Source of the DNA: Spirochaetia bacterium
GTDB taxonomy: Bacteria > Spirochaetota > Spirochaetia > DSM-27196 > Salinispiraceae
Direction of reading: 5' to 3'
Length of the DNA stretch: 64,000 nt
NCBI GenBank assembly: GCA_038204425.1
Contig: JBBRCZ010000006.1
Location: 80,363 to 144,362, forward strand
Made by a program: the position numbers and the translations under genes. The notes under the pieces are model-generated. The model saw only the letters and a program-made list of their open reading frames with translations, was not told where the DNA came from and made no database searches. Below are positions 1 to 64,000 of the stretch, piece by piece (position 1 is the first letter of the stretch; every line of letters begins with the position of its first letter).

Positions 1-1
1 G

Positions 2-988
2 CCTGGCTTTGATTACACCTTTGCTCTGATAGAAATTACTGGTCAATACAACGATTTATCCAGTTTGGTGGGCAACAAAAGACTTTTTTTACACGAACTC
101 AACGGTCACATCTCTCCTTGGTTTGAACTTGGCATCTTTGAAACCGTGGTAACCGGCGGGCAACTTAATGCTTTGTACTTACTACCCTTGGCGGCGTATT
201 TTCAACTTCAGGGTGTTGGTGGATTTGCGGACAACTCATTGCTCGGCCTTACAGCAAAACTAAAGCCGACTCCAGGTTTAGACATAAACGCTGTGCTCTA
301 CCTCGACGACCTGCACTTTAATGATATTGCACAGTTTGAATTTGACACCAAGTGGAAAATGGCGTTTCAACTAGGAGCTTCTTTTAGTCCCAGTGATGAG
401 ATCGTTAGTCAGGTACTCAAGCGGATAGATTTTGACTACACCGCGGTCATGCCCTACATGTATACCCACATCAATAGCCTGGGTAGCGCCGCCGATGCTA
501 TCAACTACGAAAACTATACCCACAATGGCCTCAACCTTGGCCCTGCCTTAGAACCCAACTCGGAACGTTGGAATCTTAACACCAATATGCTGATCTTCAC
601 TAACCCCAGTTATGGACGACTTGAGCTCAATATTGGCTTTGTCTTGGTTCGACACGGAAATGCGAGTGCCGGTATCATTCCAGGTGGGACTGGTGATATT
701 TTTGACGACGGCTATCTCGCAGGTGTACCCACCTTTCAACGACCTTTTGTGGATCCCACAGGACAACCCTACACCCGATTCTTGACTCAAGCAGTTTTAG
801 AAACCACGCTGCAATGTCAGCTCGGGCTGGTATATGAACTGGGTTCCAGCGATCCAAATGACAGAGCCGCCGGAAGAATTAGGCTTGCGTTTGACTATAC
901 TTTTGAGCAGCAGTGGAATACCGACTTTGCCTTAGGTTCTGATCGCAGTCTACACTATCTTGGGTTTGGCATTTCTTGGCTCTACTAA
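2..988 (+). CDS. Outer-membrane beta-barrel protein, capsule assembly Wzi-like (5'-truncated by the window)
   Basis: The frame is open from base 2. Motifs ELGIFETVV, DNSLLG, PYMYTH and GPALEPNS resemble Wzi-family proteins. It ends in an aromatic residue (ISWLY), like a beta-signal. Confidence 0.55.
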   Translation, partial: PGFDYTFALIEITGQYNDLSSLVGNKRLFLHELNGHISPWFELGIFETVVTGGQLNALYLLPLAAYFQLQGVGGFADNSLLGLTAKLKPTPGLDINAVLYLDDLHFNDIAQFEFDTKWKMAFQLGASFSPSDEIVSQVLKRIDFDYTAVMPYMYTHINSLGSAADAINYENYTHNGLNLGPALEPNSERWNLNTNMLIFTNPSYGRLELNIGFVLVRHGNASAGIIPGGTGDIFDDGYLAGVPTFQRPFVDPTGQPYTRFLTQAVLETTLQCQLGLVYELGSSDPNDRAAGRIRLAFDYTFEQQWNTDFALGSDRSLHYLGFGISWLY

Positions 989-1002
989 ACCCAAGATAGT
1001 GT
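952..1002. repeat. Perfect 16-bp inverted repeat spanning the stop codon
   Basis: acactatcttgggttt (952-967) and aaacccaagatagtgt (987-1002), with a 19-nt loop. Confidence 0.85.
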
Positions 1003-1108
1003 GTCCAATAGTAAAATATTTCTAATATTTAGGTTTTTTTTGCCGAATTTAAAATCACACTACCGTTGTATGTCGTACATATATCGTACGTAAGTCAAAG
1101 GGGCAGTT

Positions 1109-1459
1109 ATGCAAAAGCAAAAAATCGACGAAGTAAGTGCACGTTTACACTATCTAATCAAAGATGGCGTTGTTCCATTGCCAGCTTTTGGTAAAGCTGA
1201 AGTATTGTTGCAGCAAGCGCGTTTGATGGTCACAATGCGCAAGGTTTTAAGGAGCTATCTCGACGCACTAGCGGATGGCGATTATGGACAAGCTAGTGTT
1301 AGGCTTGGCATCTTTCGTTATTTGGAAGAAGGTTCTTGTAAAGAGCAATTTGAGAAATATGGATATCCCGAGCAGGAGACCAGTGCCTGGGATGAGTTAA
1401 TTTCGGAATATCAAGCAGACAAAGCAACTATCTGTGTTCACCAAGCTGGAAATAGCTAA
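1109..1459 (+). CDS. Hypothetical protein (116 aa)
   Basis: ATG ORF preceded by AAGGGG, filling an intergenic gap; no recognisable motif. Confidence 0.6.
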   Translation: MQKQKIDEVSARLHYLIKDGVVPLPAFGKAEVLLQQARLMVTMRKVLRSYLDALADGDYGQASVRLGIFRYLEEGSCKEQFEKYGYPEQETSAWDELISEYQADKATICVHQAGNS

Positions 1460-1528
1460 AGGCATACGGTATACTGACCTGATTTTTAGTCTGGTCTTCT
1501 TGGCCAAGGCGAATAAGCTGGAGGATTC

Positions 1529-3043
1529 ATGGGTCAGTTATTTTTTGAGCAACTGCGTCTTCGTGCGCAGGCTATCGATAGCGTATTGTGTGTGGGGCTC
1601 GACCCACGGTTGCCTGAGGGTTTAAGTGGCGAAGAGATAACTGCCGGAATACTTGACCAGAATGCGCGCTTAATTGATGCCACCAAAGAATTTGCTGTAG
1701 CCTACAAGCCCAATATTGCTTTTTACGAATGTCACGGCGAGCCAGGCATGCTGGCCCTGCGCGCTACTCTTGCACGAATTCCGCAGGAAATCCCGATTAT
1801 TTTGGATGCCAAACGAGGCGACATCGGTCCTACTGCAGAAGCCTACGCGCATATGGCCTTTGAAGAAGTAAAAGCAGATGCAGTCACTCTCAGCCCCTAT
1901 ATGGGCTGGGATTCTATTGAGCCCTTCCTTAGACACCAAGACAAGGGCGTTTTTATCCTCTGCAAAACCTCCAATCCCGGCGCCAATGACTTACAGTTAT
2001 TGGGCTTGGGAAACAGCGTTGAGTCCCTCTATCAGCGCGTAGCCGACTTAACCGCCTCATGGGGAGCTCAGTGCGGCTTGGTAGTTGCTGGCAATGATGT
2101 TTTTGCGCTGCAAACCATTCGAAAACGTCACGACAAAATTTGGTTTTTAGCACCGGGAATTGGCACCCAAGGCGGCACCATTACGGAAGCAGTGCAAGCG
2201 GGTTTGGCTTCTGATGGCTGGGGTATCCTGCCAGTAGTTGCCAGAAGTATTGCGCAGGCCAGCGATCCGCGGCAGGCAGCACTCGACCTTGTTCTTGAGT
2301 TTAGGCAAGCGCGCGATGCAGTTATGGCAGAACGTAGTCAAAACTTATCAGAATCGGACCATCACGACCATGGCACCATCAATTGGGGTGTAGAGGCCCG
2401 TGCTGGTCGCGGCCGCAATGAGCCCGCTTATGCAGAACTTAAAGACAGAGTTTTGCGCGGTATGATTGCCAACGGGTGTTTTAAAACGGGTGAGTTTAAG
2501 CTCAAGTCAGGCGAAATATCGCCGTTCTATGTTGATTTAAGAAGAATTATGTCAGACCCGCAACTAATGCGTGATGTGGGGCTGGCTTATGCCAGCTTAC
2601 TTGGACCAGGTAGCGCACTTTCTACAGTCAAATTTGCCAGGATAGCTGGAATCCCTGTTGCCGCTTTGCCACTTGCCACAGCCACCAGTCTTGCAACAGG
2701 AGTCCCGATGATCTTTCCTCGTATGCAAGCCAAAACCCACGGAACAGGACTCAACGTAGAAGGTGAGTTTATTCCAGGAGAAGAAACTTTGCTCCTGGAC
2801 GATTTGATAACCACGGGCAAAAGCAAACTCGAAGCGTTTGAGATCCTTAAACAAGCAGGATTGTCGGTCCGTCACTTAGCGGTTTTGCTCGAACGCGGTT
2901 CGCAAGGACGCCGCGACATGGAAGCCGCTGGAATCACGCTTCATGCCTTTGCTCATATCTCAGAGTTTTTGCCACTCTGCCAAGATATGGGTCTGATTAC
3001 CGTTGCAGAACGAAAGCATTTGGAAACCTATGCGCTTGCCTAG
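1529..3043 (+). CDS. pyrF-pyrE: Bifunctional OMP decarboxylase / orotate phosphoribosyltransferase (ODC-OPRT order)
   Basis: The N-terminal part has LCVGLDP, YKPNIAFYE, DAKRGDIGPT and PGIGTQGG. The C-terminal part has FKLKSGEISPFYVDLR and the PRPP loop LLDDLITTG. GGAGG ribosome-binding site. Confidence 0.93.
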   Translation: MGQLFFEQLRLRAQAIDSVLCVGLDPRLPEGLSGEEITAGILDQNARLIDATKEFAVAYKPNIAFYECHGEPGMLALRATLARIPQEIPIILDAKRGDIGPTAEAYAHMAFEEVKADAVTLSPYMGWDSIEPFLRHQDKGVFILCKTSNPGANDLQLLGLGNSVESLYQRVADLTASWGAQCGLVVAGNDVFALQTIRKRHDKIWFLAPGIGTQGGTITEAVQAGLASDGWGILPVVARSIAQASDPRQAALDLVLEFRQARDAVMAERSQNLSESDHHDHGTINWGVEARAGRGRNEPAYAELKDRVLRGMIANGCFKTGEFKLKSGEISPFYVDLRRIMSDPQLMRDVGLAYASLLGPGSALSTVKFARIAGIPVAALPLATATSLATGVPMIFPRMQAKTHGTGLNVEGEFIPGEETLLLDDLITTGKSKLEAFEILKQAGLSVRHLAVLLERGSQGRRDMEAAGITLHAFAHISEFLPLCQDMGLITVAERKHLETYALA

Positions 3044-3060
3044 AGTTTTAAGTCCAGTAC

Positions 3061-4188
3061 GTGTGGGAGAAAAAAATGACATGGTTTGAAATTTTTTGGG
3101 ACAGTCTCGAGCGCCCAATTAGACTTGGCAATCAAGTCTTCGCTTTTTCTTGGTTGTCAATTATCGCAGAGTGGTTGTTGCCGGTAATCGTGCTCCTTTT
3201 TGTTTTTTTGTTTATCAACAAACGTATTGCCCGCGGCCTCAAGGCAAGCGGTCTGAGCGAAGAGCGCAAACCTAAGCTTATTAGAGCGGTAAAAATACTT
3301 TTTCGGGTAACCTGGGTTTTGATTTTGGTAGTGCTTTCGGCTCGGTTTTTGGAGTCAAGTATTCTTGGCTTCTTTACCAACGCTTACGAGATCATCTCTA
3401 GTCCATTTTACAAGAGCGCGGACACTCAAATATCAGTTTTTACACTGCTATTGATGATTCCAGTCTTCTATGGGGCGTACCTTCTCAGCAAGGCATCAAA
3501 ACTCGCGATAGATCGAAGCAAATATTTTGCGGTCAATCTTGGCGAAGCCAGAAAAGGGACTATCTCAAATTTGGTGCGTTATGCTGTATTGGTCATTAGT
3601 GTTTTGGTTGGACTTTCGGTCTTGGGAGTTAACCTAAGTTCAATTTCGTTAATTCTGTTTGCACTTTTGGCGGCCTTATGCCTGGGAATGTTGCAAGTCT
3701 TGGTAAGCTTTTTTGCAGGCTTGGTCTTGGTCCTCAATCGACCCTTTAGGGAAGGCGACTACATTTCGCTAATTCTTGCTGGCAAACAGATTGAAGGAAC
3801 CGTCTTGCAAGTCCGCATGATTCATACCTTGGTTCAAAAGAGCGAGTCAGAGACCGTAGTAGTACCCAACTATCAACTCTTGCATCAAGCTGTAAACAAT
3901 GCCAGCGTTAACCAAGGTAAGGCAGGTTTGAGTTTGAGTATCTTGATTGAGCACGAAAGCAACATCGCAACGGTTCGTCAGGTCCTGAGTGCCTTGGTTG
4001 GAGATTGTCCATTTTGGAACAAGAAAGACGAAGCAACTGTTCAGGTTGGCGATATTAGGCCAGAAGGCATACGAATTGATCTTTTTTTGCATCTTGAAGC
4101 AGCCAGTGATCACAGAAAGGCTCGCGCATGGCTCAACGAAGAAATTCTCAGCAGTTTTAGCAAAAAAGCAATCAGGCTTGCAAAGTAA
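3061..4188 (+). CDS. Small-conductance mechanosensitive channel (MscS family)
   Basis: Several transmembrane segments plus RPFREGDYI and VVVPN motifs. The real start may be ATG 3076. Confidence 0.8.
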   Translation: MWEKKMTWFEIFWDSLERPIRLGNQVFAFSWLSIIAEWLLPVIVLLFVFLFINKRIARGLKASGLSEERKPKLIRAVKILFRVTWVLILVVLSARFLESSILGFFTNAYEIISSPFYKSADTQISVFTLLLMIPVFYGAYLLSKASKLAIDRSKYFAVNLGEARKGTISNLVRYAVLVISVLVGLSVLGVNLSSISLILFALLAALCLGMLQVLVSFFAGLVLVLNRPFREGDYISLILAGKQIEGTVLQVRMIHTLVQKSESETVVVPNYQLLHQAVNNASVNQGKAGLSLSILIEHESNIATVRQVLSALVGDCPFWNKKDEATVQVGDIRPEGIRIDLFLHLEAASDHRKARAWLNEEILSSFSKKAIRLAK

Positions 4189-4223
4189 TATTTGCAAGCT
4201 GCTTTATTAAAGCTTCTTTGGTT

Positions 4224-4688
4224 CTATAGCGTGACGTCAGCGCCAACTAGTAATTCTTGAAGTTTTTTGTCAGTGCTACGGTCAATGATCGATTGCAGAG
4301 TGTTTTTGGTAAAGAACGAATTGACGTGGTCATTGGCCTCAACCCAAATGTCGTGCATAAGACACGAACTTGAGTTCTGACAAACGCTTACGCCCAAATC
4401 ATCGCAACTTGTGCAAGGCGTAAGTTCTAGCCCTTCTTCTACCGCGTCAAAAATCATTTTGATGGTGATGGTACTTGGATCCTTGCTTATCAAAAACCCG
4501 CCCCCTGGGCCCCTTACGCTGTCGATGATACCCTTCTTTTTGAGCTTAAAAAAAATCTGTTCTAAAAACTCTGGTGATATCTCTTCTTCGGCGGCTATTA
4601 TCTTAATTGCCTTTGGTTTGCCGCTTTTATTTAGTGCTAAGTTAGTGATAGCCAACATAGCGTAGCGTCCTTTGGTTGTAATTCGCAT
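4224..4688 (-). CDS. Rrf2-family transcriptional regulator (IscR/CymR-like)
   Basis: MRITTKGRYA, LEQIFFKLKK and SVRGPGGGF, followed by a Cys cluster (CTSC...C...C). Confidence 0.9.
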   Translation of the reverse strand: MRITTKGRYAMLAITNLALNKSGKPKAIKIIAAEEEISPEFLEQIFFKLKKKGIIDSVRGPGGGFLISKDPSTITIKMIFDAVEEGLELTPCTSCDDLGVSVCQNSSSCLMHDIWVEANDHVNSFFTKNTLQSIIDRSTDKKLQELLVGADVTL

Positions 4689-4856
4689 AAAGCCGACCTT
4701 CTTGTTTCAGTTTTTTTGGAAGTATGAGTGTGTATTTTAGCATTTTACTCATAATACGAATAGTATCCAGCCAGCGAGCGTTTTAAGTGCCTAGTAAACT
4801 GCAAGTCAAAAAAGAACTCTCTATCATGATGAAAAAAAATAGGCTACAATAGTCTT

Positions 4857-5267
4857 ATGAAGAAGAATATCTTAACGGTCGAACGAGACACGGCTCTCGG
4901 TTCTCACCTCTCTGTCAGAGTTCGGCTTCTAAACGGAGCCTTGGGGGCTGTGTTGGACTGCTCGGGCTACCTCGACAATGAGAATACCCCAAAATTCTTG
5001 ATTTTCTGTCGTGAAGTCTTTTTGGAAAAGAAGGTACTGGGACTTAATCTAGAAAGCCTAAGCTATATTTCTTCTACAGGTGTGGGGGCCTTTAGTTCAC
5101 TCGGGCTTGAGGCTAGGCACGACCAGAAGCTGTTCTTCATAACAGGGGTTCCCGATTCTATAAAAAAAGTACTTTCGGTGCTTGGCTTTAGAGATTTGAT
5201 CAGAAACATAGACGATATAGAAGACTACGATTTTGGGCCACATTATGCGGCAAAATACAACCCATAA
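4857..5267 (+). CDS. STAS-domain anti-sigma-factor antagonist
   Basis: LNLESLSYISSTGVG phospho-acceptor motif and KVLSVLGF. Confidence 0.85.
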   Translation: MKKNILTVERDTALGSHLSVRVRLLNGALGAVLDCSGYLDNENTPKFLIFCREVFLEKKVLGLNLESLSYISSTGVGAFSSLGLEARHDQKLFFITGVPDSIKKVLSVLGFRDLIRNIDDIEDYDFGPHYAAKYNP

Positions 5268-5318
5268 GATTGACCCATCTGGCGACATAGAGTAGAACGG
5301 TAGACACTCGAGGACGAT

Positions 5319-6818
5319 TTGGAAATTGAGCATAAACAACCCAACATTTTTAACTCCCAAGAATCCGAAGCACTGATTGTAGAATTAAAGCAACGCGTCA
5401 AAGTCCTTAGTTCATTCATCCATCAATTGTCCTCTCTTGGCTTCTACGAAAGAAATACAAAAACGGGTGAGCTAACGCTCAATGATTTTTGGTTGTCTTG
5501 TGGATACGAGCCAGAAGACATACAAGGTGGCGTTTGGCTTGAACTAGTCCACCCTGACGATTTTTCTAAGGTCGCACAACTGTACAGTCAGGAACACCAC
5601 AGTGGCAAGTTTGAGCTAGAGTATCGGGTTAGGGCCAAAGACGGCAGCTACCGTTGGGTACTCACTAAGGGCAACGTAGTCGGTCGAGATGAGCAAGGCA
5701 ACCCCAATCATTACATCGGTATAGATGTCGATATGACCGAACGGCATGAGGCCGAGGAACAACTTCGCAATCAGACAGAAGAGGCCGAACAGCGCGCTTT
5801 GGAGTCCGACACCTTACGCATGGTTGGGGCAGTGGTTGCGGCTCAGATAGAGCCGAGCCAAGCAATAGTTCGTATTCTAGAACAAGCTGTGCAAGTTGTT
5901 CCTTATGAATTTGCAACCGTCTACCAGATTCGCAATGGTTCTTTAGTTGCTGTTGGTAGTGCGGCTTCCGACGGCCCGCGCTATGACCAAACCGAGGTGA
6001 TAGAGTCGGGCGACAATGGCCCGCATGCCCAAGTGCTTATCGACGGCCAAGTACTGGTTTTTAACAAAGTCGACGAGCTTTTTTCCGTTCGCACTGTTCA
6101 AAACACTGTCATCAAATCTTGGATGGGTGTGCCGCTTATGATTCGAGGTGCCTCAACCGGTATGATGTGTTTTGAAAGCTCGTGGTCGGAGTTTTTTACT
6201 GATGTTCATGTGCGAATGGCGCTCGCCTTTGCAGACCATGTGGCGGTAGCGATGGAAAATACTCGGCTGTATGAAGAAGTACGAAATCTTGCAATTACCG
6301 ATGAGCTTACCGGTCTTTTGACGAGACGATGGATACAAGATTTTTCGGGGCGACTGTTAGAACAGGCCTACCGTAGTGCCAAAGACCTTAGTGTGCTCAT
6401 GATTGATGTAGACCATTTTAAATCAGTAAATGACAACCTCGGCCACCAGTCTGGTGATGCAGTGCTCAAGACGGTTGCTACTATTTGCGCTAGCGCGCTA
6501 CGCGCCGGTGATGTACTGTGCCGTTATGGTGGCGAAGAGTTCCTTGCAATCATGCCCAACACCAAACCAGATGCAGCTTTTCAAGTTGCTGAGCGTCTGC
6601 GTGAGTCGGTAATGCAAACTGAACTTGACGGCTATGCACGACAAGTCACTATCTCGATCGGTGTAAGTTCATTAGGAGATCGAACCGTAGAAGGCTTAGC
6701 TGTCCTAATTGGGGAGGCTGACGCCGCGCTCTATCAAGCAAAACGACAAGGTCGTAACAGAACCGTGCAGTCCACCGGTGATCAACCGCGCAAGACTTTT
6801 CGCAAAATATCCATATAA
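5319..6818 (+). CDS. PAS-GAF-GGDEF diguanylate cyclase
   Basis: PAS/PAC (VHPDD, EYRVRAKDGSYRWV), a GAF region, then TDELTGL, DVDHFKSVND, RAGD I-site and RYGGEEF. Confidence 0.93.
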   Translation: MEIEHKQPNIFNSQESEALIVELKQRVKVLSSFIHQLSSLGFYERNTKTGELTLNDFWLSCGYEPEDIQGGVWLELVHPDDFSKVAQLYSQEHHSGKFELEYRVRAKDGSYRWVLTKGNVVGRDEQGNPNHYIGIDVDMTERHEAEEQLRNQTEEAEQRALESDTLRMVGAVVAAQIEPSQAIVRILEQAVQVVPYEFATVYQIRNGSLVAVGSAASDGPRYDQTEVIESGDNGPHAQVLIDGQVLVFNKVDELFSVRTVQNTVIKSWMGVPLMIRGASTGMMCFESSWSEFFTDVHVRMALAFADHVAVAMENTRLYEEVRNLAITDELTGLLTRRWIQDFSGRLLEQAYRSAKDLSVLMIDVDHFKSVNDNLGHQSGDAVLKTVATICASALRAGDVLCRYGGEEFLAIMPNTKPDAAFQVAERLRESVMQTELDGYARQVTISIGVSSLGDRTVEGLAVLIGEADAALYQAKRQGRNRTVQSTGDQPRKTFRKISI

Positions 6819-7681
6819 CTAACTACGCCGATAATTTTTTGGCCATCGAGTACCGGGATTTGCCGTTTGCGAGTTTTGGTAAACGTAAATACTGCTTCAA
6901 CTATCGATGTTTGACTGGTAAAACTATTGGTGGGCACATCCATAATTTCATTGGCAAGTATTTTTTCCTCTTTGGCCAACAGTTCTTCCATTGGTTCAAA
7001 AGTCTTTAGAAAATTTATATTGCCAATCATTTGAGCGTAGTTGGGAATGCCAAGGTTGAGAATCTCAAGTACTGTAATCTCGCCTTGAAAAACATTGTCG
7101 TTTCCAATTACGGGTACAAAGCTGATGGACTTTTCGGCCATTAGGTCAATCACCTGTTTGATTGGGGTATCTGGGGTGACTGAATACATTTCATGAGTCA
7201 TAATCTGCTCTATAGTTAGTTCTGTCTTTACTTCAATATTTTGGCTCTGGATGCTGCTAATTACTTCTTGCGCACTGGAAAGTAGACCGAGACTTTCAAA
7301 AACTGCCGTATTCTTTGAAAGTTTGACAAAAGAGGCCAAGCAGTTGAGGTAGAGGTTGGAAGTTGTCTTTGACGTTAGAATGAGGACTACCATGCGAATT
7401 AAGACACCATTATCCATAAAGGGTGCAGCAGGTATGGCAATGCCGATCAATATATCGTTAAACAAATCAATACGAGCATGCGGAATAGCGATGCCAGTAG
7501 CAAAGGTGGTTCCACCCAGTGTCTCGCGTTCAGCAATTGCGGCCGTGAGGTCTTGGTGAGGGATCTGAAAATGGTAACGAGCAAACATTTCGCCCAAAAG
7601 CAAGCTAGTAAGTTCAGTTCTACTTTCTGACTTGACCTTGACTTTGATATACTCTGGATCCAGAAGACTGGATAGTTGCAT
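6782..7681 (-). CDS. PTS EIIA(Ntr/Fru-type) domain fused to a CBS pair
   Basis: ERETLGGT...GIAIPHAR carries the phospho-His, followed by two CBS repeats. The start is placed at ATG 7681 after GAGGA. Confidence 0.85.
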   Translation of the reverse strand: MQLSSLLDPEYIKVKVKSESRTELTSLLLGEMFARYHFQIPHQDLTAAIAERETLGGTTFATGIAIPHARIDLFNDILIGIAIPAAPFMDNGVLIRMVVLILTSKTTSNLYLNCLASFVKLSKNTAVFESLGLLSSAQEVISSIQSQNIEVKTELTIEQIMTHEMYSVTPDTPIKQVIDLMAEKSISFVPVIGNDNVFQGEITVLEILNLGIPNYAQMIGNINFLKTFEPMEELLAKEEKILANEIMDVPTNSFTSQTSIVEAVFTFTKTRKRQIPVLDGQKIIGVVSYMDILRKVLRG

Positions 7682-7809
7682 GGATTCCTCCGCAATTATT
7701 GTAGGCATGGGAAGGTTCAATCAGTCAACACATTGCTTAACAAATTGCTCCAATAGAAGCTGATTTGTCATAGTATCTTAACAATCTCCAATGCAGTTTT
7801 AATTTACTC

Positions 7810-7838
7810 TTGCCTAAGAAAACCCAAATCAATACAGT
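7810..7838 (+). promoter_or_regulatory. sigma70-type promoter giving a probably leaderless transcript
   Basis: TTGCCT-17 nt-TACAGT, 6 nt before the GTG start. Confidence 0.55.
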
Positions 7839-7844
7839 CCTAGT

Positions 7845-9035
7845 GTGAAACAATACATAAGTCAGGACTTTGATAGACGAGCTCTGGGTGGCATGAAATG
7901 GCACTTGTCCCGAGAACAAGAATTGCCCCTATGGGTCGCGGATATGGATTTTAAGGTGCCTCCAACAGTTGTGAGCGGACTTCAAAAGCGAGTTGCAGGG
8001 GCTTTCTATCCCTATACCTATGCATGGCCTAGCATACGCGAAGCCTTTGCTAGCTGGTGCAAAACCAATCAAAAGTGGGACCCTTTACAAGGGGATTTCT
8101 TGCTCGCACCAGGTCTCTTGACGGCGCTTATGGCAGCTCTTCAGGCTTACACAGCCGTAGGCGAAGGAGTCATCGTACAGGCGCCAGTATACGGGCCATT
8201 TTTTTCTATTCCCAAGCGATTAGGGCGCACGCTCATGGTCAACCAGCTCCTGGCTTCTGAAACACAAGCGCACGGCCAATTTAGCTATCAAATTGATTTT
8301 GAAGACTTTGAAAAGCACTGCCGAGCTGGCGCTAAAGCTTTTGTACTGTGCTCACCACACAACCCGGTTGGCCGGGTCTGGACACAAAGCGAGCTGCAAA
8401 CTCTGGGTGAGCTCTGTAGGCGTTATAAACTGTGGCTGATTGTGGATGAGATCCATGCCGACATGATTGCCGAAGGCCAGCAATTTGTTGCAAGCGCCCA
8501 CATGCTCGCAGAGGGTCTGTTTGACGCCCAACGAACCTTGGTTCTCCAGGCTCCTTCCAAAACTTTTAACATACCAGGCATCGGTTGCGGTTTGGCTTGG
8601 TCTTTGGCGATGGAGCCTGTGCGAGAACTTAGGGCTTGCCTTTCGGACTTGTCGATGGGCTCGATCAACATTCTTGCTATGAATGCCTGCGAAAACGCCT
8701 ATCTCAATGGACAAGCTTGGTTTGATGAAGTCAAACAAGTGGTGGACCAAAATGCAAATATGCTTTCTGCTCATCAGCTTGAGGCTTGGCCCAATCTGCG
8801 TATAGCTCATCGAGAAGGTAGTTTTTTGACTTGGATTGATTGTAAGAGACAGATGGAAAAAGTCGGTATGGAAGATGAGCAATGGAACCGTCACATTAGA
8901 GAGAAGGCTAAGGTCTTTTTGAGCCCTGGCACGTACTTTGGTATCGGTGGTGAGGGCCACGTGAGGTTAAATCTGGGCTGTACCGAGGCGAACTTGCTCC
9001 AAGCCTTGGCACGCCTCGATCGGGTATTTTCCTAA
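7845..9035 (+). CDS. MalY/PatB-family PLP enzyme (cystathionine beta-lyase-like)
   Basis: LPLWVADMDF, LCSPHNPVGRVW, DEIHAD, APSKTFNIPG and VRLNLG. Confidence 0.9.
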   Translation: MKQYISQDFDRRALGGMKWHLSREQELPLWVADMDFKVPPTVVSGLQKRVAGAFYPYTYAWPSIREAFASWCKTNQKWDPLQGDFLLAPGLLTALMAALQAYTAVGEGVIVQAPVYGPFFSIPKRLGRTLMVNQLLASETQAHGQFSYQIDFEDFEKHCRAGAKAFVLCSPHNPVGRVWTQSELQTLGELCRRYKLWLIVDEIHADMIAEGQQFVASAHMLAEGLFDAQRTLVLQAPSKTFNIPGIGCGLAWSLAMEPVRELRACLSDLSMGSINILAMNACENAYLNGQAWFDEVKQVVDQNANMLSAHQLEAWPNLRIAHREGSFLTWIDCKRQMEKVGMEDEQWNRHIREKAKVFLSPGTYFGIGGEGHVRLNLGCTEANLLQALARLDRVFS

Positions 9036-9055
9036 AAGACAGTGTAAGCGATAGC

Positions 9056-10012
9056 TTAGGTGATGCCTTTTTCAGAAAGCCAACGTTCGGCATCTAGGGC
9101 AGCCATGCAACCCGAACCAGCAGCGCTTATGGCCTGTCTGTACACATGGTCCTTAACATCACCTGCTGCAAAGACACCTTGTAGCGAAGTATGCGTGCTG
9201 TCCGCCTTGGTAATAAGATAGCCAGTTTCGTCACAGGATAATTGACCCTTGAGAAATGCCGTGTTTGGTTGGTGACCGATCGCAAAAAACAACCCTGACG
9301 CTTCAATAAGAACTTCGCGGCCGTCTAGGTTGTTTTTCGTCTTTACCCCAGTTAGCATTTTTTCTCCGACAGCCTCGGTGGCTTCGGTGTTCCATCGAAC
9401 TTCAATCTTGCTGTTGGCAAAAGTCCTTTCTTGCATTGTTTTACTGGCCCTTAAACTGTCTCGGCGCACCAAGAGGATCACTTGGCTGCCAAACTTTGAA
9501 AGGTAGTTGGCCTCTTCGCAGGCGGTGTCACCACCACCAATAACAACAAGAGGCTTGTTGCGAAAAGCGGGCAAGCCACCGTCACAAACAGCACAGGCTG
9601 AGATTCCTCGCTGCCAGTATTGGTCTTCGCCTTTAATTAAGAGCCTTTTTGCCGTAGCTCCCGTCGCAATAATGACTGCGTGCGCAAAGTACTCTCCAGA
9701 ATCGGCTACTATCTTTTTGGGACTCACGCTTAAGTCCACTTCATGAACGGTCTCGGTGAGAACTCTCGTGCCAGATTTGATTGATTGTTCTCGCATTTTT
9801 TCCATCAACTCTGGCCCTTGAATGCCATCAGGAAAGCCGGGAAAGTTCTCTACTTCGGTTGTTGTAGTGAGTTGGCCACCCGCAGCCACACCACCGGCCA
9901 TAAAGCCCTCAAACATTAAGGGCATGAGTTGGGCCCGCGCGGCATAGATGCCCGCAGTGTGCGCGGCTGGGCCAGAACCAATGATAATTAGACGCTCAAC
10001 TTCGTTTGCCAT
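9056..10012 (-). CDS. trxB: Thioredoxin-disulfide reductase
   Basis: GSGPA, VENFPGF, CAVC active site, [10 protein letters not shown] and [12 protein letters not shown]. Confidence 0.96.
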
Positions 10013-10041
10013 AAAAAACTCCTGAAACCTTGGTCAGTTAG

Positions 10042-10070
10042 AATATGACTGGATTGAATGTTTGTGGCAA
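10042..10070 (-). promoter_or_regulatory. sigma70-type promoter of trxB
   Basis: TTGCCA-17 nt-CATATT on the minus strand. Confidence 0.45.
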
Positions 10071-10103
10071 GTCAAAACGTGACACGCCCACTATGCAGAA
10101 GCA

Positions 10104-10505
10104 TTAATCAGGCTCACCAAACCTTCGGGTAAAGTGGATGCTGCGACCACCGTCTTCCCAATGATGCTCGCTGGCAAACTCGTCAAAGATAAAAAACCCA
10201 TGCCCTCGCTCGCCGCCAATTTTTCTTTCTGCCATTACTCGAGCAAGGTCAAACCCTTGTCCGCTGTCGCTTACAACTGCCAGCCAGTGATCATCAAATA
10301 GGCGAATATCAATACTAATACACTGCCGTGGGTCAAATAAGCCACCGTGTTCAATCGCGTTTTCGACTGCCTCTCTGAAGAGCAGTTCTATAGCGAAGCG
10401 GTCGGCACGGTTCTTAATCAAGGACAAATGCTCTTTGAGCGTAGCAAAGAATGCTTCGGCTTCCATTGAGCTCGCTTGTATGATAAAAGAAATTGCTTGT
10501 TCCAT
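10104..10505 (-). CDS. Stand-alone anti-sigma factor / Ser kinase (RsbW/SpoIIAB-type HATPase)
   Basis: EAVENAIEHG, VSDSGQGFD and ERGHGFF boxes. Confidence 0.85.
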   Translation of the reverse strand: MEQAISFIIQASSMEAEAFFATLKEHLSLIKNRADRFAIELLFREAVENAIEHGGLFDPRQCISIDIRLFDDHWLAVVSDSGQGFDLARVMAERKIGGERGHGFFIFDEFASEHHWEDGGRSIHFTRRFGEPD

Positions 10506-10662
10506 AATTATAGCTAAAAGTATCGTGCACTGCTGTCTAAACTTCCAGAAAAACGCGTTTAAATTTCACCTATAGACTAAAAAAGTCCAAACCAGACAAT
10601 GTCTTCCAAACTGTACTTTGTTTACCTTGCAGTCTGGTGGGTGTCGGGTTAGAATGAACACA

Positions 10663-12408
10663 ATGAAGGCGTCTCTGCTATTTCTACCTATCAAATCTAA
10701 AGCTCCGAGTGTGGCTCTACCCTCTCTAACGCAACTCTTAACCGATGGTGGTTATATTCGTAGCATCGGTGATGGTCTCTACGCTTTTTTACCGCTTGGT
10801 ATGCTTGTTTTGCAAAGCATAATCCAATTGATCCGCACCGAGCTCAAAAGGCTCGGTGGTCAAGAAATCTTATTGCCAATGGTGAGCCCAATGCCACTAT
10901 TGGAAGCCACAGGGCAGGATCAAATTCTGGGGAGTGAGCTGCTTACTCTAAAAGATAGCAAAGACCGAATCTTGGCTATCGCTCCTTCACACGATGCGCC
11001 CATGCTGGAACTTTTAAAGGGTGTCTTGCATTCGAGCTGGCAATTGCCGGCCTACTTTTTCCAGATCCAAGCCAAGGCCAAAGACGACCTCAGCCTTGGA
11101 AGTGCAGAAGCAGGCTTTTTGGCGCCGCGCGAATACTTGATGAATGATTCATTTAGCGTTCATCAAAGCTTTACGCAACTAAACAACTTTATTCCAAAGA
11201 TTTACGGTGCGTTTAGACGCATATTTACGCTTTGTGGCCTGGAGCCCTTAGTATCAGAAGGTGCTCCGAGTGATCCTTTTGGCTTGCACAGTCATGATTT
11301 TATTGTGCTGGACAAGCACGGTGATTATCGGGTGGTAGTTTGTGAACAATGCCACTATATTGCCGACCAAAGGCTGGCAGTTGGCTTGTCCAAGATTAGC
11401 TGTCACCGCCCCTTGCCCCTCGAGCGTGGATCAAAGACGGCGACGCATTGTTTGGGGGATCTTTTGAGGGAGCTGGGGTTTGCCACAAGTCAATTGGCGC
11501 TTGCTCATGTTTACAGTGCCCAAAAAGGCTTTGTGATGGCTGTTGCAAGAGCAGATCAGGCCATTAGTCGGGTCAAATTGAGTAGAATTTTGGGTGAGCC
11601 CATTTTTCAAGCCCTTGATGCGTCTGCACTGGAATCCTTGGACCTCTGTCCAGGTTTTATGTCGCCAATGGGTTTGGATCTGCAAGATACGCTGTCGTAT
11701 GGATTAAGGATAGTAGTAGACAAGTCGGTTGCAGAGACACCTAATCTACTGATTGGTGCTAACCTGTCCGGTGAGTACTGGGTCAACAGCAATTTTGGTC
11801 GGGACTACGAAGCACATCTGGTTGGTGACATTGCTGTTGTTGATGAACGCCAACGCTGTTATCACTGTGGTGGTGAGCTTAAAGTATATGAGGCAATCAA
11901 GATTGCCTCTATTGATCGTGTCAATGATATGCACTCGCGCGCTCTGTCATTGTTGGTCAAAGACGACAAGGGTACTTTGATTCCCCCTTGCATGGGATTT
12001 TACGGTTTGAGTATCACGCGACTTTTGGGAGCGGTGGCCTTAAGCTACCGGGACGAACGAGGGCTTCGTTGGCCATTGCAAGTTACTCCTTACAAAGCGG
12101 TGCTTCAAGTTGTAGGAAAGAATTTTCGACTTCAGCTTCTTGCCCAAGAAATCCATGACTCGCTAGGCGAGCATCTACTGTGGGATGACAGGCCGATTTC
12201 ATTCTCGCAAAAATGTCTCGACGCTGATAGAATGGGCATTTCTATGCGGATAATCATTTCTACGGCAAGTCTCGCAGATCGAAGTGTTATGATTCTGTCA
12301 CGAACCGGTACATTGAGGAAGCGTGTCACTTTTCATACCGTTAGGTCGGTTTTGATGGAGTACTGGAGGCTCGAGCGTGAGGCCCACGGACTACACGAAG
12401 AGGTATAA
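10663..12408 (+). CDS. Degenerate prolyl-tRNA synthetase paralogue (catalytic, INS/YbaK and anticodon-binding domains)
   Basis: Colinear with bacterial-type ProRS (GLYAFLPLG, QLPAYFFQIQ, REYLMND, GAN, NFGRD, MGxYG, RGLRWP, DDR), but key residues are substituted. The start is placed at ATG 10663, 7 nt after TAGAAT. Confidence 0.85.
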   Translation: MKASLLFLPIKSKAPSVALPSLTQLLTDGGYIRSIGDGLYAFLPLGMLVLQSIIQLIRTELKRLGGQEILLPMVSPMPLLEATGQDQILGSELLTLKDSKDRILAIAPSHDAPMLELLKGVLHSSWQLPAYFFQIQAKAKDDLSLGSAEAGFLAPREYLMNDSFSVHQSFTQLNNFIPKIYGAFRRIFTLCGLEPLVSEGAPSDPFGLHSHDFIVLDKHGDYRVVVCEQCHYIADQRLAVGLSKISCHRPLPLERGSKTATHCLGDLLRELGFATSQLALAHVYSAQKGFVMAVARADQAISRVKLSRILGEPIFQALDASALESLDLCPGFMSPMGLDLQDTLSYGLRIVVDKSVAETPNLLIGANLSGEYWVNSNFGRDYEAHLVGDIAVVDERQRCYHCGGELKVYEAIKIASIDRVNDMHSRALSLLVKDDKGTLIPPCMGFYGLSITRLLGAVALSYRDERGLRWPLQVTPYKAVLQVVGKNFRLQLLAQEIHDSLGEHLLWDDRPISFSQKCLDADRMGISMRIIISTASLADRSVMILSRTGTLRKRVTFHTVRSVLMEYWRLEREAHGLHEEV

Positions 12409-12414
12409 AACACA

Positions 12415-13305
12415 ATGAGCTTTGAACTGAGCCCAGATTTATTGAACGATTTGATTTTTGGCATGGAAAATCAGCAGGCCCAACAAGTTCTTGATACTAA
12501 GTCGCTAAAACTCATTGAGGGTCGCCCAGAGCTAAGCGATGATGTAAACTATCTGCTTCTGCCCGAATGGACGTCAGCCAATGGTTTTGAATTGATGGAG
12601 AGCTTCGTACTAGGGCTGCACAGTCCATTGTTAAGAGAGCGCCTGTGGTCAATTCTGGAGAGCGGGCGCGGGGTCTTTAAAAACTTTAAGGCCGCATTGC
12701 GAGAAGAGCCAGCACTCGAGCAAAAGTGGCAGCGCCACAAGCGCTTGGCGATGAGAAGTCATATTTTGGGTTGGTACAACGAATTAAGAGACTATTGGGG
12801 GCTTTTGCCGATCGCGGCCATGGAGGAAGAGGACGGAGATACTACTGAGCTGGTCAAGTGGGACTTTAGTATTCGATCGGCGGACATAGAGCATATTGTG
12901 TCTCTTACTAGTTTAGATAAACACTACTTCCAAGAAAATCTGCGGCAACTTGACTTGTCAGATCTAAGCCAGGATGGAGCTGAGCAGCTTTTTTTGTACT
13001 TTAGAGAAGGCCTTGCGCCGCCCCGGCCAGAGCAATTTATAGTTTGTTATACTCCAGATGACGAGATAGCTGGCTTTCTTTGGTATCAAAACCGTTGCGG
13101 ACTCAATGAAATTCTTCAACTTGCTGTCGCAGAGGCTTATCGAGGCTTGGGAATTGCTAAGTCGCTGATGGAACAATTCCACAAAAAGATTGCTGCTAGC
13201 ACAGGGCAAAAAATCATTGTAAAACTGCCTTCTCAGCCAACTTGGGTTGCTCAAAGTTTTGAGAAACAAGGGTTCAAAAGTCTCGGTTCAATTGCTTTGT
13301 TTTAG
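12415..13305 (+). CDS. UPF0158-like domain fused to a GNAT acetyltransferase
   Basis: N-terminal LIFGMENQ...LPEWTSANGFELMESF...GRGVFKNFK. C-terminal acyl-CoA motif LAVAEAYRGLGIAKSLM and FEKQGF. Confidence 0.75.
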   Translation: MSFELSPDLLNDLIFGMENQQAQQVLDTKSLKLIEGRPELSDDVNYLLLPEWTSANGFELMESFVLGLHSPLLRERLWSILESGRGVFKNFKAALREEPALEQKWQRHKRLAMRSHILGWYNELRDYWGLLPIAAMEEEDGDTTELVKWDFSIRSADIEHIVSLTSLDKHYFQENLRQLDLSDLSQDGAEQLFLYFREGLAPPRPEQFIVCYTPDDEIAGFLWYQNRCGLNEILQLAVAEAYRGLGIAKSLMEQFHKKIAASTGQKIIVKLPSQPTWVAQSFEKQGFKSLGSIALF

Positions 13306-14177
13306 GCTTGCAACCTTATATTTTCGGCGAAGACATGTATGCGTTCAAGCTCAGCCATAACTGCGTCAGCGACTGCTTGTTTGGGATCTTCCTCGGTCCG
13401 GCCGCGATTGGCGGTCCTAAACTCTTTGGTGTCGAGAATCGTGTCGGCATAGAAGACAACTTTATCAGCAAAAGGCATGTCTTTGGTCATGTCGCCATTT
13501 GGATTGGGACGCAGGGTATTTCCTGCGATGCCGATCAAAAGTAGGTGGTCAAAGGACTTTATGTAAGAGTCGATTTCTTTTAGACCTCTCTTGGTTTGGT
13601 CATGACCAGGTCTATAACGTGTCCCAGAAGGAAAAACTAGAACTATGTTGCCTTTGTGTTTGTGACGGACCATTTCATGTAACGCGGCCATGTTAATCGA
13701 ACGAGCTCGCATAACTTCCTCTTGAGCTGTTGGGCCATCCTCTTTGAGTTTGCTTAGGCTTCTGGATGGATAGATAACGATCCGGCTGTAAGCCTCAGCA
13801 AACGCGCGTGCAAAATTGGTTTCTTCGTTAAGCTTAGCACCCGCCATCGCAATGATCTGATTGACTGCAGCTTTAGCGTCTGCTGAGTGCTGTTCCATTA
13901 AGTAGAAGAAATTGGGAATATCAAAGTTAGAGTAGTGTTCCATGAGTATCAGACAGGATTGGCCGGCCTGTGCTCGTCGGGCTAGTTCCAGAATATTTTC
14001 CATACCGGCCACCTGGCTGCCTGGCGTGATCAACTGGCCCAAAAGTTTATCAATGTGTAGGCGATTGGCGAGATTTGCGACTTGGAAGACATTGCTTGGA
14101 TCAATTCTGGCGGCTTGGACGGAGTTTTTGAGCATGACCGCAATTATTTCCTGCGCCATTACATCTATAGATTTCAC
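13302..14177 (-). CDS. Glycerol-3-phosphate / 1-acylglycerol-3-phosphate acyltransferase
   Basis: HX4D motif EHYSNFD and VFPSGTR. The start is placed at GTG 14177 after AGGAG. Confidence 0.8.
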   Translation of the reverse strand: MKSIDVMAQEIIAVMLKNSVQAARIDPSNVFQVANLANRLHIDKLLGQLITPGSQVAGMENILELARRAQAGQSCLILMEHYSNFDIPNFFYLMEQHSADAKAAVNQIIAMAGAKLNEETNFARAFAEAYSRIVIYPSRSLSKLKEDGPTAQEEVMRARSINMAALHEMVRHKHKGNIVLVFPSGTRYRPGHDQTKRGLKEIDSYIKSFDHLLLIGIAGNTLRPNPNGDMTKDMPFADKVVFYADTILDTKEFRTANRGRTEEDPKQAVADAVMAELERIHVFAENIRLQA

Positions 14178-14375
14178 CCTGGTGGCTCTCCTGATCAAAA
14201 ATTGGCTTGAGTTAAGAAAAAAACCGCATAGCCATAGAATAGAATCCAGCAAGTAGTTATAGATTGTGTTTGTGATCGTCAATGAGCATGTGCAAATCTT
14301 TGATACTTGGTATTCGTGTAAACATAGTATCACAAAAAAGTTGCTTCTCGTCTACTGGCAGGTGTTAAGCTAAAG

Positions 14376-15347
14376 CTACTGTGGAACGTTGAGTAAGGAG
14401 TACAAACGACCCTCTGAGTTGGAGCCGCGAGACAAATTGAGCGCGTCGAGTTGCGTCTCACCAAAGGACAGGTAATGGTAGTAGTAGGTGCCTGGCAGCA
14501 ATTTGAGTTCTAGCTCAAAGACTCTGAGCGAAGCGTCGCGCGGGTAGGAGCCCGCGTCAAGAAGTTGGTGCATGTAGGGGTCAAAGTGATTAAAAGTGCC
14601 AGCAGCAAAAATTTCACTGCCTGCCGGGCCAACGTAACGTAAGATAACTTTTTTGCCTGACCTACTACCAATAGAAGCTTGACGGGCCATTTCTGCTGCA
14701 GTGCTCGCCGTGCGTTGCGGTGTTTGATGAATGTTAACAATCTCAGGGCTAATGGTGGCAAGCGAAGGTGCTCGTTCGATCGCTATCTGCGAAACCAACG
14801 AACCGTTAATCTTGCGCAGTGTGTTTTTGTTGGCAGGATCATGGGTCCAAATGCCATCAATCACATAGCGATACTCAAGTGGTGATCCCGAGGCTGTAAG
14901 TTCTTGCTGAGTTTTTCGAGCTAGGGTGTAATAGAGGAAATAGACCGTGCTTTCTGTCCCGTCGGTAAAGTTGTTAACTGTCTTGGTCATGGTGTGTAGA
15001 ATTCTATAGTTTTCATGGGCAAAGGCCATCGCTACGTGACGAACAACTTTGCTACGCAGATCCTGAACACCACGGTTGCTGGTATGGAAACTTGGTCCCA
15101 GATTAGCTGATGTCGCGGCATATGAAAACAAAATAATGGTTTCGGGCGCTTGAAAGTCAGGTTGGAGCGAAGCTACGAACCTTGGTTGACTTGCTGTTCG
15201 CAATGACTTTATTTCCTGATGTCTGGTCTGGCCCATGTTTTGGCTATAAAGAGGCGAGTTATCAGTGTTTACAGATTCGGCCATAAGCGGATACAATCCG
15301 CAAAGGAGCATCACAAAAATACTTGTTGTTTTTCTAAGACCACGCAT
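14376..15347 (-). CDS. Exported protein with two CBM48/AMPK-type glycogen-binding (early-set) domains
   Basis: Signal peptide, YRYVIDGIWTHDPAN, and AGTFNHFDPY...LLPGTYYYHY...DALN. Confidence 0.7.
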   Translation of the reverse strand: MRGLRKTTSIFVMLLCGLYPLMAESVNTDNSPLYSQNMGQTRHQEIKSLRTASQPRFVASLQPDFQAPETIILFSYAATSANLGPSFHTSNRGVQDLRSKVVRHVAMAFAHENYRILHTMTKTVNNFTDGTESTVYFLYYTLARKTQQELTASGSPLEYRYVIDGIWTHDPANKNTLRKINGSLVSQIAIERAPSLATISPEIVNIHQTPQRTASTAAEMARQASIGSRSGKKVILRYVGPAGSEIFAAGTFNHFDPYMHQLLDAGSYPRDASLRVFELELKLLPGTYYYHYLSFGETQLDALNLSRGSNSEGRLYSLLNVPQ

Positions 15348-15356
15348 GTATCTATT

Positions 15357-15383
15357 GTATCGGCAATGGCGATGCTTTCTTGA
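15357..15383 (-). promoter_or_regulatory. Putative sigma28 (FliA) promoter
   Basis: TCAA-15 nt-GCCGATAC on the minus strand, compared with the consensus TAAA-N15-GCCGATAA. Confidence 0.45.
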
Positions 15384-15431
15384 TACAGTCACTTGAGAAA
15401 TCTACAAGTATGTCGATGATAGTCTATAGCG

Positions 15432-18400
15432 ATGCCAGAACTAGAGCAACTTGAAAAGTTTAACCAAGACCTCATCAATATCGGCGACGAACCAGCCCAG
15501 GCTAAACGCCGAGGCGAAGATATAGAGAGGGTTATGACGCCCGAGGAATATCCTCTCAATAATGTAGGTTCCGGCGTCAAAACAAACAAATCAACCGTCA
15601 GTGCTTCAAATGATGAGGGCCAAGGGCAGGACGATGCCTCGGCCGGAACTGATGATTTTCTTGCCAGTTTGGAGCCAGATCTATTTGAGTCGAATGACGA
15701 TGAGTCCGGCGGCTCTCCGATTGACTATGGTGAGCTCGGTCTTGGACTTGATGATGAAGCCTCCAGTTCTGCACAACCTGATGACGATGCGTCAGACCTC
15801 TTTGAGGATGACTTGCTATCCACTATTAATGCTGGTTTGGGCGATGAGGACTTAGAACAAGATGCTGACGCCACCGAAACCAAGGACGACGAAGCAAGTT
15901 TCTTAGACGGCTTTAGTGATGACTTTTTGACTGGCGGGCAAGACGCTCTGACAGAGTTCGATGCCGAACTTGAAACTGAAGCTGAGCCTGAAGCAAAACT
16001 TGAAACCGAGCCTGAAGCAAAACTTGAAACCGATAAAATACTTGAAACAGACGATCTTGATTCTATTGAAAATAGCCAACTCGGTGATCTCCCCGACCTA
16101 GATGATGATCATTTTATTGGCGATCTGGCTTCCAGTGATGATCCAGATACAGAACTTGATTTGGTTTTGCCGGATGATTCAAGTCCGGGGGCGGTAGACG
16201 CCGGTCTTGACCTCGGTGCTGATTTTGATGAACTAGGTCTAGACGACTTTGAAACAGATGCTGACAATGAATTTCACCAAGCTGCGCAGAGTTTTGATGC
16301 TGATGCCATAGCTGGAAGTCAAGCGGACGCTGAGGCAGTAAGCGCTAGTTCTGACGAATTCCCCTCAATGCCTGATTTTGGCGCCGACATGGATGCCGAC
16401 TTTTCTACTGACAGCTTTAATGACGAATTTGACATGAGTGACTTTGGCAAAGACTTTGGTTTGATGGAAGAAGTCAAGTCAGAAGACTGGGGTAAGCCAG
16501 GTGCTGGAGCAAAGTCAGATGACAACAAACTGTCTGTCGTGTCTGATGCCGAAGAAGAAATTCAAAAAGTAAGCATACAGGACGAAGCCGAAGCTTTTGA
16601 AATTTCCGATAAAGATTTTAAGTACCTTCAAGATAGCCTGAGTGCAATGCCGCTCAATCTCAAAATCGCAGCAGAAGAAGTGCTGGCCTCCGAAACCTAT
16701 AGCTTTGAAGAGCTACGATTATTGATTGGCATGCTGGTTAGAGGTGACAGTCCCAAAGATATAGCAAGTGTTGTTAGCCGGATAACTGGCAAGAAAATAA
16801 AGGTTCCTGCAGGCTATCAGCGCAAAACTGGTCTGGCTTTTGAGCAAGAACAAAAGAGTTTTGCCTATCAGTTTAGACATAATATTGTTCCACTGCTTCG
16901 AGTGGTTTCGCTCAGTTTTGTCGCCGCTGCTGTTCTCTTCTACGCCATTTATGAGTTTGTTTATCGACCAATTTATGGAGCCAGCCTCTACGAACAAGGA
17001 TTGCAAGCTATAAGAAGTGGCGAGTTTGATAGTGGCAATCAGTTTTTTAAATGGGCTTGGATCCAGTGGCCCGACGAGAGCCGCTATGTTCAATATGCCC
17101 AAGCCTTTAGAGAAATGCGTGCCGACGCTAAGGCACGAGAAAAGTTTATAGAACTACTAGGTAGACCCAATGTTAAGGACAAACCGATTGGTGTAAATCG
17201 ATTGCATCGACAGGGAATTTTGCAATTTGCCGATTTTCTGGGTTACTATCGAAGAGAATACTCATTGGCCGTCAATTATTTACAACGCTTGGTAGACGTC
17301 AACAAATTTGACCACGATCCAACTATTATGCAAGGCGACATCTTTTTGGAGTGGGCTCGCTACACCAGCTCAAGCAGCGTTTTTTCCATAGAAAGGAACG
17401 GCCGTATCGAGTCTCAAAAGACTGTCGCGGATCTGTATGAGGCTGCACGCTACAACTATGCAAGTCTTATTTCTAGCGAAGGCCAGACCGACATACTATT
17501 GTCTAGAATGCTCAGGTATTTTATGCGAACGGGCAACGAAGACGAAGTAGTCAAGATCAAGAATCTGTTTCTTAAGGATTCGGAAGCAAAGCCTGATGGA
17601 AATGTTACTGCAGAGTTGGCAGGTTACCTGATAGATAGCGCAGAGGGCAACTTTAAGATAATGGATGAGGCTTACAAACTTATTCTCAAGTCGATCAATG
17701 GCGGCTACATGGAAGAGCCAGGGCTGCACTACCAATTGTCGCGCTATTCACGCTTTTTTAAGAGCCAGGATGAAGAAGAAAAAGCACTCAAGTGGGCCAG
17801 AACCTACTATGAGCGCCTTCAAGAGAAGCGTGCCTTTAACCAGTTTGAACGCACTCAGTATATCGACACCTTAATTAGGGATGGCGAGCGTCTCTACGGC
17901 CCTCTCTATGGCAATACCGACCTACTAAACGCCATAAACGTGCTCACTACGGCGCGTGAACTATACGACAGTGGTCTCAAGGCGTCTCTCTTACCGGAAA
18001 AAACGCCTTTGCTTGGCAGGGTCTACGCGCGGCTTGGCGATGTGCTTTATTATGATGCGCGAGATCTACCCGGCGCGCTGCGTCAATATAGAATTGCACG
18101 TGATCATGGCTATGGAAATACGCCAAAGGAAGTAGGCTTGGGTTCGGCGGGACTACTGAGTCAGGGAACACACAAGCGATTGTTCTTGCCCGTCGGCGAT
18201 GCAGGCGTGCCCCACCTTTCTAGTGTCGAACTCATAGAAGCAGCGCGCGATATCGCTTACAAATCAGGCTACGTCTACTACAACCTCGCGAGAGTTATGC
18301 GCCCGCGCAGCGTCGACCAAGAGCGCAATTTTGATAGAGCCGCTTCTGAGTTTATTCAGGCAGAGGGTGCTTTAGTGCATCGCAACATCAATCTGCAGTA

Positions 18401-18875
18401 CGCAATTGCAAACACGCACTACTTGCGAGCAAACTACGATGCTGCTTCTAGTGAGTACCGTTTGATCCTTGAGCGTTTGCGTTTAGAACGCGAAAACATA
18501 CCCGAGCTGCTACTCGAGGAAGACCCCGCCCATCGTGAGCTTGTTGAGTTTATGATTCGCGTTAACAATAACCTTGGCGTAAGCTACTACCAACTCTATC
18601 GCCAAGGCGGCGTAGATGCGGCAGAAAACCTCGGCCAAGGCTTGTTCCATGTTGGACGTGCGATTGAGTTGTACGAAAACGCAGCGCGCAGCCCAGAAAC
18701 TGCAGTGCGAGCCGAACGGAAGAGCCAAGCCTATAATAACCTCAGAGCCATGATAGCCAAAGACTTTACCGATTCGGTAAGCATTACGCTCGACCTACGT
18801 CGAGACCTATCACATACACTTTTTAGCAAAGATCTAATGACCATACCAGAAGCATCACCTGAACCTGTCCGATAA
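15432..18875 (+). CDS. flcA: Periplasmic flagellar collar protein FlcA-like (acidic N-terminus, one TM segment, TPR region)
   Basis: MPELEQLEKF..IGDEP N-terminus, a long Asp/Glu-rich region, PLNLKIAAEE, a single TM segment and TPR-like helices with NNLGV. This architecture is recalled from spirochaete FlcA. Confidence 0.7.
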   Translation: MPELEQLEKFNQDLINIGDEPAQAKRRGEDIERVMTPEEYPLNNVGSGVKTNKSTVSASNDEGQGQDDASAGTDDFLASLEPDLFESNDDESGGSPIDYGELGLGLDDEASSSAQPDDDASDLFEDDLLSTINAGLGDEDLEQDADATETKDDEASFLDGFSDDFLTGGQDALTEFDAELETEAEPEAKLETEPEAKLETDKILETDDLDSIENSQLGDLPDLDDDHFIGDLASSDDPDTELDLVLPDDSSPGAVDAGLDLGADFDELGLDDFETDADNEFHQAAQSFDADAIAGSQADAEAVSASSDEFPSMPDFGADMDADFSTDSFNDEFDMSDFGKDFGLMEEVKSEDWGKPGAGAKSDDNKLSVVSDAEEEIQKVSIQDEAEAFEISDKDFKYLQDSLSAMPLNLKIAAEEVLASETYSFEELRLLIGMLVRGDSPKDIASVVSRITGKKIKVPAGYQRKTGLAFEQEQKSFAYQFRHNIVPLLRVVSLSFVAAAVLFYAIYEFVYRPIYGASLYEQGLQAIRSGEFDSGNQFFKWAWIQWPDESRYVQYAQAFREMRADAKAREKFIELLGRPNVKDKPIGVNRLHRQGILQFADFLGYYRREYSLAVNYLQRLVDVNKFDHDPTIMQGDIFLEWARYTSSSSVFSIERNGRIESQKTVADLYEAARYNYASLISSEGQTDILLSRMLRYFMRTGNEDEVVKIKNLFLKDSEAKPDGNVTAELAGYLIDSAEGNFKIMDEAYKLILKSINGGYMEEPGLHYQLSRYSRFFKSQDEEEKALKWARTYYERLQEKRAFNQFERTQYIDTLIRDGERLYGPLYGNTDLLNAINVLTTARELYDSGLKASLLPEKTPLLGRVYARLGDVLYYDARDLPGALRQYRIARDHGYGNTPKEVGLGSAGLLSQGTHKRLFLPVGDAGVPHLSSVELIEAARDIAYKSGYVYYNLARVMRPRSVDQERNFDRAASEFIQAEGALVHRNINLQYAIANTHYLRANYDAASSEYRLILERLRLERENIPELLLEEDPAHRELVEFMIRVNNNLGVSYYQLYRQGGVDAAENLGQGLFHVGRAIELYENAARSPETAVRAERKSQAYNNLRAMIAKDFTDSVSITLDLRRDLSHTLFSKDLMTIPEASPEPVR
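15984..16031 (+). repeat. In-frame 24-bp tandem duplication (EPEAKLET x2)
   Basis: gagcctgaagcaaaacttgaaacc occurs twice, flanked by degenerate cttgaaac copies. Confidence 0.9.
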
Positions 18876-18877
18876 GC

Positions 18878-19978
18878 TTAGCCTCTAACTTTGACCATCC
18901 AGTTGAACTTGTCTTCCAGCTCACCATATTGAATACCCTTGAGCGTGCGAAGTAGCTGCAAAGTAAGTTCGCCGGGTTTGCCGTTGCCCATTACTGAGGT
19001 TTTTTCTTGATGGGTGATAGACTCCAAATAACTGACGCCAGCAGCGGTACCAGTGACAAAACACTCTATACCTTCACTCATAGCTTCATCAATGGTAATC
19101 GGGCGCTCTTCGCAGCTTACGCCCATGTCCCGGGCCAGCTCCAAAACGCTTCGGCGGTTGATGCCGTCCAAAATCCTGTCTTCTAGATTTGGAGTCACCA
19201 GACTGTTATTCTTGAGTCTAAAGAATATATTGCAGGACGAACCCTCTTCTATAAAGGTGCCTGTTTTTGCGTCCAAGAATATGGCTTCCATGTAGCCACG
19301 GGCTATGGCATCTTTTTTAGCAAGTGTGGGAATAACATAGTTGGCGTTGCACTTGATCCAGCCCGTGCCATGGCTGTTGGCTCTAACCATATTGGTTGTC
19401 AAAGCTTTTGAGTTTGCGTTGAGGTCAAAGTAACTGCCAACCGGTGTTCCGACAATTATGACCCAAGGGTGATGAGAAAGGTTAAGCCCTATGCCACCTT
19501 CGCTGAGGGTAAAAGGCCTAAGGTAGATGGCTTCGGCCGTCACAAAATTATCCTTTTCCCACGCATTTTTGTAGTAGGGTCTAAAGCCAAGGTCAGCATT
19601 TTTGGCTACTGTCTCAAGACTTGCATCAACAAACAAGTTTTGTGGAAAGCCCGGCATCTTGAGGCCGACCATTGATCGTTCAAAGCGTTTGCCGTTCATG
19701 TCGGGTCTAAAAATCTTGAGACTGCCGTCTTTTTGAGGATAGGCCTTGAGCCCTTCAAAACACCCAAACCCGTACTGGTTGGTGTAATTAATTAGTGGCA
19801 GATTGCCAGCAGCGTTTCTTCTTGTATGAATATCCGCGCGAGCGGAATCGTCCAGAGCGGCTTCTTGTTCTTGACCTTGGTGAGGAGCTTCAAGATAGTG
19901 CTCATGCCACGCATTTTGTGGTGTCCATTTGGCCTGATAGGTCCAAGGGTATAGTGAAAGGCTAAAGCCTGCTGCCAT
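18878..19978 (-). CDS. ilvE: Branched-chain amino acid aminotransferase
   Basis: FEGLKAY, IFRPD, YLRP, KCNANY, EEGSSCNIF, ILDGINRRS and GTAA. Confidence 0.92.
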   Translation of the reverse strand: MAAGFSLSLYPWTYQAKWTPQNAWHEHYLEAPHQGQEQEAALDDSARADIHTRRNAAGNLPLINYTNQYGFGCFEGLKAYPQKDGSLKIFRPDMNGKRFERSMVGLKMPGFPQNLFVDASLETVAKNADLGFRPYYKNAWEKDNFVTAEAIYLRPFTLSEGGIGLNLSHHPWVIIVGTPVGSYFDLNANSKALTTNMVRANSHGTGWIKCNANYVIPTLAKKDAIARGYMEAIFLDAKTGTFIEEGSSCNIFFRLKNNSLVTPNLEDRILDGINRRSVLELARDMGVSCEERPITIDEAMSEGIECFVTGTAAGVSYLESITHQEKTSVMGNGKPGELTLQLLRTLKGIQYGELEDKFNWMVKVRG

Positions 19979-20009
19979 GTCAATTCCTCCGACGGATTAA
20001 GTGAGGGCT

Positions 20010-20038
20010 ATTGTACGTCCCAAGCGAATTGCGGTCAA
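20010..20038 (-). promoter_or_regulatory. sigma70 promoter of ilvE
   Basis: TTGACC-17 nt-TACAAT, followed by a GGAGG ribosome-binding site. Confidence 0.7.
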
Positions 20039-20061
20039 TATATCAACGGATTGAGGTCTAT

Positions 20062-20099
20062 ATTAAAGCGACCAAGCAGGATTACTTGGTCGCTTTAAT
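20062..20099 (-). terminator. Stem-loop downstream of the PP2C operon
   Basis: attaaagcgaccaag / cttggtcgctttaat form a perfect 15-bp stem with an 8-nt loop; the U-tract is poor. Confidence 0.6.
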
Positions 20100-20113
20100 G
20101 GGGTGGGCATTTT

Positions 20114-22228
20114 TTATATCAAACTACGTCTAATGACAATAATAGAAATGTCATCGGCAAACTTGCCACCATACTTCTTGAGGTCGCCGCTCGAAGCAAA
20201 TTCGGTAACTGCATTAAGCAGAGCCTGCCTAATTTCTTCCACAGGGGCTTCTACTAGTTGTTCTACCACACGCGTCACGCCGTCAGTGTCAAAGAAGCGT
20301 CCGTCACGGTCTCGAGCTTCCACCAAACCGTCGGTGTAGAGTATCAGCAGGTCGCCCGGATCAAGTGTAAACTCGCCAACTGAGGGTTTTGAGTCAACGA
20401 ACTCCGATATTCCCAAAAACGCCGTCCTATCAGTCATGCCTGGCAGTTCCAGCATCTTGCGATGTGCCTTGCGGTACAAGAGTGCCGGCAAATGCGCACC
20501 AACATGGCTAAAGGTGCCATTCTTTTCTTGGAAGATGTTGCCTGTCATAAACTTGTCACTGCCGATTCGTTGACGGTTGATCTTGACCAAGACTTTATTG
20601 ATGACATCGTAGAGCTCATTGATGGTCAGCTCTTTCTTGAGAGCTTCACAAGTGGTAATGGCACTTTGGAAGGCTGCCAGATGGATGAGGGCCATTAGGC
20701 CAGAGGGTAGGCCGTGGCCAGAAACGTCGCCAATGTCAATGTAGTTGCCAAACGAGGTGTTGGCGTAGTCATAGAGGTCTCCACCAACTTCAGTAGCAGT
20801 CAACATAGAGCCAACTATTTCATAGCCGGGTATTTCGATAGTCTTAGGAAGAATTGAAGTCTGAATGTTTTTGGCTGTTTCCATTTCGTCGGAGAGTCTG
20901 TTTCGTTCGCCCTGAATTTCCTTACCGTTGATTATGGTGAACATTATCGAAAAGATGTCTACAAAGGTTGCAAGGATTACTGCTTCCTGGGGGAAGATGT
21001 GCTCTACCGCGTCCTTGTACAAAACCAACATGCCCACAATCTCGTCTTGGTTCATGATGGGATAGAGCATAATTTTACGATACATACTCTTAAGGTTGGG
21101 TGGAAGCTCGAGTGAGGTAGCTTGCTTGCTGCGCATGGCACTAAGAACGCCGCGTTGGGCAAAGTCGAGCTTTTTGCCTTCTTTCTCTTGACGTTCCAGT
21201 TCCTCAATATCAAAGGCCTGAGACATAATATGCTTGTCCAACTCGGACTTGTTCATTCGCTTTAGATTGTCACTTAAGATCAGAGGAGCGCAAAAATTGT
21301 AAATAAACTCTGCGGACTGGACTGCCAAGAGTGTGCCTTTGCGGTGGTAGACAACTACTGACTTAAAGGCTTGTGGTTTGCTGGGCACGTTTTCTTCGAT
21401 CTGTTTCATAAACGCAACCATCGACTCTATTAGCAAGGCCTTGTCGTCTGCAGCTGTAGATACCAAGATCTTGTTGATAACACGCGATCGCTGTTTGTCA
21501 ATTTCAATTTGGCGCCGGTGAAGGTCGTTGAGGTGGTGCATGCGATAGACAAAATATTCATGGTAAGCTCTGATGGCATAAACGCCTAAGGTCAAACCCA
21601 GACCAATTAAGCTCAGACCGTGCAGCTTGTAGGCTGATTCTACAAAAACCAAAACTGTGGTAACTGCAATGCTGATGAGATACAGAACAAAGGGGTAGAC
21701 CTTGCGGCGGATAACACCGCCTTGCATACCGTAAACACCGACTGAAGCCAGTGCGGCGGCTCCAATGCCCAGCAAACTAACGATGAAGACCATTGTTTGA
21801 AAGTCGTTGCGCGGAACGCGGGTAAGTTTAGGGTTTGAGTAACCAAGGTAGGCCATAAAGACATTGACACCAATCACTAGCAAGCTAACGATTAATAGTA
21901 GTGGCACCGGCCTAAAGGCTTGCCTAAATGCGCGACGAAGTTGGTTTTTTTCTATGCGCTGTTGGTGAACCGAATACTCAAGTATTGAAAAAATAGCAAA
22001 AACCAACAGTGTATGGAGTGCGGTAAAGCCCTGCAAAAAGAAGTTTTGTATACGTTCGTCAAAGACGAGAAAATAGACAGTCTCAAGTGCACCCAAGAGG
22101 CCGATTAGAATTATTGATGACAGCAGAATCGCCGGGCGCTTGGCGTACTCAGGGCGTTTGTGTGCATCCCACCACAGAGCCAACGAAGCAACCACCAAAG
22201 CGGGGTACAAAAATAGATAAAACTGCAT
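20114..22228 (-). CDS. Membrane-bound PP2C/SpoIIE phosphatase (about 7 TM segments, GAF-like region, PP2C domain)
   Basis: AKNIQTSILP, EVGGDLYD, IGDVSGHG, LYTDGLVEA and DDIS. Confidence 0.9.
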   Translation of the reverse strand: MQFYLFLYPALVVASLALWWDAHKRPEYAKRPAILLSSIILIGLLGALETVYFLVFDERIQNFFLQGFTALHTLLVFAIFSILEYSVHQQRIEKNQLRRAFRQAFRPVPLLLIVSLLVIGVNVFMAYLGYSNPKLTRVPRNDFQTMVFIVSLLGIGAAALASVGVYGMQGGVIRRKVYPFVLYLISIAVTTVLVFVESAYKLHGLSLIGLGLTLGVYAIRAYHEYFVYRMHHLNDLHRRQIEIDKQRSRVINKILVSTAADDKALLIESMVAFMKQIEENVPSKPQAFKSVVVYHRKGTLLAVQSAEFIYNFCAPLILSDNLKRMNKSELDKHIMSQAFDIEELERQEKEGKKLDFAQRGVLSAMRSKQATSLELPPNLKSMYRKIMLYPIMNQDEIVGMLVLYKDAVEHIFPQEAVILATFVDIFSIMFTIINGKEIQGERNRLSDEMETAKNIQTSILPKTIEIPGYEIVGSMLTATEVGGDLYDYANTSFGNYIDIGDVSGHGLPSGLMALIHLAAFQSAITTCEALKKELTINELYDVINKVLVKINRQRIGSDKFMTGNIFQEKNGTFSHVGAHLPALLYRKAHRKMLELPGMTDRTAFLGISEFVDSKPSVGEFTLDPGDLLILYTDGLVEARDRDGRFFDTDGVTRVVEQLVEAPVEEIRQALLNAVTEFASSGDLKKYGGKFADDISIIVIRRSLI

Positions 22229-22256
22229 GAAACCTCCTGTTGTTTGAGGTCGTTTT

Positions 22257-23348
22257 TTATGACCTCAGCGGCATCTTACTATGTTCTTTGGCTTGATCTA
22301 GCAGAATCAGCAAGTCATCATCTACTTTGTGTTGGCTCTTGCTTTGGCTGCGTTTGCTGATCAGAGCGAGTAAATCTTGAGATTCTTTTTGAAGTTCCAT
22401 GGCCTTTTCGCTGGAACTGCCAGAGACGGTCCGGATAACCTCTACCGCTAGCACAACGCCCTGGAGGGCACCAGCTACTGAAAGTAGGGTTTGCTTTTCA
22501 GCAAGAATTGCACTACTAGACTGGCGAGTCCGGTCTGCAACCTCTTGAATCTTAGCTTGAATTTCTTTGATGAGAATCTCAATGTTTTCGAGCGAATTGG
22601 CAGTGCTCTCGGCCAAGGATCTAATCTCATGGGCAACGACTGCAAAGGCCAAACCGTGTGTTCCTGCTCGGGCAGCAACTATGGATGCGTTAATGCTTAA
22701 AATGTGCGTGCTGGATGCCACCTGACTCATAACTTCAAGAATACCGGTTATCTTCTGCGACTCGGTAAGCAAAAACTCAGTCTCTTTGAGCGACATTTCC
22801 ATTTCGTCCGCCAGAGTTGAAACTTTGCTTTGCATTTGCTCAGAAAGGGTAAAGGCTTGCTCTGCATTAGCAGCCATATTTTCTGCTATTGCAAAAGCCT
22901 GACGATTGTTCTGGTGGATAAGACGGGAGCCTTCGTCTAGTCTGCTAACGATGGCACTGTCATCGCTTTGATCACTGGATGGATCAGTTTCTTCCAGCTC
23001 ATCAACACTCATGGCTTCGAGCTTGGAAGTGACGGCAGCGATTATTGAGCTTAATGAGACCAGTTTTTCTTCCAGCAATAAACTCTTTGCAGTTTCACTT
23101 TCCAATCGTTGGTCTAGTTCGTTAACGAGAGCTTGAGCTTCGATGTTTTGCTTTTCTCTGGCATCGTCTTGTGTTGAACTCGTTTTGGCAAGGTTACGTG
23201 CAAGGCTTTGAGCTTGTAGCAGCCACACTATTGTTGAAAACACCACAGCAAGCGCCAAGACTAACGATAGACGAAGCCAAGGCGATGCCAGTAAAGTTGA
23301 TAGTGACGCCAGAATAGAAAATGCCAGAAAAGGAAGCAATTTACTCAA
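22257..23348 (-). CDS. Methyl-accepting chemotaxis protein-like, short (2 TM segments, no periplasmic sensor)
   Basis: Hairpin tip THILSINASIVAARAGTHGLAFAVVAHEIRSLAE. Confidence 0.8.
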   Translation of the reverse strand: MSKLLPFLAFSILASLSTLLASPWLRLSLVLALAVVFSTIVWLLQAQSLARNLAKTSSTQDDAREKQNIEAQALVNELDQRLESETAKSLLLEEKLVSLSSIIAAVTSKLEAMSVDELEETDPSSDQSDDSAIVSRLDEGSRLIHQNNRQAFAIAENMAANAEQAFTLSEQMQSKVSTLADEMEMSLKETEFLLTESQKITGILEVMSQVASSTHILSINASIVAARAGTHGLAFAVVAHEIRSLAESTANSLENIEILIKEIQAKIQEVADRTRQSSSAILAEKQTLLSVAGALQGVVLAVEVIRTVSGSSSEKAMELQKESQDLLALISKRSQSKSQHKVDDDLLILLDQAKEHSKMPLRS

Positions 23349-23721
23349 GGCTTACTGCCCCAGGAACTAAGAAAGTGAGCGTTGGCAGACTCGTTGCTTG
23401 CCAGGTTACTTCCTTGCTGTGCAATATTTTAATGGTATAGCGCTTGTCGGAAGGAGCGGACGCAAGCGTCATGATCCATTTTGCCAAAGCCTTGATGCCA
23501 GATGAGTTAAGGAAAGTTAACGCCCTCATGTCTGCTTCCACTACTTTAATCCCACTTGACAAAGCGCCTTTGTGCACTTTATCAAAGAGTGGGTCTAGGA
23601 TCACACTTGGATCCTGCATGTCGATCTCGCCAGTAATTATGACCGAGATGCCATCGGGCTTGTCGGCTACTTCTATAGCTACTTTGCCTTGTTTTATCGG
23701 CTCTATGCTTAACTTGTTCAT
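23341..23721 (-). CDS. STAS-like switch protein (SiaC/slr1659-like)
   Basis: GEIDM, DMRALTFLNSSGIK phospho-acceptor motif, and WQATSL. Confidence 0.75.
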   Translation of the reverse strand: MNKLSIEPIKQGKVAIEVADKPDGISVIITGEIDMQDPSVILDPLFDKVHKGALSSGIKVVEADMRALTFLNSSGIKALAKWIMTLASAPSDKRYTIKILHSKEVTWQATSLPTLTFLVPGAVSLE

Positions 23722-23761
23722 TTTATGGTACTCCCTTGTTTTCCTTTTGTGGGTTAATCTA

Positions 23762-24238
23762 TCATTCTAGTTCTAGGCGGAATGTTACCGTGTCACTGGT
23801 TGTATCCAAAAAGATCTTACAACCTGTTTCGTAGCGAATGCGAACCAAGCCAAGTTGGCTCTTGCCGTCACTGCGAACAGCGGCTTCCCTCATCATGGCA
23901 ACATAAGCTTCGAGTGGATCGCCTTCCATAACTCTTTCAAAGAGTTTTTTTACGTAGGCGATAGATTCGGGAGTCGCTTTGTTGGACACTGCTATCGCCA
24001 TTGCTTTTTCGCCGTCAGGAAAAAGTGCCATTTGAACCTTGGTTTCTTCTTCTGATGCATACTTGACGGCGTTCTCGAGCAATTCGCTCGCAGCCATAGC
24101 TATCTTATCTGCTTTTGCATTATCTGCAAGGCTAACTGCAAGGAAATTTTGAATGAATCCGCGTACTACTGCAATGTACTTCCAGCGCGGTCCAAACGCA
24201 AGCTTAATGTAACCATCGCGTTTCGTTGTTTCTGCCAT
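23762..24238 (-). CDS. GHKL-type Ser kinase (SiaB/slr1658-like)
   Basis: SELLENAVKY N-box, VSN, DPLEAY and KSQLGLVRI. Confidence 0.75.
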   Translation of the reverse strand: MAETTKRDGYIKLAFGPRWKYIAVVRGFIQNFLAVSLADNAKADKIAMAASELLENAVKYASEEETKVQMALFPDGEKAMAIAVSNKATPESIAYVKKLFERVMEGDPLEAYVAMMREAAVRSDGKSQLGLVRIRYETGCKIFLDTTSDTVTFRLELE

Positions 24239-24371
24239 AATTGTGGCCTCCTTCTATCAACATTTAGCTCAGCCTGGGAACAGGTGGCCAAGAGAGAATC
24301 CATTCTCTCCAGTCTAAAGGTTAGTGCATGCCGGATCAGACTTCAAGATAGACATTAGAAACAATTGACTT

Positions 24372-26117
24372 TCAGTTAAGAAAGCCTAGGCTAAGTTCTA
24401 TAAAAGGTCGCCATTGTGCGGAATTTTCTTGCGCCATAAGCTGAGCGTCCCAGATAGCACCCGCGCCCACGAAGACGTTTAAGCCTGATTGGTCTGCAAG
24501 TCCTGTGTTAATGCCCAAGCGCAGACCTTGGTCGAGCAAGCCAAGACTGGCCCATTGGTCAAAGGCTCGAGATTGTAGGCTGGCTTGTACGGCAAGATAG
24601 AGCCAATCGAGATCAAGGCCCAGACTTAGGCCAGCGCTTAGACCGGCGTTCCAGTCAATCTGACGAGCGATGCTGCGGTAGGGGCCAAGATAGATGCCAA
24701 GCTCGAGCGTTGCAAAAAAGTGTTCATATTCAAACTGGATAGTGTTTGAAAGCTTAAAGCCAGGTGTGCGAGAGAAGATCTCGCTTCCAAAAGGCAGTAC
24801 TTTGTCCTGGTCAATGAGGTAAGCCATAAAGAACTGCAACGAACCAGAAAAAACCTGGGCCAGTCGCGCTGGGGCATAGGCCCATTTTAGGTTGCTGCCA
24901 ATCATAATGTCCGGTTCGGAACCACCAAGATCATTCTGGTTTTGGTCACTTGCAGTTTCAAGCATTAGTCCTGCCGAAACTTCTATATTGTCGCCAGTGC
25001 CGAGTCTCATGCTTGCTGAGAGACTTGTAGAAAGACTGTCATTTAGTTCTTCGCCCAAGGGCATCAGCATCAGTCCAAAAGCCGCCTGAATGGCGTTTGC
25101 CGCCAAGACGTGCGAGTCGTTTACTTGGGTGCTGCCAGAGAACAGCCCGTTTTGTGAACGATGTTTGAGAAAGCTGGAGCTGTCTATACTTACTGAGCCA
25201 TTGAGAATCACCTCAGCGCCGCTGACGCTAGGGCCAGGTTGGAGCACAAGCCGGTAGCGATAGTCACCGTCGTCAAGACGCAAGCCTTGTGAGTCCTTTC
25301 CGTCCCACTCAATTTCCTGGAGCCACGTTTTAAAGTCCGAGCTTTTGGCGGTCCAGGCAACAAGACCATCTTTGCCAAAAAGCAGCAGTTCTGCTGAGCC
25401 CGGAGCGTCCACTTCAAAGCGCAGGTTGGTGGTACCAAGTTTGCCCAAGTTTTCCGGTCTAAAGCGACTGCGACTTGGAGAAACCAATCGAGCCGCAAAG
25501 GGTGCTGCTTCTAAGTCGACATACAAACTGGCAAGGTGATCCTCTGCAACGTAAAACGCGACACTTTGGTCAACAAAAGCAAATGACCTTACGGTTACTG
25601 AGTTGCTTCCCGGGCGGATCTCGTAATAATCGCTTCCAATGATGGTCTCGGCCTCTTTGCCGTTGACCAAGACTTGGTCAATCTTTTGGTTTGCGTCGAC
25701 GCTGAGATAGGCGCGCTCAGGCTCCATGGTCACTTCGTATAAATAACGATAGCCATTTCTTATTTGAATGGTTCCGTAAAAGGACTTGTAGTTGTTTCGT
25801 TCTACACGGTAGCTGTAAGTTCCGGCTGGAAGCCGCGCGACGGTTAACGGATTGCCAATGACGCGACGTCCATCTATCCACAATACGCAACCATCTGGAT
25901 CAGTGTCGATGGAAAAAACATCGCTGGCTTCTGTCTTGGCGTCTTTTTCTATTTCTTGGCTTTTTTCTACACGAGAGTCTTTTATTTGATAAAACGGCAG
26001 CTGAAAATAGTCAATTTTTGCTCGCGCGCTTTGTGAGTATGCGCTGCCGCAAAAGACGAGTAGCATAAAAAAGACCCAAAAACCGGTTTTTTTTGACCAT
26101 AGTTTAAAAGCAATCAT
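24372..26117 (-). CDS. Exported PEGA + FlgD-Ig domain protein with a C-terminal beta-rich region
   Basis: Signal peptide, IDTDPDGCVLWIDG...LPAGTYSYRVE (PEGA) and WDGKDSQG...DGDYRY (FlgD Ig). The start is placed at ATG 26117 after GGAG. Confidence 0.7.
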   Translation of the reverse strand: MIAFKLWSKKTGFWVFFMLLVFCGSAYSQSARAKIDYFQLPFYQIKDSRVEKSQEIEKDAKTEASDVFSIDTDPDGCVLWIDGRRVIGNPLTVARLPAGTYSYRVERNNYKSFYGTIQIRNGYRYLYEVTMEPERAYLSVDANQKIDQVLVNGKEAETIIGSDYYEIRPGSNSVTVRSFAFVDQSVAFYVAEDHLASLYVDLEAAPFAARLVSPSRSRFRPENLGKLGTTNLRFEVDAPGSAELLLFGKDGLVAWTAKSSDFKTWLQEIEWDGKDSQGLRLDDGDYRYRLVLQPGPSVSGAEVILNGSVSIDSSSFLKHRSQNGLFSGSTQVNDSHVLAANAIQAAFGLMLMPLGEELNDSLSTSLSASMRLGTGDNIEVSAGLMLETASDQNQNDLGGSEPDIMIGSNLKWAYAPARLAQVFSGSLQFFMAYLIDQDKVLPFGSEIFSRTPGFKLSNTIQFEYEHFFATLELGIYLGPYRSIARQIDWNAGLSAGLSLGLDLDWLYLAVQASLQSRAFDQWASLGLLDQGLRLGINTGLADQSGLNVFVGAGAIWDAQLMAQENSAQWRPFIELSLGFLN

Positions 26118-26168
26118 TGTTTTGGCTCCGTAAAAAGGGCTGAAACAGGCTAAGCCTGAGGAGGTCAC

Positions 26169-26585
26169 ATGAACAGTTTAAATTCAATTCTTCTGGAAGG
26201 CAATCTCACACGAGATCCAGATGGCAAAGCAACCCCAAAAGGGGTTCCGGTATGCACCTTTACGATCGCATCCAATCGTTTTTACAATCCTGGTGATGGC
26301 GTGCAAAAGGAAACGTCGTTTTTTGATGTAGAAACGTGGTCAGGACTAGCCGAACGCTGCTCGATTGAACTCAAGAAAGGTCGAGGCGTGCGTGTGGTGG
26401 GTCGGCTCAAGCAAGAACGCTGGCAAGATCCCGAAGGCAAAGGTCGAGTAAAAGTCAAAGTAGTGGCTGAACACGTTGAGTTTAAGCCAATTTTTGCCCG
26501 CAAGGAGCAAGAACAGGCCATCGAAGACGATGAAAACGAGGCATCGGTCGTGCTAGAAGAACAAGAAATGGAGTCGGTTTTGTAA
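26169..26585 (+). CDS. ssb: Single-stranded DNA-binding protein
   Basis: LEGNLTRDP, FFDVETW and KGRGVRVVGRLKQERW, with a GAGGAGG ribosome-binding site. Confidence 0.93.
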   Translation: MNSLNSILLEGNLTRDPDGKATPKGVPVCTFTIASNRFYNPGDGVQKETSFFDVETWSGLAERCSIELKKGRGVRVVGRLKQERWQDPEGKGRVKVKVVAEHVEFKPIFARKEQEQAIEDDENEASVVLEEQEMESVL

Positions 26586-26603
26586 TCGCCTTACTGTTCC
26601 ATC

Positions 26604-26633
26604 TTGACGCAGCAAGCTAGCTAACGCTATGGT
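26604..26633 (+). promoter_or_regulatory. trp operon promoter
   Basis: TTGACG-18 nt-TATGGT, ending 7 nt before the leader-peptide ATG. Confidence 0.65.
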
Positions 26634-26640
26634 AGTTTGT

Positions 26641-26703
26641 ATGGAAGTCAAGGAAATAGCAAAGAGCGATTTCATTATTCAAACTTGGTGGTGGCTCGGA
26701 TAG
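26641..26703 (+). CDS. trpL: trp operon leader peptide MEVKEIAKSDFIIQTWWWLG
   Basis: A 20-aa ORF with three consecutive TGG codons upstream of trpE; not in the ORF track. Confidence 0.9.
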   Translation: MEVKEIAKSDFIIQTWWWLG

Positions 26704-26766
26704 TTTTCGGGCCGGCTATGCTATGGACAAAGGCCCCGTGCGCTACGCTGGGAGTCTACCGAAACG

Positions 26767-26806
26767 AAGGTCGTACATCCTTGCCTTGGATGCGCGGCCT
26801 TTTTTT
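26767..26806 (+). terminator. trp attenuator terminator
   Basis: Stem aaggtcgtacatcc / ggatgcgcggcctt with a 7-nt loop and a T-run, lying between trpL and trpE. Confidence 0.85.
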
Positions 26807-26852
26807 GTTTCTTTTTTGCTTGGACAAGTAACTGAATGATTTGGAGGACCGC

Positions 26853-28766
26853 ATGAGCGACAGAACGAGCGACAGAACAAGCGACAGTGAAATCATAATA
26901 AAAATTGTGCCTGGTGAAAAACATACACCGTATTCGTTGGCCGAAAAACTCGGCGCTCGCTGCATCCTAGAGTCATCGTCAATCGACAAAGGTCGCGAGC
27001 GCTATTCGGTGCTTTTGATTAAAGAGGCCTTTAAACTTATTCAAGACCAAGAAGACATCTTGTTCCTGCGTCAAGGCGAGCAGAAACCCTACAAAGTGGT
27101 CTCGCGGGCGCGTGACATCCTCGATGTTTGCAGCTACTTTGCCGATCAGCATGATCCAGTGCGCCAAGGCTTTCCGTTACCATCAGGTGGGGTTGGATTT
27201 TTAAGCTACGAGTTTGCCCGTTTTTGCGACACGGTCAACTTTGCTTATCAGGCTGACCCGCTCGGACTACCAGATGCCGCCTTTATTTTTGGCCACGTCT
27301 TTGTTATCTTTGACCATTATACTGACATGCTCTATCTGATTGGTATCAACTATAAAGAAGCTAAGATTGACCTCCAAGTCCAAATAAACGCCTTGGAAAA
27401 GCGACTGTCAGGACAACGTGGCAGCGACTTAGAACATGACATTGAACTGGGAGAACTTGAACAGCTAAATCAGAAGGAAAACGAAAAGGCTTGCGAAGTC
27501 TACTGTCTATCTAATCAAGAAGAAGACGAAGCTTACTATCGCGCGGGGGTCGACAAAGTTCGCGAGCAGGTAATTGCTGGCAATCTCTTGCAAGCCGTTT
27601 TGTCGCGTCGTGTTGTTCTCTATAGCGACATCAAGGCGCTGCAAGCCTACCGCTACCTAAGATCAAACAATCCATCGCCTTATTTGTTCTATTTGGATTT
27701 TGGCAATTTTCAGATTTTTGGTGCCAGTCCTGAGGTTCATGTTAAAGTTAAAGAGGGCAATGCTGTGCTTCGACCGATAGCTGGCACTCGGCGCCGCGGT
27801 AGCAGCAAGGACGAGGACAAGGCGCTTGAAGCCGAACTACTTGCTGATCCAAAAGAAAAGGCAGAACACCTGATGTTAGTTGACCTTGGGCGCAACGACC
27901 TTGGTCGAGTATGCGAGGGTGGATCAGTTAAGGTAAGCGAACTGATGGGAATAGAACGTTACAGCCATGTGATGCACATCGTTAGCCAAGTAGAGGGCAA
28001 GCTTGCCAAGGGCAAGAACGGTATTGATGCACTAAGAGCGACTTTTCCAGCGGGGACCGTATCCGGAGCTCCAAAAATAAGAGCTATGGAAGTTCTCAGC
28101 AAAATTGAAAAAGAAAGACGTGGAATTTACGCCGGAGCTATAGGATACATTGAACCAGGTGGTGATTTGGACACCTGCATTGCCATAAGAACTGGTATCA
28201 AGATTGGCAAAAAGTTGATCTTTCAAGCTGGGGCTGGCATAGTCTACGATTCCACCGCTGAGCGAGAACTCGAAGAAACGCGCGAAAAAATGGCCACTTT
28301 GCTCAGGTCAGTTGGGCTTGACCCGCACAAGGCGTTGAGTGCTCGTTTGCACAGCAACAATTTTGAAGACGACACCGACACCGACTTTGATGTTAGTGTG
28401 GGTTTTTCGGCAGCAGGCACTTCGGTTAAGTCAAAGTTGGCGCATCGAAAAGACAAAAAACCGCAAGAAAAAACCGAGATAGCAGCATCCAAGACAGTGA
28501 CCGAACCGTCGGTTCAAAGCAGCATTGACAACTTGGTTGCGGAGAAGTCCCATGCCTCGCAGTTTGCCCAAAACCTAACCGACCATGTCCCTGACCCCTG
28601 GACCGAACAACAAGAGGACATGATGCCACTAGACTGGGACTTTGACCCTGAGGGCTCAGGCGGATCAAAGGAAATTCAGTTAGAAATCGATGCTCTTATT
28701 CGCAACCGCGCCGAGCACACGCTTGGTGGCACCGAAGAACTCGAAGAACTAGAAGAACTGGAGTAA
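26853..28766 (+). CDS. trpE: Anthranilate synthase component I with an acidic C-terminal extension
   Basis: ILESS, NPSPY, GASPE, PIAGTRRRG, EHLMLVDLGRND and FPAGTVSGAPK. The start is placed at ATG 26853 after GGAGG. Confidence 0.95.
   Translation: MSDRTSDRTSDSEIIIKIVPGEKHTPYSLAEKLGARCILESSSIDKGRERYSVLLIKEAFKLIQDQEDILFLRQGEQKPYKVVSRARDILDVCSYFADQHDPVRQGFPLPSGGVGFLSYEFARFCDTVNFAYQADPLGLPDAAFIFGHVFVIFDHYTDMLYLIGINYKEAKIDLQVQINALEKRLSGQRGSDLEHDIELGELEQLNQKENEKACEVYCLSNQEEDEAYYRAGVDKVREQVIAGNLLQAVLSRRVVLYSDIKALQAYRYLRSNNPSPYLFYLDFGNFQIFGASPEVHVKVKEGNAVLRPIAGTRRRGSSKDEDKALEAELLADPKEKAEHLMLVDLGRNDLGRVCEGGSVKVSELMGIERYSHVMHIVSQVEGKLAKGKNGIDALRATFPAGTVSGAPKIRAMEVLSKIEKERRGIYAGAIGYIEPGGDLDTCIAIRTGIKIGKKLIFQAGAGIVYDSTAERELEETREKMATLLRSVGLDPHKALSARLHSNNFEDDTDTDFDVSVGFSAAGTSVKSKLAHRKDKKPQEKTEIAASKTVTEPSVQSSIDNLVAEKSHASQFAQNLTDHVPDPWTEQQEDMMPLDWDFDPEGSGGSKEIQLEIDALIRNRAEHTLGGTEELEELEELE
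26856..26887 (+). repeat. 12-bp tandem repeat (SDRT, about 2.7 copies) at the start of trpE
   Basis: agcgacagaacg agcgacagaaca agcgacag. Confidence 0.85.
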
Positions 28767-28770
28767 GAAC

Positions 28771-30432
28771 ATGATCTTAATTATCGATAATTTTGATTCT
28801 TTCACCCATAACCTCTATCAATATTTCCGCGAGATTAGTTCTGATGAGGTCAAAGTCGTCAGAAATAACGCGATCACTATTGAACAGATTGCTATAATGC
28901 AACCAAGTCACATAGTGATCTCACCGGGACCAGGCAGACCCGAGGAAGCTGGAATCTCCGAAGAAGTTATTTTGCGCTTTATGGGCCAGATTCCGATCTT
29001 GGGAGTGTGTTTGGGCCATCAAGCAATAGGTCATGCCTTGGGTGGGCGCATCGTTGGCGCAGACCGAATTGTGCATGGCAAAGTCGAAGGAATTGAAGTG
29101 GACGGCAAGGGCATTTTTCGCTCAATTCAGAGCCCTGCAAATTTTACACGCTATCATTCTTTGGCGGTGGAAGAGTCCAGTCTGCCTGCAGAGCTTGAGA
29201 TTAGTGCGCGCAGTCCTGACGGTCAAATTATGGGGCTGAGGCACAAACAATACATTCTCGAAGGTGTGCAGTTTCATCCCGAGTCGATTGCCAGCGAAGA
29301 GGGTAAGAAGCTCCTACGCAATTTTCTCAACTATCGCCGCGAAGCCTTTGATTCAGTCAACGTTCTTTCCAAGATTATGGCACGCAATGACTTAAGCTCG
29401 GACGAGGCCGCACTTTTTATGGAAGAACTAACCGAAGGCAACCTCAACGATTTGCAAATTACAGGATTTTTGACGGCTCTGGCGACCAAGGGCCCCAATG
29501 CTGATGAGATCGCTGGATGTGCGCGGGTGCTTAAACGCAAGCTGCTGCCAATCAAAGCCGCCGCCGACAAAGAATGTCTTGACACTTGTGGCACCGGCGG
29601 CGATGGACTACACAGTTTTAACATTTCTAGTATGGCAGCCTTAGTTGTATCGGCTTGTGGCATCCGCGTAGCCAAACATGGCAACCGCGCCGTCAGTTCA
29701 CAAGCTGGTAGTGCCGATTTTTATGCAGCGCTTGGTATTGAAATACAATTGACTGCAGCCGAATCCACGACTATGCTCAACACCAACGACTTTGCTTTTT
29801 TGTTTGCCCCAAACTACCATAGCGCTATGCGTTTTGCCGGCAACGCCCGCCGTGCTCTACGAGTAAAAACAATTATGAACTTGATGGGACCCTTGGTTAA
29901 TCCTGCTTCAGCTGGCTATCAGCTGATCGGCGTTTATGACCAAGGCTTGTGCTTACCCATGGCCCAGGCGGCAACTATGCTTGGTTCTAAGCGAGTGATG
30001 GTAGTGCACGGCCTTGATGGTATGGACGAGATCTCGGTAAGTGGAGCCAGTCGCATCGTGCTTATGGGACGTGAAGGCGAACATCAAGATTACGTTTTTG
30101 ACCCACGAGAGAACGGTTTGGAGATTTTTCCGATTGAAGCTCTGCGTGGTGGAAATGCGGAAATGAATGCAGCCATGGCTAGGGTTTTGGCCGGTCTGGA
30201 TGGGGTTGAGCAGCTTGCTACTTTGCACTTTCATCCCAATGCGCTTGCGGCTTGCAAACAAGCAGTTTTGCTCAACGCCGGCGCTGCTCTGCATGTAGCA
30301 GGCAAAGCTGCATCAATAATGGCCGGCTATAGCGTGGCCGAGCAAGCCTTGAGAGACGGCGGTGTGGCCCGCAAAATATTGGCCAGTATCCAAATGAGTC
30401 ATGCTCTCTTTGGTAGTGGAGGAAGGCTCTAA
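28771..30432 (+). CDS. trpGD: Anthranilate synthase component II fused to anthranilate phosphoribosyltransferase
   Basis: IDNFDSFT, SPGPG, GVCLGHQ and QFHPES, then DTCGTGGD, KHGNR and GPLVNP. Confidence 0.95.
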   Translation: MILIIDNFDSFTHNLYQYFREISSDEVKVVRNNAITIEQIAIMQPSHIVISPGPGRPEEAGISEEVILRFMGQIPILGVCLGHQAIGHALGGRIVGADRIVHGKVEGIEVDGKGIFRSIQSPANFTRYHSLAVEESSLPAELEISARSPDGQIMGLRHKQYILEGVQFHPESIASEEGKKLLRNFLNYRREAFDSVNVLSKIMARNDLSSDEAALFMEELTEGNLNDLQITGFLTALATKGPNADEIAGCARVLKRKLLPIKAAADKECLDTCGTGGDGLHSFNISSMAALVVSACGIRVAKHGNRAVSSQAGSADFYAALGIEIQLTAAESTTMLNTNDFAFLFAPNYHSAMRFAGNARRALRVKTIMNLMGPLVNPASAGYQLIGVYDQGLCLPMAQAATMLGSKRVMVVHGLDGMDEISVSGASRIVLMGREGEHQDYVFDPRENGLEIFPIEALRGGNAEMNAAMARVLAGLDGVEQLATLHFHPNALAACKQAVLLNAGAALHVAGKAASIMAGYSVAEQALRDGGVARKILASIQMSHALFGSGGRL

Positions 30433-31899
30433 GTGAGTACCCAGATACGGCAAGAAATCGTTCAACGTCGCAAAGAACGTATTAAGAATCAGGGCCACGA
30501 CTTTGGTCATGCTGTGCCACTAAAGCGCGAGCAAAAGCTTGTGCCTTTTGTAAGCCATCCGCTCTTGATTTGTGAAATTAAACGTCGTAGTCCTTCGCGC
30601 GGGCAGCTATCAGCAGACCTCGATCCGCTTGTACAAGCCCAACGCTACCACGCGCTTGGCGTCAATAGCATTTCAATCTTGACCGAAGAAGACTATTTCT
30701 CAGGCAGCTTGGAAGACTTGATGCTGGTAAAGCGGTCCTTGCCTGATGTCGCCGTACTGCGCAAAGATTTTTTGCTAGATATTGAAGATATAGAAGTTAG
30801 TTTTAGGGCCGGTGCTGATGCCATATTGTTGATTGCCTCCATGCTAGAAAAAGAGCTTTTATACAAAATGTATTATCATGCTGTAAAGCTGGGCATGGCA
30901 GTCTTGGTGGAAGTACATGACCACGACGAAATAGCGTTGGTGGCTGAGCTTAAGCCAATTCTGACTGGTATTAACTGTCGCGACTTGCAAAACTTTAGAC
31001 TTGACCGACTTTTACCACTTGCTAGACGTCAATCGATTGATTGGCCGTGTGATGTGGTTTTTGAGTCCGGAATCTTTACTGAGGAAGATGCCTATTTTGC
31101 GGCCTCTAATGGATTTAGCGGGATTTTAGTCGGCGAATCAGTTGTCAAGAATGCCGAGATTATCCCCAGTCTCAAGACCGGCCTTGTACGGGGTATGGAT
31201 CAAGCGTTAAGCAATCCACAGCAGACTCAGGGCTTTTGGCAGCGAATAGCTAACACGATAGAACAAAAAGCAGACAAACAGCCTTTGGTAAAGATTTGTG
31301 GTTTGTGTCGTGAGGAAGATGCTCGTTTGGCAGCAGAACTTGGAGCCGATGTGCTGGGGTTTATCTTTGCCGATAGTCCCCGGCGCTGTGACCCAGCTTT
31401 GCTAGAAAAACTGGCCGACTTATCGGTGCTAAAAGTAGCCGTTGTCGTCGTCGATTCTGCCATGCCTGGCATGCAAAGCTTGCCAAAAGAATTGCTCGAC
31501 CTACTGGAGCGTGGACTAGTTGACGCCTTGCAACTAAGTGGCCACGAAAGTCCAAGCTGGTGTGCAAGTTTACCTTGGCCCTATTACAAGGTGGCCCGAC
31601 TCAAGCAGCTGAGTGATATTGATGCTTTGGACACATGGCGCAGTCCGCGCATTCTTGTGGATGCTTGGGACCAACATGTTTACGGCGGAAGCGGTAAGCG
31701 TTTGTCCCATGAATTAGTGACTGGTTTGGCTAGTAAGCATAGTCTTTGGCTGGCTGGCGGACTGAATGCTGACAATGTAAGGCAAGTGATTGAAGACTAT
31801 CACCCGGAGTTGCTTGACCTTGCCTCTGGTATTGAGGCCAAACCCGGAGTCAAAGATCATCAACAGATGAGGCGTTTTTTTTCAGGAGTAAACACGTGA
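30433..31899 (+). CDS. trpCF: Indole-3-glycerol-phosphate synthase fused to phosphoribosylanthranilate isomerase
   Basis: EIKRRSPS, VLRKDF, GINCRDL and ESGI, then VKICGL, GGSG, LAGGL and SGIE. Confidence 0.94.
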   Translation: MSTQIRQEIVQRRKERIKNQGHDFGHAVPLKREQKLVPFVSHPLLICEIKRRSPSRGQLSADLDPLVQAQRYHALGVNSISILTEEDYFSGSLEDLMLVKRSLPDVAVLRKDFLLDIEDIEVSFRAGADAILLIASMLEKELLYKMYYHAVKLGMAVLVEVHDHDEIALVAELKPILTGINCRDLQNFRLDRLLPLARRQSIDWPCDVVFESGIFTEEDAYFAASNGFSGILVGESVVKNAEIIPSLKTGLVRGMDQALSNPQQTQGFWQRIANTIEQKADKQPLVKICGLCREEDARLAAELGADVLGFIFADSPRRCDPALLEKLADLSVLKVAVVVVDSAMPGMQSLPKELLDLLERGLVDALQLSGHESPSWCASLPWPYYKVARLKQLSDIDALDTWRSPRILVDAWDQHVYGGSGKRLSHELVTGLASKHSLWLAGGLNADNVRQVIEDYHPELLDLASGIEAKPGVKDHQQMRRFFSGVNT

Positions 31900-33149
31900 A
31901 GACTTATCAAGGAAGTTTTGGACCCTATGGAGGTCGATTTGTAGCCGAGATTTTACGACGGCCTCTCGATGAGCTGGAAGAAGAATTTAAAAAGGCTATT
32001 GTCGACCCAGCGTTTCATGCTGAGTTTGATGATATTTTAAAGACTTTTGTCGGACGCCCAACGCCTTTTTTGTTTGCGTCAAATGCCACTAAGGTGCTTG
32101 GTGGTGCGCAGATCTATATTAAGCAAGAAGGCCTAGCCGCTACGGGCGCCCACAAGATCAACAATGCTTTAGGGCAAGCAATCTTGGCAAAGCGCTTGGG
32201 CAAAACGCGTATTATTGCCGAAACGGGCGCTGGGCAACACGGTGTCGCCACGGCTGCAGTTTGTGCCAAACTGGGACTGCCCTGTCGCGTCTACATGGGT
32301 GAGGTCGATATGCGAAGGCAAAAACCTAATGTTTTTTGGATGCAGATGTATGGTGCAGAAGTAGTTGCCGTCAAAACCGGTAGTAAGACGCTCAAAGATG
32401 CCGTTAACGAAGCAATGCGGGACTGGTCGGGCTCGTTTTCTGATACGCACTACCTTTTGGGAAGTGCCCTTGGGCCATCGCCCTATCCTGACATGGTTAG
32501 GGAGTTCCAGAGCGTAATAGGTCGTGAGATTAAAGAGCAATGCGCAGCGCTAGGATTTGAACCTGATACTATTGTTGCTTGTGTAGGTGGAGGCTCAAAC
32601 GCTATTGGCGCCTTTGCTCCCTTTTTGGAAGCAAAACTTCCTCAATTGATTGGTGTTGAGGCAGGCGGTCGGGGAGAGCAGGTTGGCGACCACGCATCGC
32701 GGATGAATGGCCTCGGTGACACCGGCATAGTTCAGGGTTACAAGAGCAAATTTTTGTTGGATCAGGACGGTCAAGTCTTGCAGACTCACTCAATATCGGC
32801 AGGTCTCGACTATCCAGGAATTGGACCGCAATTGGCATGGTTGGGCGAAGAAGGAAGGGTGCAATTTCTTAGGGCCACTGATGCTGAGGCACTTGAAGGT
32901 TTAAAGTTTTTTGCACGTAAAGAAGGGGTAATCTTTGCGCTTGAGTCTGCTCACGCTGCCGCTGCGGTAATTAAACTTGCGCCCAGTTTGCCAAAAACCC
33001 ATCGTTTGGTGATTAACATGTCGGGTCGTGGCGACAAGGACCTCTTTATTACTGCTCGAGCCTTGGATACAGAATCCTGGAGTCAATTTTTGGCTTCTGA
33101 GCTGGACTCAATTAGAGAAGAAGTAAGTCAACCGCAAGGGACCTTATGA
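31896..33149 (+). CDS. trpB: Tryptophan synthase beta chain
   Basis: TGAHKINN, AETGAGQHG, CVGGGSNA, SISAGLDYPG and SGRGDKD. Confidence 0.97.
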   Translation: MKTYQGSFGPYGGRFVAEILRRPLDELEEEFKKAIVDPAFHAEFDDILKTFVGRPTPFLFASNATKVLGGAQIYIKQEGLAATGAHKINNALGQAILAKRLGKTRIIAETGAGQHGVATAAVCAKLGLPCRVYMGEVDMRRQKPNVFWMQMYGAEVVAVKTGSKTLKDAVNEAMRDWSGSFSDTHYLLGSALGPSPYPDMVREFQSVIGREIKEQCAALGFEPDTIVACVGGGSNAIGAFAPFLEAKLPQLIGVEAGGRGEQVGDHASRMNGLGDTGIVQGYKSKFLLDQDGQVLQTHSISAGLDYPGIGPQLAWLGEEGRVQFLRATDAEALEGLKFFARKEGVIFALESAHAAAAVIKLAPSLPKTHRLVINMSGRGDKDLFITARALDTESWSQFLASELDSIREEVSQPQGTL

Positions 33150-33907
33150 TGAACAAAGTACAATTGATGGCGCACATGATCCCCTACTATCCCGACCAGC
33201 AAAAATCTGTTGAAGTTGTCGATGCATTGGTGCAGGCCGGCATTAGTCAACTGGAAGTGCAGTTTCCTTTTTCGGATCCTACTGCCGATGGGCCTGTTAT
33301 AGAAGCAGCGTGTACCAAAGCACTCAGTTCTGGCTTTACTGTCGACAAAGGCTTTGCCTTTGTGGCAGCTGTGGCTGAAGCATGTAAACAAGCTGGTATA
33401 GAAATTTTTATTATGACTTACGCAAGCTTGGTACACCGACGCGGAGTTAAAGAGTTTATCGAAGCCAGCCTAAAAGCAGGCGCAAGTGGACTAATTGTGC
33501 CTGACCTGCCTCCAGACTCCGATGAGGGACTTTATGCACTCGGCAAGCAAGCCGGGCTGTCCATCGTACCGGTAATCACCATCAGTATTAGTCAAAAACG
33601 ACTGGAGATGGTTAGAAAGCTTGACAGCAAGTATCTCTATTGTGCTCTACGGGCTGGTACTACTGGCAGTGCAACCAATCTTGACAAGCAAGTGCTCGAC
33701 TTCTTGGATCTACTCAAAGGCCAGAACAAAAAAATCTTTGGTGGCTTTGGTATCGACGGACCGGCTAGGGCAGCAGCTCTCGCGCCCCATGTGCATAGCG
33801 TAGTAGTTGGTTCGGCTATAGTTAGGGTTATCGATGCTGCCAATGCGCAGAAACAAAGTGTCAAAGATGCTGTGCTTCACTTTGTGCATCAACTGCAGGG
33901 CATATGA
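33146..33907 (+). CDS. trpA: Tryptophan synthase alpha chain
   Basis: EVQFPFSDPTADGPVI, IVPDLP, GTTG, GFGI and VVGSA. Confidence 0.95.
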   Translation: MMNKVQLMAHMIPYYPDQQKSVEVVDALVQAGISQLEVQFPFSDPTADGPVIEAACTKALSSGFTVDKGFAFVAAVAEACKQAGIEIFIMTYASLVHRRGVKEFIEASLKAGASGLIVPDLPPDSDEGLYALGKQAGLSIVPVITISISQKRLEMVRKLDSKYLYCALRAGTTGSATNLDKQVLDFLDLLKGQNKKIFGGFGIDGPARAAALAPHVHSVVVGSAIVRVIDAANAQKQSVKDAVLHFVHQLQGI

Positions 33908-34239
33908 GCGAGGTAGGATTTGTTTCAATGGCAGACTTTGAGTCCACGGTTCTAATGGCAACCAAGCCCGTGATTGTCAATTTTACTGCCAGCTGGTGTG
34001 CTCCGTGCAAGGTACTAGAACCCCAGCTCAAATTGCTTGCAGAGCAGTGGAAGGGCAAACTTAGTCTAGTATCTATCGATGTCGATCAAAATCTCGAGCT
34101 TTCTGAGCTCTACGAAGTCATAAGTATACCGCTCTTGCTGATCTTCAGCGCTGGGCAGCTCAAAGCTCGCCGCGCTGGCATAGTTGCTTTGTCCGCCCTA
34201 AATGCCATTTTTGAAGAAGCTTCTGCTTACGGCACATAA
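33904..34239 (+). CDS. Thioredoxin-family protein
   Basis: FTASWCAPCK and a cis-Pro motif SIP. It overlaps trpA by ATGA. Confidence 0.88.
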   Translation: MSEVGFVSMADFESTVLMATKPVIVNFTASWCAPCKVLEPQLKLLAEQWKGKLSLVSIDVDQNLELSELYEVISIPLLLIFSAGQLKARRAGIVALSALNAIFEEASAYGT

Positions 34240-35279
34240 ACTGCCAAAGAATTGGGCAATCCAATACTTGCTCCTGAGCTTTCGCACACATACCATGCTT
34301 GTTTTCCGTTGGGAGAGATTCCTGTCTTTCTGTTGAGAGACCGTGTGCCCGTAAGTCCCACACTTGAAGCGGCGTCTTCTACTCTAATGCTGGCATCGGC
34401 CAATGCCCAGACTGCTTCTTGTTCCAAGAACTGAGCTCGAGAGAGCATGCGGCTGGATCCAAAACTCAGGTAATCCTTGCCTTCTTGACTCTCTTTGTCA
34501 CCGTAATAGAGGCAATCCATGAGCGGCCCTAGCGGCGTTTCGGCCAATGAAATTATTGCGTGGCTGTCGGGTAGTCCAGCGCCTTCCTTTAGCCAAAAGT
34601 CCCATGCATCCGGCTGAGCATTCTTTCCACCCGAGGCCGATTTTGAGCTGGTTTCGTTAACCTCCTGCGTTAAACCTTCGGGCTTAAGGTGCAAGACTAT
34701 AAGTTCGTCTTTTTTTACCAGCATGTTTGGAAAGATAAAACGGTGTTCGTAGTCTTCTGGGCTTCCCAAGAAAAAGCACAGCCCTGCCAAATTGCCCGCC
34801 CGTTTGACCAAAAACTCCACAGCGTCGCTGTTTTTGCTAGAAACCTTAGTAAGCACTTCATTAATTATTAGTTGAGCCGGATTTGTATTGGGTCCAAAAA
34901 AAGGAAGCACAATGCGCAACATATTGCCACTTTGGTCGCGCACCGTCAAACCCATATTGTACTGCTGGCCAGGCGTAGAAGGGGCAGCCATCAAAATTTC
35001 AAAGTCCGAAAGATAGGCGTCAGACAACTGTTGGTCATTGGCAACAGAAAGTCCACCATCCAGAATTAGCGAGTCTTTTAACAGTTGGACGGGTTCGTCA
35101 AAGGTCATCAAGACTCGACCGTCAGAACAGACCTGATGTTTAGTCAATTGAGGGGCCAAGAAATCACCATAACCGAGCTGCGACTGTGGCTCAGCAGTAC
35201 TTGGGTGTTTGCAAGCGGCGAGGACCATTAGAAATGGCAAGAGAATACCAAACATCAAAACCAAACTTTTTGCGGGCAT
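34227..35279 (-). CDS. Spirochaetal lipoprotein with Ig-like and lamin-tail-like domains
   Basis: Lipobox LAAC, TFDEPV, DQSGN and LIINEV...DAVEF. The start is placed at ATG 35279 after GGAG. Confidence 0.6.
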   Translation of the reverse strand: MPAKSLVLMFGILLPFLMVLAACKHPSTAEPQSQLGYGDFLAPQLTKHQVCSDGRVLMTFDEPVQLLKDSLILDGGLSVANDQQLSDAYLSDFEILMAAPSTPGQQYNMGLTVRDQSGNMLRIVLPFFGPNTNPAQLIINEVLTKVSSKNSDAVEFLVKRAGNLAGLCFFLGSPEDYEHRFIFPNMLVKKDELIVLHLKPEGLTQEVNETSSKSASGGKNAQPDAWDFWLKEGAGLPDSHAIISLAETPLGPLMDCLYYGDKESQEGKDYLSFGSSRMLSRAQFLEQEAVWALADASIRVEDAASSVGLTGTRSLNRKTGISPNGKQAWYVCESSGASIGLPNSLAVYVP

Positions 35280-35346
35280 AGATCTGCTCCTTTGCCCTAT
35301 ATACCACTTGCCTTTGTACTTTGATTGTACCGACACTAATAGAGAG

Positions 35347-35916
35347 ATGAAAAAAACAGCAAAAACCAAAAAAAATCATACGGGACTGCTTGGCCTGATG
35401 GCCCTAACAATCTTCCTATTTGGATTTAGCTCGAGTGATTCAGCTGCCCAAGGTCTGCCGCGCAAAGAGCCCCTTCCAAATTTCGTTGCAGTAGACGCTG
35501 TTTTGCTGGGAGAGCCACGACGGGCCTTTTTGCCTTTGCTACTTACCGTAGAAGGCATGCAGGACTTTGTGGTCGCCGAATACCGTATAAAAAAAACCGA
35601 TGCCACTTTTAAGGTTTACTACTTAAAAGACGCGCCAAAGCCACTGTGGCCAGAGGCCAGACTAAGTTGTCTTCCACTCTTTGGCCCCGGGCGCTGGCGC
35701 TGGTATCCGGCTCAAGACAGGACGTACCTTTTTGACCCAGCTGGTCCAGCACAAAATTGGTTGCTATTTGAGTTCCCGCTAATTGTTGCAGACTCATGCA
35801 AGCTGATTACCCGGTTTTTGCAAAGCGCAGCATACTTGCGCGCAATCGAACAACGAAGAAACCCACTAAAAGACTACGGCAGTTTTTATCCTGCTTTGAT
35901 TGGGCTCCTGCCTTAA
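35347..35916 (+). CDS. Hypothetical exported protein
   Basis: Signal-peptide-like N-terminus (MKKTAKTKK...LLGLMALTIFLFG). Confidence 0.55.
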   Translation: MKKTAKTKKNHTGLLGLMALTIFLFGFSSSDSAAQGLPRKEPLPNFVAVDAVLLGEPRRAFLPLLLTVEGMQDFVVAEYRIKKTDATFKVYYLKDAPKPLWPEARLSCLPLFGPGRWRWYPAQDRTYLFDPAGPAQNWLLFEFPLIVADSCKLITRFLQSAAYLRAIEQRRNPLKDYGSFYPALIGLLP

Positions 35917-35980
35917 AGACCGTGAGAGTTTCTGCTGACTTTGCTTATTTGTGACTTGAGGCGTGCCGACAATTAATAAC

Positions 35981-37093
35981 ATGACTAGCAGCAAGACTTT
36001 GTTGATTTTACTGTTTTTAGCGGCACTACTTGTGCCGTTGAGCGCTCAAGATCTACGTATTGGCAGTTCTGACCTTCGGATCGAAGCAAGCACAGATGCT
36101 GGGTATTACCTCTATATTCGCAAGGTAGCTGGGGTACAATCGGTTCTAATTACCGAATCCACCGAGGATCCGGCACGAAAAGTTGCGAGTTACGCCTTGC
36201 GTAATCCAGTCTATCACCCCGAAAACGGCGACGAAAAACGCATGCTTGACGGGCAGATGCTCAGCAACAAGGATCGTTACTCATTGATTGATTCGACGCC
36301 CATGAGTGATGCAGGTTTTGGTCAAGCGTTTAGAATCTATATTCCTTATGTTATCGTTTTTGGCTATCCCAATGCACGTTACGGCCAAATTCAAGTCTTG
36401 GATGGCAGCTATCTAAGCATACGAGCCTTTTCTAAACCATATGCCGACTATACTGGCGTATTTACCGACAACCCATTTGTGATTCGCATCGCCCAAGCGG
36501 CACGTAGTGAAAAAACGGCGCTAAGCTATTTGGGTGATACCGTCAGAAGCTATACTGACCTAACCAAAGACAGTGATGGAAAACTAATATACTCAAAAGG
36601 TGAGGCTGATCTCTTGCGGGACCTAACTGATCTATTGGGTTCCATTCGTGGTGACGACCTCGACTTTGTTTTGGTGCTCGACGCCACCAAGAGCATGGAA
36701 AACGACGCACCATTTCTGCGCGATCAACTAGTTCCCTATCTTAATCAACTAACTAAGTCAAAAATTAGTCTGCGTTGTGGCGTTGTTCAGTATCGCGACT
36801 ACTTGGAAGACTTTCTTTACAAGATTACGCCCTTGCAAAGCAGTTTTGGGACTATTCAAGAATCGCTAAATACCTATCGTCCGGCGGGCGGCCGCGACAC
36901 GCCAGAGGCCGTTAACGAGGCGCTTTTTGCAGCCATCAACGAGTTTGACTGGAAGGCCAAAAACCGAGTGGTGGTCCTCGTTGGCGATGCGCCGCCACAC
37001 CCTATACCGCGCGGACTAATTACTTCAGAAATGGTAAAGGCTATTGCCAAAGAAAAATCTATAATTGTGCATGCGGTCATCTTGCCACAGTAG
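35981..37093 (+). CDS. Exported von Willebrand factor A domain protein
   Basis: Signal peptide, MIDAS-like VLDATKSM, YRDY, GGRDTPEA and VGDAPPH. Confidence 0.85.
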   Translation: MTSSKTLLILLFLAALLVPLSAQDLRIGSSDLRIEASTDAGYYLYIRKVAGVQSVLITESTEDPARKVASYALRNPVYHPENGDEKRMLDGQMLSNKDRYSLIDSTPMSDAGFGQAFRIYIPYVIVFGYPNARYGQIQVLDGSYLSIRAFSKPYADYTGVFTDNPFVIRIAQAARSEKTALSYLGDTVRSYTDLTKDSDGKLIYSKGEADLLRDLTDLLGSIRGDDLDFVLVLDATKSMENDAPFLRDQLVPYLNQLTKSKISLRCGVVQYRDYLEDFLYKITPLQSSFGTIQESLNTYRPAGGRDTPEAVNEALFAAINEFDWKAKNRVVVLVGDAPPHPIPRGLITSEMVKAIAKEKSIIVHAVILPQ

Positions 37094-37102
37094 TACGATT
37101 GT

Positions 37103-37567
37103 TTAGGGGGCGAGTGTCGTCGTGCTTGTGCTTGTACTGACTAAACTTCCCAGTTTTGCGTCGATTATAACTAAGAGCCTTTTGGAAAGCACCTTGATTT
37201 TTTGGGGCAGCTTGGCGCCGTTTTCACCATCGAATAGTTTTAACAAGGCATCAAAGGATGCTTTTGCAAGTACTAAGTTACCCGTTTTGTATTCGATCTG
37301 TGCCAGTAGGTAGTCCGCTTCAATCGAGGCATCACTATCTTCAGCAAACCTAACTTTAAGCGTTTCAAGATAAACAGTCGCTGCCGGATAGTTGTTGAGA
37401 TTGATAAAGTCCTGCGCCCGTTGAAAGAGAACCGCTTTGCTTAGGTCTGCGGGAATTTCTTCTGCTTTTACTTGAGTTGCGCAGGCAAACAAGCTGCTAC
37501 TCATAACAACAACCAACAGTCCAAGACTGCAGATCACTAGAAACTGGCTAAAAATGTTCTTTTTCAT
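37103..37567 (-). CDS. Small TPR lipoprotein
   Basis: Lipobox LFAC, LFQRAQD, and a TPR-like segment ADYLLAQIEYK. Confidence 0.65.
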   Translation of the reverse strand: MKKNIFSQFLVICSLGLLVVVMSSSLFACATQVKAEEIPADLSKAVLFQRAQDFINLNNYPAATVYLETLKVRFAEDSDASIEADYLLAQIEYKTGNLVLAKASFDALLKLFDGENGAKLPQKIKVLSKRLLVIIDAKLGSLVSTSTSTTTLAP

Positions 37568-37610
37568 ATCTGAATAATAACAACAAGCGAGAAGATTGTA
37601 CATTACAGCT

Positions 37611-38957
37611 TTAGCTCGTGAATTCGGGGTGTTCATCGAGAATTGGAATCAGAACGGCCTGGGAACTAACTGCAGGCAGGCTATTGATCTGGGCGACGGC
37701 CGCATTCATAGCCATTTCGCTGGCTGGGTGCAGAATGATTACTAGTGGCGTTGATGACTGTCCACTTTGGTTTTCAGGTATTTCTGCCTGATGGATGCTG
37801 GCAACGCTCAGCTGATGGCTTCCTAAAACAGCAGTCACCGTGGCCAAGCTGCCGGGTTTGTCGTGTACATTGAGACGCAGGTAGTAACGTCTAATTATCT
37901 TGTCGTCGCCCACTAATGCAAGGTCGCTCGACCGGTCCGACCAAATATTGACTTGCTTAAATACAATCGGATACGAACCAAGGGCTATGCTGATAAGGTC
38001 AGAAACAATGGCACTGGCAGTTGGTCGGGCTCCGGCGCCGCGACCGTAGTAGAGCGTATGGCCAACAGCACTTCCATAGACGCTGAGTGCATTAAAGCTT
38101 CCTGACACCCAAGCCAAAGGGTGACTATGACTGATGAAAGCAGGTTCAACGCGTACAAATATACCGTCTAAGCTGCGCTGGGCTTGGGCTATAAGTTTGA
38201 TTACATAGCCCAATTTGACACCGGCGCTTACATCCTGATAGTCAAGCGAGTCTATGCCTTTGACTGATACCTGCTCAAGTTGGACCTTGCTGCCAAAAGC
38301 TAGACCTGCCAAGATTGCGATCTTGTGACTGGCATCGTGTCCTTGTACGTCAAGGCTTGGATCGGCCTCGGCAAAGCCAGCTTTTTGGGCGTCAGCGAGC
38401 GCGCTCGAGTACGAGGCACCTTTGCTTATCATCTCTGTCAAAATAAAATTGCACGTGCCGTTGACTATGCCAAACAAGGCATTGATGGTATTGGCAGCCA
38501 AACCGTCGTAGAGGGCCCTTACGATCGGGATGCCACCTGCGCAGCTGGCTTCAAATGCTATACTGAGCCCGTTCTGACGAGCGATTTCAAACAGTTCACT
38601 GCCGTGATGAGCCAATAGCGCTTTGTTGGCTGTAACTACGTGTTTGCCGTTAGTCAGGGCAAGCTTAATCAAGTCGCGCGCAAAACCAGTCCCGCCTACC
38701 AACTCCACAATTACATCAACGTTTTTGTCTTTGAGTACTGGATCCAGATCTTCGTGTAGCAGCTGTTGTGGCAGGCCTATCTCCCTGGCATGGCTCAAGT
38801 TCTTGTCGACAATCGCGACCAGGTCGAGCTGAAGCCCAAGTCTTGACAGGTAGTTCTGACTATTTTCCAAAAGTACTTGTGCTGTGCCGCCGCCAACAAT
38901 ACCGCAGCCTACTATCGCAATTCCTAGACGTTTGATTTCTGGTTTGTTGACCGACAT
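37611..38957 (-). CDS. hom: Homoserine dehydrogenase with an ACT domain
   Basis: GCGIVG, VVTANKA, FEASCAGGIP, NGTCNFIL, AEADPSLDV, GRGAGARPTASA and DKPG. Confidence 0.95.
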   Translation of the reverse strand: MSVNKPEIKRLGIAIVGCGIVGGGTAQVLLENSQNYLSRLGLQLDLVAIVDKNLSHAREIGLPQQLLHEDLDPVLKDKNVDVIVELVGGTGFARDLIKLALTNGKHVVTANKALLAHHGSELFEIARQNGLSIAFEASCAGGIPIVRALYDGLAANTINALFGIVNGTCNFILTEMISKGASYSSALADAQKAGFAEADPSLDVQGHDASHKIAILAGLAFGSKVQLEQVSVKGIDSLDYQDVSAGVKLGYVIKLIAQAQRSLDGIFVRVEPAFISHSHPLAWVSGSFNALSVYGSAVGHTLYYGRGAGARPTASAIVSDLISIALGSYPIVFKQVNIWSDRSSDLALVGDDKIIRRYYLRLNVHDKPGSLATVTAVLGSHQLSVASIHQAEIPENQSGQSSTPLVIILHPASEMAMNAAVAQINSLPAVSSQAVLIPILDEHPEFTS

Positions 38958-39040
38958 ACTTAGCGCTCCTTGGCAGAACTGCCCAAAAAAATTGAAGTCT
39001 GATGCTGCAAATTGAGTCAGCGATTGTATTATGACTCCGC

Positions 39041-39069
39041 ATCTTAGAAATCTTTGCCCAAGCTGTCAA
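39041..39069 (-). promoter_or_regulatory. sigma70 promoter of hom
   Basis: TTGACA-17 nt-TAAGAT. Confidence 0.65.
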
Positions 39070-39125
39070 TCAAAAAACGTTTTTTGCGCCTTGGACTGGA
39101 ATTATTTGAAGATATGTAAGAAAAT

Positions 39126-40286
39126 ATGCTTATGAAAAACTTAAGCATACGGTCATTGACCGGTCTATTTGCTGGAATATTCTTTCTGTGCTCAAGCACA
39201 GCGGCCTTTGCCCTCACCGATGCAATTGGTGAAGTGGTTTACTTGGATGGTCAGGTGCAAATCCTTCGCAACGCCAAGCTTGTATCGGGACGAGATATCA
39301 GTTTTGGTACCGTTATTCAGAATTTTGACCAAATCCGCGTAGTCAAGAATGGGCAGGTTGAAGTCCAGCTTTATGATAAAACCGGCATTGGTGGATCAAT
39401 CATTGTAAAGTCGGGTGGGGTCATATCATTTGATCTAAGTAGTCTGCGCAGCCAGCAGAGTGGCAACGTAGACCTTCTAAAAGGCAGTGTCCAGCTCAAG
39501 ATTAAGAAACTGGCGACTGGTAATCAACTAAACGTTAGAACCGGCACCGCCAACATGGGTGTTAGAGGCACCGAGTTTGAAGTTGAGTTTGCAGTCAATG
39601 GTGATACCTTGCTGAGCACTTCGGAAGGGCGTGTGGAATGTCAAGCTGATGGAAAGACTTTATTTTCTGCCCCTGGTAGCGTAGTTCAAGGAAGTGCTGA
39701 CGGCAACTGGAACAGTGTACCCGTAGCTGTCTCAAGTCTTGCTGAGTTTAAAAGGAAGTGGATAGCCGACAGAATTGATGCCTTTAAGGCCGACCCTGGC
39801 CGCGCCACTGCCCAGTTTGCTAGCCTTTACTTGGAGTACAAAACACGATTTGATGCGGCTTACGATGAACTCTTTAGACAGCGTGACGTCATGCAGAAAT
39901 GGATCAAAGAAGAGATGGACGGTAACATTGGCTCAACCGCAGAGCGAAATCGTGAAAAACTAAAGTTGATTACTGCCCTCAAAAAGATCCGCGTAGTCGG
40001 TTTTTTGTTTGAGCGGGTTTACTTCCGTCTGCAACAGTTGGACGAGCTCTACAAGCAAGGCATTGCGGCGACTGGACAGGTCAAACGCGGTCTTAGCGTG
40101 GCGGCATTTTTTAGACAGTTTAATGAAGAGCGTGACGTCCTCGGGCAAAAAATGGCGGATATAAATTTTGTAATTAAACTTTACGCAAAACGCAACGAAG
40201 GCACGTTTCCCTTTGATGTTGCTGGTAGCAGCATGGGCAACGCCGACAGTATGTTTGCCAACGAGAATAGCTTTTTTGGCAATTGA
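39126..40286 (+). CDS. Exported FecR-domain protein
   Basis: Signal peptide, GEVVYLDGQV and TGTANMGVRGTEF, followed by a helical C-terminus. Confidence 0.75.
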   Translation: MLMKNLSIRSLTGLFAGIFFLCSSTAAFALTDAIGEVVYLDGQVQILRNAKLVSGRDISFGTVIQNFDQIRVVKNGQVEVQLYDKTGIGGSIIVKSGGVISFDLSSLRSQQSGNVDLLKGSVQLKIKKLATGNQLNVRTGTANMGVRGTEFEVEFAVNGDTLLSTSEGRVECQADGKTLFSAPGSVVQGSADGNWNSVPVAVSSLAEFKRKWIADRIDAFKADPGRATAQFASLYLEYKTRFDAAYDELFRQRDVMQKWIKEEMDGNIGSTAERNREKLKLITALKKIRVVGFLFERVYFRLQQLDELYKQGIAATGQVKRGLSVAAFFRQFNEERDVLGQKMADINFVIKLYAKRNEGTFPFDVAGSSMGNADSMFANENSFFGN

Positions 40287-40330
40287 TTAGGCGCCGAGAC
40301 GCTTTGGAATAGGCGGGGTAGCGAAACAGC

Positions 40331-40951
40331 TCAGAAAAGAGTAGCTTCGCCGCCCTGCTTTTTTTTGGCGTGTTTGATGTGTTCCAAATAGGAAAGCTCT
40401 TGTGCAACAGTTGGTAGCATGCTCTGACCTTGGAATCGTTTTAACAAGACTCTTCCGTTGGAGCAAAAGACAAAAAGTTTGCGGCCGACACTGCCTCCGG
40501 TGTCAGAGCTAAGTATGGGAATATTCTCAAGTGCCAAAAACTCCATGGCAAGTCTAATGTTGCCATCGGGGATACCTTCGGCAATGTCATCTGAATTGAC
40601 TTTTGTAAGGTTAACCGCAGACTTTATGTTAAGCACGTGGCCGCCTCCAAAGACCTTGGCGACAAGACTGTTTTTTGGGGCTCCAGCCTTAAGAACTGCA
40701 TTGAGCAACTGCTCCATAGCTTGTAGTCCGTACCGACCTGCATCGTCAGCAAATACTTGCTGGCTACCAAGGTGTCGTGGCAACATATAATGATTCATAC
40801 CTGTTATACCAAGCGTAGGAGCATGCAGGACTACACTTACACAGCTGCCCAGTATGGTACTAATCATGGTTTCTGGCCCGTCGACATGAAACTCACCGGG
40901 GTGGATTACGGTCGTAGGTAGTTGGTACTGATGGCTAAAGGTGTGCAGCAT
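40331..40951 (-). CDS. cheD: Chemoreceptor glutamine deamidase
   Basis: IHPGE, TILGSCVSV, GMNHYMLP, AKVFGG and DTGG..GRK. Confidence 0.92.
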   Translation of the reverse strand: MLHTFSHQYQLPTTVIHPGEFHVDGPETMISTILGSCVSVVLHAPTLGITGMNHYMLPRHLGSQQVFADDAGRYGLQAMEQLLNAVLKAGAPKNSLVAKVFGGGHVLNIKSAVNLTKVNSDDIAEGIPDGNIRLAMEFLALENIPILSSDTGGSVGRKLFVFCSNGRVLLKRFQGQSMLPTVAQELSYLEHIKHAKKKQGGEATLF

Positions 40952-40953
40952 AT

Positions 40954-41787
40954 CTATCGTTCTTTCTTATAGACGGTGTTTCCAAGGTTGGTGAAGCCGT
41001 GGTCATCTGCGACCAAGGACTCAGAGTGGCCAAGCAAGAGAAATGCTCCAGGCTTGAGCACGTGGTCAAAGGCCGATACAATCTGGCCGCGATCAAAGCG
41101 ATCAAAATAGATAAGAACATTTCGACAAAAAATGAGGTCAAAGCCATGTTTAAAGGGGAACGGGTGAGTGAGATTAAAGCGACCAAAACGGATCATTTCT
41201 CTTAGGTGCGGCTTAATGCCAAAACTGTCTGAACCTTTGTTGATGCACGACAGGTGAAATATTTCGGGGATATCAGCCAAGTCACTAAGTGGGTACTCAG
41301 CTAGTTGTGCCTTTTCCAAAACAGTAGTGTCTATATCGGTGGCAAGTATTTTTATACCGCCAGGAGGTGTCTGTTTTGGATGTATGTCAAGGTATCGTTT
41401 GACTACCATGGCTATCGTATAAGGCTCTTTACCACTTGAACAACCGGCACTCCATATTCTTAAATCCTGTGGCTTGTTGGCGAGAATTGCCGGCAACCAA
41501 GACTCAAAGATAAAGGCAAAGTGGTGAGGCTCGCGAAAAAAATCTGTTTTGTTGGTAGTGATGCAATTAGTTAGCTCGACCACCTCTTGATCTGTATTTC
41601 TTGGATCTTCGAGATAGGCAATATACTGACCAAAGTCTTCCAGTTTTAGCACCCTAAGGCGTTTGGATAGGCGTGAGACAATCAGCATCTTTTTGTTCTC
41701 GCTTAAGCTAATCCCAACCACTTGGTGCACAATTTCGCGCAGGCGATTAAAGTCATGGTCGTCCAAAGCGGATTCATCCATTCTCAA
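40954..41787 (-). CDS. cheR: Chemotaxis protein-glutamate methyltransferase
   Basis: TTNKTDFFRE, IWSAGCSSG, ATDID, DLIFCRNVLIYF and GHSE. Confidence 0.94.
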   Translation of the reverse strand: MRMDESALDDHDFNRLREIVHQVVGISLSENKKMLIVSRLSKRLRVLKLEDFGQYIAYLEDPRNTDQEVVELTNCITTNKTDFFREPHHFAFIFESWLPAILANKPQDLRIWSAGCSSGKEPYTIAMVVKRYLDIHPKQTPPGGIKILATDIDTTVLEKAQLAEYPLSDLADIPEIFHLSCINKGSDSFGIKPHLREMIRFGRFNLTHPFPFKHGFDLIFCRNVLIYFDRFDRGQIVSAFDHVLKPGAFLLLGHSESLVADDHGFTNLGNTVYKKER

Positions 41788-43556
41788 AATAGCACCACTT
41801 CCCCAGCGTCAGAGCCTTGCTCAACTTCAAAACCGCCGATTAATCCGGCTGCTTGTTTATGCTGGTAGATGGTAAAACGTTCTATCATTTCCTGAAGTTG
41901 GCGGTTTTTCATGTTCCACTCACTAAGGCCTGCTTCGGCTAGAGACTGTGAAAAAATACTCTTCATCTGAGTATCTATGTTGTCGAGTTGTTGATGAGCG
42001 ATAGCAACGTCGTCTATCAGTTGGCCCAGTCTTGTTAGTTCTGACCGAGCATCCTTAAAGCTGGCCACAAACGAGCGAGAAAAGTCACCTGTTTTTCGGA
42101 TTGAGTCCATGAGCTCCTTTCGGGATCGTTCCAAGCGCGAAGTCTTGCTTCTGAAATCATCGATTAGGAACTGGCTGTAGTGCTCATGGTCAAGTTGGGT
42201 CTTGCGATAGGCCGATAGAAGTTTATTGATGTCTTTTTGGAAGACAGCGGTGATTTGCAAGCATTGTTCTACATCCTGGTTGATTTTTTGCGTTAGAACT
42301 GTCATTTCCTCAACAGTTCCTGACATTTCTTGCAGGACTAGCTGCTTTGCGATTTCAATTCTTGAGGCTACGTCAATTGATTGAAAGCGCGAGCACAGAG
42401 ACTCAAAGATCAGAAACTGGTCATTAAGGTCTTTGACTTGGCGCTCTATTTCTCGGCTCTCCTTGGCAGACTGGGACTTGCGTCTAGAAAGCTGTTGCAA
42501 ATCAAGTGCAAGATCACGACAAATGGTAAGCGCATGGTTAAAACGACTAAGCAAGGTATTGCCACTTGCTAGCTCGGTTTCATTTTCCAAAAGATTAGTG
42601 CGCTCAGTCTCCAACGAGGCAAGGTCGTTTTCGGATTTTTTGATACATTCTTCAAAACCGAGCAGACAATGTACAAGCTGACTCTTAACTTCATTAAGCA
42701 CAGCACCGCAAAGCCCGGGTAGCTGAGCGTAAAAAGCCAGCAGATCTAGCTTTTGGGCAAGATCATCGTCGGTGTAGGTCACGGTTTCGATCCGATTTAA
42801 GGATATGAGGCTGTGCTCAATGCTCTGACGGATTCTGTCTTGGCGTTGCACCAGACTTACCATGGTAACCAAGTTTGACTCAATGTTTGCTGCGGATTGA
42901 TAGAGGCGAATAAACGAGGCACTGATCTTCATACTAAACGAGGCTATTTCGTTTGTTGTTGTTTCAAAGTCCTGTAAAAAGCCACCCAAAATTGTGGTCT
43001 CACTGTCATCCAACCAGACCAGCGTTTCTTGAAAGGTGCCAAAACTCTGATTGAGACTTTCGCCTTTTTTGCTCACGGTGTCGGTAAGCAGGATGGTGCG
43101 GTTAGAAAGACGCTTTAGCTCCTCCGTGATATACGAGAATGCCTTGCCTTGGCTTCCTGCTTTAAGGGCTACCGTCATGGCATTGAGCGAAACCATTTCC
43201 ATTGACATCGAGTCTTCTTGTATAGTCCGGATCTTTTGGGAAAGCTGAGAGACTGACGCAAACCGTTCCGCTAGGCTGGTGAGAATCTGCTCATTGCCCT
43301 TGTTTAGCTTCTTGAGTTCTAAGCTGCTTTTTTTGGAATAGTTTCTTAAGTCATGTAAGTGACCTACAAAGCTATCGGTGTTGTTCTCATTACCTGAGTT
43401 TAGTAGCTCCCAACTGTTTTGCAGGTCTCTTTTTAGGGCCCGCAAAAGACTAGGAAAAGTTCTTCCCAAAGACAAAAAAATTTCTTCTGTGTTGCTATCG
43501 AGTTGACGCAAGGCAGATAGTAATTGTTCTTTGATTTCTACAATTGAATTGGTCAT
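41784..43556 (-). CDS. Soluble chemoreceptor-like coiled-coil protein
   Basis: No TM segment. MCP-like tip VSLNAMTVALKAGSQGKAFSYITEELKRLS, then QRQDRIRQSIEH. It overlaps cheR by 4 nt. Confidence 0.65.
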   Translation of the reverse strand: MTNSIVEIKEQLLSALRQLDSNTEEIFLSLGRTFPSLLRALKRDLQNSWELLNSGNENNTDSFVGHLHDLRNYSKKSSLELKKLNKGNEQILTSLAERFASVSQLSQKIRTIQEDSMSMEMVSLNAMTVALKAGSQGKAFSYITEELKRLSNRTILLTDTVSKKGESLNQSFGTFQETLVWLDDSETTILGGFLQDFETTTNEIASFSMKISASFIRLYQSAANIESNLVTMVSLVQRQDRIRQSIEHSLISLNRIETVTYTDDDLAQKLDLLAFYAQLPGLCGAVLNEVKSQLVHCLLGFEECIKKSENDLASLETERTNLLENETELASGNTLLSRFNHALTICRDLALDLQQLSRRKSQSAKESREIERQVKDLNDQFLIFESLCSRFQSIDVASRIEIAKQLVLQEMSGTVEEMTVLTQKINQDVEQCLQITAVFQKDINKLLSAYRKTQLDHEHYSQFLIDDFRSKTSRLERSRKELMDSIRKTGDFSRSFVASFKDARSELTRLGQLIDDVAIAHQQLDNIDTQMKSIFSQSLAEAGLSEWNMKNRQLQEMIERFTIYQHKQAAGLIGGFEVEQGSDAGEVVLF

Positions 43557-43577
43557 ACTATGCTTTTAAGTATAAAT

Positions 43578-43603
43578 AAAAAACCGCCCTTGCGGACGGC
43601 TTT
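43578..43603 (-). terminator. Intrinsic terminator after the ABC ATPase gene
   Basis: The minus strand reads aaagccgtcc-GCAA-gggcggtttttt. Confidence 0.8.
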
Positions 43604-43640
43604 GTTTAAAATTTTGAAAAATAACTTTGCCCTTAAATGT

Positions 43641-44741
43641 CTATTCCAAACCGATTGTAGCTTCGGTTTCGTTGTCAAAGAACAAAATACGCTCGAGGTT
43701 TGGAACCAAACGACAAGTATCGCCAACAGAAAAATCTATGGTTGGTGGCACACGTGCGACACACTGGTGATTGCTTGTCTGGACAAAAATATGAGTTTCT
43801 GCGCCAAGTGGCTCAATAACTTCGATTTTGGCAAGAAAAGAAACGTCCTCAGTAGCCTTTGGCTCATAGTGGAAGTCTTCTGGTCTAATTCCCATCGACA
43901 TTTCTTTGCCAATAAAGGGACTTAGATAGCGTATGTGATGTGGTCCGAGTCGCAATCGAAAGCTACCTTCGTTGGCAAAAAAGGCCCCGGCTTGTTCTTC
44001 AATCTTGACTTGGAAAAAGTTCATCGGAGGCGATCCAATAAATCCGGCCACAAAGCGGTTGATTGGCTTGTTGTACAAGGTCAAAGGGTCGCCAATCTGT
44101 TGAATAAGTCCACCGCGCATAATTACGATTTTGTCGCCCATGGTCATAGCTTCTATCTGATCGTGGGTTACGTAAATCATTGTTGCCTGTAGTCTGGTAT
44201 GCAATGCTGATATTTCCGCGCGCATCTGAACACGCAGTTTGGCGTCGAGGTTGGAAAGTGGCTCGTCAAAAAGGAAAACCTTAGGATGGCGAACAATAGC
44301 GCGGCCAACAGCAACACGCTGGCGTTGACCACCAGATAGTGCTTTTGGCTTTCTTTGCAGAAGCTCAGTGATTTCAAGAATATTGGCGGCTTCCTGAACA
44401 CGTTCTGCAATTACTTGCTTGTCAAACTTACGAATTTTGAGTCCAAACGCCATGTTGTCGTAAACTGACATGTGTGGATACAAAGCGTAGTTTTGAAAAA
44501 CCATTGCAATGTCGCGGTCTTTTGGTGCCTTTTCGTTGACAAGTTCGCCGTCAATAAAAAGCTGGCCGCTTGAAATTTCTTCCAAACCGGCGATCATGCG
44601 CAAGGTAGTGGTCTTACCACAACCGGACGGCCCTACCAATACTACGAACTCCCGATCCTGGATGGTGATGTTTGCGCTCTTGACAGCGTGAACTCCACCC
44701 TCGTACATCTTGTTGATTTCTTTTAGCTCTACTGTTGCCAT
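43641..44741 (-). CDS. Sugar ABC transporter ATP-binding protein (MalK/MsmX/UgpC family)
   Basis: GPSGCGKT, VFQNYALYPHM, LSGGQRQR, DEPLSNLDAKLR and YVTHDQ. Confidence 0.95.
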   Translation of the reverse strand: MATVELKEINKMYEGGVHAVKSANITIQDREFVVLVGPSGCGKTTTLRMIAGLEEISSGQLFIDGELVNEKAPKDRDIAMVFQNYALYPHMSVYDNMAFGLKIRKFDKQVIAERVQEAANILEITELLQRKPKALSGGQRQRVAVGRAIVRHPKVFLFDEPLSNLDAKLRVQMRAEISALHTRLQATMIYVTHDQIEAMTMGDKIVIMRGGLIQQIGDPLTLYNKPINRFVAGFIGSPPMNFFQVKIEEQAGAFFANEGSFRLRLGPHHIRYLSPFIGKEMSMGIRPEDFHYEPKATEDVSFLAKIEVIEPLGAETHIFVQTSNHQCVARVPPTIDFSVGDTCRLVPNLERILFFDNETEATIGLE

Positions 44742-44775
44742 TAAATGGCCTCCTGAGAATTATATTATGTCAATC

Positions 44776-44804
44776 ATCATAGGTGTGGATTGGTGCCGTG
44801 TCAA
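44776..44804 (-). promoter_or_regulatory. sigma70 promoter of the ABC ATPase gene
   Basis: TTGACA-17 nt-TATGAT, with an AGGAGG ribosome-binding site downstream. Confidence 0.7.
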
Positions 44805-44822
44805 TCTTTTTATGAGCTGCGC

Positions 44823-46124
44823 TTAGGGTTCTAATCCATTCATTAGGTACCAACGATTTATTTCATCTCTCAAGTTTCCCACCTTGGACTTACCTGACAA
44901 AATTTGATCTTGTATCCATGGTTCAAAGACCTCACGCTTAAAGTCTTCCCATAGCAAACCACCAATTAATGGCGCTCGCATGAGATTGGATGGCGGAATA
45001 GTGCCCTTTAAACTCGGGTAAAAAGTTGGCAGATGCTTTTCGGTGATTGTTTTATTGCTAGAAAAACCACCCAAAAATCCAAAACTGTCAAAGCCACGTT
45101 TTATGAGCTCACTGAGATAGCGGTCTTGATTCTTTGGGTTGAGCATCCACAAAAGAAAGTCGCGGGCTTGGTTCTTTTTGGACGATTGCAGACTTATCCC
45201 GGCATATACGGCGTTGTCCAAGATCTGCAAATTGTTGTTGTAGAGTGGCCAGTATGGATAGAGGCCTTTTTGAGCATTGGTGCTCAGGCCAAAAAACTCG
45301 TTTGACTTGAGGTAGGCCCAAGTAAAACGACCGGTTTTGGCAAGTGAGAGCGTTGGCGTGTAGGCGAATTTGTCAAGGAAGGCTTTTTCGGCTTGGGCAC
45401 CGCCCTTGGTCTGAGATGTCCATTGCAGCATGTAGTCAAGTGTTTTGGAAAGCGCTTGGTTATTCCATTCTGGAAAACCGTTTCTTGCACCTTGCAGCTC
45501 GGTGCCAAAGTACTTGCCAACTAAGGACAAAAATTCGCCCTTATAAAGTGGGCTAAAGCCCATTTTGTTGAGTGCGCCGCGTCTCTCGCTGAGGTAACCC
45601 TTGGATTTTTCTCGCAAGGAGTCAAGATCGATAGTAAACCCGTCAAGGAAGTCTTGGCTGCCTGATGGCAAATTAGAAACCAAAAGCGGCAGATTAAAAG
45701 AAACGATAATCAGAGGCGTTTTTTTGGCACTGTCAATTCGTGAAAAAGTATACCAATCACTCTCAAAATTTTCTATTTCCGCAAAGATACTGGCAATGTC
45801 ATCAAGCTTGTCGATGCTCTGTTGGTAGTAAATGCCACTCGCCAAGACAAGGTCTGTGTCTTGGTAGAGTTCAGTAGAATTGATCTGCTCGGGCAACTGG
45901 ACCAAGTCTACAAGTTTTTTGGTTTGCCCAGAATAGAGCTCGGCGAGCAAAGCAACTGATGCTTGGTTGGTGGCAATTCTTAGAGCCTGTGAACGAGCAG
46001 AACAGCCAAACAGAGCAAAGAGAGCCAGCGCTATCCCAGTAACTTTAAAAATGGCGCCGACTAAGTTATAGACTTGTATGGATTTAGACAGCAAGTTGAG
46101 CTGCCACCAAGAATATTTCTTCAT
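44823..46124 (-). CDS. Extracellular solute-binding lipoprotein-like
   Basis: Lipobox LFGC and motifs SFNLP and YAGI...ARDFLLWML. The start codon is uncertain. Confidence 0.6.
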   Translation of the reverse strand: MKKYSWWQLNLLSKSIQVYNLVGAIFKVTGIALALFALFGCSARSQALRIATNQASVALLAELYSGQTKKLVDLVQLPEQINSTELYQDTDLVLASGIYYQQSIDKLDDIASIFAEIENFESDWYTFSRIDSAKKTPLIIVSFNLPLLVSNLPSGSQDFLDGFTIDLDSLREKSKGYLSERRGALNKMGFSPLYKGEFLSLVGKYFGTELQGARNGFPEWNNQALSKTLDYMLQWTSQTKGGAQAEKAFLDKFAYTPTLSLAKTGRFTWAYLKSNEFFGLSTNAQKGLYPYWPLYNNNLQILDNAVYAGISLQSSKKNQARDFLLWMLNPKNQDRYLSELIKRGFDSFGFLGGFSSNKTITEKHLPTFYPSLKGTIPPSNLMRAPLIGGLLWEDFKREVFEPWIQDQILSGKSKVGNLRDEINRWYLMNGLEP

Positions 46125-47394
46125 AAAGCGTGGCTAATTCTGCCAAGTCTATGGCCGAGTAAGCAACTCTAAGGTATCGATCCTTTAAATTGATGGTTCC
46201 AATTCCACGCTCAAGCAAGGCTTGGCGCAGTTTTTCGGCATTGAGTGGGTAGCAATCAAAAGACATAAAATAGCCGGAATTAAAGGGCAACGGTTTGAGC
46301 ACTTTCGTACCTGGACTATCTTTGTAGTTGGCAATAATTTTCTTTACTTCGAAATAGCGAGCTTCAAGTTTTTTGAAGGCGGCACTTTTTTGCTCCGGGT
46401 AGGATGGATGCTCATAAGCGTTTTTGAGAATAAACTGCCCAAGGCCGGATGAATTGGAAATGCTCGATCTAATTGAGCCCATCAGTTTTTGCAAGATTGC
46501 GGCAAAATGCTTGTCGGTCATGCTTAGGTTGCCAAAGGTCACAAAACCGAGTCTAAAACCCCAGACAAAGTCCTCTTTGGTAGAACCGTCAACTTTGATG
46601 GCCAAGATGCGTTCGTGGGCCTTGGCGAGCTGTGCAAACAAACTTTCGTTGTTGGTTTCCTTCTCGTAAAAAAGGCCAAAGTAAGCGTCGTCACAGATAA
46701 CTAGTATATCGACGCCTTGGTCTGCTTTTTTGGTCAAAATAGCTGCGATTGCTTGAGCTTCGGCCTTGTTTGGGCTGTACCCTGTCGGATTGTTGGGGAA
46801 ATTTAACAAAACTGCTAGCCGCTTGTGACCTTGCTTTGGTGTGTTGGCGTCCAAGGCTTGCTCGAGCGCTTTGAGGTTAAAGCCGCCGGCCTCGTTAAAC
46901 AAATCAAACTCTGCAATCGAAACATTGCGACGCGTTTCAAAAATTAGTTCATAGTTGTCCCAGTGCATATTGGGTATAATAATAGTGTCGCCAACGTTAA
47001 AGAATAGATCGGCGCACTGGAAGATGCCGTTGGTTAAGCCTGGCACGACCATTGGCAAGGAACAAGTTTTGCTGTCCAAGTTTGGATTCTTGGAGCGCAT
47101 TTGCTCCAACCAGCCTTCTCTGACCGAAAGTACACCGCCGGCCGGTGCATAGGCTGCGACTTCACGCGGGCCAAGGCCAGGAACTTGCTGGGCTACGACA
47201 GGCAAAACCATCGGTTGCCGAGCCTCTACCGCCATGCCGATGGTTGCGTCAAAGCGTTTGGCTTTGCTTGCTGCCTCGGCGGCTTGGGCGACTATGCCGC
47301 GAGGGAAAAATATCTCTTTGCCAAAATCAGACAAAAGTCTGCCGCAAACGTTATTACTGAGTACCTGGTTTAGTTCTTGTGCAATTGGATTCAT
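46084..47394 (-). CDS. Class I/II PLP-dependent aminotransferase
   Basis: FDATIG, NFPNNPTGY, DDAYFG, KVDGSTKE..WGFR and PFNSGYF. Confidence 0.88.
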   Translation of the reverse strand: MNPIAQELNQVLSNNVCGRLLSDFGKEIFFPRGIVAQAAEAASKAKRFDATIGMAVEARQPMVLPVVAQQVPGLGPREVAAYAPAGGVLSVREGWLEQMRSKNPNLDSKTCSLPMVVPGLTNGIFQCADLFFNVGDTIIIPNMHWDNYELIFETRRNVSIAEFDLFNEAGGFNLKALEQALDANTPKQGHKRLAVLLNFPNNPTGYSPNKAEAQAIAAILTKKADQGVDILVICDDAYFGLFYEKETNNESLFAQLAKAHERILAIKVDGSTKEDFVWGFRLGFVTFGNLSMTDKHFAAILQKLMGSIRSSISNSSGLGQFILKNAYEHPSYPEQKSAAFKKLEARYFEVKKIIANYKDSPGTKVLKPLPFNSGYFMSFDCYPLNAEKLRQALLERGIGTINLKDRYLRVAYSAIDLAELATLYEEIFLVAAQLAV

Positions 47395-47515
47395 GGCCAA
47401 TAAGATACTGGGTAACAGGCAATTGGTTCAAGAAGCAATTGAAATTTTGTACTTTGTGCGATTGTTTAGGTGCTCTCATTGACAAGGGTGTGCGCTAGTC
47501 TTAAATTCATTTACG

Positions 47516-49144
47516 ATGGCTATTCAGAAGACTGCGCCCGTTGGCGCTGACAACAAAAATTCGGACTCAGGTTTAATAGGCTTTTTTGTAAAACTGTTTA
47601 TGGGTGGCGAAGATCCTGACCGAGAAAAACGTCGTCTAGTTAAGCAGTTGGGTAAGGATCTGCTCAAGGTCAAATACAAGTTTTACAAACCCAAGGGCAG
47701 CGAAGCGAGCCCAGGATTGGCCAAGTTTTTTTACGAATGTTACAAGAATAGCGCCAACGCTGGGGTAATTTTGCAAGGCGCTGACAAGTCCAATGCTCTT
47801 CGTTCGATCTGTATTGAGCATTTTCTGAGTCCAGAACAAGAGAGAGTACTTGATCACTTTAACGACGGCTATATTCGTGAGCGCGCCAAAGCAGTGGACT
47901 CCAAGACCTTGGCCGCAGAGTTAAAAGATGACTTGGTTCTTTTTTTCTCAAGCTTCAATAGCAAAACGGTGGCTCATATCAATGGCGTTTACACATTGAT
48001 TATGCGCTTCTTATCCTTTGTAGTCTTTGATTTTTACTTTATTCTTAAAAAATTTGATTCAGGAATGCTTGAACGCAACTTTGTTGCCAACCCAAAATTT
48101 GAAGCAATTCCGGGCGACTATGTTTTGGATGATATTAAGGATTTTCAGGAAATTTCTCTTGGATTAGATCGACAGGCCGACTGGAATGCTGTTTTTGATG
48201 TGCTCAAGATTTTTAAGTCTGTGGATCCGGTCGATAGAGTTGAGTGGAACCGTATCATCAACATAGTTCATCAGGTTAATTCCTCTGACATACTTTCTAT
48301 GGTGGTGCAACACATCTCAAGCGATCCTTGGTACAAGCCAAGTATAGACAAACAGAATCACCGGATTGTTGAATCCTATATTGAGAAGATTAAGACGCAA
48401 GTTGAGTCCACCATTCAATCGATAGCCAGCGAACGCAAAGACGCCCAAATCGATAAATTGATGGTGATGGTTTTTGGCACCAAGGATATACAACGCACTA
48501 AGAACTATACAGAAAATGCCAACTTGATGTTCTCAAAAAAGCAGACGCAAGGTTACACCTATGTGGTGCCCATTAACCTAATGAAGGCCTTTTTGGTGGA
48601 CTACTTCAAGAAGGATGTGCGAGAGCTTCAAGAGCTTATTCTGGTACGTGGTAAGTGGACCACCAATGTTATGTCACAGCAGATCTCGGACCTCTACTAT
48701 CAAATACTTTCGCTTAGTGAACAGATTATCGCTTTTGACGAATCCTGCGCCGATGAGGCCGATGTTGGCAGCAAAATCCGTAAAACTATGGCGCGCGTGG
48801 TGGATAGAGACACAAGTTCTGGCAATTCACTGCGGCAGATTTTGGAAGAAGTCAATGAGCGTGCCGCTAAAATGGTTTCGGAAGCCGCGTCGGCTTTAAT
48901 TGCACTCGGCAAATATTTACGCATAGTTTTAGAAGACATTGACAAGAAGAATCATGAAGTGATGCTTAACTGGAAAGAACTCGAGAATATCTCGGATGTA
49001 CCACTTAAAACGCGTATCTCAGAAATCTACAAGAAGCTCTATTTTTTTATCCAGCTTATACAGTTGTTTTCTCGCGGGGCGGCAGCGCCTTCTCGTACAC
49101 CTAGCGTCGCTACTATCGACACCGGTGTACCTGACGAAGGCTAA
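47516..49144 (+). CDS. Conserved spirochaete helical protein (DUF5312-like)
   Basis: DPDREKRRLVKQLGK..KYKFYK, FDFYFILKKFD and LVRGKW. The family is recalled, not searched. Confidence 0.55.
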   Translation: MAIQKTAPVGADNKNSDSGLIGFFVKLFMGGEDPDREKRRLVKQLGKDLLKVKYKFYKPKGSEASPGLAKFFYECYKNSANAGVILQGADKSNALRSICIEHFLSPEQERVLDHFNDGYIRERAKAVDSKTLAAELKDDLVLFFSSFNSKTVAHINGVYTLIMRFLSFVVFDFYFILKKFDSGMLERNFVANPKFEAIPGDYVLDDIKDFQEISLGLDRQADWNAVFDVLKIFKSVDPVDRVEWNRIINIVHQVNSSDILSMVVQHISSDPWYKPSIDKQNHRIVESYIEKIKTQVESTIQSIASERKDAQIDKLMVMVFGTKDIQRTKNYTENANLMFSKKQTQGYTYVVPINLMKAFLVDYFKKDVRELQELILVRGKWTTNVMSQQISDLYYQILSLSEQIIAFDESCADEADVGSKIRKTMARVVDRDTSSGNSLRQILEEVNERAAKMVSEAASALIALGKYLRIVLEDIDKKNHEVMLNWKELENISDVPLKTRISEIYKKLYFFIQLIQLFSRGAAAPSRTPSVATIDTGVPDEG

Positions 49145-49182
49145 GCTAAGCGACTGTTTGCTGTTGCAGACTCACTTAGCAT

Positions 49183-50505
49183 TTAGTCACTGTTCTTATA
49201 CCAGTCGATTTTTCTTGTTGCCAACATGGCTGTGCTTAGGATACCAAGCAAGAACATAGAACCAATCAATAAAGCGTTATCCTCAGAGATGATGATGAAG
49301 TATAGCAAAACATAGAGTAGCGCCATGATCACAAAGGTCCAGATGCCTTGCTTTTTGTGTCCAAGAATGGCGGAACAATAGACGGCAACAATGCTTGAGA
49401 TGGCAGCGGCCGCGATTACAAAGGCGCTTGCAAAGCTGACTTGTTCAGAGAATGAGAGCAGAATCAAGTAGAACATGAGCGCAGCCAGTCCAATAAACAA
49501 ATACTGTAGCGGGTGAATACGCTTTTTGGTGAGGATCTCAAACAAGAACAGGCCAGCAAACGGCGTAAGAATAAACATTAGTGCGTATTTTAGGGCACGT
49601 TCAGTCATTCTATAACCGTCTATTTCGCTGCTCAGTTTTAGACTTGCAGCCTCTGGCGAGTGCCAGGCGCTAGAGGTGTTGCTAAAAATGCCACGAGAAG
49701 CAAGCGTGCGGGATAGGGCGGGGATTTTCCACTGTGCGCTAAAGCTGCTTTGATCAATTTGGCGGCTGGTTGGCAGAAAATTGCCGTAAAACTCAACAAA
49801 GCGCGAGTCACCGGCAACAGAGATGCTACTGTTTTCGCCGGCAGGAAATACCTTCAGCGTTTCGCCGCCCTTTGATTCTATCCTTAAGGTAAAGCTTAGC
49901 TTGGTACCAAGTAGCGAGCGATCAAAGCGCGTGGCAAAGGCCTCGCCTAGCGAGCCTAGGGTTTTGGGCAGCAAGCTGCGAGTGATGGGAGCCAGGCTGC
50001 CATTGAGGCTCAACTGAGGGCTCGTAATAAGTCCGTTGGCTGCCTGTACAAAGAAGACAAGTTCGGCCTTGCTCCACGTAACTTGAGCTTGGTCGGGTAG
50101 CCAGTCTAGTTGTGTAGGCAGGGCAAAATTTCCGCTGGCATTTAACACTGCTTGGTAAAGCGGTATAGAATGGATGCCACGGTTGCGGTACTCAGTGCCA
50201 AGTTTGACCTGGGCATCAAAGTCGCTAGGCATGATAAATGCCCAATCGTGGTTTTCGTCTAGCTGATAGTCGGCGCCAATCTTGGTTCTGCTAAACGTGA
50301 CAAACGGTACTCTGATGAGTGGTCCAAGTATTGCCTGCCTACCGCCCCATTCTTCGATGGTACGGTCCACCGCTTCTTGTTTAAGCGATTGTCTCTCGTA
50401 AAGAATCAAGTTTAAAATGACTATACCGATGGAAAGTACTGCAATCAGTATAGCGATCAGCAGGACCTTAAAGCCCATGCTCGAGCTCAGTTTGTTATTG
50501 GACAT
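49183..50505 (-). CDS. creD: Cell envelope integrity protein CreD
   Basis: WGGRQAILGP, RGIHSIPLY, FYGNFLP, YRMTERALKYA, IHPLQY, LLSFSEQ, EDNALLIGS and TRKIDWY. Confidence 0.93.
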   Translation of the reverse strand: MSNNKLSSSMGFKVLLIAILIAVLSIGIVILNLILYERQSLKQEAVDRTIEEWGGRQAILGPLIRVPFVTFSRTKIGADYQLDENHDWAFIMPSDFDAQVKLGTEYRNRGIHSIPLYQAVLNASGNFALPTQLDWLPDQAQVTWSKAELVFFVQAANGLITSPQLSLNGSLAPITRSLLPKTLGSLGEAFATRFDRSLLGTKLSFTLRIESKGGETLKVFPAGENSSISVAGDSRFVEFYGNFLPTSRQIDQSSFSAQWKIPALSRTLASRGIFSNTSSAWHSPEAASLKLSSEIDGYRMTERALKYALMFILTPFAGLFLFEILTKKRIHPLQYLFIGLAALMFYLILLSFSEQVSFASAFVIAAAAISSIVAVYCSAILGHKKQGIWTFVIMALLYVLLYFIIISEDNALLIGSMFLLGILSTAMLATRKIDWYKNSD

Positions 50506-50542
50506 GGATATTCTCCTCCTGCTAAAACTATGCAGCTTGCTT

Positions 50543-50580
50543 GTGGCCGCTCCGTGGCAAAAATGTGACCATTTTGTGAC
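50543..50580 (-). promoter_or_regulatory. Four phased cre-tag-like direct repeats upstream of creD
   Basis: The minus strand reads GTCAC-N6-GTCAC-N6-GCCAC-N6-GCCAC (11-bp period). Confidence 0.75.
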
Positions 50581-50642
50581 CGCTTACTTGAGCGATTGAT
50601 GCAACGCTGGAGCTTGACCATAGCTCATGCTACTATTGGCTT

Positions 50643-51344
50643 ATGGTTAGTCCAATCAAGATTGCTGTGGTCGATGATGAACCCTATATCAGAGAGATGT
50701 TAAGCATGGCGCTCAGCCAAGAGGGCTACAGTGTTGAGTGCTACGCCGATGGTCGGCTGGCTTGGCAGGCACTCCAAGTGCAGCTAGTTGATTTGGCAAT
50801 AGTAGATGTTTCCATGCCGTACATGGACGGACTAGAACTGTGTCGCCTAATTAGAACCAAGTCGAGTGCCATGCCTCTGATTTTTTTGTCATCTCGAAGC
50901 GAAGAACTGGACAAGATCCTTGGTTTGGAACTTGGCGCTGATGACTACATCACCAAGCCTTTTTCTCTGCGAGAACTTATAGTTCGTATCAAAGTCTTGC
51001 GTCGTCGCCTGGAACTAGGCCAACAAGCTCAGTCCTTGGAGCCGGTCAAGCCAAAGTCGGCTGGCTTGTTTATTGATCAGCATGCCTACCAAGCATATTG
51101 GAACTCGGTATTGGTAGAGCTAACTGTTACCGAGTTTCGACTGCTGGCGTGCCTCTGCGCCACACCAGGTCATGTAAAAACGCGTCAGCACTTAATTGAT
51201 GCGGCCTACTCCCAACCCACTTTTGTAGAAGATAGAACTATGGATTCTCACATACGGCGTATTAGACGCAAGTTTGAACAAGTTGATGCAAGCTTTACAG
51301 CCATAGAAGCCGTCTCTGGCCTCGGGTACAGGTTGCGATTATGA
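50643..51344 (+). CDS. OmpR-family response regulator (CreB/ChvI-like)
   Basis: VVDDE, DVSMP, GADDYITKPF, LTVTEF, DRTMDSHIRRIRRK and GLGYR. Confidence 0.92.
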   Translation: MVSPIKIAVVDDEPYIREMLSMALSQEGYSVECYADGRLAWQALQVQLVDLAIVDVSMPYMDGLELCRLIRTKSSAMPLIFLSSRSEELDKILGLELGADDYITKPFSLRELIVRIKVLRRRLELGQQAQSLEPVKPKSAGLFIDQHAYQAYWNSVLVELTVTEFRLLACLCATPGHVKTRQHLIDAAYSQPTFVEDRTMDSHIRRIRRKFEQVDASFTAIEAVSGLGYRLRL

Positions 51345-53023
51345 AGAGTTACAAAAGTGGCGTTAGCCACAAAAAGGGCGGTCGACTGCTTAAGATTTTT
51401 GGCGGACTTGGTTTTAGACTTATGCTTTTTAACGGACTCTTGGTAGTACTTCCGATAGCAAGCATGATGGTCTTAGATGTTTACGAAACGCGCATGCTCA
51501 AGGCTCAAGAGGATTCGATGATTGCGCAAGCCCGCGTCCTGGCCGCAAGTCTTGAGGCTGCCGTGTTGGAAGGTCATGGTATTGATCGATCCTCTACACA
51601 GGATAATTTTACTTTGGAACGCCTAGCCAAGTCCACCATGGAAAGCTTGCGTTCTCAAACGCAAACGCGGTTGCGTGTGTTTGACCAAACCGCAAGCTTG
51701 TTGGCGGATTCTATTTTGCAAAAAGAAGAGCCTATCCAAGCAGTAAGCTATTCAAAGCGGACAAGATCTGACCCAGAAGAAACGCAAGAGCAAGAACCGA
51801 GTCTGACCTTCTTGTATAGCTTGGGCAGCCTACCATTTCGTCTGTGGCGTACGCTTAACCCAGCACCCGACCCACTCAGCGGGGAGGAGGAAACTGGGCA
51901 GGCTCTTTCTGAAAATCCCGCTGTGCGACGAGCTTTAGAGGGTGGCTACGGAGCTCATACGCAAGTATCAAGTCGGCAACGATCGGTGACTCTGTTTAGC
52001 GCTGTTCCAATTGGGCGTAGCGGAACTACGGGGCAGCAATTTGGTATAGTTTTGGCCTCGCAGTCAAGTTACCGTACATTAAAGTCTCTGTACGAGATCA
52101 GGTACTCGCTGTTTAAGGTATTTTTGTTAAGTGTCGCAATAGCGCTTGTTCTCAGTTTTATGCTCGGCTTAACTATTAGTCGCCCCTTAAGGCGCATGGA
52201 ACGAATGGCGGCTACTTACATTGATTCGTGGGGCCGTCCTCGTGGCAAATTTGTCCCAGTTAGGGGTACAGACGAGTTGGCAGCACTTTCTCGCTCCTTA
52301 GTGAGACTTGGAGATGGATTGGGCGACCATATTCGTTTTATCAGTTCCTTTGCTAGCGACCTCTCGCACGAGTTGCGCAACCCCTTGTCTTCGATCCGTG
52401 CTGCCAGTGAAATTATTTCAATGAGGCCGGACTTAAAGCCAGAGGAATTGGCTCGTTTGACGGGGATTATCATGCGCGAAAGTGACAGGATTGATAACTT
52501 AGTGCGTCTGAGCAAAGAGCTGAGCTCACTGGATCTTGCCTTGGGGCAGAGTCCGCGCATGGCCGTTGACCTTATAGAATGTCTAGAGGTGCTTGACTCT
52601 GATTGGGAACTGCGCGGTCACCTACTTGACCTGGACGTGGGTGTGACGATTGGTCGTCAAGAGCGGCCTCTGATACTCGCTAATCCAGACTACCTTAGAC
52701 AGGCTTGTGACAAGATTATTGAAAATGCCGTTAGTTTTAGTCCCAGCGCTGCTAGGCCACGATTGAGACTTTTGTCAGAAACCATAAAAAATACCGATTA
52801 CGTTGCGATTGTGATTAGTGACCAAGGCCCGGGCATAGAACAAGCTGTGCTTGGCAAAATCTTTGACCGGTTTTATACACTGCGGCGCCAAGAGGGGCAT
52901 ACCGGTCTTGGCTTGTCACTGGCGCGCGAAATAGTAGAGGCCTATGGTGGCCAGATAGAAGTTAAACAGAATCTGCCAAGTGGAACAGTTTTTTTGCTTA
53001 GATTTTTGCGACTTAGATCTTAG
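51341..53023 (+). CDS. Sensor histidine kinase (CreC/ChvG-like)
   Basis: Two TM segments, HAMP, SHELRNPL, ENAVSFSP, DQGPG, FDRFYT and TGLGL. Confidence 0.92.
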   Translation: MKSYKSGVSHKKGGRLLKIFGGLGFRLMLFNGLLVVLPIASMMVLDVYETRMLKAQEDSMIAQARVLAASLEAAVLEGHGIDRSSTQDNFTLERLAKSTMESLRSQTQTRLRVFDQTASLLADSILQKEEPIQAVSYSKRTRSDPEETQEQEPSLTFLYSLGSLPFRLWRTLNPAPDPLSGEEETGQALSENPAVRRALEGGYGAHTQVSSRQRSVTLFSAVPIGRSGTTGQQFGIVLASQSSYRTLKSLYEIRYSLFKVFLLSVAIALVLSFMLGLTISRPLRRMERMAATYIDSWGRPRGKFVPVRGTDELAALSRSLVRLGDGLGDHIRFISSFASDLSHELRNPLSSIRAASEIISMRPDLKPEELARLTGIIMRESDRIDNLVRLSKELSSLDLALGQSPRMAVDLIECLEVLDSDWELRGHLLDLDVGVTIGRQERPLILANPDYLRQACDKIIENAVSFSPSAARPRLRLLSETIKNTDYVAIVISDQGPGIEQAVLGKIFDRFYTLRRQEGHTGLGLSLAREIVEAYGGQIEVKQNLPSGTVFLLRFLRLRS

Positions 53024-53535
53024 TGAGCTTCCATGCCTTCTAGCGTCAAGAGCCAGGCCTTGGTTTTTTTTCCAGCTTCAGCAGGAAGGCTTTTGAGCGA
53101 GTAATTGCCAATGCCCCCACTAAGTGGCACAACACGGTGACAAGGTATGATGAGTGGCAGCGGGTTGTTGGCGACTGCGTTGGCGACCGCTCGTACGGCA
53201 TCTTTGCGCCCAATGCGTCGAGCTAGTTCCGAGTAGCTAATGCGTTCGCCAAAACCTATCTTGCGCAGCTTTTCCCACACCAACCGTTGAAACTCGGTAC
53301 CAGTCAAGCTTAGCTTTAAGTCAAAGCTATGTCTGTGACCTTCAAAGTATTGTTTTAGTTGGAAGGCAAGTTCGCCACACGCATATTTGTTTTCTTGAAC
53401 TTGGTAGTCGTTTGCAAGTGGCTGATTGTCGGGATCAAAGACTATAAACCGGGCAGCGCCATGACGATCTACTGCCATGAGCAGGGTTCCTATCGGACTG
53501 GTTTGTTTGTAGCTGTACAGCAGTTCGCGAGTCAT
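53020..53535 (-). CDS. ogt: Methylated-DNA--protein-cysteine methyltransferase
   Basis: GTEFQRLVW, SYSELA, RAVANA and PCHRV. The start is placed at ATG 53535. Confidence 0.9.
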   Translation of the reverse strand: MTRELLYSYKQTSPIGTLLMAVDRHGAARFIVFDPDNQPLANDYQVQENKYACGELAFQLKQYFEGHRHSFDLKLSLTGTEFQRLVWEKLRKIGFGERISYSELARRIGRKDAVRAVANAVANNPLPLIIPCHRVVPLSGGIGNYSLKSLPAEAGKKTKAWLLTLEGMEAH

Positions 53536-53551
53536 AAAAAGCCTGGCGCTT

Positions 53552-53992
53552 CTACCTGCGGCTTGCCACAGTTGTGGTGCTAGTGCTAATTGTAGGAACA
53601 TTGCCGTCCCCTTGATCGTAGCCAGTTTTGAGTTGGGACTGCACATCCATCTGCACTTTGTCGTTGTCCCAGCCACCGACTAGTGCGCCTATAATTCCAA
53701 ACAGCAAACTACCTCCAAGCAGACTCATGCCTACGGCTATTACGTCAGTTTGACTGGAGTCTTGCAGCGCAAGCACAGTGCCGGTAGCAAATAACGAAGC
53801 GCTCAAACCCAAAAAGATAGGACTAAATGGAGGTACAATGGTGTAGCTTAATTTAAGGTCTTCACTAGCGACCGAGCCAGACTCTGCTTGGCTTGCCGCA
53901 GGTTCTTGAGCTACGAGGCTCAATGGATTGAGGACTAAACAAAAAGTTACAACTAGGGCAACTATGGCTCGCGAAGCAGACAAAATAAACAT
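53552..53992 (-). CDS. Hypothetical exported/membrane protein
   Basis: AGGAG ribosome-binding site, a signal peptide and two hydrophobic segments. Confidence 0.55.
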   Translation of the reverse strand: MFILSASRAIVALVVTFCLVLNPLSLVAQEPAASQAESGSVASEDLKLSYTIVPPFSPIFLGLSASLFATGTVLALQDSSQTDVIAVGMSLLGGSLLFGIIGALVGGWDNDKVQMDVQSQLKTGYDQGDGNVPTISTSTTTVASRR

Positions 53993-54012
53993 GGCCCGCA
54001 CTCCTTGCTCGT

Positions 54013-55329
54013 TTAGTATACTATATCGGCATTGTTTTGTGCCGTGTGAATCAGTTCTATACCCATTTTTGTCAGTCGATTGCTGAGAGAAGCCTCCATT
54101 TGAGCACAAAAAACCGTGCCTGTTTGACTCTCCTCTGAGCTAATGATGCGTGCTTCTCGGTGAATCAAAGCGCGCATGTCACCGCGATCCCAAGGAACCG
54201 TAAAGGTATAGCTCAATGAACTTTCTTGCAGTTTGGCGGCAATGGCAAGCAGCAGGGCCTCAAGCCCTTGCCCACTGTGGGCAGAGACGCGCAGTTGAGT
54301 GAGCTCAATGCCAAACGACAGTCGATCTTCTTGGGCTGCGGCACCTTGGCCGGTCAGTAAATCGCACTTGTTGAGCACCGTCAGGCGGGGAAGTGTGTCG
54401 GCGCCAAGTTCGCCAAGCACTTTAAGCGTAGTGGAATGTTGACGAGCGGCTTCATTGTCCGAGGCATCGATAACATTAACCACTAAGTCGGCAGACATAG
54501 TTTCTTCCAGAGTTGCTTTAAAAGCATCAATCAGGCTGTGGGGAAGTTTGCGAATGAAGCCAACGGTGTCCACCAAGACGCAGTCAGGTGCGTCTGGTAA
54601 TGACATTTTACGCGCTGTAGGATCTAGAGTGGCAAAAAGCGAGTCCTTTATATACACATTAGATCCCGTTAAAGCGTGATGCAGGCTTGACTTACCTGCA
54701 TTGGTGTAGCCAACCAATGCTACCACCGGAATTTTTTGAGTCTGTCGCTGTTTTCTCAAAACAGCGCGCTGAGACTCTACTTGTTCGAGTTCATTGTTGA
54801 GCAGCGCGATGCGATCTTTGATTACCCGACGATCCAACTCTATCTTGGTCTCCCCAGAACCTTTGTTGCCATAGGCTCCACCGCGTTGGCGAGAAAGATT
54901 GGTATAGCTAGAAGCTAGGCGCGGCAATTCATAGCGTAGTCGGGCTAGTTCTACCTGCAGCTGGGCGTCGTGAGTCTGGGCCCGCTCGGCAAAAATGCCT
55001 ATGATCAAGCCAGGCCTGTCAGTGACCGGCAAGCCCGACAGTTCTTCCCAATTTCGTTGATGGGTGGGGCTGAGTTCGGTGTCAAAGACAATAAGCTCGG
55101 CACCTGCTTCGGTGGCCAATTGGCAGACTTCATCCGCTTTGCCGCGTCCAAAAAAAAGATCTGCAGTATACTGCCTGATCTTGACCATAATCTGACCACA
55201 ACTTTGCCAGTCAAGGTTAGCGGCGAGGGCTTCTAGTTCTACCAGTGACGCTTTGGCATCCGCAGCGTCGGCTTCTTGGATGCCAACAAGAAAAGTCTTA
55301 ATTGGGTCGCTCAGATTGGTTTCTATCAT
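54013..55329 (-). CDS. hflX: GTPase HflX
   Basis: GRGK, LQVELARL, GETKIELDRR, GYTNAGKS, LFATLDPT, DTVGFI and NKCD. The start is at 55329 or 55338. Confidence 0.95.
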   Translation of the reverse strand: MIETNLSDPIKTFLVGIQEADAADAKASLVELEALAANLDWQSCGQIMVKIRQYTADLFFGRGKADEVCQLATEAGAELIVFDTELSPTHQRNWEELSGLPVTDRPGLIIGIFAERAQTHDAQLQVELARLRYELPRLASSYTNLSRQRGGAYGNKGSGETKIELDRRVIKDRIALLNNELEQVESQRAVLRKQRQTQKIPVVALVGYTNAGKSSLHHALTGSNVYIKDSLFATLDPTARKMSLPDAPDCVLVDTVGFIRKLPHSLIDAFKATLEETMSADLVVNVIDASDNEAARQHSTTLKVLGELGADTLPRLTVLNKCDLLTGQGAAAQEDRLSFGIELTQLRVSAHSGQGLEALLLAIAAKLQESSLSYTFTVPWDRGDMRALIHREARIISSEESQTGTVFCAQMEASLSNRLTKMGIELIHTAQNNADIVY

Positions 55330-55415
55330 TAAAACCATCTTGACCTTGACTAAGCTTCTCGTCAAGGTAGGACAGTTGGCGGGGAGCAAAGTGAAAACAC
55401 TAACTGTGCAACAAT

Positions 55416-55457
55416 TAAATGGTGTGGGATAAATGGTGTGAGATAAATGGAGATAGA
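55416..55457 (+). repeat. Three 14-bp tandem repeats in an intergenic region
   Basis: taaatggtgtggga / taaatggtgtgaga / taaatggagataga. Confidence 0.85.
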
Positions 55458-55480
55458 CTGATGTTTTCGGCTAAGTACTG

Positions 55481-55687
55481 ATGTCCAACAATCAAGCGAC
55501 CCAAGCGCCAAGTCGGCCACCGCCATGTTTAAAATGTCAGTTTTATCTGGTTACTTGGAATGCTTCTTTTCCTCATGGCTGTAGCCAGTTTGGCATCCGG
55601 TCAAAGGCCTTGCCATCATTTGAAGTTTTTAGAAACACCGGGCAACATTGTCCCAGTTTTATAGCTTCAACTAAACTCAAATCCTAG
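55481..55687 (+). CDS. Small four-cysteine protein (possible Zn or Fe-S binder)
   Basis: CLKC.FYLVTW...HGC..FGIRSK.LPS.EV....G.HC. Confidence 0.7.
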   Translation: MSNNQATQAPSRPPPCLKCQFYLVTWNASFPHGCSQFGIRSKALPSFEVFRNTGQHCPSFIASTKLKS

Positions 55688-55744
55688 TTTCTTCTCTTGT
55701 TTTCGGCCGTCATAGAGAATAGAATTACGCTCGGAGCATCAACA

Positions 55745-57076
55745 ATGAATAAGCCGATTAACTTCACTATTGCGACCTTAGGTGAGCCAAAAATACCTTC
55801 GCCAATTAAGCTTTCTACGGTAAGTGGCGATAGCATCGCCAACTACGTTGTAGACAGCGAGCATATTGTTTATGAAATCGACGTCAGCAATGGCGAGGAT
55901 CTTGGACTAAAAAAGTTTAGTCTGCTGCAAAAGGCCGGACCCCGGCAAATGATCTATTTTAATCCGCGCCACGTCCACGCAGGCATTCTAACCTGTGGTG
56001 GTTTGTGTCCAGGGCTCAACGACGTTATCAGAGCACTAGTCCGAACGCTATGGAATCACTATGGTGTCAGGAGAGTGACTGGAATCAAGTATGGCTACAA
56101 TGGCTTTTTGGGTGATATTCCCGGAGACCCGTTGATGGAGCTCAACCCCGACGTGGTTGATGATATTCATCGATTTGGTGGCAGCATGCTTGGTTCGTCC
56201 CGAGGAAGTGGAGAGCGTACTGAAGAAATAGTTGATGCAATTGAGCGCCTCAACCTAAACATGCTCTTTATCATCGGTGGCGATGGCACTCAAAAAGGCG
56301 CCCTTAGAATTTCCGAAGAAGTAGAAAAGCGCAATCTCAAGATTGCTATAGTCGGTATTCCAAAGACTATCGACAACGACCTTTCGTTTATAGACAAATC
56401 GTTTGGTTTTGAAACTGCCGTTGGTAAGGCAACTGAGGCCGTGACGGCCGCCCATCAAGAGGCCCATTCTGCCATCAACGGGGTTGGGCTGGTTAAGGTC
56501 ATGGGCCGAGAGTCAGGCTTTATTGCGGCCAATACTGCACTGGCAAGCCACGATGTTAATATAGTTTTGATACCCGAAGTTCCTTTTCATCTTGATGGGC
56601 CGCAGGGTCTGTTTGAGACGCTCAAAAAGCGTTTGGAACGACGCGGCCACGCCGTTATTGTCGTAGCCGAGGGAGCGGGGCTTGAGTTTTTTAGCGAACA
56701 AGAGCTTGGCACCGACGAGTCGGGCAATCGTAAGCTCGGTGATATAGGCGTGTTGCTAAAGAACAAGATCATCGCTTGGTTTAAGGCTAATGGTGTGCCG
56801 ATCAATCTTAAGTACATTGACCCGAGCTATATAATTCGCAGTTCGGTGGCGGCCCCAGTTGATAGCTCGTATTGCACACGTTTGGCAACCAATGCCGTCC
56901 ATGCTGCTATGGCTGGTAAAACCAAAATGATCATCAGCGAGCTACACAATACCTTTGTCCATGTGCCAATAGAGATAGCGGTTGCCAACCGCAACACTCT
57001 TGATCCAGAAAGCACTTTGTGGCTGGATGTAATCCAAGCTACTGGTATGCCCGTCAGGATGATAAACCAAAAATAG
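55745..57076 (+). CDS. pfkA: ATP-dependent 6-phosphofructokinase (long, group II type)
   Basis: [24 protein letters not shown] (ATP-type Gly), PKTIDND, MGRESG and YIDPSY. Confidence 0.93.
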
Positions 57077-57092
57077 ACGATGGTTTAAAAGC

Positions 57093-57126
57093 AAAAAGCC
57101 AAGGACAATTGTCCTTGGCTTTTTTT
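57093..57126. terminator. Bidirectional intrinsic terminator between pfkA and the outer-membrane protein gene
   Basis: aaaaagccaaggac-aatt-gtccttggcttttttt. Confidence 0.9.
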
Positions 57127-57152
57127 GTGCTCAGTATCGTCTGGATCTAATC

Positions 57153-58085
57153 TTAGATTTTGATCTTGAAGATTACCGATGCTTGGAACTCAGTGCGGCT
57201 AGCGCGGGCAGCGTTAACTCCAAGTTGAAAGTTGGTTCCCAGTGACCAGTTGTCTTTGGCAAAATCTAGACCCAAAGTACCACCAGCTACGTCTTCGGTG
57301 ACTGCACTGTTGGCATCAGTTCTGCTTACATAAACGAAGCCCAAAGCTGGGGTAAAGCCATTGGTGCTAAATGCAACTTTGAAGTAGAAGTTGTTGAGGA
57401 TGTCGTTAACTACGCCCAAAAGTGCAACTGACTTGTTAGTTACTACCAGCAAGTTATTGATGTCGAGCTTGAGTGATTCTTTGTCGCTTAGTTTGAAGTT
57501 GAGACCTGCATTGTAAACACCGTCCAAGCTCACGCTCGAGCTATCAGTGGTGTTACCATCGAAGTCAAGGATAACGGGAATACCTTGGTTGATGTTGTAG
57601 TAAAACTCTGAAATAGCACCTTTGACAATCACAGAAGGCATAAAGCGGTGTTCTGGTCGAGCAGTAGTAGCTGCGCTATCACGGATATCTGAAGCCAAGC
57701 GGTACTCAAGATTTATGCCAAGGTTTAAGGCTTTGTCAAAAGCAAAGTTGCTGTCGACACCAAGGTAGAGGCGGTTGCGGTTGCGATCAAGGAATCCTGC
57801 TGGGGTAGTCAGTGGGCTAAGTTTGGCTTCGTAGCGGTCCTTGATGTAAGGAGCAACAGTCACGCCAGAACCCAAGGCAAAAGCTACGCTACCTTTTACT
57901 TCGGTACGAGTGCCGAATGGATCGGTGTCGCTGAGTTCGTTGGAACCAATGAACCCTTCATTGAGTTCGGTGTCCATACGTTGAACCAATTCTACACTCA
58001 CCTTTGGTGGAGTGGCTTCTTGTGCAATAACTGCACCTGTAAGAGCCACCAATGCGATAATCAGAGTCGTAATCTTCTTTGCCAT
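57153..58085 (-). CDS. Outer-membrane beta-barrel / porin-like protein
   Basis: GGAGG ribosome-binding site, signal peptide (..GAVIA-QE), amphipathic beta-strands throughout and C-terminus SVIFKIKI. Confidence 0.7.
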   Translation of the reverse strand: MAKKITTLIIALVALTGAVIAQEATPPKVSVELVQRMDTELNEGFIGSNELSDTDPFGTRTEVKGSVAFALGSGVTVAPYIKDRYEAKLSPLTTPAGFLDRNRNRLYLGVDSNFAFDKALNLGINLEYRLASDIRDSAATTARPEHRFMPSVIVKGAISEFYYNINQGIPVILDFDGNTTDSSSVSLDGVYNAGLNFKLSDKESLKLDINNLLVVTNKSVALLGVVNDILNNFYFKVAFSTNGFTPALGFVYVSRTDANSAVTEDVAGGTLGLDFAKDNWSLGTNFQLGVNAARASRTEFQASVIFKIKI

Positions 58086-58186
58086 TTTGATTTCCTCCAT
58101 ATTGGGCAAAAGTAATGAACCAAGTTATGGATGCATTGTGTTAAGCCACGGTTAGGGTTGAGATAATATTACTACTGGTTTTGGTT

Positions 58187-58214
58187 AAAAAAAGCCGACC
58201 ATTAAGGCCGGCTT
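58187..58214 (-). terminator. Intrinsic terminator of the upstream structured transcript
   Basis: The minus strand reads AAGCCGGCC-UUAAU-GGUCGGCUU-UUUUU. Confidence 0.8.
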
Positions 58215-58428
58215 AAAAGGTAAACCCTGTCGGTGCGCATTGCGCTCAAGGGTACCTGTTGTTTACCACGCGATTAAGCGGGTTTGACTTGCTGATTCTT
58301 ATCGACCATGCTCACGCTTGGTCTGAAACCTTGGGCGGAACCTTCATAGAACCCCCTGTGACAAAGTTGTTCTTCGTACTCCCCGTACGAACAGCCAGCA
58401 GACCGAGCAAATTAAGCTCGCTCTACTA
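58187..58428 (-). ncRNA. Unassigned structured RNA (sRNA or attenuator leader)
   Basis: Bounded by a near-consensus promoter and a terminator, with several hairpins and no long ORF. Confidence 0.6.
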
Positions 58429-58433
58429 GCTAA

Positions 58434-58462
58434 ACTATAATACCAGATGGGCCGATTGTCAA
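58434..58462 (-). promoter_or_regulatory. Near-consensus sigma70 promoter
   Basis: TTGACA-17 nt-TATAGT. Confidence 0.8.
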
Positions 58463-58586
58463 AAAAATCCACCAATTATTTCTCTTGTATTTACACGAGT
58501 AATTACTCATCTAGCTAGTCTTGTCGTTACCTCGCTTGCATCGGTATGATAGCCAAGAGAGCGGCTAGAACTGTGGGGAAAATATA

Positions 58587-59600
58587 GTGAGCACGAAAAA
58601 AAATCCGATTAGGGTGGGCATCTTGGGGACCGGCGGCATAGCACTCAAGATGGCAGAGAGCCTTGCCCACGCCAAGCAGGCTGTTTTGGCAGGCGTAGCC
58701 AGTCGACAGGCTGGCCGTGGTCGCTTGTTTATTGAGCAGCTTAGGTCAGGCAGTCTAAATGCAGGCATGGTACAGGCTTATAATAGCTACCAAGAGCTAC
58801 TTGATGATGACCGTATCGACTTAGTCTATGTGGCAAGCCCTCATCCTTTCCATGCTCAACACGCTTTGCTTGCCCTTAGGGCCAACAAACACATCTTGGT
58901 AGAAAAACCCTTGGCTCTCAATGCAGAGCAAGCTCAAAGCATAATAGTTGAGGCTCGCTCTCGAGGCCTATTTTTGATGGAAGCGATGTGGACACGCTTC
59001 TTGCCTGCCATAGACTATGCTCGCGAGTTAATTTTGGGCGGTTCCTTGGGTGCCTTGCGTAGTATTGAAGCCGACCTAGGCTTTGATTTTCCGTTTGATG
59101 CAAATAATCGATTTTATAATCTCGCCCTCGGTGGAGGGGCCTTGCTGGATCTTGGCATCTATCCGCTCAGCATAGCCAGCTACTTTGCAGGACCAGCACG
59201 CGAAGTGCAGGCGGTGTGTAAGCTCTCACCAAGTGGCGTGGATAGCAGCGATGCGATTAGTGTCTTACACTACAGTGGCGTTGTCTCCAGCTTGTCGTGC
59301 AGCATGGAAGCCCTAAGCGCAGGCTGCGCGCGATTGTATTGTGAGCGTGGAAGTGTGACACTCCAACGTTTGTTTATTGCGGCAAAAGAAGTGACAGTCA
59401 GCCAAGGTTGGGATGGACCCAACGAGACCTTTGATTTTTCCTATCCAGGTCCGGGTTTGCACTTTGAGGTGGATGAGATAGCACATTGTATTGGTTCCGG
59501 ATTGCTGGAAAGCCCAAGGATGCCTTTGGATGAGAGCCTGGCTCTGAGCAGAACAATGGACAAAATATTGGCCAGCGCAGGCGTGAGCTATCCAATCTGA
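58587..59600 (+). CDS. Gfo/Idh/MocA-family oxidoreductase
   Basis: GILGTGGIA, VYVASPH, VEKP, MEAMWTRFLP and GGGALLDLGIY. Confidence 0.9.
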   Translation: MSTKKNPIRVGILGTGGIALKMAESLAHAKQAVLAGVASRQAGRGRLFIEQLRSGSLNAGMVQAYNSYQELLDDDRIDLVYVASPHPFHAQHALLALRANKHILVEKPLALNAEQAQSIIVEARSRGLFLMEAMWTRFLPAIDYARELILGGSLGALRSIEADLGFDFPFDANNRFYNLALGGGALLDLGIYPLSIASYFAGPAREVQAVCKLSPSGVDSSDAISVLHYSGVVSSLSCSMEALSAGCARLYCERGSVTLQRLFIAAKEVTVSQGWDGPNETFDFSYPGPGLHFEVDEIAHCIGSGLLESPRMPLDESLALSRTMDKILASAGVSYPI

Positions 59601-60778
59601 TGCAGGGAAGCAGCTATAAAATTGATATTTTATGCAAAGTTGTCGATAACTACGGAGATGCAGGGCTTGTTTGGCGTCTGGCGCGTGCTATAGGCCACGC
59701 ATTTTGCAATAAGCTTGACCCAAGTGCCAGACTTGAGCTGCGCATCTTGTGCGATGATTTAACTGTCCTAAAGCAGCTCGGCGCAGCGGAAGGGGAGCTT
59801 GAGCGTATGCAATTGCGACTTTTTGATTGGCAAACCGAGCACGCACACTTTGACGAGTGCCCTGCAGACTTTGTGATTGAGACTTTTGGCTGCAAGTATC
59901 CCGCCTGGTATGAAGCCCTGCTCTATGACCCTCATAATGACAGACCCCGCAAACTGCTCAATCTCGAATATTTGACGGCTGAGACTTGGGCTGAGGACTA
60001 TCACCTGCTTGCCTCACCAAGCAGGATAGAACGACTCAAGAAAACTTTCTTTATGCCAGGGTTTCGCAAATCACTTGGTGGTCTAATTTTTGACCGAGAC
60101 TATCTTGCCAAGCACAACTACTGGGCCGACCTAAGCAAAGCGGAACGGGCCTTGGCTCGAATCCAACTTATGACACGCTGTGGTATTGCTCCACTGGAAC
60201 AAAGTCTTAGTGCTGATGTTTTTTGGCTATTTGTCTTTAGCTATACTCATGATTATACCGCTTTGCTAGCAGAGCTTGTCTCGTGGGAACAAGCAGTTGT
60301 AGTCGTTTTGGCGGCTGGGCAAGGTTCTGACTCATTCTTAAGTGCCATGCCCGCCCAGGGCGCGGACAAGATACACTGCTTTTGCTTGCCTTTTGTGCCT
60401 CAGCAACTCTTTGACGAGTTGATCTTGGCGGCAGACTTTAACTTGGTGCGTGGCGAAGAAAGTATGTCACGAGCGGCCTTAGCCGGCAAGCCGTTTTTGT
60501 GGCACTGTTACCCCTTGGTTGACGACCAGCATTTAAACAAGGTTGCAGCCTTGGCCGACCAAATTGCCAAACAATCGGATGGTGCAGAAGAACTGGATTG
60601 TTTAAAAAAACTGTGGCTGAGCTTCAATCGCCAGCAGGATAGACAAGAAAATAGTGAGGATTTTGGAATATTGAGTCAGAACTACGCCACCCTTTTGCCA
60701 CTTTTTGAACGTTTTGCGCAAAACTTGCTTGAAAATGGAGATTGTGCTACAAAGCTTGTGGATTTTCTTTGGGACTAA
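59600..60778 (+). CDS. earP: EF-P arginine rhamnosyltransferase
   Basis: CKVVDNYGDAGLVWRLAR, IETFGC, NLEYLTAE.WAE.YH, FFMPGF, NLVRGEES and PFLWHCYP. It is adjacent to efp. Confidence 0.92.
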   Translation: MQGSSYKIDILCKVVDNYGDAGLVWRLARAIGHAFCNKLDPSARLELRILCDDLTVLKQLGAAEGELERMQLRLFDWQTEHAHFDECPADFVIETFGCKYPAWYEALLYDPHNDRPRKLLNLEYLTAETWAEDYHLLASPSRIERLKKTFFMPGFRKSLGGLIFDRDYLAKHNYWADLSKAERALARIQLMTRCGIAPLEQSLSADVFWLFVFSYTHDYTALLAELVSWEQAVVVVLAAGQGSDSFLSAMPAQGADKIHCFCLPFVPQQLFDELILAADFNLVRGEESMSRAALAGKPFLWHCYPLVDDQHLNKVAALADQIAKQSDGAEELDCLKKLWLSFNRQQDRQENSEDFGILSQNYATLLPLFERFAQNLLENGDCATKLVDFLWD

Positions 60779-60839
60779 GCTATATAGTGGCGTTTCAACT
60801 ATTACCTCGCGTTAAGCGAGATCTTTTGGTAGGTATAAT

Positions 60840-61406
60840 ATGGTATTAACATCTGAATTGCGAGTTGGCAGTGTATTTAAGTACAGCAACGAAATAGTAG
60901 TAGTACAGCGCTTAAATGGCAACAAGAGTGGCCGCGGTGCCCAAGTTAGTCGTTTTAGAGTCAAAAATCTTTTGACTGGTCAGACTTCGGACGTTGCCCT
61001 AAATGCTGGGGACAAGTTTGACGAAGTAGATTTGGATCAAAAGTCAGTTAAGCTTTCGTACATCGACGGCGAAAACTATGTCTTTATGGACAATGAAACC
61101 TTTGATCAAATTGAGATTATCAAAGACGATCTTGGCGACAACGCCGGTTACATTATGCCCGAAGATGATATTGACGTGGAAATCACCTTCTACGAAGGCA
61201 AACCGATCGGCATGAAGTTGCCCTTGGCTATCACCAGAACCATCGAATACTGCGAGCCAGGCATTAAGGGTGACACTTCGGGTAAGTCGCTTAAACCTGC
61301 CAAGTTAGACAGTGGAATTGAGATTGGTGTACCACTCTTCTGCGATATTGGCACCAAAATTAAGGTTGATACCCGAGACGGTAGCTTTATGGAGCGCGTC
61401 AAATAA
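60840..61406 (+). CDS. efp: Elongation factor P (Arg32 type)
   Basis: Loop KSGR32G, YVFMDNETFDQ, EPGIKGDT, VPLF and VDTRDG. Confidence 0.96.
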   Translation: MVLTSELRVGSVFKYSNEIVVVQRLNGNKSGRGAQVSRFRVKNLLTGQTSDVALNAGDKFDEVDLDQKSVKLSYIDGENYVFMDNETFDQIEIIKDDLGDNAGYIMPEDDIDVEITFYEGKPIGMKLPLAITRTIEYCEPGIKGDTSGKSLKPAKLDSGIEIGVPLFCDIGTKIKVDTRDGSFMERVK

Positions 61407-61433
61407 TTTAACTTGTAATTGAGCGATACCAGA

Positions 61434-62567
61434 TTAGCGTCGTTCCAGCAAAAATAAATATTCTTCTAGGTGCTTGCTGCGATCTGCCAGATTGCGGCTA
61501 GCACGGTAGGTATTGTAGGGCCGGCTAAACGTTTGCAGCTTGCCGTGTCTTTCTAAAAAAGAACGAATTTGGTCATAGCCAATAAATCCCTCAGAATTAA
61601 ACGAAATCAAGACAAAACGCGCCTTTAGATTCTCAACCAAGTCCTGCAGCTGCCCAAACGCCGCTTGGCGGCGATTGTAAGCTGAGCGCTTCCAATCACT
61701 TGGTATACCCGAGACAGGAGAAACCACACTGGGTTGCTTGTAGTTTAGGATCAGGTTGAGCATAAAATAATTACTACCATAGGGATGCTGATTGTACGGC
61801 GGATCCAGATAAGCAAGATCATGTGGACCCAAAGTGCGAGCAAGCCGATTGGCATCTTGCGAATAGAGTGAGACTTGGCAACTATAGCGACTAAAGACAG
61901 GTAAGTCCAAACTAATCTCACCAAGAATGCGAGCGAGCGCATCTCCCTTGCGGCCACCAAAACTGCCAATTCCAGTCTTTGAGTCTTTGTAAAATCCCTT
62001 AAAAACACCACCGGTATTGGCATGCACCGAAGCCCTCGCCAACAGCGGCGCTAAGAAAAATTTTTGTCGATCCTCAGGCAACTGCGCTATTAGTTGGCGA
62101 GCATTGTCCAAAAAGCGAGCATTGCGGCGGGAGTAGAATGCGCGTTCGCCGAGTTTAATAGCGACGTCATTGCTAGGTGCATAGTTTTGAGCGATTATGC
62201 CCTGCGGTTGGGCTTCTTGCCACGTTAGGTTTAGCAGCTTGCTCTGAAGAAGCTCAAAATCAAGCGCGAGCTCTTGCAATAGTGATCTGTCTGGATTGCT
62301 TAGGTAACAACCGTTGATTGTGCGGGCGTAGTCTTCCAAGTCGTTGGTCATAAGGTGACTGGCATGAGCCTTAAAAAAACGGCTCACTATGCCCGAACCG
62401 GAAAAGGCGTCAAAGATTGAAATTTTGCTCGTACCAAGCTTGAGCTTGACCTGTTGCAATGCCTCACCAATAAAGGGCAGCAAGGCGCGCTTATTGCCTA
62501 AGTAGGTAACTATTTGCTCGGTCAAAAAGCGTGGGTCCTCGGCGATCTCGGTGTTTAAGTGATCCAT
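61434..62567 (-). CDS. N6-adenine DNA methyltransferase (Dam/D12 class), orphan
   Basis: YLGNKR, DAFSGSG, NTGGVFKGF and YLDPPY. The start is placed at ATG 62567. Confidence 0.88.
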   Translation of the reverse strand: MDHLNTEIAEDPRFLTEQIVTYLGNKRALLPFIGEALQQVKLKLGTSKISIFDAFSGSGIVSRFFKAHASHLMTNDLEDYARTINGCYLSNPDRSLLQELALDFELLQSKLLNLTWQEAQPQGIIAQNYAPSNDVAIKLGERAFYSRRNARFLDNARQLIAQLPEDRQKFFLAPLLARASVHANTGGVFKGFYKDSKTGIGSFGGRKGDALARILGEISLDLPVFSRYSCQVSLYSQDANRLARTLGPHDLAYLDPPYNQHPYGSNYFMLNLILNYKQPSVVSPVSGIPSDWKRSAYNRRQAAFGQLQDLVENLKARFVLISFNSEGFIGYDQIRSFLERHGKLQTFSRPYNTYRASRNLADRSKHLEEYLFLLERR

Positions 62568-62569
62568 GT

Positions 62570-63571
62570 CTATAGTAAGCCTTCGTCGACCAGCACTTGG
62601 TGTTGCGATCGCAGATCTTCTAGCTCTTTGAGCCAAAAAGCACGGCTGCTCCAGTCGCCAAACATAGTCAAAAAACCTAGGTCTTGGCGTTGTGCTGCAC
62701 ACCATGCCAAATAGTGGATCATGCGCATAAAGCGCAATACTTCAATCAATTCAAGGCTGGCTTGGTCAAAAGCCGCAAACTCACTATAGGCCGCGATTAG
62801 CCAGGACAATTCCTGTGGGCTATCGGCTTTGCGTCCAGGTAATAACAGCCACAGATCTTGCACGGCGGGCCCGTTGGCCATATCGTCAAAGTCTATCAAG
62901 AGTAGACCTTCACTGCCGCGCTCAAGCAGGTTGCCTCGGTGACAATCACCGTGCAGGCGCTGGCTGGGGTACTTTTCAAACAGATACGCTGTCTGGTGGC
63001 AGATTTGTTGTCCAAGAGAAAGGAAGTCTACTTCAAAATCTGGGTGAATTAGGCCTGCCTGCCCAAGCTCATCGAGCTGTACCAAGGTGCTCTTAAGTGG
63101 GTGTATAGAAGGCCGAGAACTGTCGCTCTTTGAGCGGGCTACCATGTGCATACGACCCACCAGACTGCCCAGCCTCTGCCAGTCTTCTTGCCGCTCAGCA
63201 TCAAAACTACGGCCACTTTTGCGGGGATATAAAGCGGCAAAGAAGCTGGCGCTTTGTGTGCCAGACTCAAGTTCAAACTCGAGCAAGGTTTCGCCTTCCA
63301 AATCTGCCAATGGCAGGATTACCGGCAGATCGGCTTGGAAACATTGGCCAACAAAGGCTTGTTCGGCGAGTAGTTGCCGAGCTGTCCAGCGGCCAGGTCG
63401 GAAGACCTTAAAAACCAACTTGTTACCGTCTTCGTCACAAAGACCATAAACTCGGTTGATATAACTTGTGAAGCGCTCTATCGAACCGTCCAGTCGCAGG
63501 CCGTAGAGGCTCTCGACGGTCGCCAGCACACTATGGGGATCAAGCAAGTCAAAGGTGTGCAATATTTCCAT
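62570..63571 (-). CDS. srkA: Stress response kinase SrkA/RdoA (YihE)
   Basis: SYINRVY, KVFRPGRW, LHGDCHRGN, DFDD and GPAVQDLW. Confidence 0.88.
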   Translation of the reverse strand: MEILHTFDLLDPHSVLATVESLYGLRLDGSIERFTSYINRVYGLCDEDGNKLVFKVFRPGRWTARQLLAEQAFVGQCFQADLPVILPLADLEGETLLEFELESGTQSASFFAALYPRKSGRSFDAERQEDWQRLGSLVGRMHMVARSKSDSSRPSIHPLKSTLVQLDELGQAGLIHPDFEVDFLSLGQQICHQTAYLFEKYPSQRLHGDCHRGNLLERGSEGLLLIDFDDMANGPAVQDLWLLLPGRKADSPQELSWLIAAYSEFAAFDQASLELIEVLRFMRMIHYLAWCAAQRQDLGFLTMFGDWSSRAFWLKELEDLRSQHQVLVDEGLL

Positions 63572-63861
63572 GATAAAGAGTATAGCTAATAATTTGCCAC
63601 TTGTCGTCTTTTGTTAGACTAGTGCGCAATCGTTTGTCGCAACAGTTTTTCTGGACCTGTCCGGTGGCGAACATTATCCACTAAAAAAATTTGGGTATTA
63701 TGAAAACCCATATAAAGAACCGCACGTATAACAATGATTTTAACTTGACTCATCTTCGGTTGGTAAGTTAAATCAATGTTGGGCTGACGCTGCGCGCACA
63801 AAGAACAGCAATAAAAGAAAAAACGGTTTATAATGCACTGTCTACATACAAGGAGATTACA

Positions 63862-64000
63862 ATGAGAACAAAGATCTTCGGATTAATCGCAGCAATTACA
63901 GCAAGCCTGTTGTTACTTGGATGCCCTAACCCAGTCACCCCAACGCCCGATCCAATCGCCTCAACGATAGTCTTTGCTGACGGTGCAACGGTATCGAAGA
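63862..64000 (+). CDS. Lipoprotein, N-terminal fragment (runs off the window)
   Basis: AAGGAG ribosome-binding site and MRTKIFGLIAAITASLLLLGCPNP (lipobox LLGC). Confidence 0.75.
   Translation, partial: MRTKIFGLIAAITASLLLLGCPNPVTPTPDPIASTIVFADGATVSK

Follow-up and report, generated by a model that had tools for sequence, protein, structure and literature searches.

A prolyl-tRNA synthetase paralogue with most catalytic residues replaced, from an old family spread across the Spirochaetia

Repurposed paralogues of the aminoacyl-tRNA synthetases, such as HisZ, PoxA/EpmA, Glu-Q-RS and SLIMP, have opened new biology. HisZ, which derives from HisRS, and SLIMP, which derives from SerRS, are class II paralogues that do not aminoacylate and act by binding partners that are known, according to the accessible text of a 2022 review (PMC9437257). 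For prolyl-tRNA synthetase (ProRS) the table of that review, in the part available, has a single entry, ProRSx of Streptomyces. ProRSx is a diverged P-type paralogue found beside the housekeeping enzyme; it is described as an active enzyme whose gene accompanies that of a tRNA with a changed anticodon (PMC9437257, PMC10404621). Two types of ProRS also occur together in Bacillus thuringiensis, where the P-type and E-type enzymes are both active and the P-type keeps Arg144, as far as the available text of PMC11229370 goes. P-type enzymes with an INS domain are represented here by those of E. faecalis (2J3L) and S. aureus (5ZNJ), both of the TIGR00409 type.

We have analysed a relative of these enzymes encoded in a 64,000-nucleotide stretch of DNA from a Spirochaetia bacterium (the window). 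The original prediction, made from the sequence, was that of a ProRS paralogue of about 580 residues with an intact reading frame and all three domains, and this holds. The gene is a single uninterrupted frame, and positions 10155-12679 are reproduced with no differing letter by contigs of a sequencing run from a separate study, which excludes an assembly error in the gene; in strain data the one difference inside the gene lies in a short contig of depth 2. The product has a catalytic core, an INS domain between two CxxC pairs and an anticodon-binding domain, in that order, with PF00587 and PF04073 above the Pfam cut-offs and PF03129 found weakly, below its cut-off. An AlphaFold2 model has a mean pLDDT of 85 and superposes on 2J3L with a TM-score of 0.86, and the ESM Atlas returned solely ProRS clusters. 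The three-domain fold is thus that of an active P-type ProRS (TIGR00409/PRK09194), but the protein falls below both NCBIfam score cut-offs (314 against 558 bits and 244 against 306.7 bits). No relative was found in viral contigs.

Pairwise alignments to 2J3L and 5ZNJ confirmed all the substitutions listed originally (E. faecalis numbers, counted from the alignment). In the proline-binding and motif 2 region these are T109S, E111D, R140K, E142D, R151A and F155Y, and the motif 2 loop has no arginine at positions 144 and 146, with neither arginine nor lysine between residues 143 and 150. Further changes are E209D, E407K, G409A, H410S, C440F and G444S. In the editing domain the changes are K279L, H366Y and T257K, where His366 and Thr257 are, to judge by their conservation, presumably residues of the editing pocket. 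The K279A mutant is the standard editing-defective ProRS (PMC3973320, accessible part), and Arg144 reads G72/A73, its mutation causing a 270- to over 1000-fold loss (PMC11229370). For the residues contacting proline, adenine, phosphate and metal, roles were taken from their equivalents in M. tuberculosis ProRS, as given in the available text of PMC13629369. Both CxxC pairs are retained, as had been claimed, and so are two features that had not been mentioned, the motif 3 arginine (Arg447, Arg453 here) and the GxxxP of the editing loop (Gly331 and Pro335). Altogether one of ten core catalytic and editing residues is left; among the TXE loop, the motif 2 Arg, Glu and Phe, the metal-binding Glu and the motif 3 Arg, the last is the sole survivor. 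Judged on these residues, it is most improbable that the protein still functions as a ProRS. Many of the pocket changes are conservative (Glu to Asp, Arg to Lys, Phe to Tyr), with charge class preserved at positions 111, 140, 142, 158, 212 and 453, so that some residual chemistry may survive.

Features of the locus, with positions in the window.
Feature	Position	Strand	Remarks
Gap between divergent genes	10506..10662	.	would contain the promoter
ProRS-2 pseudo-synthetase gene	10663..12408	+	581 aa; P-type ProRS architecture
Start of family signature helix, residues 169-178 (L173-N174-N175-F176-x-P178)	11167..11196	+	polar/variable in ordinary P-type ProRS
First CxxC pair, C227 and C230	11341..11352	+	kept in 12/12 decayed members; putatively zinc-binding
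Leu280, replacing editing Lys279	11500..11502	+	from alignment
Second CxxC pair, C399 and C402	11857..11868	+	kept in 12/12 decayed members
Lys413, replacing metal/ribose-binding Glu407	11899..11901	+	from alignment; Lys/Arg in 12/13 decayed-clade proteins
UPF0158-GNAT acetyltransferase gene	12415..13305	+	6 bp downstream of ProRS-2; usual, non-obligate neighbour
Acyltransferase (PF01553), convergent	13302..14333	-	in conserved spirochaete block running to flcA
FlcA flagellar collar protein	15432-18875	+	long acidic N-terminal region; three genes downstream, conserved block

That the gene is a paralogue is borne out by a canonical family I (E-type, archaeal-type) ProRS elsewhere in the genome, at G000:C5:119173-120609, whose 612.7 bits exceed the cut-off of 437; a second P-type gene was sought in the genome and not found. 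Among 1533 long ORFs ranked crudely by codon adaptation, this housekeeping gene lies at percentile 91 and the gene studied here at percentile 13. The two tRNA-Pro genes that were found carry Pro anticodons and C1/G72/A73 ends of the bacterial kind, and the 41 tRNAs of the assembly, which is 95.6% complete, showed no Pro-type tRNA out of the ordinary; contig C6, which carries the paralogue, has no tRNA genes. The paralogue is also the only gene in the assembly in which a PF04073 domain was found.

In a tree of 281 P-type sequences, from which proteins shorter than 500 residues and duplicates had been removed, the relatives of this protein form one clade of 121 members, which we call ProRS-2. 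The support of 1.0 for this clade is that of the original trees; the re-rooted tree, whose node labels may be shifted by one, was used for topology alone. The clade is marked by the pattern N-x-F-x-P at residues 174-178, found in 120 of the 121 members and in none of the 160 other P-type sequences, and by Leu64, Pro442 and Gly485. As positions 174, 175, 176 and 178 are variable and polar in ordinary ProRS, the sequences suggest that Asn174, Asn175, Phe176 and Pro178 make up an exposed helix face, with internal repacking as the alternative. The 581-residue protein has the signature, the position in the clade and the GNAT/acyltransferase synteny of the family.

ProRS-2 is matched in 86 of the 99 genomes of the order. 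G096, whose sole match scores like an ordinary P-type enzyme, was dropped from the order count, and another ProRS, either family I (two are fragments) or a second P-type, accompanies ProRS-2 in 80 of 85 order genomes; the remaining five have fragmented assemblies, and 10.2 misses would be expected from incompleteness by itself. Across a class sample of 201 genomes, 60 outside the order score at least 646 bits, a boundary checked on G224 and G124. A second P-type gene is present in 23 of these 60 and family I in 35 of the other 37. In total 138 of 145 ProRS-2 genomes carry another ProRS (12 of 12 among single-contig genomes); for most genomes membership was assigned from the score and not by inspection of individual sequences, and related genomes are not independent data. 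Family I was sought in five of the 23 genomes with two P-type genes and found in none, so that the housekeeping role falls to one enzyme or the other and ProRS-2 is additional. In G027 and G098 an ordinary P-type copy is present besides family I and ProRS-2, which makes three ProRS genes. The family I enzymes of G042, G012, G048, G098, G224 and G234 score 503-530 bits rather than about 600, which suggests a separately acquired E-type enzyme.

A sample of 121 genomes from the phylum gave no ProRS-2 outside the class; three top-scoring matches outside the class, like that of G124, proved on checking to be ordinary P-type enzymes, and a second homologue search with a new alignment gave no additional members. 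ProRS-2 is an old, class-wide Spirochaetia paralogue family, mostly with intact motifs, which the original prediction had missed. It has apparently not been described so far: no description of a second spirochaete ProRS was found in the literature, and 'Spiroch' is absent from the main text of the survey PMC5388404, though the supplements of that survey and of the original ProRSx paper could list such genes. The family is hidden, as an intact member scores above the TIGR00409 cut-off and would receive the ordinary proS annotation.

The surroundings of the gene are conserved as well. The GNAT gene lies directly downstream in 27 of the 29 loci retrieved with the ProRS query, usually with enolase divergent upstream. 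Over 102 clade loci GNAT is present in 95 and enolase in 90, against none of 36 loci outside the clade, a count inflated by the retrieval of many loci via GNAT and by the use of syntenic members in setting the limits of the clade. The ProRS-2 and GNAT genes overlap or abut in 54 of 71 pairs. Where most relatives have enolase the divergent upstream gene here encodes an HATPase_c_2 protein. The enolase of this genome is found at G000:C12:9226-10524 and is 86% identical to that of G002 and 71-73% to those of G003 and G006, which suggests a distinct lineage or a replacement. The divergent upstream gene makes it probable that ProRS-2 has its own promoter, as had been proposed, but a scan found one consensus site against 0.4 +/- 0.6 in shuffled sequence, which is not above chance; no Rfam match was found in 9900-13500.

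An obligate partnership of ProRS-2 with GNAT is ruled out, as either gene occurs without the other. No ProRS-2 was seen at any of 11 GNAT loci labelled Treponema, two of which extend only a little way upstream, in five loci enolase directly abuts GNAT with no ProRS-2 between them, and none of five ProRS-2 genomes lacking an adjacent GNAT had one elsewhere, in a search that had no positive control. A complex prediction for the two proteins scored 0.00 against a mark of 0.32 and was counted neither way. The UPF0158-GNAT fusion is itself conserved across the Spirochaetia, its N-terminal domain much better than the GNAT domain; the literature search found no described function for this N-terminal domain and one passing mention, and the ESM Atlas returned unnamed UPF0158/GNAT clusters. 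Records retrieved through this gene are nearly all labelled Spirochaetota. One of 80 is labelled Collinsella; this locus (L141) carries the spirochaete UPF0158-GNAT gene and is probably a mis-binned contig.

The protein studied here belongs to a decayed sub-clade of 12 members (support 1.0), eight of which are proteins without genome context; G002, G003 and G006 of the same taxonomic family are among them. While 78 of the 98 intact ProRS-2 members have all ten core residues, these 12 have between one and seven, the 581-residue protein being the most eroded. Arg144, Lys279, Thr257, His366, Glu407 and a glutamate of the anticodon domain, which we take from its conservation to be functional, are absent from all 12. 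Glu407 has become lysine or arginine in every one; a thirteenth, shorter protein that the length filter removed (P0013) keeps the glutamate. By contrast Asn174, Asn175, Phe176, Pro178, Leu64, Pro442, Gly485 and all four cysteines are present in 12 of 12, and the motif 1 residues are the best preserved, while the family-specific Phe177, Val202, Glu304 and Leu430 are not kept in every member. Decay has occurred on at least three separate branches, the others being L293 with P0021/P0025/P0082 and P0027/P0019, with the signature nearly always intact; it also persists on a further branch in which Glu111 is exchanged. As read from the alignments, the order of loss is that tRNA-reading, editing and metal-binding residues go first and the dimer core, the CxxC pairs and the family motif stay. 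In one assembly (G005:C50, L288:1-433) an N-terminal ProRS-2 fragment fuses in frame to unrelated sequence at a contig end; it is either a chimeric assembly or a truncation. The unrelated part resembles a PEP-utilising enzyme.

Despite these losses the genes are under purifying selection and not in neutral decay. NG86 estimates of dN/dS are 0.09 and 0.10 for G006 against two G007 fragments, 0.18 and 0.17 for G003 against the same two, and 0.28 for G002 against G003. These values cover sister pairs rather than this genome's own branch, dS being saturated in its every pair; there dN is 0.60-0.69, against 0.62-0.73 for the neighbouring GNAT gene. Constraint has been relaxed, the median ratio of dN to that of family I ProRS being 2.92 in decayed members (10 pairs) and 1.94 in intact ones (66 pairs), where the pairs are not independent. 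Searches did not detect ProRS-2 in two genomes of the same taxonomic family, G001 and G004, or in four of genus g18; the gene is therefore dispensable.

As the residues contacting tRNA and metal were lost first and the scaffold and family-only surface never, we read the 581-residue protein as a folded, selected, non-catalytic partner or regulatory subunit in the manner of HisZ or SLIMP, which neither charges nor edits tRNA-Pro; we would give this reading an even chance of being right. The pseudo-synthetase inferred originally thus stands as a selected paralogue that is unlikely to be a working ProRS, while two of the roles offered for it, scaffold and ProRS heterodimer, are disfavoured below. 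Like its parent, the protein would be a zinc-stabilised homodimer. The residues found only in this family (Asn174-Asn175-Phe176-x-Pro178, Leu64, Pro442 and Gly485) may together provide the surface on which a partner protein docks, a job that could have arisen in the ProRS-2 ancestor and that would explain both the retention of the family beside another ProRS and the repeated shedding of catalysis. The old pocket (Lys140/Arg453/Lys413, with Tyr158) may still hold a ligand that carries phosphate, for example a nucleotide, in the absence of metal, and so tune partner binding. The co-translated GNAT is one candidate partner, but cannot be an obligate one. More broadly, and with rather less than even confidence, we propose that ProRS-2 is an ancient family of free-living Spirochaetia selected for a role outside translation, docking on a partner by means of its family-specific surface and sensing a nucleotide or amino acid, in which catalysis has been shed several times independently and the 581-residue protein, with lysine at the metal site, is the end of the series.

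An alternative that we consider unlikely is altered chemistry, a tRNA-independent adenylation or ligase reaction or one on nucleotides (e.g. to Ap4A), with Lys413 in place of the metal and a substrate other than proline. It would fit the preserved charge classes, the survival of Glu111 in 11, Arg140 in 10 and Arg447 in 10 of the 12 decayed members and the shared change of Glu407 to lysine or arginine. A separate ProRS-2 sub-lineage has moreover exchanged Glu111 for leucine or isoleucine (and Thr109 for serine) with the ATP-binding residues intact (L167, L292, L296, L297, L298, L150, L176 and L178). However, Arg151, Glu209, Glu407 and Gly409 are gone in most of the decayed clade, two members lack Arg447, and the pocket residues vary from member to member with no convergence on a new set. 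The ligase of changed specificity that had been suggested is possible for the motif-intact relatives, the Glu111-swapped members being candidates by their sequences, and unlikely for the 581-residue protein, where neither the metal-binding Glu nor the motif 2 Arg survives.

Full-length proteins with a dead synthetic core also occur outside ProRS-2, in 23 of the 160 other P-type sequences (P0009, P0010, P0064, P0087, P0114, P0116 and 17 more). All 23 keep Lys279, Gly331, His366 and the anticodon-domain Glu and, to judge by this pattern, are likely to be editing-only proteins. The decayed ProRS-2 clade, although similar to them in its dead core, has lost three of these four residues in 12 of 12 members (Lys279 in 0/12 against 23/23). 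The 581-residue protein, with Lys279 changed to Leu, His366 to Tyr, Thr257 to Lys and GxxxP alone kept, was accordingly rejected as an editing-only relic.

These relics bear on a second alternative, decidedly improbable in our view, that the protein is a tRNA- or RNA-binding scaffold or sensor. The HisRS-like domain of GCN2 is a precedent for such a role. LeuRS2 and SLIMP are also described in this way in the accessible text of PMC9437257. The anticodon-binding domain is conserved like the rest of the protein (38% mean identity), Lys517, Asp520, Arg529 and Arg547 are present, and the mean net charge has risen from -12.8 in ordinary enzymes to +3.0 in decayed ones. Nevertheless, the acceptor-reading Arg144, Lys279, His366 and the anticodon-domain Glu, each at 0/12, were among the first residues to go; the editing-only relics, which must bind tRNA, retain Lys279, His366 and this Glu without exception (23 of 23), and the tRNA complement described above offers no unusual Pro-type substrate. 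A scaffold for tRNA-Pro, as originally suggested, is thus disfavoured.

There is a slim chance that the protein is simply a redundant ProRS in slow decay, with the signature no more than entrenched structure. The higher dN of the decayed clade, the apparent absence of the gene from some members of the family and the position of this protein as the most eroded member would agree with this. Against it, reading frames remain open across 33-51% identity, synonymous sites are saturated while dN is 0.2-0.7, a frame of equal length stayed open in none of 200 neutral simulations at 0.1 substitutions per site, and new residues, Lys413 and Gln236 among them, have become conserved across the clade.

Trans-editing of Ala-tRNA-Pro on behalf of the family I ProRS, which lacks editing, is highly improbable: although no other PF04073 domain was found in the genome and the protein retains Gly331 and Pro335, it has lost Lys279, Thr257 and His366, which the true editing-only relics keep, and in 23 genomes ProRS-2 is maintained alongside an ordinary P-type ProRS. 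Equally far-fetched is the idea that the protein is an obligatory partner in a heterodimer with the housekeeping ProRS, in the way SLIMP pairs with SerRS. The well-kept motif 1 residues and the near-constant presence of another ProRS would suit it, but the housekeeping enzyme can be E-type or ordinary P-type depending on the genome (the two types are about 25% identical over local matches), and the family motif does not change with it.

If the non-catalytic, partner-binding reading and its extension to the family are correct, ProRS-2 offers a natural gradation with an active synthetase at one end and a pure pseudoenzyme at the other, and with intact, pocket-rewired and disarmed members sharing one fixed motif the transition becomes testable. 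Compared with the P-type enzymes of E. faecalis and S. aureus, the 581-residue protein is alike in fold, domain order, length and motif 1 core, and differs in its one remaining core residue, its sub-threshold scores and a helix signature of its own. As in B. thuringiensis (PMC11229370), a P-type and an E-type protein share the genome, but here the P-type is disarmed, and the ProRS-2 family also coexists with a second P-type. As with ProRSx a diverged P-type paralogue stands beside the housekeeping enzyme, but the core is disarmed, no tRNA is linked to it and no altered-anticodon tRNA was seen, both tRNA-Pro having Pro anticodons in an assembly that is 95.6% complete; it does not belong with ProRSx. 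In its way of working the protein most likely resembles HisZ and SLIMP, in that the catalytic residues are lost and the fold is kept under selection, although ProRS-2 descends from ProRS, keeps its INS and anticodon-binding domains and consists mostly of members with intact motifs.
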